Of a stretch of 43,799 nucleotides of DNA, positions 1 to 43,799 are shown piece after piece. The stretch comes from an uncultured bacterium (GTDB lineage: Bacteria; CG03; CAZUQH01): assembly GCA_964622465.1 (NCBI GenBank), contig CAZUQH010000005.1, positions 1 to 43,799 of the forward strand. Reading direction: 5' to 3'. The position numbers and the translations under genes were made by a program. A model generated the notes under the pieces. It did no database searches and was not told the DNA's origin. It worked only from the letters and a program-made list of their open reading frames with translations. Within the stretch, counting starts at the first letter, position 1; each line of letters starts with the position of its first letter.

Positions 1-1
1 C

Positions 2-466
2 AGACGGCTCAAAGCAGAAATAGACAACGAGCTTTCTTTCCTGGACGAGATTCAGCATGAGATGGCCAAGGTGGCACCGAAACTCGCAAGAAATACACCA
101 TCTATTCTTGACTTGCGTGCAGCAGGATCCATCCTTCACGACTTCTATAACGGAGTGGAGAATATGTTTCGCAGGATAGCGCAGGAAGTAAATGGCGGGT
201 TGCCGACAGGAGATGACTGGCACAAGCAGCTTTTGAGGGATATGTCCCTGGAAATTGACGGGTTAAGACCAGCAATTATTTCTAAGTCGCTCGTGGGTGA
301 ACTCCAAAGGTACCTAGGTTTTCGGCATGTGTTCAGGAATATTTATGGTTTTTCGCTTGAAGCAAAAAGGATAAAAGAGCTCGTATGCGATTTTCCTAAC
401 GTGCTTTCCAGATTCAAAAGAGAAATAGGTAAATTCCAACACTACCTCGCCAGAATTTTGAAGTAA
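2..466 (+). CDS. HepT-like HEPN-fold ribonuclease toxin, 5'-partial (frame open to the window edge)
   Basis: The frame of ORF 62..466 stays open back to nt 2 (RRLKAEIDNELSFLDEIQHE-MAKV...). The translation ...SILHDFYNGVENMFRRIAQEV...LQRYLGFRHVFRNIYGFSL... resembles the HepT-like (DUF86-related) toxin family with its FRHxFRx motif. Recognised from memory, not searched. Confidence 0.45.
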   Translation, partial: RRLKAEIDNELSFLDEIQHEMAKVAPKLARNTPSILDLRAAGSILHDFYNGVENMFRRIAQEVNGGLPTGDDWHKQLLRDMSLEIDGLRPAIISKSLVGELQRYLGFRHVFRNIYGFSLEAKRIKELVCDFPNVLSRFKREIGKFQHYLARILK

Positions 467-503
467 GCAACTCCGAAAGGGCTGATAACTGCTCAAATAT
501 GTG

Positions 504-532
504 TTGACAAATATGTCTAGGTGTGATATATT
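504..532 (+). promoter_or_regulatory. sigma70-type promoter for tnpA (TTGACA, 17-nt spacer, extended -10 TGaTATATT)
   Basis: TTGACA at 504-509, 17-nt spacer, TG at 524-525, TATATT at 527-532. It lies 18 nt upstream of the tnpA ATG at 550. Confidence 0.5.
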
Positions 533-549
533 ATCATTATGGTTGTGAC

Positions 550-1151
550 ATGAAATTATCTGCCTGGGCAAAAAAGCAAGGGCTCTCATACAAAACTGCG
601 TGGCGACTGTGGGCCACTGGCAAGATTCCTTTACCTGCTGAGCAGCTTGCAACAGGAACGATAATTGGATAGAGCCAGAAACAGGTTATGAAGTAGAGCC
701 ATCTATAGTAGTTGTTTATGCACGTGTCTCATCTTCTGACCAAAGAAAGGATCTGGAGAGGCAAATATCAAGGTTAGTAGAATATGCCACTTCAAAGGGA
801 TATCATGTCCAGGGAGCAATAAAAGAGATAGGAAGTGGATTAAACGGAAAAAGGACAAAGCTTCTGTCTATTTTAAGAGACCAGAAAGTCCGAACAATAA
901 TAGTTGAACATAAGGACCGGCTTGTGAGGTTTGGATTTGAATATATTGAAGCACTTCTTACTGCTTCAGAGAGAAAGATAGAAGTTTGTGGTGAAAGTGA
1001 AATGAAAGACGATTTGGTTCAGGATATGATAAATGTGCTGACCAGTTTCTGTGCAAGATTATATGGCAGACGGTCTGCAAAGAACATAGCGAAGAGAGCA
1101 CTAAAAGAGATTGAGAGATGTGGACCCGGCAAGCATATCGTTACGAACTGA
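550..1151 (+). pseudogene. tnpA: IS607-type serine recombinase TnpA, frameshifted
   Basis: ATG 550 gives a MerR-like HTH (MKLSAWAKKQGLSYKTAWRLWATGKIPLPAEQLATGTIIG) and then TAG at 670-672. The resolvase catalytic domain (IEPETGYEVEPSIVVVYARVSSSDQRKDLERQ...RTIIVEHKDRLVRFGFEYIEALL...) continues in the frame of nt 669 to TGA at 1149-1151. This fits loss of 1 nt (or gain of 2) around 650-670. Confidence 0.8.
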
Positions 1152-2323
1152 AACCAAACAACAGGCAACGGACGCTACTTGGAAAACACGCTGGTTGTGC
1201 GAGGTTTGCCTACAACTGGGGACTTGCACGACGGATAGAAGAATACAAAAGGACAGGCAAATCATCAAACGCAATAGAACAGCACTGCCAGCTTAACGCC
1301 CTCAAGAAGACAAAATTTCCCTGGATGTATGAAGTGTCAAAGTGTGCACTACAGGAGGCGCCTCGAGACCTTGATAGGGCATTTGCAAACTTCTATCGTG
1401 GCTTGAAATCAGGCGAAAAAGTAGGATTTCCAAAATTCAAGAAGAAAGGCATTCACGATTCATTCCGGCTTACAGGTTCAATGCATGTATTTGCAAGGGA
1501 AATGGTTCTGCCACGGCTTGGGGAAATCCGCACCAAAGAATGTACAGACATCAAAGGTCGTATTCTCTCGGCGACAGTTTCCAGGGAGGCAGACCGGTGG
1601 TTTGTCTCTTTTGGAGTTGGACGCGAACGTCCCGCGTATGAGAGGACTGGTAGAGACCCGGCAGTTGGGGTTGATGTTGGATTGAGTTCGTTTTGTGTTC
1701 TCTCAGATGGGAGAAGGATAGAGTCGCCAAAGCCATTAAATAAAGCGTTGAAATTATTAAAACGAAGGTCAAGAAAACATTCGCGAAAGAAGAAGGGTTC
1801 AGCAAATAGAAAGAAATCTGCTTTACGACTTGCGCGTCTTCACCGCAAGATTAAAAACACGCGGAAGGATTTCCTGCACAAGGTTTCAACGGAGCTGGCG
1901 AAAACCAAGTCAGTGATAGTAGTTGAAGACCTTAATGTGCAAGGGATGATGGGGAATCACAGGTTATCCAGGCAAATTTCGGATAGCGGATGGGGTGAAT
2001 TCGTAAGGATGCTTGAATACAAGAGCAGTTGGTATGGCTCGTCTCTTGTGAGAGCGCCGAAATTTTATCCATCGTCCAGAATCTGTTCCGCCTGTGGTGC
2101 GATGAGACGGCATCTTGATCTTTCCGAGCGGGAATTTGTGTGTGAGAGATGCGGTAATATTATTGACAGAGACGAAAACGCCGCTCGGAATCTTGAAAGA
2201 TTAGCTACCGGAAGTTCTCCGGGAAGTTACGCCTGTGGAGATACCTCTGGCGGCGGAACGCCTCTACGAGACAGTGGGGCGGTCTACGAGCCATGTGTCT
2301 ATGAAGCAGGAAGCAGGCACTGA
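1118..2323 (+). CDS. tnpB: TnpB RNA-guided endonuclease (IS607/IS605 OrfB family), apparently intact
   Basis: N-terminus QAYRYELKPNNRQRTLLGKHAGCARFAYNWGL. RuvC-like triad candidates in VGVDVGL, VIVVEDLNV and IIDRDENAARN. Zinc ribbon CSACG...CERCG. 401 aa with no internal stops. Confidence 0.9.
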   Translation: MWTRQAYRYELKPNNRQRTLLGKHAGCARFAYNWGLARRIEEYKRTGKSSNAIEQHCQLNALKKTKFPWMYEVSKCALQEAPRDLDRAFANFYRGLKSGEKVGFPKFKKKGIHDSFRLTGSMHVFAREMVLPRLGEIRTKECTDIKGRILSATVSREADRWFVSFGVGRERPAYERTGRDPAVGVDVGLSSFCVLSDGRRIESPKPLNKALKLLKRRSRKHSRKKKGSANRKKSALRLARLHRKIKNTRKDFLHKVSTELAKTKSVIVVEDLNVQGMMGNHRLSRQISDSGWGEFVRMLEYKSSWYGSSLVRAPKFYPSSRICSACGAMRRHLDLSEREFVCERCGNIIDRDENAARNLERLATGSSPGSYACGDTSGGGTPLRDSGAVYEPCVYEAGSRH

Positions 2324-2350
2324 ATATCCTCTCTGGGATATTTGGGTAAG
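2190..2350 (+). ncRNA. putative TnpB omega-RNA (reRNA) scaffold spanning the tnpB 3' end and the IS right end
   Basis: By analogy with characterised TnpB systems, the scaffold overlaps the tnpB 3' end. Local hairpins are CCGGA-agttc-TCCGG (2209-2223) and ATATCC-tctctg-GGATAT (2324-2341, immediately after the stop). Extent is not determinable from sequence alone. Confidence 0.3.
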
Positions 2351-2400
2351 TTCTGTGGAACGGCGCTGCCAAAAAAACTAGCACTGGAGTTCACACCGCT

Positions 2401-4449
2401 GTGGCGAGCAAACTTCTCTTCCAATTTGGCGATTGCACTGGCGGTAACTGGCGAGCGGTTACCCTGTCAAACCGCCTCGGTACCGTTTCGCGACTACCAT
2501 TAGACCCGTCTGTTACCTTAAGCAAGTACGATGGGCTTCTTCAGATTAACCCAACTCCCGGAATACCTAACGACCGCTTCATCCTGCTCCACGATTATGA
2601 AACCTCACTGATAGAACTGGATACTAACAATGTCGTGCCTATTTATCCCAGGCGATTCAAGCGCTACCCATGCCCTGTCTGGCAGTGCGAGGCAACACTT
2701 GCAGACAGGCAAAATCTGACGCTCCTCAAGGACATCGTTCTTTTTCCATACGAGCAATCGGTTGCTGTATTCTGGAGGATTGTCCTACCGTATAATTACA
2801 AGGCAACTGGCGTACGCCTGAAAATAAGACCATGGATAGAAAATAGAATCTGCCATGCGGTTGTCAGACCCGGCTCAACCGCTCAATGTGAGAGCCCTGC
2901 TAAGGAACTGAGTATGTTGCTAACAAATGCGAAATGGCATGAAGAACCAGCCAATAGAATACTCAGATATGCCTGCGACATGGAGCGAGAACTGGAAGAA
3001 AACTGCGAGAGCCAAGTACATAGTCCTGGCTGGTTTGAATGTGAGTTCACGCAAAGGGGCAGTGCCCCAGGATATGTTGTCCTGTTTGCATCAGTAGAAA
3101 AGAAGTACCAGAATGAGGTCTGGAAGCAAAAACCGATAAGGATTGTCCGTGTTGCTAACGCAGTCTGGCGGAAAAAAGTCCGTAGTTTCACAAAGTTAAG
3201 AGACCGAAAGCAGCTTTATGTGAGAGACAACCCTAATGCCCTCGTACTTGCATTGAACCTTGACTCTTTCATCGTTCACAGGAAAGACCGTCCCACAACA
3301 ATCGCTGGTTACCCATGGTTTCTTGATTGGGGCAGAGATACTTTGATTTGCATCCCGGGACTCATTGCGGGGGCTCGCGCGAAAGAAGCAAAGACAATAG
3401 TCCTCGGGTTTGCGCGGTACGAGGAACATGGCACACTTCCGAATGTTCTGAGAGGAGAGGAAGTCAGGAACCGTGACACAAGCGATGCACCTCTCTGGTT
3501 TGTTGAGGCATGCCGGATACTAACACGAAATGGCAAAAGTGGTTCCCTGTTGCGGTGCCGGGTCAGCGATGCGGCTGGAAGAACGGTCCGGGATGTTCTG
3601 GAGAGTATCGTGTCCTGGTACATCCGGGGCACCCCAAACGGAATAGGAATGGACACGGACAGCGGTCTTATCTGGTCGCCCGCACATTTCACATGGATGG
3701 ATACGAATAACCCACCCTGCACACCCCGCGAAGGATACCCTGTGGAAATTCAGGCCCTATGGTATAACGCCCTGACTTTCGTAAGTACAATATCAAACGA
3801 GCCCGGGAATGAGCATTACGAAAAACTCGCCCGCAGAGTAAGAGATAACTTCACCGCGTTTTATCCAAATAAAAGCGGCTACCTTAATGACTGTCTGAGT
3901 GTTCCGGTTGGGACACCTGCAAGGAATGCAGTCGCAGACCCGGTCTTGAGACCAAACCAGTTGTTTGCGATAAGATTTGGATTGGTAAAGGCGGAGACAG
4001 CAAAAAGCATTCTGCGCATTATAGAGGAAAAACTGTTGGTCCCTCTCGGAGTCAGGTCTCTTGCGGACGAGCGGCTGGCAGTGCCGTTAAGCATCAAATG
4101 GAATGGACTGGAAATAGGTGACCCATATTATCGGTACCACGGTAAGTACATTGGACCCGAGGGACCGAGAGAGAATGGACCATGGCGAAAGATTGCCTAC
4201 CATAATGGGACTGCATGGACCTGGCTATTTTTTGAATTCCTTCTTGCTTATCTCAAGGTGTACGGAAAAACGCCTGCTACTCTGGCAAGAATAAGAGAAT
4301 TCCTCCGACCGCTTGAGCCGCATCTTTCTGACGCCGGGGTTGGTTCAATCTCGGAGCTCCTTGACGGAGACGCACCACATACGCCGCGGGGTTGCGACTG
4401 TCAGGCATGGAGCGTAGCAAAGGCACTGGAAGTACTGTCCCTTCTCTAG
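2401..4449 (+). CDS. amylo-alpha-1,6-glucosidase / glycogen debranching enzyme (GDE_C type), cytoplasmic
   Basis: Motifs GYPWFLDWGRDTLICIPGL, DAPLWFVEA, GYPVEIQALWYNAL, RPNQLFAI, LLVPLGVRSL, YHNGTAWTWLF and GCDCQAWSVAKALEV. No signal peptide. GTG start at 2401; an alternative GTG lies at 2356, and an in-frame TAA lies at 2347-2349. Confidence 0.85.
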   Translation: MASKLLFQFGDCTGGNWRAVTLSNRLGTVSRLPLDPSVTLSKYDGLLQINPTPGIPNDRFILLHDYETSLIELDTNNVVPIYPRRFKRYPCPVWQCEATLADRQNLTLLKDIVLFPYEQSVAVFWRIVLPYNYKATGVRLKIRPWIENRICHAVVRPGSTAQCESPAKELSMLLTNAKWHEEPANRILRYACDMERELEENCESQVHSPGWFECEFTQRGSAPGYVVLFASVEKKYQNEVWKQKPIRIVRVANAVWRKKVRSFTKLRDRKQLYVRDNPNALVLALNLDSFIVHRKDRPTTIAGYPWFLDWGRDTLICIPGLIAGARAKEAKTIVLGFARYEEHGTLPNVLRGEEVRNRDTSDAPLWFVEACRILTRNGKSGSLLRCRVSDAAGRTVRDVLESIVSWYIRGTPNGIGMDTDSGLIWSPAHFTWMDTNNPPCTPREGYPVEIQALWYNALTFVSTISNEPGNEHYEKLARRVRDNFTAFYPNKSGYLNDCLSVPVGTPARNAVADPVLRPNQLFAIRFGLVKAETAKSILRIIEEKLLVPLGVRSLADERLAVPLSIKWNGLEIGDPYYRYHGKYIGPEGPRENGPWRKIAYHNGTAWTWLFFEFLLAYLKVYGKTPATLARIREFLRPLEPHLSDAGVGSISELLDGDAPHTPRGCDCQAWSVAKALEVLSLL

Positions 4450-4456
4450 TGACAGA

Positions 4457-7400
4457 TCACCTTACAAGCGGGATTTCCACTTGCTTGCCATATTGGTAGG
4501 TCCCAAGAATTTTTCGCTGGTCATACTGTTGTGGCAATGCAATATCTATTATATTCGGTGCGCTATAGCCCGGCTTTGCGCCACCGAACTGCCATTCAGT
4601 TGCCTGGCTCTGCACAGAGCGGACTTTCCACATACTCGGTGGTGCGTAACCATCCTGACCCATAACAACACAAAGATATCCCGCCTTTGAAGCATCAAAA
4701 CTCACGAGTTGCTTTGGGATGTAGATGTTTACAGTTCTCTCCACCTCGTTAACCTTTACCTGTGGCGCACCTATCTTGACCGGCTCGCCGGAACTGCTGC
4801 CAGCATAAACAGATTGTTCCCACCCATCCACGGTCACAGCGTAGTCCCAGCGAGAACCCTCCTCCACATAAGCTCCCCTGCCAGGCAGGAGTGCTTTCCT
4901 GCCCTTGCCCGGGTCCGAGTCAATGTACACATCTAAAATTTGAAGAGACAATCCAACTGGTGAGTTCCAGGGATTTGTTATACTGCCAAGTCGCACCTGG
5001 AAAATTACATTTTCTTTTGTCGAGTAAACCGAAAAGCGTTGAATGTCAAACGAACCAGGCACAAACACAGCGTTAGATGGATAGACATAGGTTCCGGGAC
5101 CGTAGTCATCACCCGTTGCATCTATGACATCAACGAGTGGCTTATCCAGTCCAAGTTCAGGAACAACAAGTTTCGCTGTCCCGGGCGATGGCAGAGCATC
5201 TATCTTTTCTACACCGCGAAATACGAGGATGTTCGCGCGCAACTCTTCGTGTGAGACGAGTCCGAGAGCAGAAAATGGGATGGAAAATTCCAGAGTCCTG
5301 CCTGAACTTACACAGGAAATGTCAATTTTCTTGCGCTCCCATCTTTCTCCACCGTCTGCAATGTAGAGATTCACCAATGGCGGTCTGAAGGCGGTCACTA
5401 CTACTTCGTGGGACAAACCGTATCCTAACTCAGCGTTTGTAACTTCTTCACGAACGCCAGCTGGTCTAATCGCCGATGGTTCTGGTGTAGGCACAAGATT
5501 AAGTTTTTTTGCGCTCTCGCTTCCAAGAGCAAGAACGACTTTAATATCTTCTGGTTTAACCGGCAAATCCCGCGCAAAATCCGCACGAATGTAGAGGTTC
5601 CTCGTATCGTAGCCATACCAGAACTCGTTAAGCCATTTCTCTCCTGCCTGCATAACTCCACCTGGAACCGCACGATAGCATCCAGCGTTTTCCCATTCTT
5701 TCGCCTCTGCAACGCCATCTACAACCGGAGAGATCTGTCCAACAATCTCTTTTGCCGGAGTCCACGCCCATTGAGAAACAATTGGAACATAGAGCCGAAC
5801 AGGCGCTTCTTCCTCTATTGCGCGATACACTTCAACCAGGAGATTCCTGAACATCATGTCAAATGAGGCATCGTCACCAGAATCCATATCTGCCCCATAC
5901 CACCAGAACCAATCGCTTCCTTCGGCACTGTACATTGCTTCAAATGCGCGCGATAGCCGTGCTGGGTCTTTATCTGGCCGACTGGCATACCTGGCCAGCG
6001 CTTCTCTTGCCTCAGCAAGATACACCCATGCTATATTCTCTTCCCGTTCTCCTATCCAGATATCATAGGTTGCGTTTATCCAGGAGCCAGCCCAGAGTTT
6101 CTGAATTCTTGACCGTGGCTTGTTGTTTAGAAGAAATTCGGAAGGTGTGACTGTTTCAATTGACTTATCCCTGGATAGCATCTGGTAAAGACCGTGCAGA
6201 AATTCTTTGCCATCATTGGGGTAATTCTCCCAGCAGTTCTCGCCGTCAAGTATGACGCTAACCAGAAACGGTCCTTGTTTTCCCTTCAATTGGTCCCTCA
6301 CAAAATGCAAACGGTTTTGAAAATCCGCTACTGCCTGAGCTGCTGGCATCTTTGAATAGTTGAAACCAACTCTGTCACTCAACGCGCGGTCGCGGAATAC
6401 CATCGCGACTTCTTTCTCTCCGTCAGAGACAACATACGGCTGATATAGAACCTCGCCATTGAGTATCCTTCCGAGTGAATCCTTTTTTAATCTCGTATTC
6501 AAGGAGCGCTCAAGAACTTCCTCATCCGAAGCCATCCACCCGACACCTGCTTTTGCTACAATTGGAACTATCTCCTGCGCAACCGAGCCCTCAGCAGGCC
6601 ACATTCCTTGTGGCTTCTTCCCGAAACACTTCATATAGTATGCGATACCTTTTTCCACATGTGCTTCGGCATCTTCCGGGTATGAGAACCGTGTAGTTGG
6701 AAGGTCAATGCCTGGCAGAGCGACCCGTACGAGGTTTGTGTCGTAAATAAGCGGCAGTATAGGATGAGCATACGGGGTAAATGTTACCTCTATCTGTCCA
6801 GCATCCTGAAGTTTACGATGCACGGGGATAACTTCTTTCATTATCTCAAGGTGCATATCAAGTAGCGCTTTTTTGTCGGCTTCAGTGAAGTTGCGACCTT
6901 TTGCAACGAGTGTCCGTGCCGGCTCTTGTCTCTTGAAATCAGGGTCAAGCCATGCGAGATTGAACCACACCTGAAGGTCAACAAAATCCTGAGTTGTAAA
7001 CTTCTCAAGAGCTCTTGAAACAACCTCGGGGCTATAGGAACGACCTCGCTTATCAAGCAGTTCACGATACCGCGGATTTGGGTCAATCAGGTTCGGCCAG
7101 TTTGCGTCAAAAAAACGCTCCAGAATTTTCGCTTTCTCGTCTCTTGTGAGTTCTTTCGCTTGCTTTTCTGAAAGCACCCAGTAAATATCCCGCTTCCCGT
7201 CAAGGAACTCTTCAATCTGTTTCAATAGCGACGGAGTAAGATTGAAGGTGCAGTGAATATCAGGATATTCTTGAAGGATGGCGCACATGTCATAGTAGTC
7301 CTTGACCGAGTGCATTCTCACCCAGGGTTTAGAAAAGTATCCCTGCTCGTCAACCGGGTATATTGGCTGGTGCTGGTGCCAGATAATTGCAAGATAAAGC

Positions 7401-7495
7401 GGGTGTTCCGCTGAATGGATGGCACCGTATGCCGAGACCAAAACCAGAAGACACGCAACGAAAACTAACACACCTGAACATTTTTCAGACAACAT
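4457..7495 (-). CDS. secreted GH57 alpha-amylase/amylopullulanase-like enzyme with glucodextranase-like C-terminal domain
   Basis: GH57 regions IIWHQHQPIY, GQIEVTFTPYAHPILP, GMWPAEGS, ILDGENCWENY and GSDWFWWYG. C-terminal DATGDDYGPGTYVYPSNAVFVPGSFDIQRF...LQILDVYID. Start chosen at ATG 7495 (MLSEKCSGVLVFVACLLVLVSAYGA signal peptide) behind GGGAGG at 7501-7506. The ORF-track start at 7564 adds 23 unlikely residues. Confidence 0.85.
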   Translation of the reverse strand: MLSEKCSGVLVFVACLLVLVSAYGAIHSAEHPLYLAIIWHQHQPIYPVDEQGYFSKPWVRMHSVKDYYDMCAILQEYPDIHCTFNLTPSLLKQIEEFLDGKRDIYWVLSEKQAKELTRDEKAKILERFFDANWPNLIDPNPRYRELLDKRGRSYSPEVVSRALEKFTTQDFVDLQVWFNLAWLDPDFKRQEPARTLVAKGRNFTEADKKALLDMHLEIMKEVIPVHRKLQDAGQIEVTFTPYAHPILPLIYDTNLVRVALPGIDLPTTRFSYPEDAEAHVEKGIAYYMKCFGKKPQGMWPAEGSVAQEIVPIVAKAGVGWMASDEEVLERSLNTRLKKDSLGRILNGEVLYQPYVVSDGEKEVAMVFRDRALSDRVGFNYSKMPAAQAVADFQNRLHFVRDQLKGKQGPFLVSVILDGENCWENYPNDGKEFLHGLYQMLSRDKSIETVTPSEFLLNNKPRSRIQKLWAGSWINATYDIWIGEREENIAWVYLAEAREALARYASRPDKDPARLSRAFEAMYSAEGSDWFWWYGADMDSGDDASFDMMFRNLLVEVYRAIEEEAPVRLYVPIVSQWAWTPAKEIVGQISPVVDGVAEAKEWENAGCYRAVPGGVMQAGEKWLNEFWYGYDTRNLYIRADFARDLPVKPEDIKVVLALGSESAKKLNLVPTPEPSAIRPAGVREEVTNAELGYGLSHEVVVTAFRPPLVNLYIADGGERWERKKIDISCVSSGRTLEFSIPFSALGLVSHEELRANILVFRGVEKIDALPSPGTAKLVVPELGLDKPLVDVIDATGDDYGPGTYVYPSNAVFVPGSFDIQRFSVYSTKENVIFQVRLGSITNPWNSPVGLSLQILDVYIDSDPGKGRKALLPGRGAYVEEGSRWDYAVTVDGWEQSVYAGSSSGEPVKIGAPQVKVNEVERTVNIYIPKQLVSFDASKAGYLCVVMGQDGYAPPSMWKVRSVQSQATEWQFGGAKPGYSAPNIIDIALPQQYDQRKILGTYQYGKQVEIPLVR

Positions 7496-7530
7496 TAGTT
7501 CCTCCCTCATACGGCCTCTAGATTCAACTG

Positions 7531-7567
7531 GGTCCGCCGCGCCGGCGATGGCACTGCCACGCAAGGT
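7531..7567. repeat. GC-rich palindromic intergenic repeat, copy C (REP-like)
   Basis: GGTCCGCCGCGCCGGCG (7531-7547) contains the hairpin CGCCG-cgc-CGGCG. It is followed by GCCACGCAAGgTA (7556-7567). Both blocks recur at 15150-15166 and 15194-15205. Confidence 0.5.
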
Positions 7568-7588
7568 AGCTGACTCATTATGATAGCG

Positions 7589-10009
7589 CTATTTAACTGG
7601 CACCAGAATAGCAGCGGAACGAGGTGCAAGCGTCAAAACAATTTCGCCGTTTTCCGTTGGTTGAACCAAAGTACCGGATATTTTATCTTTGAGTAGTTCC
7701 GGCGAGCCCAGGCCATCCGGGATTTCTATCTTCCGGTCCTCACTCACATCGGATACATTCATACAAACAAGAGCAAAATCCTGAAAATAACATGATGCGA
7801 AAGCAATTGTAGCAGGCGTAACATCAAGCACTCGCGTTATCCCATACCGAAGAGATGGCAGTTCTTTGCGGATGGATATAAGCCGCGCAAGATATTCGGA
7901 AAATTCTCTTTCTTGCTCAGTAACCTGCTCTCCAAATTTCATCATTCGCCTGTTGTCAGGGTCCCCCGCTCCTGAAAGACCAATCTCGTCACCGTAATAG
8001 ATGGTCGGCACGCCACGTATGCTCATTATCAATGTGAATGCGAGTTTTATCCGGTCGTAGGTGCTCTGGTCATCGATCTGCGGCACTGCCTGAAGGACTT
8101 TGCCGTCTGAAGTAATATCACCATCCGCGTACGCAGCGAAGCGCGGGAAATCGTGGTTTCCGATAAAGACGCCCATAATAGCTGTGGCAGGATACGATTT
8201 CTCGCGCATTTCAAGCGCTTCTGCAAGAGCGGTACAATTTCTGCTCCGCGTTCCGAACACATCTCTTATAACCCAGAAGAGCGGGAAATCAAACTGCCCA
8301 TCAAGCTCGTACTCGCTCACATACTCCATTATTTTCGCTGGAGATGATATTGATTCGCCTACCGTGTAAAATCGCTTGCCCTGCGGAAATTCTACCTCGC
8401 GTCTTATCGCCTGTCTCATCTCCAACCACAGCGAATGAGGCACATGTTTCACTGCGTCAAGACGAAAACCATCTGCGTCTGTCTCCTTTATCCACCACAC
8501 TGCATTTTCAACCATTGCCTTCTGCGCCCCGGCGTTGCCAGCGAAGTCAAAAGATGGCAGAAAAGTGTCAAACCATGTAGTAAGCGGATGTTCATCAAAC
8601 AGCCGTATGTTGAGCCGGCCGTCGGGCAGATTGAGTGGACCGAACCACTCCGGGTGTTCGCGAAACCAGGGGTGGTCTTCGTGTACATGATTCGTAACCA
8701 GGTCAAGAAGTACCCTGATACCGCTTGCGTGCGCAAGTTCAACCATCTCTTTCAGTTGTTCGTTATCTCCGAAATGTTCCTCAACATTAGTGGGACTTAT
8801 GGGCCAGTAACCGTGATAGCCAGTGAACTTTCTCTGTGGGGGAACCGACTCTGTATAAACGATATTTGGATTCTCGTAGACGGGCGTAATCCAGATTGCG
8901 TTTATGCCGAGTTTCTGAAAGTAGCCATCCTCAATTTTCTTTATTATCCCGGCAAAGTCACCGCCTTCGTAGTTGGCGCTTTTCGCAATTGCACGGTCCT
9001 TCAATGGCCTGTCATTTTTCTTGTCGCCATTATGGAAACGGTCAATGAAAAGGAAATACAAGACCGTATCCCGCCAGTCATACGGTGCTGCATCGCCGAG
9101 GAATTCTTCAAAAACTATTGGTTCGGCCGGAATTCCTTTCTTGTCCTGTGCTCCAATCTGGAATACGCACCACCCGGAAGGAACCGTGTCCATCTTAATA
9201 CGAAGCATGTTTGCTTTTTGGTCAACTTTAACACAATCCGCGCCGAGACGCTCGTTATTCAAAAGTACTACTACTGAGTTTTGGTCAATCTGAAAGGCGC
9301 CGGCACCCGGGACAAATTGAATGTCGTATTCCAGTACTTCACCAACCACTCTGTTGACGCCGACAAGCTCTGGCTTCTTGGGCGGAAAGTAGCTCAGAAC
9401 AGAATTGTATCCACCAAAACCGTCTGGTGACTTATCTGGATTTTGTGGGTCTGCAAGCCATCTGCCATCCACCACAAACTTGTACTGATACTTGCCTGGC
9501 TCAAGGTCAACGTTTACCTCATAGGTGCCGTCCCCGTCTTTGTCAAGCAACTGGGTTGCATGCTGATTCCAACCGTTGAAATCACCTGCCACAAACACGC
9601 GCTGGACGGGCTGTCCGGGTCTGAAACGGAAGGTGTGCCCGGTATCTTTCGTCGCCCACAAAAGCAATGTAACAGGACGGCTTTCTCCCTGTGAATTTGA
9701 AATCACAAAATCAACTGTGCGCACACCAGTCCTGTTCTTGTCTATTGTGATGTGTATAGCGTTTTCTCTGTCATCGTAAGTCGCCTTCAGGTCAGGGCTT
9801 GCGGAGGGCGATACTTTGACCTGGAGGCGGGACTGGGGCGCTGTATTGTAAACGAGAGAGTCCAGGTCAACAGTATGGAGTTTTCCTGTTGTGAGTTTCG
9901 CAGGATTTATGGACCATACTTTCAGTTCCGCATGAACACCAGGCGAAAGCACACTGACAAAAAGGACTGTCAGTACAAATATAACAGCACTGCTCCCTTT
10001 CGTTCTCAT
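7589..10009 (-). CDS. secreted GH13 alpha-amylase-family enzyme (neopullulanase/amylase-like) with N-terminal CBM48
   Basis: CBM48 segment VFVAGDFNGWNQHATQLL...GKYQYKFVVDGRWLADPQNP. Canonical GH13 regions VLLDLVTNHV, DGFRLDAVKHV, YTVGESI and FIGNHDFPRF. Start chosen at ATG 10009 (MRTKGSSAVIFVLTVLFVSVLSPGVHA) behind GAGAGGAG. Confidence 0.9.
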   Translation of the reverse strand: MRTKGSSAVIFVLTVLFVSVLSPGVHAELKVWSINPAKLTTGKLHTVDLDSLVYNTAPQSRLQVKVSPSASPDLKATYDDRENAIHITIDKNRTGVRTVDFVISNSQGESRPVTLLLWATKDTGHTFRFRPGQPVQRVFVAGDFNGWNQHATQLLDKDGDGTYEVNVDLEPGKYQYKFVVDGRWLADPQNPDKSPDGFGGYNSVLSYFPPKKPELVGVNRVVGEVLEYDIQFVPGAGAFQIDQNSVVVLLNNERLGADCVKVDQKANMLRIKMDTVPSGWCVFQIGAQDKKGIPAEPIVFEEFLGDAAPYDWRDTVLYFLFIDRFHNGDKKNDRPLKDRAIAKSANYEGGDFAGIIKKIEDGYFQKLGINAIWITPVYENPNIVYTESVPPQRKFTGYHGYWPISPTNVEEHFGDNEQLKEMVELAHASGIRVLLDLVTNHVHEDHPWFREHPEWFGPLNLPDGRLNIRLFDEHPLTTWFDTFLPSFDFAGNAGAQKAMVENAVWWIKETDADGFRLDAVKHVPHSLWLEMRQAIRREVEFPQGKRFYTVGESISSPAKIMEYVSEYELDGQFDFPLFWVIRDVFGTRSRNCTALAEALEMREKSYPATAIMGVFIGNHDFPRFAAYADGDITSDGKVLQAVPQIDDQSTYDRIKLAFTLIMSIRGVPTIYYGDEIGLSGAGDPDNRRMMKFGEQVTEQEREFSEYLARLISIRKELPSLRYGITRVLDVTPATIAFASCYFQDFALVCMNVSDVSEDRKIEIPDGLGSPELLKDKISGTLVQPTENGEIVLTLAPRSAAILVPVK

Positions 10010-10052
10010 CAAGTCAACTCCTCTCTGGATAGCTGCAGGAAAATTTTGGCTC

Positions 10053-10724
10053 TTAATCAACAATAATTACTGAGTTCAGGTCGCCGAAGCCGTCATCTGT
10101 TGTTTCGGGGTTTGACGGGTCCTGCAGCCAATTTCCATCCACGACAAACTTGTACTGATGCCTGCCAGGCGTGATTGGCAATACAATACTGAAAACTCCA
10201 CTGGCATCTTTAGTCATCAAGTTTGCATCCTGACTCCATCCGTTGAAATTACCAGCTACCGCAACTCTGGACGCGTTCGGCGCTTTGTATGAGAACTTTA
10301 TTCCATCCTTGACCTGCTTTGGCGCAAGCGGCGATGTTTTGACGCTTACAACCGAGTTCTCCCCGCCGAATCCATCGGGTGCGGTTGCGGGATTATTCGG
10401 GTCCTTTGCCCAGTTTCCGTCAACAACAAATTTGTATTGGTGTTCGCCTACCCCGAGAGGCACAGTCCCACGCCAGACGCCGTCTTTCCCTTTTGACAGG
10501 GCGAGCGAAGATGCGCTCCAATCGTTGAAGCTACCCGCAAGGTAAACGGACTGACCTGGACCGGCGTATTCAAATACAACTCCTTCACCGGTCACCTTTG
10601 GGCCGCCGACAGCCGCTGTCCCGGCTGGTTTTGGCGCCTGTGGAGCAGTCGCCTTCGGGCCATACACTGCCGCGCAACCTGCACACACGATTGCAGCCAG
10701 AGCAACTACAAACAACCTTCTCAT
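10053..10724 (-). CDS. probable lipoprotein with two tandem CBM48 (AMPK-beta-like glycogen-binding) domains
   Basis: Signal MRRLFVVALAAIVCAGC. Two repeats of the pattern V(Y/A)(L/V)AG(S/N)FN(D/G)WS...G(E/R)HQYKFVVDGNW(A/L)(K/Q)DP(N/S)NP...DGFG. AGGAGG lies 5 nt before the ATG. Confidence 0.8.
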   Translation of the reverse strand: MRRLFVVALAAIVCAGCAAVYGPKATAPQAPKPAGTAAVGGPKVTGEGVVFEYAGPGQSVYLAGSFNDWSASSLALSKGKDGVWRGTVPLGVGEHQYKFVVDGNWAKDPNNPATAPDGFGGENSVVSVKTSPLAPKQVKDGIKFSYKAPNASRVAVAGNFNGWSQDANLMTKDASGVFSIVLPITPGRHQYKFVVDGNWLQDPSNPETTDDGFGDLNSVIIVD

Positions 10725-10750
10725 ACCTCACCTCCTGTACGCCGGTATCA

Positions 10751-11146
10751 TCACCGCACTATAACAAGCGAATTTATGTTCCCGCGACCGTCATCATAAG
10801 TGTAAGGGTTATTCGGGTCAAGTACCCAGGCAGTGTTGTCAAGCACAAACTTGTACTGGTATCTTCCAGAAGACAGGGGAACAACTGCCTTCCAGATTCC
10901 ATTCTCATCTTGCTTGAGAGTGATAGCCCTGCGCTGACCCGGCTGATACTCCCACCCGTTGAATTCCCCTGCTACATACACACTTCTGGAACCTGGTGAA
11001 TCAAGTTGAAACAGAATGCCACCGGGGACTGGATGCGGTGGTTCCAGACGGTCTTTCACAAACTTGAGAGTCGCGCAACCGGCCACAAGAACCCCGACGA
11101 CAAGCAAGGACAACGGCACTCTCAGCCGGATGTGTCTGGGTTCCAT
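10751..11146 (-). CDS. lipoprotein with a single CBM48-like domain
   Basis: Lipobox LVAGC in MEPRHIRLRVPLSLLVVGVLVAGCATL. Then VYVAGEFNGWEY...GRYQYKFVLDNTAWVLDPNNP. The start at 11146 is preferred for the signal peptide. ATG 11200 is possible and would overlap the upstream gene. Confidence 0.7.
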   Translation of the reverse strand: MEPRHIRLRVPLSLLVVGVLVAGCATLKFVKDRLEPPHPVPGGILFQLDSPGSRSVYVAGEFNGWEYQPGQRRAITLKQDENGIWKAVVPLSSGRYQYKFVLDNTAWVLDPNNPYTYDDGRGNINSLVIVR

Positions 11147-11180
11147 GAAAGCAAGTCCCTTCTCGCGTGGGACTTTCGCG

Positions 11181-12797
11181 TTAAAAGGAAACATGAGCAT
11201 TTATCCCTACTCTGCTGTAATTTTGCAGATTCCGTTCACTGGTTCTGATAGCATCAAGAATACTCACACCGTCTGCTATCTTGACTTGAAAGGAATCATA
11301 TAGAAATTTGTCGCGCATATCCATTTCGTCATCTATTGAGAGCGGTAATGGCGATTTCCCCCAGCCGAGAAGTATTGCTACTGACCGGGCTGGCTGCCAG
11401 CCAATCCCTGCCCAGTGAGAATGGAAGAAATTATTTGAAGCGCTCTCAAACAACGAAAAAGTGCGCGCGTTCCAGAAGATAAAGAAATCACGGAGCAAAC
11501 CAATCCTAAGGTCCGAAACCACCTCAATTGTACTCAGGTCCGGGCCAGAAACTTCATACTGTCCGAACAGCGCGTTCAGTTTCAACTGCACAGGGCCCAA
11601 CGTCCACTTTGTTGTTCCAAGAACCTGTATCGTTTGTCCTGGAGATACAAGCGGAGAAGATGAATCAAAGACCTGGTATGGTAGCCAGAACCGGGCAACC
11701 AATGGGTCAAATGCAGAATCCACTGTGTCCGACTTCTTGTGGCGTAACCAGCTTGCCTCCACTCCTGACTGCACAACTGGCATGGAAAGGGTGAGCCCTG
11801 CGCACGGCCCTTCGTCCCTTGCTTCCCCTTCTCCGAAATACTGCGTCATGTCCCACCAATCCTGGCGCCAGCCAACCTGCCAGGACAAGAGATCTTCCGA
11901 ACCGCGAAATCCAACGATGTTCTTTCGTTCGTCATAAACAGGCCACGATTTGTCGCTGTCTGCATAAGTACCTGCGCCTTCGTTCCAGTGTGTAGTCACG
12001 AGTTCTCTTTTGCCGGCTACATATTCCTCAAAAAAGCGAAAGTGTCCCGGAACCAGGTCCATCTCAAACAATCCACCAGCGAGATAGGAGCAAATGGTTC
12101 CTTCGTACCAGACAGGGTTACCAGTGTCGTTTAACCCTGCTGCTGATTCTGGAGTCGGGAACCAGTTGTTGTCAGGGTTTGAGTAAGGGTACTTTATTCC
12201 ACGGTCTGACCGCATTAACAAGGTTAGCCGGGTTAGTCCCACCTCTCTTGAAGCCCAGCCGACGAATGTATCAACACCAGAATTAAAATTGTCGCAACCA
12301 AAAAATACAATGTTCGTATCCCATGGCATTGTCTGAAAGAGAACACCCTGTGTTCCGAGACCAAAGTTCAGATTGCGGTCAACTGTGTCGTACAACAATA
12401 TCTCTTTCTTCCTCAAGAACATTTCACCACGCATAATATTGAGAGGGTCACAAAGTTGAGTCACTTTCTCGTTTGAATGGAAAAGAAGCGAGAGCCACGG
12501 AAAACTAAAGCGCAGGTGTGCTTTGTCAAGGTCAAGAGCATAGCGGTCTTCGCCCGTATCAAAAGATAAGCGCGCAAATCCGTCCAGAACCTGTGCGAGA
12601 GAAAACCTCATATCCAATCCAAAGTAGTGCCAGGGCGTCTCAAGACGCCATTCCCTGTCTTTTTGCTCAACCCATGTATCAACGCCATACTTTCCTGAAA
12701 TGTTCATTGTTCCGGAATACGGAAATGTGACAGCGCCATACCCATGCGCATACAGGACAAGAAAGTATCCGAATACTGCTACGATTATTCGCCTCAT
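11181..12797 (-). CDS. predicted outer-membrane beta-barrel protein, unassigned family (538 aa)
   Basis: Signal peptide MRRIIVAVFGYFLVLYAHGYGA. No long hydrophobic helices. Aromatic-rich alternating pattern. C-terminal ...GINAHVSF ends in Phe as in BAM substrates. Distant paralog of the next gene. Confidence 0.5.
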   Translation of the reverse strand: MRRIIVAVFGYFLVLYAHGYGAVTFPYSGTMNISGKYGVDTWVEQKDREWRLETPWHYFGLDMRFSLAQVLDGFARLSFDTGEDRYALDLDKAHLRFSFPWLSLLFHSNEKVTQLCDPLNIMRGEMFLRKKEILLYDTVDRNLNFGLGTQGVLFQTMPWDTNIVFFGCDNFNSGVDTFVGWASREVGLTRLTLLMRSDRGIKYPYSNPDNNWFPTPESAAGLNDTGNPVWYEGTICSYLAGGLFEMDLVPGHFRFFEEYVAGKRELVTTHWNEGAGTYADSDKSWPVYDERKNIVGFRGSEDLLSWQVGWRQDWWDMTQYFGEGEARDEGPCAGLTLSMPVVQSGVEASWLRHKKSDTVDSAFDPLVARFWLPYQVFDSSSPLVSPGQTIQVLGTTKWTLGPVQLKLNALFGQYEVSGPDLSTIEVVSDLRIGLLRDFFIFWNARTFSLFESASNNFFHSHWAGIGWQPARSVAILLGWGKSPLPLSIDDEMDMRDKFLYDSFQVKIADGVSILDAIRTSERNLQNYSRVGINAHVSF

Positions 12798-12818
12798 ATC
12801 TCCTCCGCGATTTGACTT

Positions 12819-14246
12819 CTAAAAGTTGATACGGATGAAACTCTTAAGAAGCCCGTTTTGCTCCGCTGACAATGCCTCCGCATCCATATTGCTCCCGAAC
12901 TCAAAGTATGCCTCTATGTTCCACCCAACCATGTATCGCAACTGATAAAAAGAATTGCTCCATATATTTGAACCGACGAGGTCAGCGAGGTGCCAGTAAA
13001 ACCGCCACCTGTCACCAAAGTTTACACCTGTCTCCATGTCAATTGTAAAATACGGTTCACTCGTGCTGGTATATATGTCTTTTACCTTTGCGCGCATCCT
13101 CGCATACGCAAACTGATTTTCACTTGACAGTTCTAACCAGGCAGAACCAGTGGTGGTGGTTCTTTGCTTCACTGTCCAATCGGTTGCAAGTTTTGTTTTC
13201 AAATTTCCAACAAGCTCAGTGTATACTTCTGCGTAATTCCATTCGCGACGCCACTTACTCGCAAAAAAAGAGTCATAATCATTGTTATCTTCGTCGTACG
13301 AACTCACAAAATCGTCTCGCTTGTAAGTCAGGTTAATTGTCTTTTTTGGCACAAGGAAAACCGCCTCAGCATAGTAACCATCCCGGTCAAAATTATGGTC
13401 ATCAAGGTCAAACTTTTTTGAGAGCCGGTCATGAAAGTACTTTCCATAATTGTACCTGTTCCAGGTGAGATATAATGGACCAATGCGCATCCCGCGAAGT
13501 TCCATACACCAGGCGGACGAATCAGTATAGTACTTCTGTTCTCCTTCAAGATCAGAACTGATAGCATACTCTGCTATGAAATTCGCTCCAAGTATTCCAA
13601 GATTCAAATCGCCTGAGAAAACATCGTTCCAGTTTAATCCCCAACCAGAGCCATCGTCCCATTCTTTTCTGAGTGCAGAAAAACCCATCTCAAGCGAGTC
13701 GTCCAGCGGACCTGCCCGCCAGATATTCTTGTTAATTTTCCCTATGTATGCAAACGCAGGTGTAGTGGTGTAGCGGCTCACCACTGCACTGGCATTTGTC
13801 CCTGCAAGGTCGTGCAGGTCATAGCGCAGTGCAAGCGCCTTTGGCCCCCATTGGTCGTCTTTGACTTTGTCCACATCTACAAGTCGTAGAAGCGGAGAGT
13901 TTATCCAGTGACGCTCTTCCCTTGCTGTGAGTAGTAATTCATGGTGCTGCTGCCAGAACCGCGCGTGTGATTGCACAAGCCAGAATTTCGCCTGTGGGTC
14001 GCTTGTATTTGACCACGCCCCGCATTCCGCATACAGGTCCGAACCTTTGACCGGGTCTGACCATAGTTTCAGGTTGAGATGATGCATCGGTTTTGCAATA
14101 TTCCACCTGAAATCACTTGACTCGTAAGATGCTGTCTCCAGTTCGTAGTAACCGCCAACTCCTGTCCCTGCCATCAGAACGCTGGAAGCATAAACCATAG
14201 TGCCGGCAATGATAGAAAAAATAATCGCTCTCTTTGAGCAACACAT
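12819..14246 (-). CDS. predicted outer-membrane beta-barrel protein, unassigned family (475 aa)
   Basis: Signal-like N-terminus MCCSKRAIIFSIIAGTMVYASSVLMA. C-terminal ...LLKSFIRINF. Shares N-terminal blocks with the 538-aa protein (RWNIAKPMHHLNLKL vs WRLETPWHYFGLDM; QSHARFW vs KAHLRFSF). Confidence 0.5.
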   Translation of the reverse strand: MCCSKRAIIFSIIAGTMVYASSVLMAGTGVGGYYELETASYESSDFRWNIAKPMHHLNLKLWSDPVKGSDLYAECGAWSNTSDPQAKFWLVQSHARFWQQHHELLLTAREERHWINSPLLRLVDVDKVKDDQWGPKALALRYDLHDLAGTNASAVVSRYTTTPAFAYIGKINKNIWRAGPLDDSLEMGFSALRKEWDDGSGWGLNWNDVFSGDLNLGILGANFIAEYAISSDLEGEQKYYTDSSAWCMELRGMRIGPLYLTWNRYNYGKYFHDRLSKKFDLDDHNFDRDGYYAEAVFLVPKKTINLTYKRDDFVSSYDEDNNDYDSFFASKWRREWNYAEVYTELVGNLKTKLATDWTVKQRTTTTGSAWLELSSENQFAYARMRAKVKDIYTSTSEPYFTIDMETGVNFGDRWRFYWHLADLVGSNIWSNSFYQLRYMVGWNIEAYFEFGSNMDAEALSAEQNGLLKSFIRINF

Positions 14247-14284
14247 AGGACTTTATAACCCCTGCGGAGGCTGTCTGACACCCC

Positions 14285-15103
14285 CTACAGATGAACAGTT
14301 AACGAACTCATGTAAGTGATGCCAAGTGCTTTATGAATACCAAAGTCAAAACCGAAAGTGAGCATGTTCGCCCGAAACCCGATACCACCAACCAATAACC
14401 CATAATGCACTCCCATTCTCAGTGAAAGGATGTCCTGAAACCATACTTCGCTTAAAAGTGATGAGTTCTTCACAAGGTCGTGCCATCTGCCGTTCATCGT
14501 CCGCACAGCCGCTGACAGCACCACGGGTGGAAAAGGATGACAGTATATCTCACCAAGCAAATCTGCTGAATGAGTAATCCCTGCTCCTCCGGAGAGAAGA
14601 TGCACCGCTGGCGAATTGAGATTAAGCCCTGCAAAGCCAAAAGTAATGAATGTGGCTGGACTGATTCGTACGCCGAGGTCATAGCTCACAACATATTCTG
14701 GTCCCGCATACGCAGGGTCGTCTTCCCGGTAACCGGGAGCGCCTGCGCCAAGAAATTTTACCGCTCCGCCAACCGCTACTATACCAATTGCAAAACTACT
14801 GCCGCAAGCGACCATATCCTCAAAGTACGCACCGCTCATAGTAACACGCTCAAAATTGCATGCGAGAACTTGCCTGCCAAATGGAACACCGACACCAAGC
14901 GATACCTGGTACACGCTGGTCTGGTTGTAAGGCAGTGCACCCACCATATCAACAACCGGTGAAGAAAGAGTCGCAGAACCCGCTGGATTTCCAGGCAAAA
15001 CCCCTTCATTCTCATATTGCGGCAGAACTATCCCAGCAAATAGCAAAACAGGTCTCGCTACTGCCGCAAGCACTACAATGGAAAACAATACTCGCTTAAC
15101 CAT
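14285..15103 (-). CDS. small beta-barrel, PorV/PorQ/PorP-like (weakest of three)
   Basis: Signal peptide MVKRVLFSIVVLAAVARPVLLFAG. C-terminal pattern LSLRMGVHYGLLVGGIGFRANMLTFGFDFG...ITYMSSLTVHL parallels the 304- and 316-aa barrels. The N-terminal hallmark is poorly conserved. Confidence 0.4.
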   Translation of the reverse strand: MVKRVLFSIVVLAAVARPVLLFAGIVLPQYENEGVLPGNPAGSATLSSPVVDMVGALPYNQTSVYQVSLGVGVPFGRQVLACNFERVTMSGAYFEDMVACGSSFAIGIVAVGGAVKFLGAGAPGYREDDPAYAGPEYVVSYDLGVRISPATFITFGFAGLNLNSPAVHLLSGGAGITHSADLLGEIYCHPFPPVVLSAAVRTMNGRWHDLVKNSSLLSEVWFQDILSLRMGVHYGLLVGGIGFRANMLTFGFDFGIHKALGITYMSSLTVHL

Positions 15104-15147
15104 AAAACTTAACGAACAGCATATACTGGTTTAATACATCACTTTTC

Positions 15148-15317
15148 GAGGTCGGCGCGCCGGCGTTCTCTACAAGCGGGTGCTTGGTTCTCCGCCACGC
15201 AAGCTAAATAATATTCTGAAGTAACTAGGCGGAGAACCGCAGCGAGCGTCGGCGAGCAAATATCATCCATAACTACATGCGAGCGTGCCCGCGGTAGAGA
15301 CGCCAGGCAGCCGACCC
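15148..15317. repeat. 170-nt GC-rich nested inverted-repeat element (REP/MITE-like or structured RNA), copy A
   Basis: Pairings seen directly: 15150-15156/15310-15316 (GGTCGGC/GCCGACC); 15162-15173/15294-15304 (one bulged T); 15176-15180/15288-15292 (GCGGG/CCCGC); perfect 11-bp 15186-15196/15228-15238 (GGTTCTCCGCC/GGCGGAGAACC). GCGAGCGT is repeated directly at 15242 and 15279. Confidence 0.6.
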
Positions 15318-15364
15318 ATGACTGTCTACTATGTATCTGAACCTATGAACAGCACAAGTAGAAC

Positions 15365-16396
15365 TCAGCGTATTAAAGCAAATGGCACGTTCTTGCGCCT
15401 GATTCTATCTGATTCGCCCTTTATTGCAAAAAAGTAAATCCCACCAGGCGCGGTCTTGTTGTTATCATCCAGACCATCCCATACATAGGAAACATGAAAC
15501 TGCTCTGCTCCCGGAAAACTAATTTCTCTGGTTTCAAACTGTTTTACGAGATAGCCGTTGAGGTCGTATATCGCCGCATCAAGCTCGGCCGGTCTGGAGA
15601 CATAGAAGCCGAACTCAATAGTGTCCCCTATACCGTTTCCGTCAGGGGAAAATACGGTGCTGGTGCGGGAAACCTCAGAAATAGAAAATGATATTTCTGC
15701 GTAGGTGTCATCCGGGACGCCATCGTTATCTCTATCTATTATGACTTCTGCGGTTCTGTCCACATTTGGAAGGTACTTGTTCAGAGGAGCGGAATCGCCA
15801 CCAAGTGCCGACTCGTCGCAGAGCGCAGCGACAACCCTTATTTTTGCACCAACAGGAACTTTGCCATTGCCAAGACCATATAGCACATCAAATGGAACTT
15901 TCATCTCACTTCCACCGCTTGTGTAAGAAAAAGAAGTCGCAACCTGCACGCCGTTTGAACCGGTCAAATCCCGGCTTGCCGTAGGTGTAAGTACCTGATA
16001 GAAGTTTCCTTTTGCTCCGTCCCACGACCCGAAGAAAAAATCAATAGCACTCCCATCCCAGAACCGCGCACCTTTCTGCCAGTTATCTATGGAAGTCAGG
16101 TCCGTAGCGCCTTGAGACAATTCAGGGTTCACATCCATATACAGGAGCCACCCGCATCCATCAACAAAACCCTGTATCCCGAGGTAAAGGTTGTTTTGGT
16201 CCCATGTAACATACAACGCATCTATCGCGCCCTTACTCCATTTGCTATCGCCCGCCTCGCCAGCAATGTTCTCGTCAGAACAGAAACTACTAAGGTCACC
16301 ATCTACTTTGATTCCATGATAACTCGCTGACAGGACTGCACCGCCAGAGAAAAGAACGCAAACCGTGATTATCATCCCGAGCCGGGTTCTATTCAT
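15365..16396 (-). CDS. secreted CBM9/DOMON-like sugar-binding protein with FlgD-Ig-like (T9SS-style) C-terminal domain
   Basis: Start chosen at ATG 16396 (MNRTRLGMIITVCVLFSGGAVLSA). N-terminal IKVDGDLSSF...DALYVTWDQNNLYLGIQG. C-terminal VFSPDGNGIGDTIEFGFYV...AAIYDLNGYLVKQFE...YVWDGLDDNNKTAPGGIYFFAIKG...VPFALIR. Confidence 0.65.
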   Translation of the reverse strand: MNRTRLGMIITVCVLFSGGAVLSASYHGIKVDGDLSSFCSDENIAGEAGDSKWSKGAIDALYVTWDQNNLYLGIQGFVDGCGWLLYMDVNPELSQGATDLTSIDNWQKGARFWDGSAIDFFFGSWDGAKGNFYQVLTPTASRDLTGSNGVQVATSFSYTSGGSEMKVPFDVLYGLGNGKVPVGAKIRVVAALCDESALGGDSAPLNKYLPNVDRTAEVIIDRDNDGVPDDTYAEISFSISEVSRTSTVFSPDGNGIGDTIEFGFYVSRPAELDAAIYDLNGYLVKQFETREISFPGAEQFHVSYVWDGLDDNNKTAPGGIYFFAIKGESDRIRRKNVPFALIR

Positions 16397-16451
16397 CCTC
16401 CAGGTACTTCTCCCAACAGTCCGGCCGCACCCGTGCTCGTCACGTCCTTGT

Positions 16452-17723
16452 TCAGCGCTCAACCAGCACCTCTCTTTCAACGCGCCTTGATGCATCATAG
16501 AGCGCCTGATACACGGTTTTCCTTCCACTCAAGCACGCGTACATCTCAGCGTTCACGACCTCTTCAAGCCGGGAATATTCAATTACCGGCGGACGTGCAA
16601 TTGCAGTCGTCATCTGTTTCATAAACACCTCTAGTTCCGGCGATTCCTTGAATTCTACCAGTGGATACGCATTGAGATTTACAGGAATCTGACCGAGTGT
16701 GTTGCACCATTTTGCCTGTATTTCCGGCGAGGTCAGAAACCTCAGGAATTCGTATGCCATCTCAGGATGTTTACACTCCCTGAAGACAACAATGTTGGTA
16801 CCGCCGACATTGGTAGATGTCCCGCGGGGTCCCTCCGGAATTAGAGCAACCCCAAAATCAACCCCTGCGTCTTTAAACTGCTGGACATTCCAGGGACCGC
16901 TAAAAATCATTGAATACATGCCGTTCTTGAATCCGGTATCAGGGTCTATCGCACCTGCCTGCCATGCACCTACCTCAACACGGTGCTTCTGGTAAAGGTC
17001 TACTTTGAGCTGGAACGCAGCGACTCCCTCATCGCTGTCAAGAAGACATTTCGTCCCGTCTTCGCTTAAGAATTTGACGCCAAAAGTGTTGAAGAACGGA
17101 AAAGTCCACCACAGGGAATTGTGCATTGCAAATCCAAAGCGGTCCGTGCGCCCGTCTCTATCAAGGTCACGGGTTAGTTTCTTTGCGACCTGTATGAATT
17201 CATCCCAGTTTCGTGGAGGTACTGTAATTCCTGCTTCCATGAAATGTTTCTTGTTGTAAAACAGCGCGACGCCAGTGGTCTGGTCAGGGATGCCCCAGAT
17301 TCCACCTTTCAATATGTTTGAATTGATAGCAGCCGGGACATACTCGTGAATTATTTTGTCTGCACCAAATTGCTTCAGGTCAATTATGGAATTAGACAGG
17401 ACAAGGCGGGGAACGAAAGCAACATCTACTCTTGCTATGTCAGGCGCTGTATGGGTAACCATTGAGGTCATATATTTCATTTCGTGACCTTCCCACGGCA
17501 CACGCTTCACATGAAGACGAACGCCAGGATTTCTTCTCATAAACTCTTCTGCTATCTTCAGAAACACCTTATGCTCTGCTTCGTTGTAGGTCTCCCATAT
17601 TGTTAGAATAATTTCCTCTGCAGGGGCGCTTGCCTTTTTTTCACCCTTTGCGCAGCCAATCAGCACACACATACCAACTAAGAGCAGCGCAATTTTCTTC
17701 TTGTGTTTCTGAAATTCCAGCAT
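16452..17723 (-). CDS. carbohydrate ABC transporter substrate-binding lipoprotein (family 1; maltodextrin-type inferred from context)
   Basis: Start ATG 17723 behind AAGGAG. Lipobox VLIGC in MLEFQKHKKKIALLLVGMCVLIGCAKG. Typical sugar-SBP layout (LTIWETYNEAEHKVFLKIAEEFMRRNPGVRLHVKRVPW...). Confidence 0.8.
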   Translation of the reverse strand: MLEFQKHKKKIALLLVGMCVLIGCAKGEKKASAPAEEIILTIWETYNEAEHKVFLKIAEEFMRRNPGVRLHVKRVPWEGHEMKYMTSMVTHTAPDIARVDVAFVPRLVLSNSIIDLKQFGADKIIHEYVPAAINSNILKGGIWGIPDQTTGVALFYNKKHFMEAGITVPPRNWDEFIQVAKKLTRDLDRDGRTDRFGFAMHNSLWWTFPFFNTFGVKFLSEDGTKCLLDSDEGVAAFQLKVDLYQKHRVEVGAWQAGAIDPDTGFKNGMYSMIFSGPWNVQQFKDAGVDFGVALIPEGPRGTSTNVGGTNIVVFRECKHPEMAYEFLRFLTSPEIQAKWCNTLGQIPVNLNAYPLVEFKESPELEVFMKQMTTAIARPPVIEYSRLEEVVNAEMYACLSGRKTVYQALYDASRRVEREVLVER

Positions 17724-17725
17724 CT

Positions 17726-18610
17726 TTACTCCTTTAGCGCGCCAACGGTCATGCCCTGAATAAAGAATCTCTGGGCAAATCCAAAGATTATTGCAATCGG
17801 AACAATGGAAAATGCACTCGCAGCCATCAGTTTTGTCCATTCGGTGGTATATTGACCACGAAAGAGCGCAAGACCAACAGGCAATGTCAGAAGAGGTGAA
17901 TCAGGGGTATTTACTACAAGTTGCCACAAGAAGTTATTCCAGTGAAAGAGAAATGTAATCAAAAAGACCGTTGCTATCGCCGGCATAGACAGAGGCACTA
18001 CAAATGTAAAGAATATTCGCCAGTCGCCTGCCCCATCTATTTTCGCCTGTTCAATCACAGAGTCAGGCAAGGTCTCCATATACTGCCTCAACAGGAACAA
18101 TCCCCATACGCTTGCGAGATGTGGAACAAACATTCCCTGATATGTGTTAACCCAGCGAAAAGTACTGACGAGTGCGAACTGCGGTACTAAATAGACCATG
18201 CCTGGCACCATCATTGTTGCAAGAAGAGTCCAGAAAAGTGGTTCTTTGCCGGCAAAATCCTTCTTCGCAAAAACATATGCGCCCATACTGCACATCAATG
18301 CTGTAACTGCACCACCTGCGGTCGCAACTACTAAACTGTTCAGAAAGAACTTTCCGAACGGATAGTCGGGATTTTTCCAGACGGAAGCAAAATTAGAGAA
18401 CAGTGGTTTTGCCCACGAAAAATCAAATGTAAAAGCGTGCCCTTCTTCCTTGAGCGCAACCCACAGCATCCAGAAGAACGGGAACAGCATTGCTACAGCC
18501 ATAATTACAAGGACAACCATGAGCGCTCCGCGGCGGAATCTTCTCTTCAACTCTTCAAGACGGGATTCGTTTATTTCTTCTTCCTCAAGTCCTGGTTCAG
18601 CTCTTTTCAC
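17726..18610 (-). CDS. carbohydrate ABC transporter permease (MalG-like)
   Basis: Six predicted TM segments. EAA-type loop EQAKIDGAGDWRIFFTFVVPLSMPA. Stop TAA lies 2 nt before the SBP ATG. The GTG start at 18610 is uncertain. Confidence 0.85.
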   Translation of the reverse strand: MKRAEPGLEEEEINESRLEELKRRFRRGALMVVLVIMAVAMLFPFFWMLWVALKEEGHAFTFDFSWAKPLFSNFASVWKNPDYPFGKFFLNSLVVATAGGAVTALMCSMGAYVFAKKDFAGKEPLFWTLLATMMVPGMVYLVPQFALVSTFRWVNTYQGMFVPHLASVWGLFLLRQYMETLPDSVIEQAKIDGAGDWRIFFTFVVPLSMPAIATVFLITFLFHWNNFLWQLVVNTPDSPLLTLPVGLALFRGQYTTEWTKLMAASAFSIVPIAIIFGFAQRFFIQGMTVGALKE

Positions 18611-18643
18611 CTTATCATGTTTCCTCGGGCAGTGCCCTGCAAT

Positions 18644-19561
18644 TTATCTTGTCCGCAGTGCGCGTGCATTCGCATAGGAAATCCCGAGCGTGACAAGAAG
18701 CAAAACGAAAGATATGGCTGCTGTGTAACCGTAGCGCATTGTCTGCCAGTTCTCAAAAAGGTAATACCCTGTCACGCGTGTCATTCCCTGAGTTACACCA
18801 CCGACAACTGCATAGGGTCTGCCGCTTGTCATTGCAAAGAATTCAGCAAAAGCATTCAATGCCTGAATCATTCCTGTTATTGACAGGAACAATACTATCG
18901 GTTTAACCAGCGGCAGAGTAATCAGCCAGAATTTCTGTCCAGCGTTTGCACCATCTATATCTGCCGCTTCGTACACGGATGTTGGAATATTTTGTATTGC
19001 TGCAAGGAACAAAATCATCCCGAATCCGAGCCCTTTGAGAACCACTGCGAATGCAACACCGAGCATTGCAGTCCTTGGATTGCCCAGTATGCCTGTCTGC
19101 GAAAAATAAGTTATTCCAAGAGAACTGAGAAACCTGTCAAGAATGCCGTAGTGTGGACTGTATATGAAAACCCAGATAATTCCAACTACAAGCATGTCAA
19201 GAACATTTGGAAGAAAATAGGCGGTTCTAAAGAATTTTACTCCCTGCAGTTTCTGATTCATAACTACTGCGAGCAAAAGAGAACCCAAGACACTGAATGG
19301 AATGCAGAGCGCTGCGTAGTAGAATGTCATTAAAAGTGACCACCAGAAGCGGGGGTCCTGCAATAACTCCAGGTAATTTCCAAAACCAACAAACTTCATT
19401 GTGGTGAAACAGTTAAACAGGTCGGTTGTCCACGATACTCTGTTCACGCTCAGCCACATAGAGTAGAAAATTGGATAGGCAAGGAATATCCCGAAGACAA
19501 TCAAGAAAGGCAAAAGAAATACATACGAAACCATGGTGTTCTGCCGCACAGTTCTTTTCAT
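18644..19561 (-). CDS. carbohydrate ABC transporter permease (MalF-like)
   Basis: EAA-type loop YEAADIDGANAGQKFWLITLPLVKP. ATG 19561 with GGGAG 7 nt upstream is preferred over the GTG at 19582. Confidence 0.85.
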   Translation of the reverse strand: MKRTVRQNTMVSYVFLLPFLIVFGIFLAYPIFYSMWLSVNRVSWTTDLFNCFTTMKFVGFGNYLELLQDPRFWWSLLMTFYYAALCIPFSVLGSLLLAVVMNQKLQGVKFFRTAYFLPNVLDMLVVGIIWVFIYSPHYGILDRFLSSLGITYFSQTGILGNPRTAMLGVAFAVVLKGLGFGMILFLAAIQNIPTSVYEAADIDGANAGQKFWLITLPLVKPIVLFLSITGMIQALNAFAEFFAMTSGRPYAVVGGVTQGMTRVTGYYLFENWQTMRYGYTAAISFVLLLVTLGISYANARALRTR

Positions 19562-19582
19562 AATCACACTCCCGTTATCCAC

Positions 19583-19605
19583 GGTCCGCTGCGCCAGCAG
19601 CCGAC
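19583..19605. repeat. GC-rich palindromic intergenic repeat, copy D (REP-like hairpin)
   Basis: GGTCCGCTGCGCCAGCAGCCGAC. Hairpin GTCcGCTGC-GCCA-GCAGcCGAC has 8 bp and 1 mismatch. The first 13 nt match 7531-7543 at 12/13. The last 14 nt match 15301-15315 apart from a 1-nt gap. Confidence 0.5.
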
Positions 19606-19616
19606 TCAGTGTAAAG

Positions 19617-20531
19617 TTACCTGCGTGGTACTACCCCAGACCATGTTATTCCTAAATAGTGGCTAAGCGAGTTGTCCAGCATTCCGGTAGTTGCGGTAAG
19701 CGCATAGTCAATGCTAATACTGGAAACCCTGATGGTTGCTCCGCAGCCAAACCGCCTGAGGTCGTAGCCAGCGCGTAGAGTGAACGGCTGTTTATTGGGC
19801 GATATTTCCAGCCCAAACGCAATGTCACTCTCTATTATACTTCTCCTGACCGAATAATCAATAATTACCCTGTACCAGTCCCGTTTGTAACTTACACCTG
19901 CTTCTAACTGGAGTGGGAGATGTTGAGTGCCAAGAACGCCAACCTCAACAGGGACCAAATTTGACGCACAGATACCAAGTGAACCCCATGTAAATGGATA
20001 ATAGAGCCCGAGGTCACAGGTCATTTTGGAAGATTTTTTTCCGTAGCTCTCACAGAATCCTTTTAGATATTCATCCGGTGCATACTCCTGACTGAGACTC
20101 TTGATTCTAACTCCCACAAAAGAACCGGAGAGCTTGCCTGCCAGATAAAGCGAACCGATGTTCTCTTTATAGAGTTCACTGGCAGAGAAGGAACTGAATC
20201 CTGCCCCCAGCGTTACTATATCAAGCGGATACACGCCAAGGACAGTGCACTGAGACCAACTGGTGTTATACCAGCCAGGCACGAGTTGCGATGGCCCACC
20301 AAGTCCGCGGAATAATATCGCTGAATCGGCAACGAGAATCATGTTTCCCGGAACAGCAATCAATGCAGGGTTTTTGAGAGAAACATAATCGTTGCGGACA
20401 AGCGTTACAGCCGCACCTGCAAGTCCAGCAACCCGCGCCTGCTCAGGGTCCTGGAAAACAGCACCCGAGCGCACGCCGTTTAAGATAAGCATGGCGCAAA
20501 CAATCAGGAACATTCTGTTTAAGTTTCTCAT
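19617..20531 (-). CDS. PorV/PorQ-like small outer-membrane beta-barrel
   Basis: Signal peptide MRNLNRMFLIVCAMLILNGVRSGA. N-terminal hallmark-like ARVAGLAGAAVTLVRNDYVSLKNPALIAV. C-terminal FTLRAGYDLRRFGCGATIRVSSISIDYAL. The ATG overlaps the upstream stop (ATGA). Confidence 0.55.
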   Translation of the reverse strand: MRNLNRMFLIVCAMLILNGVRSGAVFQDPEQARVAGLAGAAVTLVRNDYVSLKNPALIAVPGNMILVADSAILFRGLGGPSQLVPGWYNTSWSQCTVLGVYPLDIVTLGAGFSSFSASELYKENIGSLYLAGKLSGSFVGVRIKSLSQEYAPDEYLKGFCESYGKKSSKMTCDLGLYYPFTWGSLGICASNLVPVEVGVLGTQHLPLQLEAGVSYKRDWYRVIIDYSVRRSIIESDIAFGLEISPNKQPFTLRAGYDLRRFGCGATIRVSSISIDYALTATTGMLDNSLSHYLGITWSGVVPRR

Positions 20532-22609
20532 CTGACCACCACCACTGTTCCTGAGATTACTTTACTTCCTGTCTTAATCTGGTAGATATAAGGTCCACAC
20601 TCAACAATGTTGTCGCGCTCATCAACTCCTGCCCAGTCAGTGCCTTTTAGAGTTTTGACCTTTCGTCCAGCCCGGTCATAAATCACAATCTCTATATTTT
20701 CTAACTGACCGCGGAAGTTGAAACTAACACATTCTCCTCTATCAGGCACAAACATAGGTCTTGAAACTGATGCCAGTTCTGTTTCATCACCAGCCGGTGC
20801 TTCGGATTCAAAAATGGCGTAGCGTCCAAGATGCTGAGTTGTTGCTATCAATGTGTTGCGCGAGATGTCAAGTTCCGAATTGAGGCGAACCCACCGCGCC
20901 CCATCCCAGTACCACATTGAAAGTGCCTGCTCCGTAACCTCAAGGGCGCTTACATCGCTATCAAAATACTTCAGCCGGATTTGTACCGGTTTTGAAAAGG
21001 TAAAACCTATTTTGTTTCCAGCCGTATCTTCGCACCAGAAATCGTACACCGCAACAGGTATGCGGCAGGTGATACCAATATTTTCCAGTGGCACCTGGCT
21101 ATCCGCTACAAGTATTCCCTGGCTTTGATATGCGCCGAAAATACTCACAGTCCCCTTTCCACAATTTGAAGCAAGCAGGAGAGATGTTCTGCCTGAACTT
21201 TCACCTGAATCCGGCAAAGAAACCTCACCGCCGTTCACAAGATTGCAGGTCAGTTCCTGCGTATCATCTATCTTTAGAGTAACTACTGAGCCGTTTCCGG
21301 GAAAGTCGCCGCTTCTTCCATCGTTCTTTACTGCGTGAATATAGTAGTAGATTGTGCCTTCATCGGTAACGCTTGCCGGAATATCCGCTTTCCCTGATGA
21401 AAAACTGACAGATGTATATGTGGTGTCTTCCTTGCGCTTGTAATAGAGAGTTGCGCTTTGAATCTGGCCGGACGGCTCAAACTGCGCTACAATTTCAATT
21501 GGTCGGCCGGGATATGCAAACGCTGTCACGGGAGTATGTCCAATCATTGGCGGAGAATATGGCGTAGCTGACACCTGACTGCTTGTATCGCTTTCATTAC
21601 AGCTGGTATCCACACTTGTGACACAGAAATAGTATGTGGTCTCGTTTGACAGTCCTGTCGCCTGAAACTGATTGCTCGCAAGCGGCGTGGAATTTAATCT
21701 GTCTCCTTTCAAACCTTGAACAGTGCTCTGCCATACATAGTAACCTGCAAGGTCGCAAGCAGATGTAACCTTCTGCCACTGTAAATTAACACAGCAATCT
21801 CCGGCAGTTGCTGAAATATTTTTAGGAATCGGAGGTGGAGTAAAATCGTCACCCGGAGAAACCCCCGAATCCGCGCCACAATCGCCGTCTCTGTCTACTG
21901 GTACTACACACCAGGCGCTGAACTTGAACTGGTCATACCAGTTAGCGCCGAAATCATCTTCCTGGTTCGGAATTGCCTCATGGACACTTCCGATGAGAGT
22001 CCCATCGTCGCCTGCTGAGAGAGCCACAATAATTTTCAACATTGCGTGTTGCGGAACGCCACCTGGAACCCCGGGGAAGAGAACGCTCCAAGGTATGCCG
22101 AGCTCTGCAGAACCGGAAATGCCGCTGCCTCCCCCCTTACTCGCTCCGTTCGCTTGGCCTGAGAGGTTATCGGTTTGTACAGTTGTCGTGATTCTAAAGA
22201 ACCTGAAAGATGGGTTGTCCTGCATTTCATAGAGTTCCCATTGATAGTCAGGCTTGAACGATTCCGGGAAAAGATGATTTTTCCTGTGCCAGTATTCAAG
22301 ACCGGAAGCGTCTGTTATGTCGCCAAATCCCCAATCGTCCACTATATCAAGATAGACCCATACTCCGTTTCCCTCCTGTGCGCCTGATACCCCAAGATAA
22401 AGATTATTTGCATCCCATGTACAGTAGAGGTCATAAAGTTCATTCTTGTCGCCCCAGGGTGAATCATAATGGAGGTCGGCATAAATCAGTTCGTCACTTG
22501 AGAAATCACCTATATCCCCGTCCACTAGAATAGTATGTGGAGTTAATCCAAAAGATGTGCTTGCTATTGCAAACAAAAAAGCGCTAATTAGAGATAGCGC
22601 TCTGCTCAC
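20528..22609 (-). CDS. secreted CBM9/DOMON-like + FN3 surface protein with FlgD-Ig-like (T9SS-style) C-terminal domain
   Basis: Signal MSRALSLISAFLFAIASTSFG (GTG start). N-terminal ILVDGDIGDFSS...LYDLYCTWDANNLYLGVSG. FN3 segment NISATAGDCCVNLQWQKV...TTYYFCVTSVD. C-terminal FVPDRGECVSFNF...IVIYDRAGRKVKTL...GPYIYQIKTGSKVISGTVVVVR. Confidence 0.65.
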   Translation of the reverse strand: MSRALSLISAFLFAIASTSFGLTPHTILVDGDIGDFSSDELIYADLHYDSPWGDKNELYDLYCTWDANNLYLGVSGAQEGNGVWVYLDIVDDWGFGDITDASGLEYWHRKNHLFPESFKPDYQWELYEMQDNPSFRFFRITTTVQTDNLSGQANGASKGGGSGISGSAELGIPWSVLFPGVPGGVPQHAMLKIIVALSAGDDGTLIGSVHEAIPNQEDDFGANWYDQFKFSAWCVVPVDRDGDCGADSGVSPGDDFTPPPIPKNISATAGDCCVNLQWQKVTSACDLAGYYVWQSTVQGLKGDRLNSTPLASNQFQATGLSNETTYYFCVTSVDTSCNESDTSSQVSATPYSPPMIGHTPVTAFAYPGRPIEIVAQFEPSGQIQSATLYYKRKEDTTYTSVSFSSGKADIPASVTDEGTIYYYIHAVKNDGRSGDFPGNGSVVTLKIDDTQELTCNLVNGGEVSLPDSGESSGRTSLLLASNCGKGTVSIFGAYQSQGILVADSQVPLENIGITCRIPVAVYDFWCEDTAGNKIGFTFSKPVQIRLKYFDSDVSALEVTEQALSMWYWDGARWVRLNSELDISRNTLIATTQHLGRYAIFESEAPAGDETELASVSRPMFVPDRGECVSFNFRGQLENIEIVIYDRAGRKVKTLKGTDWAGVDERDNIVECGPYIYQIKTGSKVISGTVVVVR

Positions 22610-23559
22610 TAGAATTTGCCTCCAAATGAGAACCGGTGAGTATAGCCAAGGTCGCCATACGGCACAAACGCATAGTCAATATAGTAGTTATAGATTCTAA
22701 ATCCGCAGCCGGAAGTCAATCCAGATAGCGCGCCAAGCACATTTCCGCCAACTCTTTGCTTGTAACCTGCACGCAAAGCAATGCGTCCCCAGAGCCACAA
22801 TTCAGCACCTGCTTTCACAGTAAGGTTGTTGTCAATCGGCTGTTCCGCCTCTATTGCAAGAAGCAATCCGTCTCTGAAATATGAGCCACTTGCTCCAAGC
22901 CGGACAATTAACGGGATGGATTCGTGCATCCGGTCAAATTTTAGCGACCCGCCGATATTCTGCACTGCAATGCCTGCTCGCCATACTCCACCAAGCATCG
23001 GCTCCTCTGCGAGTATTCCTATATCGCTGGATAGCGTATCTGCCTCAGCGTCATCAATTGATTCAGCAATATACTTAATAGATACGCCTGCTCCAACTTG
23101 TGTGGATAGTTTCCTGCCTGCTGCAAGCACCCCAAGCTTATCCCATGCGCCCCACCTATCATCCAGAATCAGGTAGCCGTCATAATTATTCGCTATGATG
23201 GTGCGTGGAATACCATCCGTATGAAGGTAACTCATATTAAGCCCGAGAGTAAACCAGTTCAAAACTGGCTGGACATAACAAAGTGAATGATACTTAATAT
23301 CCTGGAACCATTCAATGTGCATTGCGGAAAATTCAATTCTGTCAAGATAGGCAAGACCTGCAGGATTCAATAACACGCTTGCGGCGTCATCAGCGATACC
23401 AACAAATGCTTCTCCGAGCGCAACAGGCCTTGCAGCAGTCCCGATTTTGAGGAAGCTGCCAGAAGTAGTGCCAGGACCTTTTGCATCAGCAGGCGCTGTT
23501 CCACTTATGCCTATCATAAACATTAGCACCATGATTACAACCACTTTGCGTCTAAACAT
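22609..23559 (-). CDS. PorV/PorQ-family outer-membrane beta-barrel
   Basis: Signal MFRRKVVVIMVLMFMIGISGTAPADA. Hallmark SFLKIGTAARPVALGEAFVGIADDAASVLLNPAGLAYL. C-terminal ...YIDYAFVPYGDLGYTHRFSFGGKF with terminal Phe. The stop overlaps the next gene's GTG by 1 nt. Confidence 0.7.
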   Translation of the reverse strand: MFRRKVVVIMVLMFMIGISGTAPADAKGPGTTSGSFLKIGTAARPVALGEAFVGIADDAASVLLNPAGLAYLDRIEFSAMHIEWFQDIKYHSLCYVQPVLNWFTLGLNMSYLHTDGIPRTIIANNYDGYLILDDRWGAWDKLGVLAAGRKLSTQVGAGVSIKYIAESIDDAEADTLSSDIGILAEEPMLGGVWRAGIAVQNIGGSLKFDRMHESIPLIVRLGASGSYFRDGLLLAIEAEQPIDNNLTVKAGAELWLWGRIALRAGYKQRVGGNVLGALSGLTSGCGFRIYNYYIDYAFVPYGDLGYTHRFSFGGKF

Positions 23560-23598
23560 AATAGTCCTTACGCACCGTCACTCCTTGCCGCTGGAGGC

Positions 23599-23615
23599 GG
23601 TCGGTGCGCCGACGT
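23599..23615. repeat. GC-rich palindromic intergenic repeat, copy B (REP-like hairpin)
   Basis: GGTCGGTGCGCCGACGT matches 15150-15166 at 15/17. Hairpin GTCGG-tgcg-CCGAC. Lies 5 nt downstream of the 862-aa gene stop and about 40 nt upstream of the PorV-like ATG. Confidence 0.5.
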
Positions 23616-23619
23616 GACA

Positions 23620-26178
23620 CTACCTTATTATTCCAAGTTTTCCGATAAATCTCTTTTGTCCTTTCGTCAGAGTGTCGTCCTTAGCAACGAAAATATAGAG
23701 ACCGCTTGCAACTGCATAACTATTATCATTTGTCGCAGACCACTGGAACTCTCCTATATCGTCTGCCTCAAGGTTATATCGCACAAGTTCTCCTGCAATA
23801 TTGTAGACGCATATCTGCGTGTTCTCGGTCAGATTCGTAAATATGATACCTGAATGCGGGTCCTCTGGAGAATATAGCCGGCCAGTTTCATCCTTTCCAT
23901 CATACGGCCGCCAGGGGTTGGGATAAACTACAACATTTGACAGGTCGTCTGCAGCTTGCCCGCGTGCCAGGAGACAAAAAATTGAAAGATACCGGACCTC
24001 GGCTCTGACGACGCCGGTATTGATATCCGGCTCATTAATTCCTCCGTCGCGAACTTCTTCCCAGTAACAATTTTCTTCGTTCAGGCGGTAAACCCTCAAC
24101 CTTGATACTTTCACAGGATGCTTATCTCCTTCGGAATAGTCAAGTATGCCGTCCCTGTTTTTGTCCGCAAAAGGTATTGATATTGTGAACAACTCATTGT
24201 TCAGCCGGTCAGGTTTGCCATCACGATTTGCATCCCTGTATATACTTGTTTTGCCTGCATCCGTAGCTGAGAACGAAACTATAGTGTTTGAAATATCCGA
24301 CACATCTTGATTTTCCTTGAGAAGCACAAGTTTACGAATCCCTGATGCGCCGGAATTTGCGGTTTCAATTGCCTTGTTCGTGTCACTAAGAGATTCTTGC
24401 TTAGATATTTCAACGCGGTTACATATTGAAACGACTGCCTGAGCTGTTGGCAGAGATTGCGCGGGAATATCCACTTCAATTCCTGTATTCTCATCCTGTG
24501 CGCCAATTCCGCGCGAACCCTTCCTTAAGAGCGTCTTCTCATGCGCCTGTGCCCTGTACCCCGCAACACCCAATGCTGACTTTGAAATGGTCGCTTTCGT
24601 CCAGTTCCCGTAAAATGCCATTATGGTGAAGTAGAAAGACGGACATGTTTCGCCATAATTGATTGAAACGAAATCTTCCTTTGTGCCGGGATAGGATGCA
24701 CGCAGTCGTCCCGATTTTGTTATGTCTTCCACCTGTCCTGCAGCGGTCACCTCACAGGTGGAGGTTAGAACAACATAGTGATGAGCGGGGCCAAGCGACT
24801 GAGAAGAACCAGGAGAAGTCCAGCAAAGTTCAACCATCCCTGTTTCATTTGCGGGAGATGTTTCAAGGTTAGCAACACCTGCCACATCCGAAAGCAATTG
24901 CCAATCAGGCAGGCGACCGGAAATATCCGGTGGAACACACATTATATGTTTAGAGAGTGCGGTGGTGGTTCCATCTAAAAGACAGGCAATTTTGTAGTAG
25001 TAACTGACATTGTTGGTAAGACCGTCGTTTACCCATTGGTAACCACCGGTAGAATAAACAAGCGCGTAGTTTTCATCAGGAGCCGTACTGCTTCTATAGA
25101 TGAGAAAATTACTTTGAGTTACGAAAGGATTTTGTTCCCATGTAAGGGTGACAGTTTGGTCTGATGCGGAACCTTTGAACACAAGAATCTGTTCCGGTAG
25201 AATTTCATCTACTGTTGGCACACCCCAGAAATCATACATATGGAGCACCCCTTTACCATTGTCCCTGACAAGCACTTCTCTGTATGGTTGTCCAGGAAGA
25301 GGGTCTGGCTCCGGAGTTTCTCCGCTTATGTAGTGGTAGCGGAGTGGTTCATGCTCATTTATTGGAAGAACCAGCATAGTTTGATACTCTCCACCGCTAC
25401 CAGAAAGCAGTAACTTCTTCTCGCCCATTAGAGGGTCTTGCTCCCAGTAAAGTTTCTCTTCCGGAGAGGCGTTTTTCTTGGTTAAATGAAAAACCACAGT
25501 GAGATATGGTCCAGGCACACCCCATGCGACATTTGAAAATTCACTCATAAGGAAATTATCGTACGCATCCACAGTCCTCATCTTGTAGAAATAGGTAGTC
25601 CCGTTTGTGAGGCCTGTGTCACTGTAAATGGAGCCGCCAACAAGTGTAGTTGTACCATTTACAAGGAGATAATTTGAACCATTGGTACTACGGTAGATAA
25701 GGTAACCCGCAATATCAAGAATCTTTTCTCCACCGAATGTTGGCTCAGTCCATTCAAGCGAACAGGTTGCGCTTGAAGGCACCACGCGCAGGTTTGCCGG
25801 CGGTCGCGGAACGCCTGACCAGTTATCGTTAACCGTAAGCGAAGTTACGCCATAGGGAACATAGACAGAGCGCACCCAGGTGACCTGCTCCCAGAGTTTC
25901 TTCGTCTCTCCTGCTACGGTTGTGTACTGGGCGGTGTATTTGTAGTAGTATGTCAAGCCGGGCTGAAGGTAGCGTACCGCCTCGTAAAGATTGTCGGGTC
26001 CGAGAGACATAGGGCAGGCAGTTACTTCCCAGTTGCCGAGGTCGCTACCTGCACCGGTGATGTATTTCTGAACAGACCGGAATGGTTCTTTCTCACCTGC
26101 GGCGAGCGGGCGCACCAACCCCATTACAAGCCCGCAAGTAAATAGTATGATGAGTGGTTTCAATTTATACGCACCCAT
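23620..26178 (-). CDS. non-catalytic surface glycan-binding-type protein (CBM20-like + FN3 repeats) with T9SS type-A-like C-terminal sorting domain
   Basis: Start ATG 26178 (MGAYKLKPLIILFTCGLVMGLVRPLAAG). FN3 signatures (LEWTEP...GYLIYRS...GTTYFYKMRTVD; LTWEQNP...FLIYRSS...VSYYYKIA). Two DxNxDG calcium-loop-like motifs (DANRDGKPD, DKNRDGILD). C-terminal VVYPNPWRPY...ICVYNIAGELV...SGLYIFVAKD...GKLGIIR. Confidence 0.7.
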   Translation of the reverse strand: MGAYKLKPLIILFTCGLVMGLVRPLAAGEKEPFRSVQKYITGAGSDLGNWEVTACPMSLGPDNLYEAVRYLQPGLTYYYKYTAQYTTVAGETKKLWEQVTWVRSVYVPYGVTSLTVNDNWSGVPRPPANLRVVPSSATCSLEWTEPTFGGEKILDIAGYLIYRSTNGSNYLLVNGTTTLVGGSIYSDTGLTNGTTYFYKMRTVDAYDNFLMSEFSNVAWGVPGPYLTVVFHLTKKNASPEEKLYWEQDPLMGEKKLLLSGSGGEYQTMLVLPINEHEPLRYHYISGETPEPDPLPGQPYREVLVRDNGKGVLHMYDFWGVPTVDEILPEQILVFKGSASDQTVTLTWEQNPFVTQSNFLIYRSSTAPDENYALVYSTGGYQWVNDGLTNNVSYYYKIACLLDGTTTALSKHIMCVPPDISGRLPDWQLLSDVAGVANLETSPANETGMVELCWTSPGSSQSLGPAHHYVVLTSTCEVTAAGQVEDITKSGRLRASYPGTKEDFVSINYGETCPSFYFTIMAFYGNWTKATISKSALGVAGYRAQAHEKTLLRKGSRGIGAQDENTGIEVDIPAQSLPTAQAVVSICNRVEISKQESLSDTNKAIETANSGASGIRKLVLLKENQDVSDISNTIVSFSATDAGKTSIYRDANRDGKPDRLNNELFTISIPFADKNRDGILDYSEGDKHPVKVSRLRVYRLNEENCYWEEVRDGGINEPDINTGVVRAEVRYLSIFCLLARGQAADDLSNVVVYPNPWRPYDGKDETGRLYSPEDPHSGIIFTNLTENTQICVYNIAGELVRYNLEADDIGEFQWSATNDNSYAVASGLYIFVAKDDTLTKGQKRFIGKLGIIR

Positions 26179-26338
26179 TCCATTCTCAATGTCGCACAAC
26201 AAATACACGAGCGAAGCATCTCACTTTAGCACGGGCAAACCCGTGCCTACAAATGTGCCGCCAGACACATTTTTCTTAACGCCGCACGTGCCTCTGGTAC
26301 GAGATTCTTCGGCTTCGTCTCAGAATGACAGCGACCCC

Positions 26339-27394
26339 TTATGTTTCGTCTGTCCTGGGTAAATACACCCGTGTTATCTTACCCTGCACTTTGTATGGAT
26401 ATACCCTGCCATCCTCGTCCGCAGGTGTCAGCCACACCAGATGCCCGTGCTCGGCAACATAGTCCCAGTCCATATGTTCAACCTTGAAATAGACCGGAAT
26501 CTTCTCTGCTGTCCTCCCAGATGCCATCTGGGTATAGGTATCAGGTGAATCCGTAGCCAATGGACCTACCATTGCAAGGTTAGCGTCCACTACATTTGCG
26601 TTCGTAGTTCCCTTGTAGCAGTCAGAAGATGTCACCACATAGTAGTAAGTGTTACCGAGAATCAAGTTGGTGTCATCCCACTGTTGACCATAACCGGCAG
26701 TGCTGTAGACAATCTCATAGTAGTCAGTCGGCGATGTTGCCTTGTAAACATAGTACTTTCCGCCTGCGATTACATCCACCGGCTTGAACGCTTCATTGAT
26801 GGTACCCCAGTCGCTGTTCCACGACCATGACAGCCGTATAGTACTGGTAGCCAGAGGAACTGCTTCAACACTTGACGGTGCGATTGGAGTTGATGCCCAG
26901 TTGCAATACACAAAGTACTTACTGATGTCCTGTGGTATCTCCACTTTCCTCCGTGCGTCTCCGCCTATGCTGATGTAGGAACCATTGCCGTCGTCAGTTA
27001 CTGTCACTGATGACTGGGATGTGATAAACGCCTGGTCACCGCCTTCTGTTGGCACACAGTCGTAGTAAGTTGTCTTGGTCAACAAGCCGGTCGGTGCCCA
27101 TGTATCAGGTGACACTGCAAAGAACATGAAGTTGTATTTTCCGCCTGGTACCAGGCCAATCTGGTACTGGTAGGTGCCGTCACCAACCGGTGTCATTGTT
27201 GCCATCTGGTCATTTGTCATATCGGCACGACCTGGCTCATTCCATGCGCTGATGCTCGTCCCTGACTGGATACAGATTTTTTTGGTCAGGTCTCCATACT
27301 CTCCGCCAGCGCCAGAACCGTCAAGCGCAAAGCTCGTGGATGCCGCAAGAATTCCAGCCAGACCAAATGCTGCAACTCTCAGTAGTTTGTTCAT
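26339..27394 (-). CDS. secreted protein that is a free-standing copy of the C-terminal repeat module of the 2611-aa GH13 protein
   Basis: Start ATG 27394 (MNKLLRVAAFGLAGILAASTSFA) behind AAGGGGGTGG. Blocks shared with the giant protein: DGTYQYQIGLVPGGKYNFMFFA, YYDCVP, GGDARRKVEIP, YCNWASTPIAP, VDVIAGGKYYVY and IPVYFKVEHMD. Confidence 0.75.
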   Translation of the reverse strand: MNKLLRVAAFGLAGILAASTSFALDGSGAGGEYGDLTKKICIQSGTSISAWNEPGRADMTNDQMATMTPVGDGTYQYQIGLVPGGKYNFMFFAVSPDTWAPTGLLTKTTYYDCVPTEGGDQAFITSQSSVTVTDDGNGSYISIGGDARRKVEIPQDISKYFVYCNWASTPIAPSSVEAVPLATSTIRLSWSWNSDWGTINEAFKPVDVIAGGKYYVYKATSPTDYYEIVYSTAGYGQQWDDTNLILGNTYYYVVTSSDCYKGTTNANVVDANLAMVGPLATDSPDTYTQMASGRTAEKIPVYFKVEHMDWDYVAEHGHLVWLTPADEDGRVYPYKVQGKITRVYLPRTDET

Positions 27395-27482
27395 AATTAC
27401 CACCCCCTTTCTTTCTGGATTTTTCCAGTTACTCTGTGTTTCACTCACTTCAGTCACCTCCTTTCCTTTCTATTAGCAAGTC

Positions 27483-30400
27483 CTACCATATCTTGACACT
27501 GACCCCAGTGCCATATATTCTTCGGCCGGGAGCAGTATTGCAGGCAACGAATATTTTTCTGTCGTCAATATATTCCACTTTGAAATATACAGGTCTCTTT
27601 TCCTCGGGCGTTGCGCTCGCATCACAAAAAGAAAACTCGGGTTCTCCTGTTCTGTATAGATTCGGTATTTGCATCTTCGTTGAATCACCGCAATAAGCAT
27701 CTGAGGAAACGAGAACATAAAAGTATTCCAGCCCTCTGACCATGCCGAGATTATCGCCAGGATTGTTCCGGTCATCGTCAACCCACTTAAAAACGCCGGA
27801 TGTAGAAGCCCACAGTACATATGGGCCTGCCTCGCTTACACTTGAGCGCCAGATATGATAAGCACCACCAGCAATAACATCAATTGCTTTGTTTTGCTCT
27901 CCTTGCTTTCCCCAGTAGCCATAAGGAACCCAGCCAATCCTGACAGAATATGAACTCATAGGATTTGCATAAAGCTCTGGTTCTTGAGGTGCTGCAGAAA
28001 AATTACACAAGACATACAGCGTTGTGCCACTGCTCAAGTTATCTGGAACATAGAGGAGGCGCCTGCTGTCTCCTGTCCCACCTACCGTTCCAAACCATGC
28101 TTTTCCGGGTTGTGTGACACTTACCGTAGAAGTTGACACAAGCATCCCTTCATCACCACTATTCGGCACTGTGTCATAATAAGTCGTTCCTGTCTGGATC
28201 CCTGATATGCTAAAAGTTGAATATGCAAACAGGATAAAATTATAGGTTGTTTGAGGGATAAGATTTACGGAAAATTCAAGCTCATCTGGATTTCCGGGGG
28301 GAGAGACCATATTTACGGCTCTACCGCTGGGAGTGAGATTTGACCTTCCTTCTTCGTCCCATGAAGAAACGGTCTTCCCCTCCTGAAACGCGATGGATTT
28401 TCTAACGCTTCGCCAGGTTTCGTTTGCATTGCTATTTACACGGATTTTTGTGACAACATACGAAGAGGTGGGGTATGCACTTACAGTAGAAGAAAGAACG
28501 CTATAATAATTATCGCAAATGCCACCGGGCGGACCCTTGAATGTGTCGGAGGAACGCATGAGGAAATAGTAGGTCACGCTATTTGTAAGACTATCAAATG
28601 TTTTAGAAAGAACAGAACCAGAAACTGTCGCTGTCAGTTTGTATGATGAAAAATCTCCTGGAGTATAAGTCGTCATGTAGATGTGATAAACGCCACCACA
28701 AACGACATCGGCTGCCTTCATTGCTTCGCCTGCACTTACAGGCACATTGTCAATAACAGTTGTCCATTCTCTACCATACGGCTGAGACCAATATAGAGTG
28801 ATTTTTTCGTTTCCCGGGACAGGTTGGATGTAAGTCGGTGCAGTAGGAGTTGACGCAAAATTTGCAAACACAAACCAGGTTGAACCATCCGGAAGAGATG
28901 AGGGAACCTGAATGACCCTGCGTGAATCCCTGTTTGCACTCACTCTGTCAAAATAACCTGTCTGGGGACCGGAAATAGAAGTAGAGGATGTAGAAACACT
29001 AAAGCAGCAGTGAGTATCGCCAGGAACCACATCATAATATTCCGAGTTTGCCTTAAGACCCTCAGGTGGCGTATTTGTCGTTTCTGCAAAAAATATGAAA
29101 TTGTAATATTCTCCCTTAAGAAGCGGAACTACTGTGCGGTAAGTTCCATCGTCCTTGTTTGCATCCATTTCCTTCTTGCCGTTTGTAACATTCGCTCTAT
29201 CACCTGAACTCCAAACAGATGTCTGTGTTGACGACATAACTGCAAGATATAGTTTTATTTTGCTTGAATCGCCCCATGGAGAACTTGAGAGACCCGCCGA
29301 ATATGGCACACCGAAATTGACATAAACCTGCTCACCCAAATACGCAGAAACAACTGTACCTGTTGTGCTTTCCAATTCAGGACTTCCGGAATCGCAAGAA
29401 CGAATTAAGAAACTATAGGTTGTGCTGGAATTTAGGCCCATAACAGTATATGGTTGTGAATAGCTGACTGGAGTTGAATTTACCTTGATATCAGGGTCCC
29501 CAGTACCATCGTTCCTGTAAATATTATAGCCAGCCAGGTCTTCTGCAGTTGTGTTCCTGTCCCAGTAAAGATACGCTTTACTTACTCCTGGATACACGGT
29601 AACACCTGATACTTCATCCGGGTTTTCTTCCCAGTTTCCGGAAACAGTTGTAGACGAAGTCGGTATAAGATATTCCCTTCTCCCTGAATTCGTATCAAAA
29701 TTTTGCTCTTTTGTTTCTAAGCAATTATATCCATATCTATATTGTATTGTTGTCCCTGAAATCATACCGAGTTCAATCTTATAAACATTTGTCACGCCTA
29801 TCCGTGTCATCGTACTTCCAGTGGTTAAATAAAGCGGTTTAGTATTTCCAATAATCGCAACATCTTCTGAGTTGATATTTCCAACATCAACTTTGAATGT
29901 AATCGGAACGCACCTTGCATAAACCTGTGTTGCACCAGAAGCATTCCCTGACGAATCAACCGCTACTAACTTGTAATAATAGGTTGTCTCCAAAGACGCA
30001 CCTGAGTCAGCATAGTATAATTCCACAGGTGATATAAGAGTGTCATTTAATTTGTTTGATTCAGAAGTGCTAAAACCAGATACAGTGGACCTGTGCAGAT
30101 TATAACCAGCGATGTCTCCCTCTGGATTCGGGTCCCATTCAATTCTTATTCCATCAAGACCATGCGTCCCCAGACCAAATACCTCAAGCCCTGAAGGAGA
30201 TTCAGGTGCCTGTGTATCTTCTTCTCTCGGATAATCAGAAACAACGGAAGAGTAAGAACTTTTCTTTTCTCTTCTGTCAGTCGCGCTGATTTTGTAATAG
30301 TAGGTGTTGTTACTAAGCAGGCCAATATCAACAAGATTTATTGCTTCTTTATCTCGTCTCGCTATCTCTACAAAACCTTCAGATGAACTGTATGAGGAGC

Positions 30401-33400
30401 GGAGGATAGTGTAGTAACTCAAATCTGGTTCTGCATTCTTTGTCCAGAAAACAGTAAGTTGGTTTGGTCCTGGAATTATTCCAACGCCACCTGGCGTTCT
30501 TGGAGGCCTGTCATTGTAATATCTCCAGACATTTGCTAATAACATTTCGCCGTTGCCTTCATCAATAATCTCTACATCAGGGACACTATTGTCTGTGAGT
30601 TCACCACGGCTTGAATCACTCAAGGAACCATCCAGAAATGCGTAACCAGCACTTCCTTCCCATATATCGTTTATTAGATATTTGTACTCAAGAAATGTTG
30701 TGTCATCAAATTCAAAAGTTCTCTGAAATGTCCCGTCACCGTTGTCCTCAAGTGGAACCTTTCCCCAGTAATCATTACTGAAAGCTAAAGCACCACCAGC
30801 AATAGTTACTGAACTTACACTTAAACCGCTATCTCTCGTATCAAGCCAGAAAGTTACTTTTATCGCTCGTGGAACAACAACAATTTCATTTGAAAGTGCT
30901 GACTTGTTCCCATTTCTGTCAACCGCACGAACGCGATAGTAGTAGGTCGTACCATTCTCAAGACGGTCATAGACATTGCCATCTGAGTCGAGTTTGCCAT
31001 CCAAGTTATTATCGTAAAAAAACGGCTTGAAGACCTCAAAAATTGGCTGTGGGTAAGAGTAATCTGGAATTGGTTGCCTGCTCCTGTAAATCAGATATGT
31101 TTGAATATCATCCTCAGTATTTTCCTGCCATGATAACATCACCGCCTGGTCCCTCGGTTTGGCGCTTAAGGATTTTGGTGCAGAAGGAGCAGTGTTGTCA
31201 ACTGCAAGAGTAAAATCAACGGTGTTATCACCAGGAGAAATTGTTTCATTTTTCCTATATATCTCATAACCAGGAGCCCATGCTTTTATTGAATGGTCTC
31301 CAGTGAGAACCCTTTCTATTGAATAGTTTCCGCCTGAATCTGCGGTTGTCGTCCAGTGACTCTTTCCGTCAACATCAACGATTGCATTTGGAACATTTAC
31401 AACACCAGAGACCGTTCCAGTGCTGTAACCGTTTTTAATCAAGATTCTTCCATAATGAGAATTGACCTGAATTGAAGAAATATTACCAATAGCATCTGTA
31501 TTAAATGTTTCGTCAGTAAGCCAGTCCTTATAAGTAGTGTTTTCATCACCTGTTCCAGCATCGTTCAGAGTTACATTACCGTTTGAGCGATTCATCATAA
31601 CAATTGCTTTCTGTCCCCAGCCGGTCCTGGAGAAAACAACAACATCCCCATCGTACTGCCCTCCGCTATACCATCCACGACTTTCTTTTTTAGGGTCGCC
31701 ACGAAGAGCGGGAAAATTTGCTCTTCCGTGAATTGTTTTCTTTAAGGCGCCTCTAACCTGGGACCAGGTAGAATCATTCAAACGACTCCAGGGCATAGGC
31801 CTGACATTTCCATCTCTATCCATTTTTGCTGGCTGGTTTCCATCATACGGTCCTTCCAGACCAAGTTCTCCACCATAGAAAAAGATTGGTGAAACACCGA
31901 CAGTAAAAGCTGTCATATAACCAATCTGCTGATGCCAGGGCGAATTGGATGACTCATCTCTACCACGGCTGATAAATCTTCTTTCATCGTGGTTTTCCAT
32001 CATTATTGGATTTATTGACCACTGGTTCTTGTTTGTTATCTGTTCATTATCAAGACCATTCCTTAAATCAATTGTACTGACTCCACCTCCTATCCCCCTG
32101 TCATAACCTGTCCCTGGCATTGCCCAGGAACTAATCCAGTACTCTCCTCCATTCTTATAACCCCCGCTTTTCATGTCCTCACCGCCGTGTATCATTGGTC
32201 CGTTGTCTCCTGTGAAATAATTGTTCCAGTAAACCCCTTCCGGTATTTCGCCCATTATGAATAATTGAGGGTCCCAGCGGTCAGTCAACTTTCTAAGTGC
32301 AAGGTTAAATTCTTTGTGCTCAAAACCATTTCCATATTCAGGAGGTGTATCATTCCAGAATTTTGGATTATCGTATCTGATTGCATCGCACATTGAGAAA
32401 TACCAGATTAAATTATTCAACCAGAAAGCACGTGCCTCTGCAAATTCCTGGATAGTTCCCCATCCGAATTGCTCCTGTCTGAAGAAATCAGGATTTTTTC
32501 TTGCTGTCGGAGAGTTCTTGCTTCCAACCTGACCGCAAACCCAGTCAACCATAACTTTTATATTATGATTATGGAGCGTCTTTACCATTTCAATATATTT
32601 AGAAGTTCTGCCAAACTTTGTTTCCTTCTGATATGCATCATCAATATTAAAACCCCAGATTCCTCCACCGAATTCTGTTGGAGGACCAAAATAAGCCATG
32701 TTTATTCCAAGGTCATTTAAGTAGCCAACTTTATCAATTACTCCTTGAAAATCGCCGCCATAATCATTGGTATCATTTATATCGTCATTTGAAGTATCGC
32801 CGTTATACCAGGCGTCAATGAACATGTTGTACAGAATATAATCAAGTGCTGATGGTGGAGCAGGAGAAATCCCTGCTTCTGGAGGTTGTGGCTCATCAGG
32901 AGGAGGTGTAAAATTCGCTTTTATTCCTCTTGCATCTGTTACTACACCTCTTGTTGAAAATGTTACAGAAAGATAATAATCAACAACCTTGTCCTGAACC
33001 TCAGTCCAGGTGTTCGTTCCAGAAGAAGTAATAACATCAACAATGTTTGAATTGTCCGCATCCCATTGTCCAATAGAGCCATCAGTTCCACCTTCGTTCC
33101 AGAAAGTTGCCACGGTAAAATTCACACTCTTTCCAAGGAATTTCTCTTTCCCGCCGAGTTTTTCAAGAGGCATCGCAACTTCATAAAAATAATTGTTATT
33201 GTTTTCCGAATATGCGCCGTATCTTGTATCTGTAAATAGCGAGTTTTGTGCACGCGTAATATCATTCCCTGTCACAACTTCAATAATCCACTCCCATGGG
33301 ACATCACCGGATACATAAGAATCCTCATATTGATTGTCCCTTCCTCTGAAAACTCTTTCAGTTGAGGCAAAGTCATTGTCAATCATAATCTGAACGAAAT

Positions 33401-35288
33401 TCCTTCCATCAAAGCCAGCGGTTACGGTAGACGCAAAAGCAAAATAAAAATAAAGATTAAATTCATCACAAGAAATTGAAAATGAAGATATATCAAGTTG
33501 AGACGAACTTCCCCTGTCTGTTCTCTGGTCTCCGATTCTGTCACGCCAGAGAGCGTCACCACCTGAGACAACAATGGAATCTACAACAGTTGCATAATTG
33601 TCTGTCCAGTCATTGTTATTGCAATCCATAGTTTTCCGGTTAATGTGAATTCCATCGGAAACAGTCCATACGCCGACAGTTCCTTCGTTATTTTCTGCCT
33701 TCACTCTTGCGTAATGGTAATAGCCACGAGAGAGGCCTGTTACTGTATAAGTGCTAACAGTCCCTGCTAAAGTAGCGGAAGAGCTAAAGAAACCAAAGTT
33801 TACATCTGTTGAAATTTCTACGAAATAATTAACGATTTCTCCACCATCAGGAATAAACGGCCAGTCCCAGGTAACAGTCCCATCCGCATCTTCAATTCCA
33901 TCAACAATGCCATAGTTGTTTTTGTTATCACTACTTCTGTTATCATAAACAACGCTCACCTTTACTTTACCCGGACTTATTAAACTCGGGCAAGCACTTG
34001 CTTCCTGAGATAAAGTAGAAGTCAGTACCTCGCTAAAGAGACCGTTCGCCTGGTTGCCTTTATCATAAGTAATCACTCGGTAGTAGTATGTGACACCTGT
34101 AGTCAGCTCTGAGTCCAGATGAACATTAGTAGGATGTGTAACGGTTGCGATATGAACTACATTCGGAGTATCTATATCTGAAAAACTGAATGTCGCTCTG
34201 TAAATGAAATATTTGTCAATATCGTCAACATATTCTGGTATTGGTTTTTCCCAGGAGACATTTATTGTTGTGGAACTGTTTGATATTGCTGAAACACTCG
34301 GAGGCGGGTCTGGATTCAGGTCAAGTGCCTGGTCACTGTTTTCTGTATTGACACCATCTGTTGACCAGGTTGACCAATTGTTTACATCATCCCTTGTTTT
34401 AATAGCGAAATAGTAAGTTGTCCCGGGATTAAGACCTGTTACCGTGTAAGAATGACCAGTTCCTTGTGTTGTATAGGATGTTGAAATATCAATAGAATAA
34501 GTGTAAAGAGGATTATTGCTTATTGAATCAAAATTAGCCGATGTAATAGGATGAGTAGATGCTTTTAACCTGTACAGCCCATCAGTAAGGTCACCAGAAG
34601 TTCCATCATCTCCAGGAGCAGTCCAGGACAACTTTACATCGCCATCATTTTCTGTACCTGTAAGAGCTGTCAGGTTAGAAATAGCACACGGGGCATACAC
34701 ATCCGGTGCAAGGAATATCCAGTTCTCGTTGTTGTTTCCAGAATCAACAGATTCCGAACATTCTATTTGGTAATCAAGAGCATCTGAGTCCTGTACATCA
34801 ACGAATTGTACTGTCTGCGAGCTCAAAAACCTTATATACCATTTGTTTCCATCAATTGTAGAACGTAATTTTATTCTATTTGCTGCGGTTCCTTCTAACG
34901 TAAAGGCACTCTTGACGGTTTGTGTTGAAGATGCCTCAAAGTAAAGTGATTTTCCTGCTGTTTCGCAACTCAAACAGTAAAAAGTTGTATTCCCTGTTAG
35001 CGTGCTTACAACTGTTGTGTAAAGAGTAACTGTTGATGTCCCGCAGATAAAACTTCCATTATTATCAAATCTTCTTCCTACATTGAGATGCCCGTCCCCT
35101 GCATCAAGAGTTCCGTTCCCTGAGATAACAACATCGCTTGAGACCTCAATGGTTACGGAGTTAGAAAGTGTAACTGTTCCAGCATCTATGATAAATGAAG
35201 CAGAAACAGGAAAAGCGAAGAACAGGAGAACGGAGATTGAGAAAACAAGAATTAAGGGTTTGGAATTGAGTATTTTCAAGTTTTGCAT
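27483..35288 (-). CDS. giant secreted multidomain protein with a divergent GH13 catalytic module, many FN3 domains and CBM20-like domains (2601-2611 aa)
   Basis: Signal MQNLKILNSKPLILVFSISVLLFFAFPVSA from ATG 35288 (TTG at 35318 possible). GH13-like module at about nt 31434-32846: YGGDFQGVIDKVGYLNDLGINMAYF, VMVDWVCGQ, AIRYDNPKF, IMGEIPEG, MMENHDERRF. Carboxypeptidase-regulatory-like domain (GTVSGVVNV...GGNYSIERV...). At least 8 FN3-like signatures. Two C-terminal repeat modules. Ends ...VSVKIW without a recognisable CTD. Confidence 0.8.
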   Translation of the reverse strand: MQNLKILNSKPLILVFSISVLLFFAFPVSASFIIDAGTVTLSNSVTIEVSSDVVISGNGTLDAGDGHLNVGRRFDNNGSFICGTSTVTLYTTVVSTLTGNTTFYCLSCETAGKSLYFEASSTQTVKSAFTLEGTAANRIKLRSTIDGNKWYIRFLSSQTVQFVDVQDSDALDYQIECSESVDSGNNNENWIFLAPDVYAPCAISNLTALTGTENDGDVKLSWTAPGDDGTSGDLTDGLYRLKASTHPITSANFDSISNNPLYTYSIDISTSYTTQGTGHSYTVTGLNPGTTYYFAIKTRDDVNNWSTWSTDGVNTENSDQALDLNPDPPPSVSAISNSSTTINVSWEKPIPEYVDDIDKYFIYRATFSFSDIDTPNVVHIATVTHPTNVHLDSELTTGVTYYYRVITYDKGNQANGLFSEVLTSTLSQEASACPSLISPGKVKVSVVYDNRSSDNKNNYGIVDGIEDADGTVTWDWPFIPDGGEIVNYFVEISTDVNFGFFSSSATLAGTVSTYTVTGLSRGYYHYARVKAENNEGTVGVWTVSDGIHINRKTMDCNNNDWTDNYATVVDSIVVSGGDALWRDRIGDQRTDRGSSSQLDISSFSISCDEFNLYFYFAFASTVTAGFDGRNFVQIMIDNDFASTERVFRGRDNQYEDSYVSGDVPWEWIIEVVTGNDITRAQNSLFTDTRYGAYSENNNNYFYEVAMPLEKLGGKEKFLGKSVNFTVATFWNEGGTDGSIGQWDADNSNIVDVITSSGTNTWTEVQDKVVDYYLSVTFSTRGVVTDARGIKANFTPPPDEPQPPEAGISPAPPSALDYILYNMFIDAWYNGDTSNDDINDTNDYGGDFQGVIDKVGYLNDLGINMAYFGPPTEFGGGIWGFNIDDAYQKETKFGRTSKYIEMVKTLHNHNIKVMVDWVCGQVGSKNSPTARKNPDFFRQEQFGWGTIQEFAEARAFWLNNLIWYFSMCDAIRYDNPKFWNDTPPEYGNGFEHKEFNLALRKLTDRWDPQLFIMGEIPEGVYWNNYFTGDNGPMIHGGEDMKSGGYKNGGEYWISSWAMPGTGYDRGIGGGVSTIDLRNGLDNEQITNKNQWSINPIMMENHDERRFISRGRDESSNSPWHQQIGYMTAFTVGVSPIFFYGGELGLEGPYDGNQPAKMDRDGNVRPMPWSRLNDSTWSQVRGALKKTIHGRANFPALRGDPKKESRGWYSGGQYDGDVVVFSRTGWGQKAIVMMNRSNGNVTLNDAGTGDENTTYKDWLTDETFNTDAIGNISSIQVNSHYGRILIKNGYSTGTVSGVVNVPNAIVDVDGKSHWTTTADSGGNYSIERVLTGDHSIKAWAPGYEIYRKNETISPGDNTVDFTLAVDNTAPSAPKSLSAKPRDQAVMLSWQENTEDDIQTYLIYRSRQPIPDYSYPQPIFEVFKPFFYDNNLDGKLDSDGNVYDRLENGTTYYYRVRAVDRNGNKSALSNEIVVVPRAIKVTFWLDTRDSGLSVSSVTIAGGALAFSNDYWGKVPLEDNGDGTFQRTFEFDDTTFLEYKYLINDIWEGSAGYAFLDGSLSDSSRGELTDNSVPDVEIIDEGNGEMLLANVWRYYNDRPPRTPGGVGIIPGPNQLTVFWTKNAEPDLSYYTILRSSYSSSEGFVEIARRDKEAINLVDIGLLSNNTYYYKISATDRREKKSSYSSVVSDYPREEDTQAPESPSGLEVFGLGTHGLDGIRIEWDPNPEGDIAGYNLHRSTVSGFSTSESNKLNDTLISPVELYYADSGASLETTYYYKLVAVDSSGNASGATQVYARCVPITFKVDVGNINSEDVAIIGNTKPLYLTTGSTMTRIGVTNVYKIELGMISGTTIQYRYGYNCLETKEQNFDTNSGRREYLIPTSSTTVSGNWEENPDEVSGVTVYPGVSKAYLYWDRNTTAEDLAGYNIYRNDGTGDPDIKVNSTPVSYSQPYTVMGLNSSTTYSFLIRSCDSGSPELESTTGTVVSAYLGEQVYVNFGVPYSAGLSSSPWGDSSKIKLYLAVMSSTQTSVWSSGDRANVTNGKKEMDANKDDGTYRTVVPLLKGEYYNFIFFAETTNTPPEGLKANSEYYDVVPGDTHCCFSVSTSSTSISGPQTGYFDRVSANRDSRRVIQVPSSLPDGSTWFVFANFASTPTAPTYIQPVPGNEKITLYWSQPYGREWTTVIDNVPVSAGEAMKAADVVCGGVYHIYMTTYTPGDFSSYKLTATVSGSVLSKTFDSLTNSVTYYFLMRSSDTFKGPPGGICDNYYSVLSSTVSAYPTSSYVVTKIRVNSNANETWRSVRKSIAFQEGKTVSSWDEEGRSNLTPSGRAVNMVSPPGNPDELEFSVNLIPQTTYNFILFAYSTFSISGIQTGTTYYDTVPNSGDEGMLVSTSTVSVTQPGKAWFGTVGGTGDSRRLLYVPDNLSSGTTLYVLCNFSAAPQEPELYANPMSSYSVRIGWVPYGYWGKQGEQNKAIDVIAGGAYHIWRSSVSEAGPYVLWASTSGVFKWVDDDRNNPGDNLGMVRGLEYFYVLVSSDAYCGDSTKMQIPNLYRTGEPEFSFCDASATPEEKRPVYFKVEYIDDRKIFVACNTAPGRRIYGTGVSVKIW

Positions 35289-35331
35289 TGTCTCGGATAA
35301 ACTATGGTAGCCGTGCAATTATCCCTTCTTA

Positions 35332-36087
35332 TTATGGCGCTCCAAACCAGAAAGCACTGAAGTGCCGGTCATAGGCATTTGCTGTTCCATAGGCAGCGCC
35401 ATCATCTCCACTGCGCCATTCTACTTTGACCACCTTGCTGCCAGTAGTACTCACGGTATAGGCAGCGTTCATACCGAGAGGACACTTGCCCGGAAATCCA
35501 TTCTGTTCTGCCATAAACTCACCATATCCAACTGATGTACCATCAACATTGAACCTTACCGCAACCTTGGGGTATTGGTTTTCACTGATAGTGCGGAATA
35601 CAGTACCGTTAAAGTACAGGAAAATCGTCGCAGGTGCAGCAGTAATATTCAATGTCCCACGCATGTTGGGCATGTCAGACCAGGCATTTGAATTGGTAGT
35701 GACATTGCCGGTATCAAGGGTGAACGTTGAGGTAATAACCAAATCCTCGTTCTTAACTGTTCTGTTTCTTAATGCACCTTGCTCTATGTAAACATTGGAG
35801 GAAAACCTTGTTGCGTAGTTTGACGAATCATCGTAGATTTTCCTGTCTGTCTGGCTTGTACCAAAGAATATATCATTGCCTTTAACTCTAACATCTCCAC
35901 CGAAAGCTGCATCACCAACCGAGGTTATACTTGAAACTACAACTTCATTCTTATCTCTCACTTGAAATGAAGTTGAACCGTCGTCGGTGGTCAATTTCAC
36001 CTTTACGTCTTCCGCAAATGCCAGCTGAGCACGGACGAGCAGTTGAAGACCTGCAAGCAATAACAAGACAAAAATTGCCTTTTTCAT
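35332..36087 (-). CDS. small secreted protein of unknown function, paralog of 43041-43712
   Basis: Signal MKKAIFVLLLLAGLQLLVRAQLAFA behind GGAGG. Conserved block NDIFFGTSQTDRKIYDDSSNYATRFSSNVYI is shared with the other small protein. Confidence 0.7.
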   Translation of the reverse strand: MKKAIFVLLLLAGLQLLVRAQLAFAEDVKVKLTTDDGSTSFQVRDKNEVVVSSITSVGDAAFGGDVRVKGNDIFFGTSQTDRKIYDDSSNYATRFSSNVYIEQGALRNRTVKNEDLVITSTFTLDTGNVTTNSNAWSDMPNMRGTLNITAAPATIFLYFNGTVFRTISENQYPKVAVRFNVDGTSVGYGEFMAEQNGFPGKCPLGMNAAYTVSTTGSKVVKVEWRSGDDGAAYGTANAYDRHFSAFWFGAP

Positions 36088-36152
36088 TTTGTGCCTCCAT
36101 CCCCCTTAATTTGACACCTGTAACACATCACGAGTAAACTTCGCTACCATCG

Positions 36153-36632
36153 TCACCTTATAATCACTAACTTACCGGTTTTGCGGTGGTTGTCTTCGTC
36201 AAACGCATAGTATATGTACACGCCACTTGCAACAGGCCGGCCGGCGTCGTTTTCTGCAGGCCACTCTTCAAAGTTATCGTAGCCGGTATTTGTAATCTCT
36301 TTAACAAAATCGCCAGCAACAGTAAATATCCTTATTTTGGTGCTATCAGTCAAGTACTTGAAAATTATGTAAGGTGCGTCCTGCGAACCGCCACTGCCCG
36401 GATGATATGGATTCGGATAGACAATCATATTATCCAGATTCTCTGCAGGTGCTTGAGCCATCAATCCGTAGATTGATGTGTGCCAGATTCGCCCACGAAC
36501 AAGATTCTCTGTTACCTCAACCCAGCAATCCTCAACCTTTTGCCAGGACTGACTTTCATCACTAAGGGTGTACATCACCAGTGTTTTCTCTCCAACTGAA
36601 CGACCGATGTTGTCAATCAGTCCATCGTTATT
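36153..36632 (-). CDS. T9SS type-A-like C-terminal sorting-domain segment in the +1 frame, probably the displaced 3' end of the 2087-aa GH57 gene
   Basis: Translation ...ENNDGLIDNIGRSVGEKTLVMYTLSDESQSWQKVEDCW...MIVYPNPYHPGSGG...IRIFTVAGDFVKEI...SGVYIYYAFD...GKLVIIR parallels the last ~170 aa of the 862-aa protein. The ORF-track version (36153..36737) has no signal peptide. Its first ~35 codons overlap the GH57 ORF and show no homology. Confidence 0.6.
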   Translation of the reverse strand, partial: NNDGLIDNIGRSVGEKTLVMYTLSDESQSWQKVEDCWVEVTENLVRGRIWHTSIYGLMAQAPAENLDNMIVYPNPYHPGSGGSQDAPYIIFKYLTDSTKIRIFTVAGDFVKEITNTGYDNFEEWPAENDAGRPVASGVYIYYAFDEDNHRKTGKLVIIR

Positions 36633-39600
36633 TTCGTCCGAATACGGCAAATACCTTATTATTCTTGAGGACATATTCTGGTTCTCCATCAAGGTCAATA
36701 TCCACTGAACAGGCAAGAACAGAATTCCACTGACCATCCGAAACTTCCTGTGCCCATCTTGCTGCTGATGAAATAATTACTGCGTAGCGAATGTGGCCGT
36801 GGAGTGCAAGAGCCCAGCCGGATATAGCATCATAAGTAGTGTCTGCTGGACCAAACTTATCCGTGCTATCTTCGTCATGCCATGCTGTCTCATAAGTGAG
36901 GGTATTGAACACCATTCCTGCATAATCTTTCAACTGATTTGATGGCGCATTTTTGATTGAGTTCCAGGTATCTCTCAAGAGTGTGCCAGCACTGTTTATG
37001 TGCCCATAGGTCTTGCCAGATGGTAATGGGACACCACTTCTGACAACTGGAACTCTGTTTGCGAATGACTGTTCAAACGACGAACCCCAGTACCAGTTGT
37101 CGTACGAACCTTCGCAGGCGTGTGTGAGCCAGTCGTATGTTTTCACCGGCAGGCTTATGTTTGTCCCGTGGTCAATTGCAGTCCAGCCCCGCGAAAGGAT
37201 ATCTTCAAGCGTAACCGTCTCTATCCACTGATGACTTGCGAGCCATTTGACTGTCTTATCCCAGTTGTCCGCGTTATCATTTGGAAGTTCGGATGTGAAA
37301 GACCGGCCACTATACGCTTCCCAGTCATCAAATACAAGAACAAGTTGCTGCTGGTCCTGGTCGCGCGCGAGACGGTTCAAGAGTTTGCGTGTCTCTATAT
37401 GCAACCCGCTATCCTGATTCCAGAACTTGGTTCCATCCGGCTCCTGGTCACCCCCAGGCGGTAGGCCAAGCCGTGCATCAATCCCGTTTATCAAGAATAC
37501 ATACACGCCGTTTATCTTGTGGAGTTTGAACCGCTGTGAATCAGGCATTCCGAACCAGTCCTTCATATGGTATCTGTCATCAAGAACAGTTGCTGTATAG
37601 CCGGTCGGGTTTCCAGTTTCATGGTTGGTAAGTATATCAGCAAAGGTTTGTCCGCGCACAACTCTCTCAGGAATCCAGAAAACCTCTGGCTGGGTTGTAA
37701 GGTCATAAATAGACATAAGAACGGACGTGCCATCTTGAATTGCTTTAGAGTTTACAAAAAGGCCCGCTGCCGCGTTATCTTCAAAATACGGCATGATATG
37801 TTCTGCGAGAACCCCGCCTATGATTGCGACTCGACCTTGCGCAGCAAGGTCAGGAATCCGGTCATTGAACAATGGCTGTGCCCATTCAATTGCCGAAGCG
37901 AGCGTGCCTGAAACATGTATGTTTGCTTTCACGCCATAGTTCTCTACCGCGTCAAGACCACGGGAATAGCCGGTCGGCGTATGATTGGTTTCCTCCCGGT
38001 ATATCCAGTCCCTTATGTCTTTTGCTTTGTTCAAGGATTGATTCCCATGATAAATGAAAGCATACTTCGCACGGCCGGTAGTAGCAGTTGATGAAACACC
38101 TCCATATAGAAAACCACCTGCACGGTCAATCGTTGCGCCAATAGCATCTACTACATCCGAGCCGGTTATCTCGCCAGGCCCGTTTTCTGTACCGTCTTTG
38201 GTCGTAAAGCACTGAATATTCAAAGCCGAGCCAGGCGACCACCCTGCATTCTCCAGAACTGACTTTCTTATAGCGAGTCCAACACTGTCAAGGTCACTTC
38301 TAAAAGACGCACCCTGGAATGCATCATTGAACACTCCCCCTGTGGAGTTATACACATTGTAGTTTGTAGCGTCATAAAGGCATATTGCGACTTCCCATAG
38401 CAAGTCCGTCTGAGTGTCTGTGAAATCAGGAAGCCAGTTCTGTCCGCCAGGGGCACAGTCAATCAGTATGTACAAATCAAGGTAGCCGTTTTCCGCATAA
38501 ATCCCGAGTTCGTGAAAATCAACCCTGAAGTAGTAATTGTTTTGTCCTTCGCGGGAATAGAGAGCAACTATATCGCGCGAAGTATCATAACCGTCACCGA
38601 AGTTGTAAGTATCTTCGTATGGGTCAAGAGCACGCACATCACTGAATTTCCAGTCAAGGAAATTTCCGTCAATTGTTCTTTCCTCAAATGTTGGGGCTTC
38701 ATAAGGCGTTGCGCTCTTTTCGGTGGATGGAGCAGAGATGTTTCCCGCAGTATCCGATGCTCTAACAACCACATAATATGTTGTCCAGTTCGTCAATCCA
38801 GAGATGACATAAAATGTCGTAGTTGGAGCTATGAGAGAACTTGAGTATGGATATTCGCCTGTAGCAGTGCCATGTCTGACAAAGTATCCGGCAAGGTCCG
38901 GCTCTGTATTTGCATTCCATCTGACCTCAATTGCCTGATTCTTTGCACTGAGTGCCAAGCCGGTTGGCGCCTGTGGCGCAAGGTCTTCACCTGCTATTGC
39001 CTGAACCGGTCCGATGAGTCCTGATTTCTGGCCAGCAAGGTCCTGAGCATCTATCTTGAAATAGTATGTTTGCCCCGTAACAAGACCTGTAACCTGCCAT
39101 GATGTAGAAGTTGCTGAAGCAAGATAAGAGTAGTTTAGATTTGGGTCAAAAGTGCTCCTGTAGATATTGTATTTTTCGAGGTCGTATTCAATATTCGGGT
39201 CCCAGTTAAGAAGCACTCCGGATGCGTTGTCGGTTGCGCGCAGATTGACAGGTACAAGTGGAATTGGGTCACCGGCGACATTCCACTTGTTTGAGACATA
39301 CATTTTTGGTCCGTTGTTTGCTGCAATTGTAATCTTTCGGTTGTTGTCTGGCGCTGTCCCAAAGTCGCTCTCCCGGGTGGTTCCGTTCATAACATACTTA
39401 TACTGCAATTCAACACCTGGCGCGAGGCTCAAAGTAATCTTCCATACGCCTGTAAGATTTCCCGTCTGTTCAGTCATAGCGTAATATGTTGTGCTCCAGG
39501 TTGGTGCAAGAACATTCTGTGCAATTGCGACAGAACTTACACCTGCCACACCTCTCATATCTACTTGAAAAACAACCTCAATCAGCGATTGTGGAACTGC

Positions 39601-42600
39601 CCAGACAACGGAAGAATACGCACTTTCGCCTCCGCTATCATTTACTGCTGTGAGTTTATAATAATGCGTGACACCGTTGACTAAACTTGTATGGCAATAT
39701 GTGGTTGAGGTTATGAGACCTGTATTTACAAGAAAATAACCAGCAGTTGTTGAACACCAGAGATTGTAACCAGCGAGGTCTGCTTCACTGTTTGCATTCC
39801 AGGAAAGGTCTATCTTCTGGTTACCAGCAACTGCCTTTAGCCCCTGCGGCTGAGAAGGTGGCGGAACAACTTGAGCAACAACCGCAAGCTCAGAAGCAGC
39901 TGGGCTTTCATTGATGTTATTGTCCATGCTGGTTAGTTGATAGTAGTATGTGCAACCACCGGTAAGACCCGTATCCTGGTGTGTTGTTCCTGGAGGAAGG
40001 ATACTTGCGACAAACGTTTTTTCGCCAAACGGACAAGAATATGTAGAACGATATATCCTGTATGAAGCGAGGTCTGTCTCCAGATTCTTAGTCCAGGAAA
40101 GGTTCACTTTTTCCACCCCGCCCCAGCCAACAATTCCTTCTGGGGTTTGTGGCGGAATGTTATCCGTTGCAACAGGCGCGGTTGTAACAGGAGAGGAATA
40201 TGCGCTTTCCACATTAAGTCCAGTTGACTTTTGAGATGTTACTGCATATGTGTAGGTCGTTCCGTTTACAAGTGGATTTCCCGAAGGAGTTGAAACAGTA
40301 ACAGTATAGCCGGTAGTCCAGGTCACAAGGGAGGCGAGCTTCACATAGGTGGAACCCGCGACATTCCATTCGTAGATATTGTATCCCGCGAGTGACACAC
40401 CCGTAACCTGCTCCCAGGAAAGGTCAATCGCCTGATTTTTTGCAGTCGGAGTGAGTCGCTGTGGAGCAGGCGGAGGATTTGTATCCGCAGGCGAAACAAT
40501 TATTTTCCAGTCCGCACCGCCATTATTGTCCCAGGTGTTGTCGTCCCAGTGGAAACAGAAATTTATCTCTGATACCGGTTGACTGCCCATAAAAGGTCCG
40601 AGAGTTATGTAGTACGATGTGCCGTTGAATAGAAGCTGAGTTTCAACTGAAAGTGAATCATACACGGTTGTAGTTGAGTTAGTTGGCCAGTATTCTGAGG
40701 ACGGATGGGTCCAGCCGTTCACGCCCCAGTGAAGTTTCCCTGGTTTGCCAAGTTGAGAACCAAAGATTGTGACCTGCTGGTCACTGGTTGGATTTTGTGG
40801 AGTCCAGAGCCCGCTTGTTTCTTCAAAACTTGCATCCCCAACCCAGACATGCTGGATTGCGGTCTTTCTCACATTTCCTTTCTTGTCAACTGCTTCAATG
40901 TAGTAGTCAACAAGTTTATTTGTCCCTACATTTACATGCGCCCAGTATCTAAGCGGAAGATATTTTGGTGTGCAAGGTGGGGGGTCTTGAAGAGTTTCAT
41001 TCAAGTAAACCTTTACCGGCCATGTGCCGGACGACATTGTAATTTCCTGCCAGGCACTAACTGCTGTCCCGCCAGAATATGTGTAGTTGTCGGGAGCTAT
41101 TGGCGTGGTGTTTGCACCAGTTGCGGTGCGGTACTTCAATTTCACTGAAGAAAGTCCGGATGCGTCATATACGAAAGTGAAAACATCAAAATCACAGGGA
41201 TATGTCCATGACTTCCAGTTATACGCAACACCGTAATTGAGTGAGCCAGGGTTATATGGAAAGCGTTGTGGAACCCAGACAGTTGGCGGAACGGTATCGG
41301 AGGCACCGGCAGAAAGTTCACCTTCGCCTATGACCGCATCAGCAAAGTCACAGGCCTTGTTTCCAGCAACAATCGGTATGAAAGTGAAATCAGAAGATGT
41401 TCCATAGTAGATGTGACCGGAATCTGCAAAACCCAGAAGATAGTGCCAGGCCTTCTCAACATTATTTGAGGTGACTTCTGGATGCAAGATATTATTGATG
41501 TTTGGGGCACCAACATAAGATTCAGCAGTAAGAACCCTGTTTGAAACCGCGGTCATTATAGCCCAGTACTGTGAATTATCATCCCAGGAGTTGACCGGGT
41601 CAAATGTTGGTTTATCTGGATAATTATTCTTGACCCATGGCCAGTTCCAGTTAGAAAATGTCGGCGAGCCAAAATCAGAATCAGCATTCACCCACGAACC
41701 GTCTTCTACATGGACAATATCGTTAACATCTACTGGAAAGTTAGCCAGATACTCTTCTGTTGTGCTTGGCACATAACCCCTTGCTGAGGCGCCAGATGCC
41801 TTATTTGGCGTGTTTGTCATATACGAATCATAACCGCCACCCCACGCATTGTCACCATCATGTGCAAGAACAACAAGTGGTGGTTTCCCAACCTCAGCCG
41901 CCTGAGCAATTGCATCAAAAAGGTCAACCGGAAATGCACTATAGCCATCAACATAACCTTCGTAGTCAGCACACGGAACAACAATTATCTTGCTTGGAGT
42001 TCCGGTTTCAGGGTCAATATATTGTGCGTAATGCGGCCTATAGGAGAAACGGAGCTCGTTTGTGGTTGGCCTTCCATCAATTGATGCATTTCGCCACACT
42101 GAGCCGGTTCCATTTGACTGGCCTGCCTTGTTCGGTGGTTCTGTATTCATTCCATTGCCAGGAGTTGCTGGCCAGTTTGAGAGACAGCGCGACAGATGTG
42201 AATTCGCAACATAGGTCCAGTTAATTCCTTCGCTTTTGAGTATTGGAATCATCCGCTCTGAAAATGCGAGTTCAAGTGGCCAGAAGCCAGTTGACATTGG
42301 AACTGCTGTACCCCATGCCTCTCCATATATTGCTTTGTACAACTGTATGTAGCGCCGCGCAACTGTGTCATCTGGAAGGAGCGGGAAGAACGGATGGTGA
42401 AATCCGGTGAGGACTATGTTCATTCTTGACTTACCACCAACTGTAGTCCATCCGCGCGCCTCCCGCCACGGAGTTTTCCAGTCAGGAGAATAACCAAGGC
42501 GGTACTGGTCACCAAGTGCCTTCACATTCATGGCAAGAGCGCCGGTGTAGGAAACAGTGAAGCCAGCTTCAGGATAGGAAGTTATGGTACTCAGTGCGTC

Positions 42601-42891
42601 ACGTGGTCTTGACTGGTACGCAGCAACCCGGTCATCTTTGCCAAAAATAGCACCAAGGTCATTTGCAGGATGACCAGCCCAGGGATTAGTATTCTTGTAG
42701 TCAATTGATTCTGGTGCGAGTTCCCATCTTTGAATCCCTGCCCTGCTTGGCATCGGCCAGTATATCGGCTGATGAAGGTGCCAGTGGTTTACATAATGAA
42801 GAGCGTCAGTTGCAGAAAATGCAGTTGCGGTGCATACAAGGAGAGTAGCCAGACTGGAGAGAATATAGCAGCGATTCCGAATTCTTCTCAT
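36628..42891 (-). CDS. giant secreted protein with two GH57 catalytic modules separated by FN3/CBM domains (2087 aa to a premature-looking stop)
   Basis: Signal MRRIRNRCYILSSLATLLVCTATAFSA. Module 1 (about nt 41302-42804): VNHWHLHQPIYWP, FHHPFFPLL, GFWPLELAFS, LAHDGDNAWGG. Module 2 (about nt 36727-38079): AFIYHGNQS, GRVAIIGGVLAEHIMPYF, FWIPERVV, LVFDDWEAYSG, ACEGSYDNWYWG. At least five FN3 signatures, a CBM20-like segment and a CBM9-like segment lie between them. Confidence 0.8.
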   Translation of the reverse strand: MRRIRNRCYILSSLATLLVCTATAFSATDALHYVNHWHLHQPIYWPMPSRAGIQRWELAPESIDYKNTNPWAGHPANDLGAIFGKDDRVAAYQSRPRDALSTITSYPEAGFTVSYTGALAMNVKALGDQYRLGYSPDWKTPWREARGWTTVGGKSRMNIVLTGFHHPFFPLLPDDTVARRYIQLYKAIYGEAWGTAVPMSTGFWPLELAFSERMIPILKSEGINWTYVANSHLSRCLSNWPATPGNGMNTEPPNKAGQSNGTGSVWRNASIDGRPTTNELRFSYRPHYAQYIDPETGTPSKIIVVPCADYEGYVDGYSAFPVDLFDAIAQAAEVGKPPLVVLAHDGDNAWGGGYDSYMTNTPNKASGASARGYVPSTTEEYLANFPVDVNDIVHVEDGSWVNADSDFGSPTFSNWNWPWVKNNYPDKPTFDPVNSWDDNSQYWAIMTAVSNRVLTAESYVGAPNINNILHPEVTSNNVEKAWHYLLGFADSGHIYYGTSSDFTFIPIVAGNKACDFADAVIGEGELSAGASDTVPPTVWVPQRFPYNPGSLNYGVAYNWKSWTYPCDFDVFTFVYDASGLSSVKLKYRTATGANTTPIAPDNYTYSGGTAVSAWQEITMSSGTWPVKVYLNETLQDPPPCTPKYLPLRYWAHVNVGTNKLVDYYIEAVDKKGNVRKTAIQHVWVGDASFEETSGLWTPQNPTSDQQVTIFGSQLGKPGKLHWGVNGWTHPSSEYWPTNSTTTVYDSLSVETQLLFNGTSYYITLGPFMGSQPVSEINFCFHWDDNTWDNNGGADWKIIVSPADTNPPPAPQRLTPTAKNQAIDLSWEQVTGVSLAGYNIYEWNVAGSTYVKLASLVTWTTGYTVTVSTPSGNPLVNGTTYTYAVTSQKSTGLNVESAYSSPVTTAPVATDNIPPQTPEGIVGWGGVEKVNLSWTKNLETDLASYRIYRSTYSCPFGEKTFVASILPPGTTHQDTGLTGGCTYYYQLTSMDNNINESPAASELAVVAQVVPPPSQPQGLKAVAGNQKIDLSWNANSEADLAGYNLWCSTTAGYFLVNTGLITSTTYCHTSLVNGVTHYYKLTAVNDSGGESAYSSVVWAVPQSLIEVVFQVDMRGVAGVSSVAIAQNVLAPTWSTTYYAMTEQTGNLTGVWKITLSLAPGVELQYKYVMNGTTRESDFGTAPDNNRKITIAANNGPKMYVSNKWNVAGDPIPLVPVNLRATDNASGVLLNWDPNIEYDLEKYNIYRSTFDPNLNYSYLASATSTSWQVTGLVTGQTYYFKIDAQDLAGQKSGLIGPVQAIAGEDLAPQAPTGLALSAKNQAIEVRWNANTEPDLAGYFVRHGTATGEYPYSSSLIAPTTTFYVISGLTNWTTYYVVVRASDTAGNISAPSTEKSATPYEAPTFEERTIDGNFLDWKFSDVRALDPYEDTYNFGDGYDTSRDIVALYSREGQNNYYFRVDFHELGIYAENGYLDLYILIDCAPGGQNWLPDFTDTQTDLLWEVAICLYDATNYNVYNSTGGVFNDAFQGASFRSDLDSVGLAIRKSVLENAGWSPGSALNIQCFTTKDGTENGPGEITGSDVVDAIGATIDRAGGFLYGGVSSTATTGRAKYAFIYHGNQSLNKAKDIRDWIYREETNHTPTGYSRGLDAVENYGVKANIHVSGTLASAIEWAQPLFNDRIPDLAAQGRVAIIGGVLAEHIMPYFEDNAAAGLFVNSKAIQDGTSVLMSIYDLTTQPEVFWIPERVVRGQTFADILTNHETGNPTGYTATVLDDRYHMKDWFGMPDSQRFKLHKINGVYVFLINGIDARLGLPPGGDQEPDGTKFWNQDSGLHIETRKLLNRLARDQDQQQLVLVFDDWEAYSGRSFTSELPNDNADNWDKTVKWLASHQWIETVTLEDILSRGWTAIDHGTNISLPVKTYDWLTHACEGSYDNWYWGSSFEQSFANRVPVVRSGVPLPSGKTYGHINSAGTLLRDTWNSIKNAPSNQLKDYAGMVFNTLTYETAWHDEDSTDKFGPADTTYDAISGWALALHGHIRYAVIISSAARWAQEVSDGQWNSVLACSVDIDLDGEPEYVLKNNKVFAVFGRK

Positions 42892-43040
42892 TTACTTATG
42901 GTTGCCAAACTGAAGAAAGATTGCGAGAAAATTTCACCCAGAATAGGTGTAACAATTCTATTGCACGAGCAATATCCGTGGCAAGACCACGTACAAAGAT
43001 ATTAATAACTCTGCTTAAAAATACGTCTGTCAAAGTCACC

Positions 43041-43712
43041 TCAGTATCTCGGCCGTATATACAGAACACTTACATTACACATTCCTACGCTGCCGTTACT
43101 TGTATAATAATATGTTTCTATCTTCTTGACACCGTCCCATGTAACATTTTGCCAGGAACCTTCTGCATAAGTCTCGTCTGTGCTGGTTATTGAGATCCAA
43201 GTACCCCATTCGTCATTTGTTACATTCTTCCAATTGTAGGATGTGGTTTCCCCAGATGTATTATTATTACCCCATACAACAATTTTCACCTGGATTCTAC
43301 CCCCTGGAGAGATATCAGTTCCATTGACTATACAGTGACTCCAGGGGACAGCCGTAGCGGAACCACTGGTTGTTGTCTGGTTAGAGCTACCCTTATATAG
43401 AGGCACGCAAGTGACAGGCGGATTAGTACCAAGATACGCACCAGCAACATAGACATGTGAAGAGAACTTGGTTGCATAATTGGAATTATCATCACTTATG
43501 TAGCGAGAAGTTTGTGATGCACCAAGGTAAAAGTTATCTACTACTCTTGCATTACTTTTTAAGGTAGTATTTCCTGTGATGTAACTCTCACCACTTCCAT
43601 CAATCTGTAAAGCCGTCGCAGCATACATATTTTCTGTCATCGCTCCGATAAAAAACACCAACAAGTGGAGTAAAACAACTTTTTCAAATCTAACTTTATT
43701 AGAATTAAACAT
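43041..43712 (-). CDS. small secreted protein of unknown function, paralog of 35332-36087
   Basis: ATG 43712 lies 8 nt after AAGGAGG (43721-43727). N-terminus MFNSNKVRFEKVVLLHLLVFFIGAMTENMYA. Conserved block DNFYLGASQTSRYISDDNSNYATKFSSHVYV. Confidence 0.7.
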   Translation of the reverse strand: MFNSNKVRFEKVVLLHLLVFFIGAMTENMYAATALQIDGSGESYITGNTTLKSNARVVDNFYLGASQTSRYISDDNSNYATKFSSHVYVAGAYLGTNPPVTCVPLYKGSSNQTTTSGSATAVPWSHCIVNGTDISPGGRIQVKIVVWGNNNTSGETTSYNWKNVTNDEWGTWISITSTDETYAEGSWQNVTWDGVKKIETYYYTSNGSVGMCNVSVLYIRPRY

Positions 43713-43768
43713 TTCGACCACCTCCTTCTCTTTCGCTGGTTCTGCAATTCACCATCTTATCTATATTT

Positions 43769-43798
43769 ATTTTACCATATCCTCCAGGTCTACGTCAA
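43769..43798 (-). promoter_or_regulatory. candidate sigma70-type promoter at the head of the minus-strand array
   Basis: On the minus strand: TTGACG (43798-43793), 18-nt spacer, TAAAAT (43774-43769). It lies about 55 nt upstream of the first ATG. The promoter consensus of the host lineage is unknown. Confidence 0.3.
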
Positions 43799-43799
43799 T

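Follow-up and report, generated by a model that had tools for sequence, protein, structure and literature searches.

The 43,799 nucleotides analysed here (the window, contig CAZUQH010000005.1 from an uncultured bacterium of the CG03 lineage) contain a starch-degradation cluster, and the question this locus raises is how the starch fragments could cross the outer membrane. The original prediction pointed to two adjacent genes in the position expected for a glycan translocon, and proposed that they represent a new family of maltooligosaccharide porins or translocons. We consider it somewhat probable (about 0.55) that the encoded proteins, here called barrels A and B, are a pair of plug-less giant barrels making up the outer-membrane core of a hitherto undescribed alpha-glucan module, and that they take up dextrins independently of TonB. 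The proposal is supported by the alpha-glucan synteny of the genes and by the fusion of a CBM48 module to relatives of B, but with 22-24 strands the proteins are far larger than the term 'porins' implies. The part of the locus of interest is organised as follows:

4457..7564 (-): GH57 enzyme whose C-terminal binding module is of the glucodextranase type (Pfam Glyco_hydro_57 2.6e-63, Glucodextran_C 7.2e-57)
7589..10063 (-): GH13 alpha-amylase/cyclomaltodextrinase-like enzyme (Pfam Alpha-amylase 8.8e-52, AMPK1_CBM 1.1e-12)
10053..10724 (-): protein D, lipoprotein with two tandem CBM48 (Pfam AMPK1_CBM 3.5e-36, in two stretches)
10751..11146 (-): protein C, small lipoprotein with one CBM48 (Pfam AMPK1_CBM 6e-12, CBM_48 3e-8)
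11181..12797 (-): barrel B (P0001, 538 aa), signal peptide and 22-strand barrel, paralogue of A, without an N-terminal CBM48
12819..14246 (-): barrel A (P0002, 475 aa), signal peptide and plug-less 24-strand outer-membrane beta-barrel
14285..15103 (-): P0003, small outer-membrane barrel of 272 aa directly upstream of A, assigned from position and orthologues
15365..16528 (-): secreted cargo with a putative type-IX (type B/CHU_C-like) C-terminal sorting domain (Pfam FlgD_ig 4e-5, CHU_C 4.4e-4, both under the curated cut-offs)
16452..19582 (-): MalE-like solute-binding protein and two MalF/G-like ABC permeases (Pfam SBP_bac_8 2.4e-41, BPD_transp_1)

All the functions here are catabolic (an ABC importer alongside GH13, GH57 and GDE), and the locus holds no glucan synthase or export genes. 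The GH13 enzyme carries an N-terminal CBM48, and both it and the GH57 enzyme have Sec signals and lack a type-IX tail. The transporter genes are similar to NCBIfam MalE and MalG and constitute the inner-membrane leg of the pathway. The reading frame of protein C is open from 11200, the likely start being the methionine at 11146, and an alignment of eight orthologues displays an invariant lipobox cysteine followed by a conserved tether, C-x8-R-x3-P. The lipobox of protein D is CAGC, and its homologues in related genomes contain two to three CBM48 each.

Both open reading frames are exactly as originally described. Each protein starts with an n-region and a hydrophobic signal peptide and ends in a phenylalanine, ..RINF in A and ..HVSF in B, and the gene encoding B is preceded by the ribosome-binding site GGAGGA. 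The pair lies, as claimed, between the small barrel and the CBM48 lipoproteins, and is present in a single copy in the genome. Beta-barrel structure had been set beforehand as a test of the prediction, and AF2 does predict all-beta barrels without a plug for both proteins. The model of A has 24 strands (pLDDT 91.7, pTM 0.85), while that of B has 22 (pLDDT 70.6, pTM 0.66) and, being built on 12 sequences, is of moderate confidence. In the model of B, the last extracellular loop contains two helices. All the long loops in the two models are found at odd-to-even strand junctions, while the even-to-odd turns are all of five residues or fewer, so both termini should be periplasmic. The mature N-termini enter strand 1 directly, which leaves no plug and no TonB box. 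We regard folds, strand numbers and topology as established.

Neither protein belongs to a recognised family, in agreement with the original prediction. P0001 and P0002 match nothing in Pfam or NCBIfam at E<0.1 and no PDB sequence at E<10, and none of 56 family members has a plausible family match in Pfam. Foldseek returns only generic large barrels (ushers, TonB-dependent transporters, porins and AlgE) at TM-scores of about 0.5 or less and <12 % identity, and thus no confident match to a non-sugar outer-membrane protein family. The barrels of TonB-dependent transporters score TM 0.4-0.5 at <11 % identity, and neither A nor B, with their 24 and 22 strands, has a sequence or profile match to PF00593. 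No N-terminal plug (PF07715) or TonB box is found in A or B using Pfam, NCBIfam or the models; the same search does detect the one true Plug protein of the genome, on another contig. The LamB/maltoporin profile (PF02264), which matched the E. coli control, finds neither P0001 nor P0002 (E<0.1) nor any other protein in the genome, and the strand numbers of the models differ from the 18 of LamB. The reported absence of a TonB box, plug and LamB signature is thereby borne out. The accompanying statement, that the array otherwise lacks an outer-membrane sugar channel, holds as far as LamB is concerned, but the genome does encode one TonB-dependent receptor and one TonB, both away from the locus. 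The profiles PF19572 and PF11751, describing FadL-like PorV/PorP/PorQ barrels of about 14 strands and 250-400 aa, do not match P0001 or P0002 either. The one agreement with the fimbrial ushers (PF00577) is in the strand number of A; there is no Pfam match, and since the barrel takes up all 475 aa of A there are no extra domains. Searches of the literature gave no account of a barrel like this, whether fused to CBM48 or set in a starch locus; mentions of CBM48 in Fibrobacter refer to GH9 cellulases.

The two proteins had been proposed to be paralogues on the basis of shared N-terminal blocks, and these blocks are indeed present, RWNIAKPMHHLNLKL and QSHARFW in P0002 and WRLETPWHYFGLDM and KAHLRFSF in P0001. 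A pairwise BLASTP of P0001 and P0002 is marginal (E 0.039 over 90 aa), so the paralogy is not decidable from the two sequences alone. A word-index homologue search with P0001, either as a single sequence or as an alignment, found nothing, and B homologues were gathered from genome searches and from genes adjoining members of the A-family. Aligned to the A-family using hhalign, a profile of five B sequences reached 59 % only, and it was the addition of distant B members to the profile that gave a clear signal, 95.9 % with an E-value of 5e-9 over 386 columns. The alignment covers residues 25-481 of P0001 and residues 22-452 of P0002. Judged from these profiles, A and B are homologous over almost the entire barrel, which points to an ancient duplication. 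The homology itself we take as established.

The A-family is rare, with 77 clusters among 1.84 billion (1.84e9) representatives. Its conservation map places the motif of highest conservation, EERHWINSPLLRLVD, in loop L3 (residues 110-124 of barrel A), while conserved charged residues occupy alternate strand positions and face the lumen. An N-terminal domain resembling CsgG/LpoB/TolB_N is found in one member of the family; domains of these types are periplasmic, consistent with a periplasmic N-terminus of A.

When it comes to the B-family, the N-terminus is readable in 15 loci, and in 13 of them it consists of a glycogen-binding CBM48, with matches to Pfam CBM_48/AMPK1_CBM. The two exceptions are P0001 itself and the metagenome locus L034. 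P0087, a CBM48-fused B of a distant lineage, matches the P0001 family beyond the CBM48 at 98.7 %. In the alignment with its fused homologues P0001 has the CBM48 cleanly deleted, so that the signal peptide leads to strand 1, and the gap between A and B in the window is merely 21 nucleotides, leaving no room for a CBM48 before B. The copy in the window has lost its CBM48. The fusion is established, and, as the N-terminus of B is periplasmic in the model, the CBM48 would face the periplasm. Such an orientation is unusual, and it is deduced from the topology alone.

The structural matches and the CBM48 genes also suggest another possibility, that A and B form an usher-like or Slam-like platform for protein translocation and surface display, moving the CBM48 lipoproteins, the CBM48 of B or the tail-less GH13 and GH57 enzymes outwards. 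The best Foldseek matches of A are the 24-strand usher pores FimD and PapC (E 1e-9, TMq 0.48-0.52), which pass Ig-like domains about the size of a CBM48 and whose lumen is shut by an Ig-like beta-sandwich plug, also about CBM48-sized. CBM48 lipoproteins bearing the invariant tether motif after the cysteine are a constant part of the module, and the two enzymes have Sec signals without a type-IX tail. However, the usher matches are at TM ~0.5 and <10 % identity, and the barrels of TonB-dependent transporters score equally. A lacks the usher plug, the N- and C-terminal domains and a Pfam Usher match, and the A/B locus contains neither pilin nor chaperone genes. The linker from CBM48 to strand 1 is about ten residues in many aligned B homologues, too short for an autotransporter-style passage, and the N-terminal additions on both barrels are of periplasmic types. 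We therefore consider protein translocation doubtful, and favour dextrin uptake.

The A/B pair also occurs in Elusimicrobia-labelled MAGs and in metagenome contigs, always within a module that comprises a surface protein sorted by the type-IX route, a small barrel resembling PorV/PorP, barrels A and B in this order, and a CBM48 lipoprotein. The module adjoins genes for GH13 enzymes, MalEFGK-type transporters and additional CBM48 proteins. Wherever the flanks of a related locus can be read, A/B are syntenic with CBM48, GH13 and MalEFGK genes; this still holds at 20-25 % identity, in loci that include metagenome contigs of high GC and a GenBank assembly. The order A-B is seen in the window and in L020-L024, L027, L031, L032, L035-L038 and L041, a tally that leaves out L039, where a gene also comes directly after A, and L040, which ends just after A. 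Where upstream sequence exists, A is preceded by CHU_C cargo and, directly upstream, by a barrel gene of 280-296 aa (~285 aa); wherever downstream sequence exists, a CBM48 lipoprotein of ~140 aa comes after B. The window displays the same flanks, with CTD cargo and small barrel upstream and the ~140-aa CBM48 lipoprotein downstream. Among 26 genomes of the phylum, nine encode A and eight of these also encode B, the sole exception having A at a contig end. This strict synteny is established, and it makes the link to alpha-glucans, as read from gene order and domain content, much stronger than the original prediction could see.

The small barrel next to A had been described as PorV-like. Its class as a barrel is upheld, while the likeness to PorV/PorP/FadL rests on weak scores of orthologues: P0003 has no match in Pfam, and its positional orthologues weakly match PorP_SprF (5.8e-4) and TraF_2/Toluene_X/PorV. 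These weak matches come from the neighbouring genes of 272-316 aa and not from A/B. The small barrel is thus putatively of the PorV/PorP/FadL-like class that partners type-IX cargo, the partner here being the cargo at 15365..16528. At the cargo position in relatives are found CHU_C (2.4e-9), CHU_C (5.8e-7), and Glucodextran_C together with CHU_C. P0004 does not resemble the Glucodextran_C module carried by the GH57 enzyme.

As A is always directly downstream of the CHU_C cargo and the small barrel, A and B might be thought to belong to type-IX secretion or attachment, as an alternative translocon or anchor for the CTD cargo two genes upstream. Pfam SprA_N at first appeared to be absent from the A/B-bearing genomes, which would fit a replacement of the type-IX translocon within the phylum. 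This gap is a sensitivity artefact; an SprA-like protein of ~1700 aa is present in 25 of the 26 genomes, including that of the window (G000:C13:10226-15121, E 8.5e-259), and replacement was rejected. The window further contains three pairs of cargo and small barrel against one A/B pair, and A and B track CBM48 genes and not CTD cargo in general. A type-IX role is accordingly very unlikely. A part in surface assembly is nevertheless conceivable for the module as a whole, since its linkage to the type-IX cargo/anchor pair is as tight as that to CBM48.

It is still less probable that A and B are general diffusion or structural outer-membrane proteins placed in a starch locus by chance, or exporters of alpha-glucans, although Foldseek also matches general porins and the alginate exporter AlgE. 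The conserved synteny, the fusion of CBM48 to B and the wholly catabolic gene content all argue against such roles, and 77 clusters is very few compared to housekeeping porins.

Dextrin uptake by A and B invites comparison with the two known types of glycan import. The Bacteroides Sus system (SusC/SusD, SusE, SusF, SusG; the 'utilisome') is likewise an outer-membrane module within an alpha-glucan locus, in which a large barrel (22 strands in SusC, as in B) is joined by a surface amylase and by lipoproteins whose beta-sandwich modules bind starch. The system supplies GH13 enzymes in the periplasm and an importer in the inner membrane (general description, PMC13543919), as is presumed for the A/B module. 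However, A and B have no plug domain, TonB box or SusD-like lid, are not related to Sus in sequence, and are two paralogous barrels instead of one. Their binding module is a CBM48 fused to the periplasmic N-terminus of a barrel, and a type-IX cargo/anchor pair is tied to the module. LamB (also ScrY and CymA), acting with MalE-MalFGK2, resembles A/B in the presumed passive and substrate-specific passage of maltodextrins, in the position ahead of a binding protein of the MalE type and an ABC importer, and in the conserved polar and aromatic residues within the barrel. LamB is, however, an 18-strand trimer (CymA has 14 strands) without a fused carbohydrate-binding module, whereas A has 24 and B 22 strands and neither matches Pfam LamB.

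In the proposed mechanism, surface amylases and binding proteins would cleave starch or glycogen to long maltodextrins. These would traverse the outer membrane inwards through A and B, possibly assembled in a complex, without TonB energy, along a passage lined by conserved Glu, Arg and aromatic residues and constricted by the conserved loop L3. At the periplasmic mouth the incoming chain would be caught by CBM48 modules, which in most relatives belong to the N-terminus of B and in the genome of the window are separate lipoproteins, presumably located there. The chain could then be handed on to the CBM48-bearing GH13 enzyme, the GH57 enzyme and the MalE-like ABC importer. A plug-less barrel of 22-24 strands makes a very wide hole, and some gate must therefore exist. 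One speculative and rather unlikely answer is that the module is a 'utilisome' independent of TonB: the CBM48 beta-sandwich would serve the giant barrels as a plug that binds substrate, or as a ratchet on the periplasmic side, with glycan binding and not proton-motive force driving and gating the uptake of long dextrins. CBM48 would then work in cis, fused to B, in most lineages, and in trans, on tethered lipoproteins, in the present one. If true, this would be a third principle of glycan import across the outer membrane, in addition to porins and TonB-dependent transporters.

Only two routes for glycans across the outer membrane are recognised in a 2026 review on glycoside transport in bacteria, specific porins of the LamB type and TonB-dependent SusC-type transporters (PMC13543919). 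As the A/B family is found inside starch-degradation clusters of uncultured bacteria, it is probably a new route for starch fragments, and would then be a third solution, employed by several little-studied and uncultured lineages that have small genomes and specialise in starch or glycogen. The pair is a concrete candidate for the uptake of long alpha-glucan chains in such bacteria. Beyond this, it provides a barrel scaffold of 22/24 strands that is new and has its own carbohydrate-binding module, and a pair of marker genes for alpha-glucan utilisation loci outside Bacteroidota.

The minus strand of the window reads as one long alpha-glucan utilisation array, as judged from ORF and Pfam/NCBIfam annotation. 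The part surrounding the two large barrels, P0002 (barrel A) and P0001 (barrel B), is organised as follows.

Genes around barrels A and B, all on the minus strand
19582-16452, minus: MalF/G-like permeases and a MalE-like binding protein
16528-15365, minus: secreted protein with a type-IX, CHU_C-like tail (cargo)
15103-14285, minus: small barrel, 272 aa
14246-12819, minus: barrel A, P0002, 475 aa
12797-11181, minus: barrel B, P0001, 538 aa
11146-10751, minus: lipoprotein with one CBM48
10724-10053, minus: lipoprotein with two CBM48
10063-7589, minus: CBM48-GH13
7564-4457, minus: GH57 with a glucodextranase-type C-terminal module

Farther upstream the array encodes giant GH13 and GH57 proteins and two additional cargo/small-barrel pairs. 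The gap between A and B is 21 nt, and a GGAGGA ribosome-binding site precedes P0001. For P0002 only translation from the ATG at 14246 gives a signal peptide of normal form, with charges in the n-region, and its database record (P0006, 459 aa) begins further in, at Met 17. The reading frame for the one-CBM48 lipoprotein (10751-11200, minus) is open from an ATG at 11200, giving a 20-nt overlap with P0001; its signal peptide and lipobox (LVAGC) are sensible from the Met at 11146 only. In the reading from a GTG, the CHU_C-tailed protein (15365-16528, minus) begins with approximately 44 residues that are not signal-like. Since the Met at about residue 45 (MNRTRLGMIITVCVLF...) yields a proper signal peptide, the true start is probably near 16396. 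No scanned ORF of the window, with its transporter genes at 16452-19582, matched ABC_tran. In relatives a MalK-type ATPase (ABC_tran, OB_MalK and TOBE) directly follows the CBM48 lipoproteins (L020:18635-19753, L023:4745-5854 and L031:7154-8293).

The original prediction described the barrels as paralogues of no recognisable family, and the sequence details that it quoted are all found in the two translated ORFs. Neither protein matched anything in Pfam or NCBIfam at E<0.1, or any PDB sequence at E<10. None of 56 members of the P0002 family gave a meaningful Pfam match and the family profile matched nothing in the PDB. The P0001-family profile matched PDB entries solely through the CBM48 present in relatives. 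The P0002 family is rare, with only 77 clusters at E<1e-3 when a three-sequence profile was searched against 1.84 billion 50%-identity representatives. Common to its members are an N-terminal first strand with ..GYYE.., EERHW(I/V)xSPLLxLV as loop motif and, at the C-terminus, a beta-signal of the form K-x-x-x-K-x-x-F. Two representatives, P0010 (698 aa) and P0024 (682 aa), are extended at the N-terminus by about 180-215 aa; the P0010 extension matches the CsgG (E 1.9e-7), LpoB and TolB_N profiles, and the P0024 extension matched no profile. A word search found no database relatives of P0001, and its homologues, 22-27% identical, were recovered by six-frame search of related genomes.

BLASTP between P0001 and P0002 is marginal (E 0.039), and P0001 matches a P0002 homologue at E 6e-4 over 40 aa. 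A small B profile matched the A profile at 59%. When the B profile was enlarged with distant members found adjoining distant A-family genes, hhalign gave 95.9% probability (E 5e-9, 386 columns), covering residues 25-481 of P0001 and 22-452 of P0002. On this profile evidence A and B are paralogues, as had been claimed, and of ancient origin.

Structure prediction bears out that both are large beta-barrels. The P0002 model (56-sequence alignment; pLDDT 91.7, pTM 0.85) is all-beta with 24 strands, and the P0001 model (12 sequences; pLDDT 70.6, pTM 0.66) has 22 strands, its last loop containing two helices. As all long loops lie at odd-to-even strand junctions and all even-to-odd turns are of five residues or less, a canonical outer-membrane topology with both termini periplasmic is predicted. 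The signal peptide leads directly into strand 1 in both models, so neither has a plug or TonB box. Loop L3, after five strands, comprises 39 aa in P0001 and 29 aa in P0002, and in the latter it contains the family's best-conserved motif. The A-family conservation map further displays many invariant Glu, Arg, Gln and Tyr residues that alternate along the strands, as would be expected if they face the lumen. The proposed Foldseek comparison with the PDB returned generic large barrels only (FimD/PapC ushers, TonB-dependent transporters, MOMP, porins and AlgE), with TM about 0.5 or less and identity below 12%.

The genome itself is a small one of 1.3 Mb (95% complete). In the genome collection its nearest kin belong to the same phylum only, and the related records are MAGs under the label Elusimicrobia bacterium (e.g., HGW-Elusimicrobia-2 and CG03_land). 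The genome has a single copy of the pair. A is found in nine of the 26 genomes of the phylum and B in eight of these; in the ninth A lies at a contig end. Every related locus with readable flanks has the order CHU_C-tailed protein, small barrel (280-296 aa, with weak PorP_SprF, TraF_2, FadL or PorV matches), A, B and CBM48 lipoprotein (about 130-146 aa). Usual neighbours are a lipoprotein with two to three CBM48, MalK/F/G/E genes and CBM48-GH13.

Related loci carrying the module
L020, L021, L022, L023: genomes of the same phylum
L024: Elusimicrobia groundwater MAG
L027: further module locus
L031-L034: metagenome contigs
L035-L041: very distant A-family members (L036, high-GC contig; L038, assembly GCA_043823125.1)

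In one clade of relatives, among both genomes and metagenome contigs, a gene of about 224 aa of the IS200/Y1 type (REP-associated tyrosine transposase-like), absent from the window, lies at the same place between A and B (L020:14774-15448, L031:3309-3977, L032:3295-4005, L033:1-531, L034:180-848 and L002:250-984). It has the look of an insertion that became fixed and was possibly domesticated.

B begins with a Pfam-significant CBM_48/AMPK1_CBM in 13 of the 15 loci where its N-terminus is readable. The fused module keeps the Trp/Lys/Trp positions (FNxW, YK(F/Y), DGxW) that we take, from the AMPK beta CBM, to contact carbohydrate. Beyond the CBM48, P0087, a CBM48-B protein of a distant lineage, still matches the P0001 family (98.7%). 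The CBM48 is absent from B in metagenome locus L034 and in the window, where the 21 nt between A and B leave no room for it; P0001 is a natural variant that has lost its CBM48. In the lipoprotein after B the lipobox Cys is invariant and a C-x8-R-x3-P tether is conserved across lineages, which points to docking at a fixed site.

Given their fold, their strict association with alpha-glucan genes and the fused glycogen-binding module, the barrels very likely serve in alpha-glucan handling at the outer membrane. The synteny and the rarity of the family are both at odds with incidental porins or with glucan exporters. That the barrels are instead an usher-like or Slam-like platform for protein export or display is possible but less probable. 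An alternative type-IX translocon is unlikely, as an SprA-like protein of about 1700 aa is found in 25 of the 26 genomes, including this one (G000:C13:10226-15121, another contig; about 1759 aa, E 8.5e-259 to the homologue in genome G016). The Pfam-based absence of SprA from genomes with A and B was a sensitivity artefact: SprA_N misses this ORF and those of most family-f3 genomes, which a Pfam-only survey would wrongly score as lacking a type-IX translocon.

Inward passage of maltodextrins is favoured because the locus is purely catabolic and ends in an ABC importer, and because no LamB was found in the genome and its only TonB-dependent receptor is small and encoded on another contig. A new maltooligosaccharide porin or translocon family, as originally proposed, is thus the best available reading. 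By topology the fused CBM48 would lie at the periplasmic end of strand 1, and one A-family member has in its place the CsgG/LpoB/TolB_N-like domain, a periplasmic type. The CBM48 might then act at the inner mouth of the barrel as a chain-capturing ratchet, or alternatively sit inside the lumen like the plug of a TonB-dependent transporter.

A full-text literature search found no published description of this barrel family, and the only outer-membrane systems named in a 2026 review on glycoside transport are porins and TonB-dependent transporters (PMC13543919). Compared with the literature, the family and architecture of A and B are undescribed, and their presumed function, outer-membrane glycan uptake, is of a known kind. 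To this the window contributes the homology of the two large barrels, a confident 24-strand model of A and a B variant without CBM48.

Follow-up and report, generated by a model that had tools for sequence, protein, structure and literature searches.

The premature end of a giant GH57 gene in the window, the 43,799-nt stretch of DNA analyzed here, is probably the scar of a single, out-of-frame internal deletion mediated by microhomology. Sequence comparison indicates that a segment present in all homologues is missing at the break, and that the gene's sorting domain is stranded in another reading frame. The locus looks like a case of ordinary gene decay rather than of programmed frameshifting.

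The truncated gene lies on the minus strand (36628–42891), encodes 2087 aa and carries Pfam matches to GH57 and fn3. Its product comprises an N-terminal signal peptide, GH57 module 1, CBM/Fn3 repeats and a GH57-like module 2, in this order. Family membership is supported by Pfam PF03065, which scores 60.7 bits on the ORF against a cut-off of 21.2 bits (E 1.9e-16), with the best stretch at residues 155–234. Module 2 is assigned solely from motifs read by eye, namely the HGNQ, WIPER, FDDWE and DNWYWG-type regions together with the family DxDxDG...AVF strand, and from homologues that have PF03065 matches; a PDB sequence search with this module gave no meaningful match. The ORF ends as ...DIDLDGEPEYVLKNNKVFAVFGRK*, with an in-frame TAA at 36628–36630 (minus strand) that is the same in all contigs compared, and with a run of four A residues (A4) at 36631–36634 just before it. 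Translation thus stops four codons past the conserved ...KNNKVFAVF strand. Unlike in a typical pseudogene, most of the upstream ORF, including its two catalytic modules, is still open and may encode a working enzyme.

In the +1 frame, the sequence continues as ...RIIRYLPYSDENNDGLIDNIGRSV...VYPNPYHPGSGG...GKLVIIR*, ending at 36153 of the minus strand. Both the ORFs and the profile matches bear out the original prediction that a frame change cuts off the GH57 ORF and leaves a sorting domain in this frame. The ORF list contains a 194-aa tail ORF at 36153–36737; the called tail ORFs (173, 178 and 194 aa) start within GH57 sequence read out of frame and lack a credible signal peptide, as had been proposed for the longest of them. 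The 161-codon tail contains no stops and no degraded motifs. A profile HMM of 261 positions, built from seven paralogous tails of the same genome, matches it with 170.5 bits (E 7.8e-54), and judged by this match the tail is genuine coding sequence rather than a chance open frame. The proposed resemblance to the tail of the 862-aa protein is also confirmed (tblastn, 35% identity, 3e-21). The parallel spacing of two DxxxDG loops, which had been noted as part of that resemblance, is largely coincidental, as DIDLDGEPEY...AVF is the conserved start of the GH57 module's own C-terminal domain in homologues.

The match to the paralogue HMM is partial at its N-terminal side. The alignment starts at RIIRYLPYSD and covers only positions 91–261 of the 261, and positions 1–90 were not found in any of the three forward frames of 36100–37400. 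In effect, only the second half of a conserved pre-CTD beta domain is left (36429–36650, minus strand; HMM positions 91 to about 170), consisting of the DxNxDG loop and the next strands. The full domain is present in the paralogues and in the relative G042, and the AlphaFold model of a paralogue places four predicted beta-strands within the part that is missing here.

The C-terminal sorting domain that follows (CTD; IVYPNP...GKLVIIR, 36156–36428, minus strand, with the stop codon at 36153–36155) is intact and T9SS-like, and is attached to no protein bearing a signal peptide. It gives matches to TIGR04183, the PorZ C-terminus and CHU_C, all of them below the curated thresholds: TIGR04183 scores 20.4 bits against a cut-off of 23, CHU_C 18.7 bits against 27, and the C-terminal region of the NCBIfam PorZ model matches at 2.4e-13, far under the whole-protein cut-off. 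Membership in the T9SS type A CTDs by curated profile cut-off (TIGR04183, PF18962 or CHU_C) is accordingly not reached. The fold was assessed on a paralogous tail (contig C88) rather than on the window's copy. Its AlphaFold model has a mean pLDDT of 72, with 83–91 per 10-residue block over residues 191–250 within the CTD, and a CTD-like beta-sandwich, with best PDB matches to PorZ (5m11, E 1.1e-5) and PorU (6za2, E 4.9e-5). Like the type A CTDs of P. gingivalis cargo proteins, PorZ and PorU, the domain is a beta domain of about 90 aa with a YPNP...GKLxIIR-type sequence, and it stands at the extreme C-terminus of Sec signal-peptide proteins in the paralogues and orthologues. The window's copy differs in scoring under all curated cut-offs and in being out of frame, with no cargo.

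What the gene has lost can be read from its homologues. The last 54 residues of the ORF align with 57 homologues, and in every one of these AVF is followed by E..GGR and by 188–1300 further residues. This post-AVF domain was found nowhere else in the 95%-complete MAG, and a Pfam search with the homologues' version returned no family. GH57 multidomain starch-active enzymes with a C-terminal beta-sandwich resemble the truncated gene in module 1, a Pfam GH57 match, and in the motif regions and the DxDxDG...AVF strand of module 2, whereas module 2 here lacks the C-terminal domain that 57/57 homologues possess. The original prediction called for a comparison of orthologous loci, and two relatives were informative. 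Both G018/P0007 (3459 aa) and G042 (an 8931-aa open frame) keep the GH57-like module and the pre-CTD and CTD tail in a single frame, with the post-AVF domain, an Fn3 array, the full pre-CTD domain and the CTD; the P0007 orthologue also shares the N-to-C order of the 2087-aa product. Closer relatives were absent from the collections searched: nothing exceeded 63% identity among genome contigs or 57% in a search of 5.8 billion proteins, and a scan with the junction-spanning peptide found no relative among metagenome contigs, a collection that apparently leaves out near-identical records. An undeleted allele was not found in any of these collections.

The position of the frame change is indicated by homology in both frames. 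The junction sequence across the break reads TTCGGACGAAAATAACG, and the putative deletion junction within it is a 12-nt stretch, TTGCCGTATTCG (36639–36650, minus strand), that yields family sequence whichever way it is read: the GH57 frame gives (F)AVF, the tail frame LPYS. On one side, the tblastn match of the GH57 frame to L004 extends to 36634, and homology in this frame reaches ...AVF(GR). On the other, the tail-frame residues LPYS add 9.4 bits and DE 3.7 bits to the HMM score, compared with 0.4 bits for the frame-0 residues. Because tail-frame homology starts upstream of the A4 run and GH57-frame homology ends at ...AVF(GR), the frames switch within or beside 36639–36650 and not at the A4 run. 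Given the FAVF codons, the chance that the +1 reading gives L-P-[YF] is about 1 in 16 by our own estimate from the codon table, so that the dual-frame signal is supportive of the deletion but not decisive.

These data suggest the following history. The ancestral gene would have been one frame, encoding a signal peptide, GH57 module 1, CBM/Fn3 repeats and GH57-like module 2, followed by the C-terminal beta-sandwich, an Fn3 array, the pre-CTD beta domain and the T9SS-like CTD. Illegitimate recombination between two microhomologous stretches of about 12 nt, lying in different reading frames, would then have excised a segment that begins right behind the first beta-sandwich strand (...KNNKVFAVF) and reaches midway into the pre-CTD domain (...LPYS|DENNDG), a loss of at least about 1100 aa as judged against the 3459-aa relative. 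The ancestral strings, around GTATTTGCCGTATTCGA after AVF and TTGCCGTATTCGGACGAA before DENNDG, would have been several kilobases apart and one base off register, and the 12 nt at 36639–36650 would be the retained copy. Because the repeat copies are one base out of register, translation would stop four codons on (G-R-K-stop), leaving the half-domain and the CTD as an untranslated, still intact remnant. The enzyme would still be exported by Sec but presumably no longer passed to, or anchored on, the outer surface via the CTD route, and the gene would now be under relaxed selection.

Several features agree with microhomology-mediated deletion as known from bacterial pseudogene formation: a segment is missing relative to all homologues, with both breakpoints inside conserved domains, the join is out of frame, the junction stretch can be assigned to either flank, as expected, and further disruptive variants occur. 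The difference is that only the retained copy of the direct repeat is visible. The microhomology and the ancestral junction sequences are deduced rather than seen, because no undeleted allele and no relative above 63% identity was found. The single-event history, the mechanism and the consequences for export and selection are likewise proposals drawn from the points above. The tail might also derive from a neighboring gene instead of the GH57 gene's own 3' end.

According to the original prediction, dropping one A from the A4 run gives one protein of about 2245 aa. A single-base change (AAAT read as K, tested on the last 1.1 kb) does restore one long ORF; the ancestor, however, is not recovered in this way, as the homologues' 188 or more post-AVF residues would still be missing. 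Recent inactivation, one of the three options offered there, is the best supported of them, though not in the proposed single-base form at A4, since the LPYSDE homology lies upstream of the run.

A single-base change does enter a two-step history, in which a functional enzyme of about 2245 aa (...KNNKVFAVF-DENNDG...CTD) first arose by in-frame deletion or fusion and a later one-base insertion, for example of the additional G in TTC-G-GAC or of an A within the A-run, broke the frame. This history corresponds to the recent inactivation of the original prediction. This would explain why one base suffices to regain a long ORF and why the AVF end of the GH57 frame and the DENNDG start of the tail lie one base apart (G at 36639), and it fits a fully intact tail ORF (170 bits) with a complete CTD. 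It is nevertheless unlikely. It requires two events where one would do, and the tail-frame match of LPYS (+9.4 bits) would have to be fortuitous; the A-run version is moreover contradicted by the D-E homology upstream of the run. In the assumed fusion, a beta-sandwich broken off behind its first strand would run into a pre-CTD domain devoid of HMM positions 1–90, a short architecture that occurs in 0 of the 57 homologues.

The break is reproducible. All population contigs examined share it. The 173-aa tail ORF occurs in exact form on 18 contigs, and the junction is letter-identical in the ten shown, comprising three ENA MEGAHIT, four JGI and three Logan contigs; L032, L033, L034/L044 and L045 also align over the junction with zero differences there. 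The sequencing indel, another of the options originally listed, is refuted by this identity of the junction in independent assemblies from three pipelines. An artefact in a wider sense, whether an indel error of 1 nt or the chimeric fusion of two genomic regions, might be suspected, as the window comes from a 93-contig MAG and giant repeat-rich genes are liable to mis-assembly, but it is extremely improbable. Contigs from more than ten datasets, assembled with three different pipelines, are identical at the junction and its flanks. An A4 homopolymer is not error-prone in short-read chemistry, and a shared stretch of about 12–17 nt would be too short for a de Bruijn join at k=31–141. In addition, no MAG contig carries the missing domain, and no longer allele occurs in the 90% cluster or among the homologue matches.

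The presence of AAA-UAA beside an open +1 frame raises the question of recoding. In bacteria, UAA is read efficiently by release factors, and prfB (RF2) represents a programmed +1 frameshift, at CUU-UGA-C. At the site considered here, CGA-AAA-UAA-C, tRNA-Lys slipping from AAA to AAU can maintain two of its three pairs, and termination is weak in the UAA-C context. Frameshifting at this site, programmed or at a useful low level, would leave most of the product terminated without a CTD and give a minority the CTD and thereby surface anchoring. It would be consistent with the undecayed tail and with the break in every contig examined, and AAA-UAA is the motif of +1 shifting in Euplotes (PMC5011710). 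Nonetheless, such recoding is very improbable. The tail-frame homology starts upstream of the supposed shift site, and the shifted product would be built of truncated domains, with neither the beta-sandwich conserved in 57/57 homologues nor positions 1–90 of the pre-CTD domain. Frame breaks occur in none of the orthologues and paralogues, G018 and G042 being single-frame, so the two-frame site is not conserved among the relatives available, which are at most 63% identical. Stimulatory elements are likewise missing: no SD-like element occurs in GUAUUCGGACGAAAAUAA, a GGAGG-like element is absent from the 20 nt before the stop, and downstream RNA folding (151 nt) is no better than that of shuffled sequences (z-score -0.23). 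The earlier option of +1 recoding at AAA-UAA therefore finds no support in stimulatory structure, in an orthologous site or in a product other than two joined half-domains.

Genome-wide, AAA-TAR ends 16 of 196 ORFs with a +1 continuation, compared with 47 of 935 overall, but ordinary adjacent genes confound this test. The candidates examined were such adjacent genes, and none of them was a further gene split at AAA-TAR; in the long-overlap cases inspected, a PorV-like gene follows a CTD protein, or the frames are non-coding. The site thus shares with the Euplotes AAA-UAR and prfB sites a sense codon, here the AAA lysine codon, followed by an in-frame stop, here UAA, and a recognizable domain in the +1 frame. 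It differs in being unconserved, in lacking a stimulator and further sites in the genome, and in that homology puts the frame change upstream of AAA-UAA. The intact tail would fit a very recent event and also continued translation. As the population is almost clonal at this locus, an intact tail says little, and the upstream gene carries additional knock-out variants. A scenario in which Euplotes-like slippage turns one gene into both a CTD-less (periplasmic or unanchored) amylase and, for a minority of copies, a surface-anchored one, with the deletion scar tolerated or co-opted since slippage at a low level would still supply some anchored enzyme, is at best a very slim prospect.

The additional variants are three mutually different disruptions of the GH57 gene (minus strand), each in an assembled contig from another sample. 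They comprise a nonsense change, CAG to TAG, at 39405 (Q1163*; JGI 3300025022, L032), a +T insertion at 39643 causing a frameshift near codon 1083 (JGI 3300025868), and a 1-nt deletion at 41912 causing a frameshift near codon 342 (ENA ERZ27293372, L035); the first and the last come from a length-biased cluster look-up. In one contig set, 8 of 9 complete copies retain an intact 6.3-kb truncated ORF, and over the same set no disruption was seen in roughly 56 kb of the neighboring GH13 giant. Diversity-generating retroelement (DGR) activity was considered as the cause of patches of SNPs that were also noted, and rejected, as the MAG contains neither a template-repeat copy nor RVT_1.

If the deletion reading is correct, surface display has presumably been lost for one of the two giant amylolytic enzymes of this starch degrader with a small genome. 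Sec export would continue, with no transfer of the enzyme to a CTD/PorV-type route, and the gene itself may be in the course of being lost. For annotation, the 173–194-aa "gene" is a remnant that should not be called a protein, and the entry for the GH57 giant should state the C-terminal truncation and the absence of a sorting domain. More generally, AAA-UAA beside an open +1 frame in bacteria can be a deletion scar instead of a recoding site, and a check of two-frame homology across the junction can separate the two.

As for T9SS machinery in the MAG, which is 95% complete, a 1759-aa SprA-like ORF on contig C13 has four collinear matches, the strongest at a sub-threshold 74.6 bits against a cut-off of 200, and the PorU model finds only CTD-like ends and no catalytic part. 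In the relatives, CTD proteins are paired with PorV-like barrels, as in T9SS. A barrel is encoded by the next gene in both G018/P0007 and G042, and the one following the G042 orthologue belongs to the PorV family, its Pfam PorV score of 33.4 bits exceeding the cut-off of 27.

The GH57 giant, an open reading frame of 2087 aa on the minus strand (36628..42891), ends in ...DIDLDGEPEYVLKNNKVFAVFGRK, with its TAA stop at 36628-36630 and a coding-strand A4 run at 36631-36634. Past this stop, translation in the +1 frame reads ...RIIRYLPYSDENNDGLIDNIGRSVGEK...MIVYPNPYHPGSGG...GKLVIIR* and ends at 36153. ORF listing and translation thus confirm the original prediction of a stopped gene followed by an open +1 frame. 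Moreover, the 2087-aa protein and the 173-aa tail ORF each have an exact counterpart in a public protein collection, and the second of them occurs on 18 contigs. Among the ten contigs shown, which come from different datasets (three ENA MEGAHIT, four JGI and three Logan assemblies), the gene layout is the same and the junction is letter-identical in every one; alignment of L032, L033, L034/L044 and L045, contigs of the same population, gave zero differences there. Such agreement among independent assemblies speaks against the proposed sequencing indel, and an artefact of sequencing or assembly is extremely improbable. The break is genuine and is shared by all the contigs that were examined. 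Since the population contigs have at least 99.9% identity with the window over ~17 kb, the population is nearly clonal, and every copy examined carries the break.

The tail itself belongs to a repeated family. At least seven full-length paralogous tails were detected by tblastn in the window's own MAG (1.3 Mb, 93 contigs), including that of the 862-aa protein whose likeness had been pointed out before. One paralogous CTD tail of this MAG (G000:C2, ~11920-12378) meets an N/X stretch, a masked region or scaffold gap, shortly before its final residues. Because of these paralogues, and because an HMM built from them scores 170.5 bits (E 7.8e-54) on the +1 frame, the tail is a genuine coding module. 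By sequence it is T9SS-CTD-like, yet below curated thresholds (20.4 bits against a cut-off of 23 for TIGR04183, 18.7 against 27 for CHU_C); the C-terminus of the PorZ model matches with E 2.4e-13. The AlphaFold model of a paralogous tail, not the window's copy, has a mean pLDDT of 72, and its best PDB matches are PorZ (5m11) and PorU (6za2).

In the own-genome paralogues, conservation begins ~90 residues ahead of the ...IPY-x-DxDxDG loop. The window's tail covers only positions 91-261 of the 261-position HMM, with the alignment starting at RIIRYLPYSD, and four beta-strands predicted in the paralogue model fall in the absent part. The tail is therefore cut mid-module, and a read-through protein would fuse one domain, broken off after the first strand, with only the rear half of a second.

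Clear homologues of the final ~200 residues of the stopped ORF occur in the relative G018 (contig C39), on an 'Ignavibacteria' MAG contig (63% identity) and in a third MAG; all read ...NNK[VI]FAVF, followed by E..GGR and a conserved domain of ~200 aa. All 57 large-protein-search matches aligning to the last 54 residues continue after AVF in the same way, extending 188-1300 residues past the window ORF's stop point. With three such domains as tblastn queries, the post-AVF domain was not found elsewhere in the own MAG, and the match of the relatives' region to the window stops at 36634 (...AVFGR).

The likely ancestral layout is represented by two relatives. P0007 (3459 aa), which is the G018 gene in its complete form, carries within a single frame GH57 module 1, Fn3s, GH57-like module 2, the post-AVF domain, ~ten Fn3 repeats, the pre-CTD domain and the CTD; G042 has an open frame of 8931 aa with both the GH57-like module and a complete pre-CTD and CTD tail. 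The third relative, G041 (5422 aa), has a different end without a CTD. In both G018 and G042, a barrel gene directly follows the CTD-bearing giant: the G042 barrel (L021:387-1796) scores 33.4 bits with Pfam PorV, whose cut-off is 27 bits, and the G018 barrel (L019:6301-7167) has only the shared motif. Unlike these loci, the window has no PorV-like barrel gene there, which also counts among the signs of decay; the stranded CTD is followed by a 251-aa secreted protein (35332-36087) without a family match.

The HMM score of the tail gains 9.4 bits when LPYS is added and loses 3.7 bits without D-E, and the frame-0 residues KNNKVFAVF contribute 0.4 bits, so tail-frame homology begins at or before 36650. 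GH57-frame homology reaches at least AVF (36640), possibly GR (36634). In effect, the 12 nt TTGCCGTATTCG (36650-36639) are family sequence in both frames, as FAVF and as LPYS. Such a double reading would be the appearance of a microhomology-mediated deletion between two copies of a short direct repeat lying in different frames, with one 12-nt copy kept at the junction. As a caveat, the chance of L-P-[YF] in the +1 frame, given fixed FAVF codons, is ~1 in 16 by our own estimate, and no undeleted allele showing the second copy was found by contig scan, large protein search or protein-cluster look-up. The frame change thus appears to lie upstream of the A4 run, so that the suggested removal of one A would recreate no ancestral protein. 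Of the recent inactivation once envisaged, the inactivation is favoured and the one-base A4 form is not. The break is probably the scar of a single out-of-frame deletion, with the sorting domain left stranded, intact but of no use. The main rival takes two steps, first a short in-frame fusion and then a 1-nt insertion that broke it, and is unlikely.

Recoding was tested because the AAA-UAA at the GH57 stop matches the motif of Euplotes +1 sites (PMC5011710). Against useful +1 frameshifting, no SD-like element lies upstream of the stop, folding of the surrounding 151 nt is not better than that of shuffles (z -0.23), and no orthologue has the two-frame arrangement. Additionally, own-genome ORFs ending in AAA-TAR with a long +1 continuation proved to be ordinary neighbours that each have a start codon of their own, or else frames that do not code, with no split gene among the candidates examined. 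Such frameshifting is accordingly very improbable; low-level spontaneous slippage may occur at the stop.

With the sorting domain stranded, the enzyme is likely to be Sec-exported but unanchored or periplasmic, and the gene under relaxed selection. Three other samples each carry a different extra disruption of the minus-strand gene: a nonsense change, CAG to TAG, in codon 1163 (39405; JGI 3300025022), a +T insertion at 39643 (JGI 3300025868) and a 1-nt deletion at 41912 (ENA ERZ27293372). The ten contigs that were gathered by means of the tail ORF hold nine complete GH57 copies, of which one (L044) is disrupted, the other two disruptions coming from a length-biased look-up; the neighbouring 2611-aa GH13 giant shows none in ~56 kb of the same set. 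Given that look-up and the contig-level nature of the variants, the disruptions are only suggestive of decay. The break is ordinary gene decay, useful for correcting the annotation and as a warning to those who screen for recoding.

Across 12 population contigs (~17 kb), 44 of 45 substitutions are nonsynonymous. Nearly all those outside the GH57 gene sit in four patches in minus-strand genes: the C-terminal halves of the two small, paralogous secreted proteins encoded by the 226-aa and 251-aa ORFs (43087-43363 and 35396-35694), codons 1220-1279 of the GH13 giant (31484-31660) and codons 98-111 of a 372-aa ORF (27125-27166). Three alleles occur at several sites, and many of the changes are in AAY codons. 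A DGR was considered as their source but is not supported, since neither a template repeat nor a reverse transcriptase (PF00078) was found in the MAG; a likelier cause would be strong diversifying selection acting on surface loops.

The secretion route of CTD proteins in this small genome does not appear to be a canonical T9SS, because SprA (TIGR04189) matches a 1759-aa ORF (G000:C13:12008-14851, minus) in four collinear pieces at 74.6 bits, far under the 200-bit cut-off, and the PorU sortase model matches in the own MAG solely through the CTD-like ends of many proteins. Finally, L036 (ENA contig k141_756621), a longer contig of the same population, runs on past the high-coordinate end of the window and there enters a gene of 492 aa (L036:499-1977) with a match to the transposase-like Pfam family UPF0236, so the window's contig may end at a mobile element.
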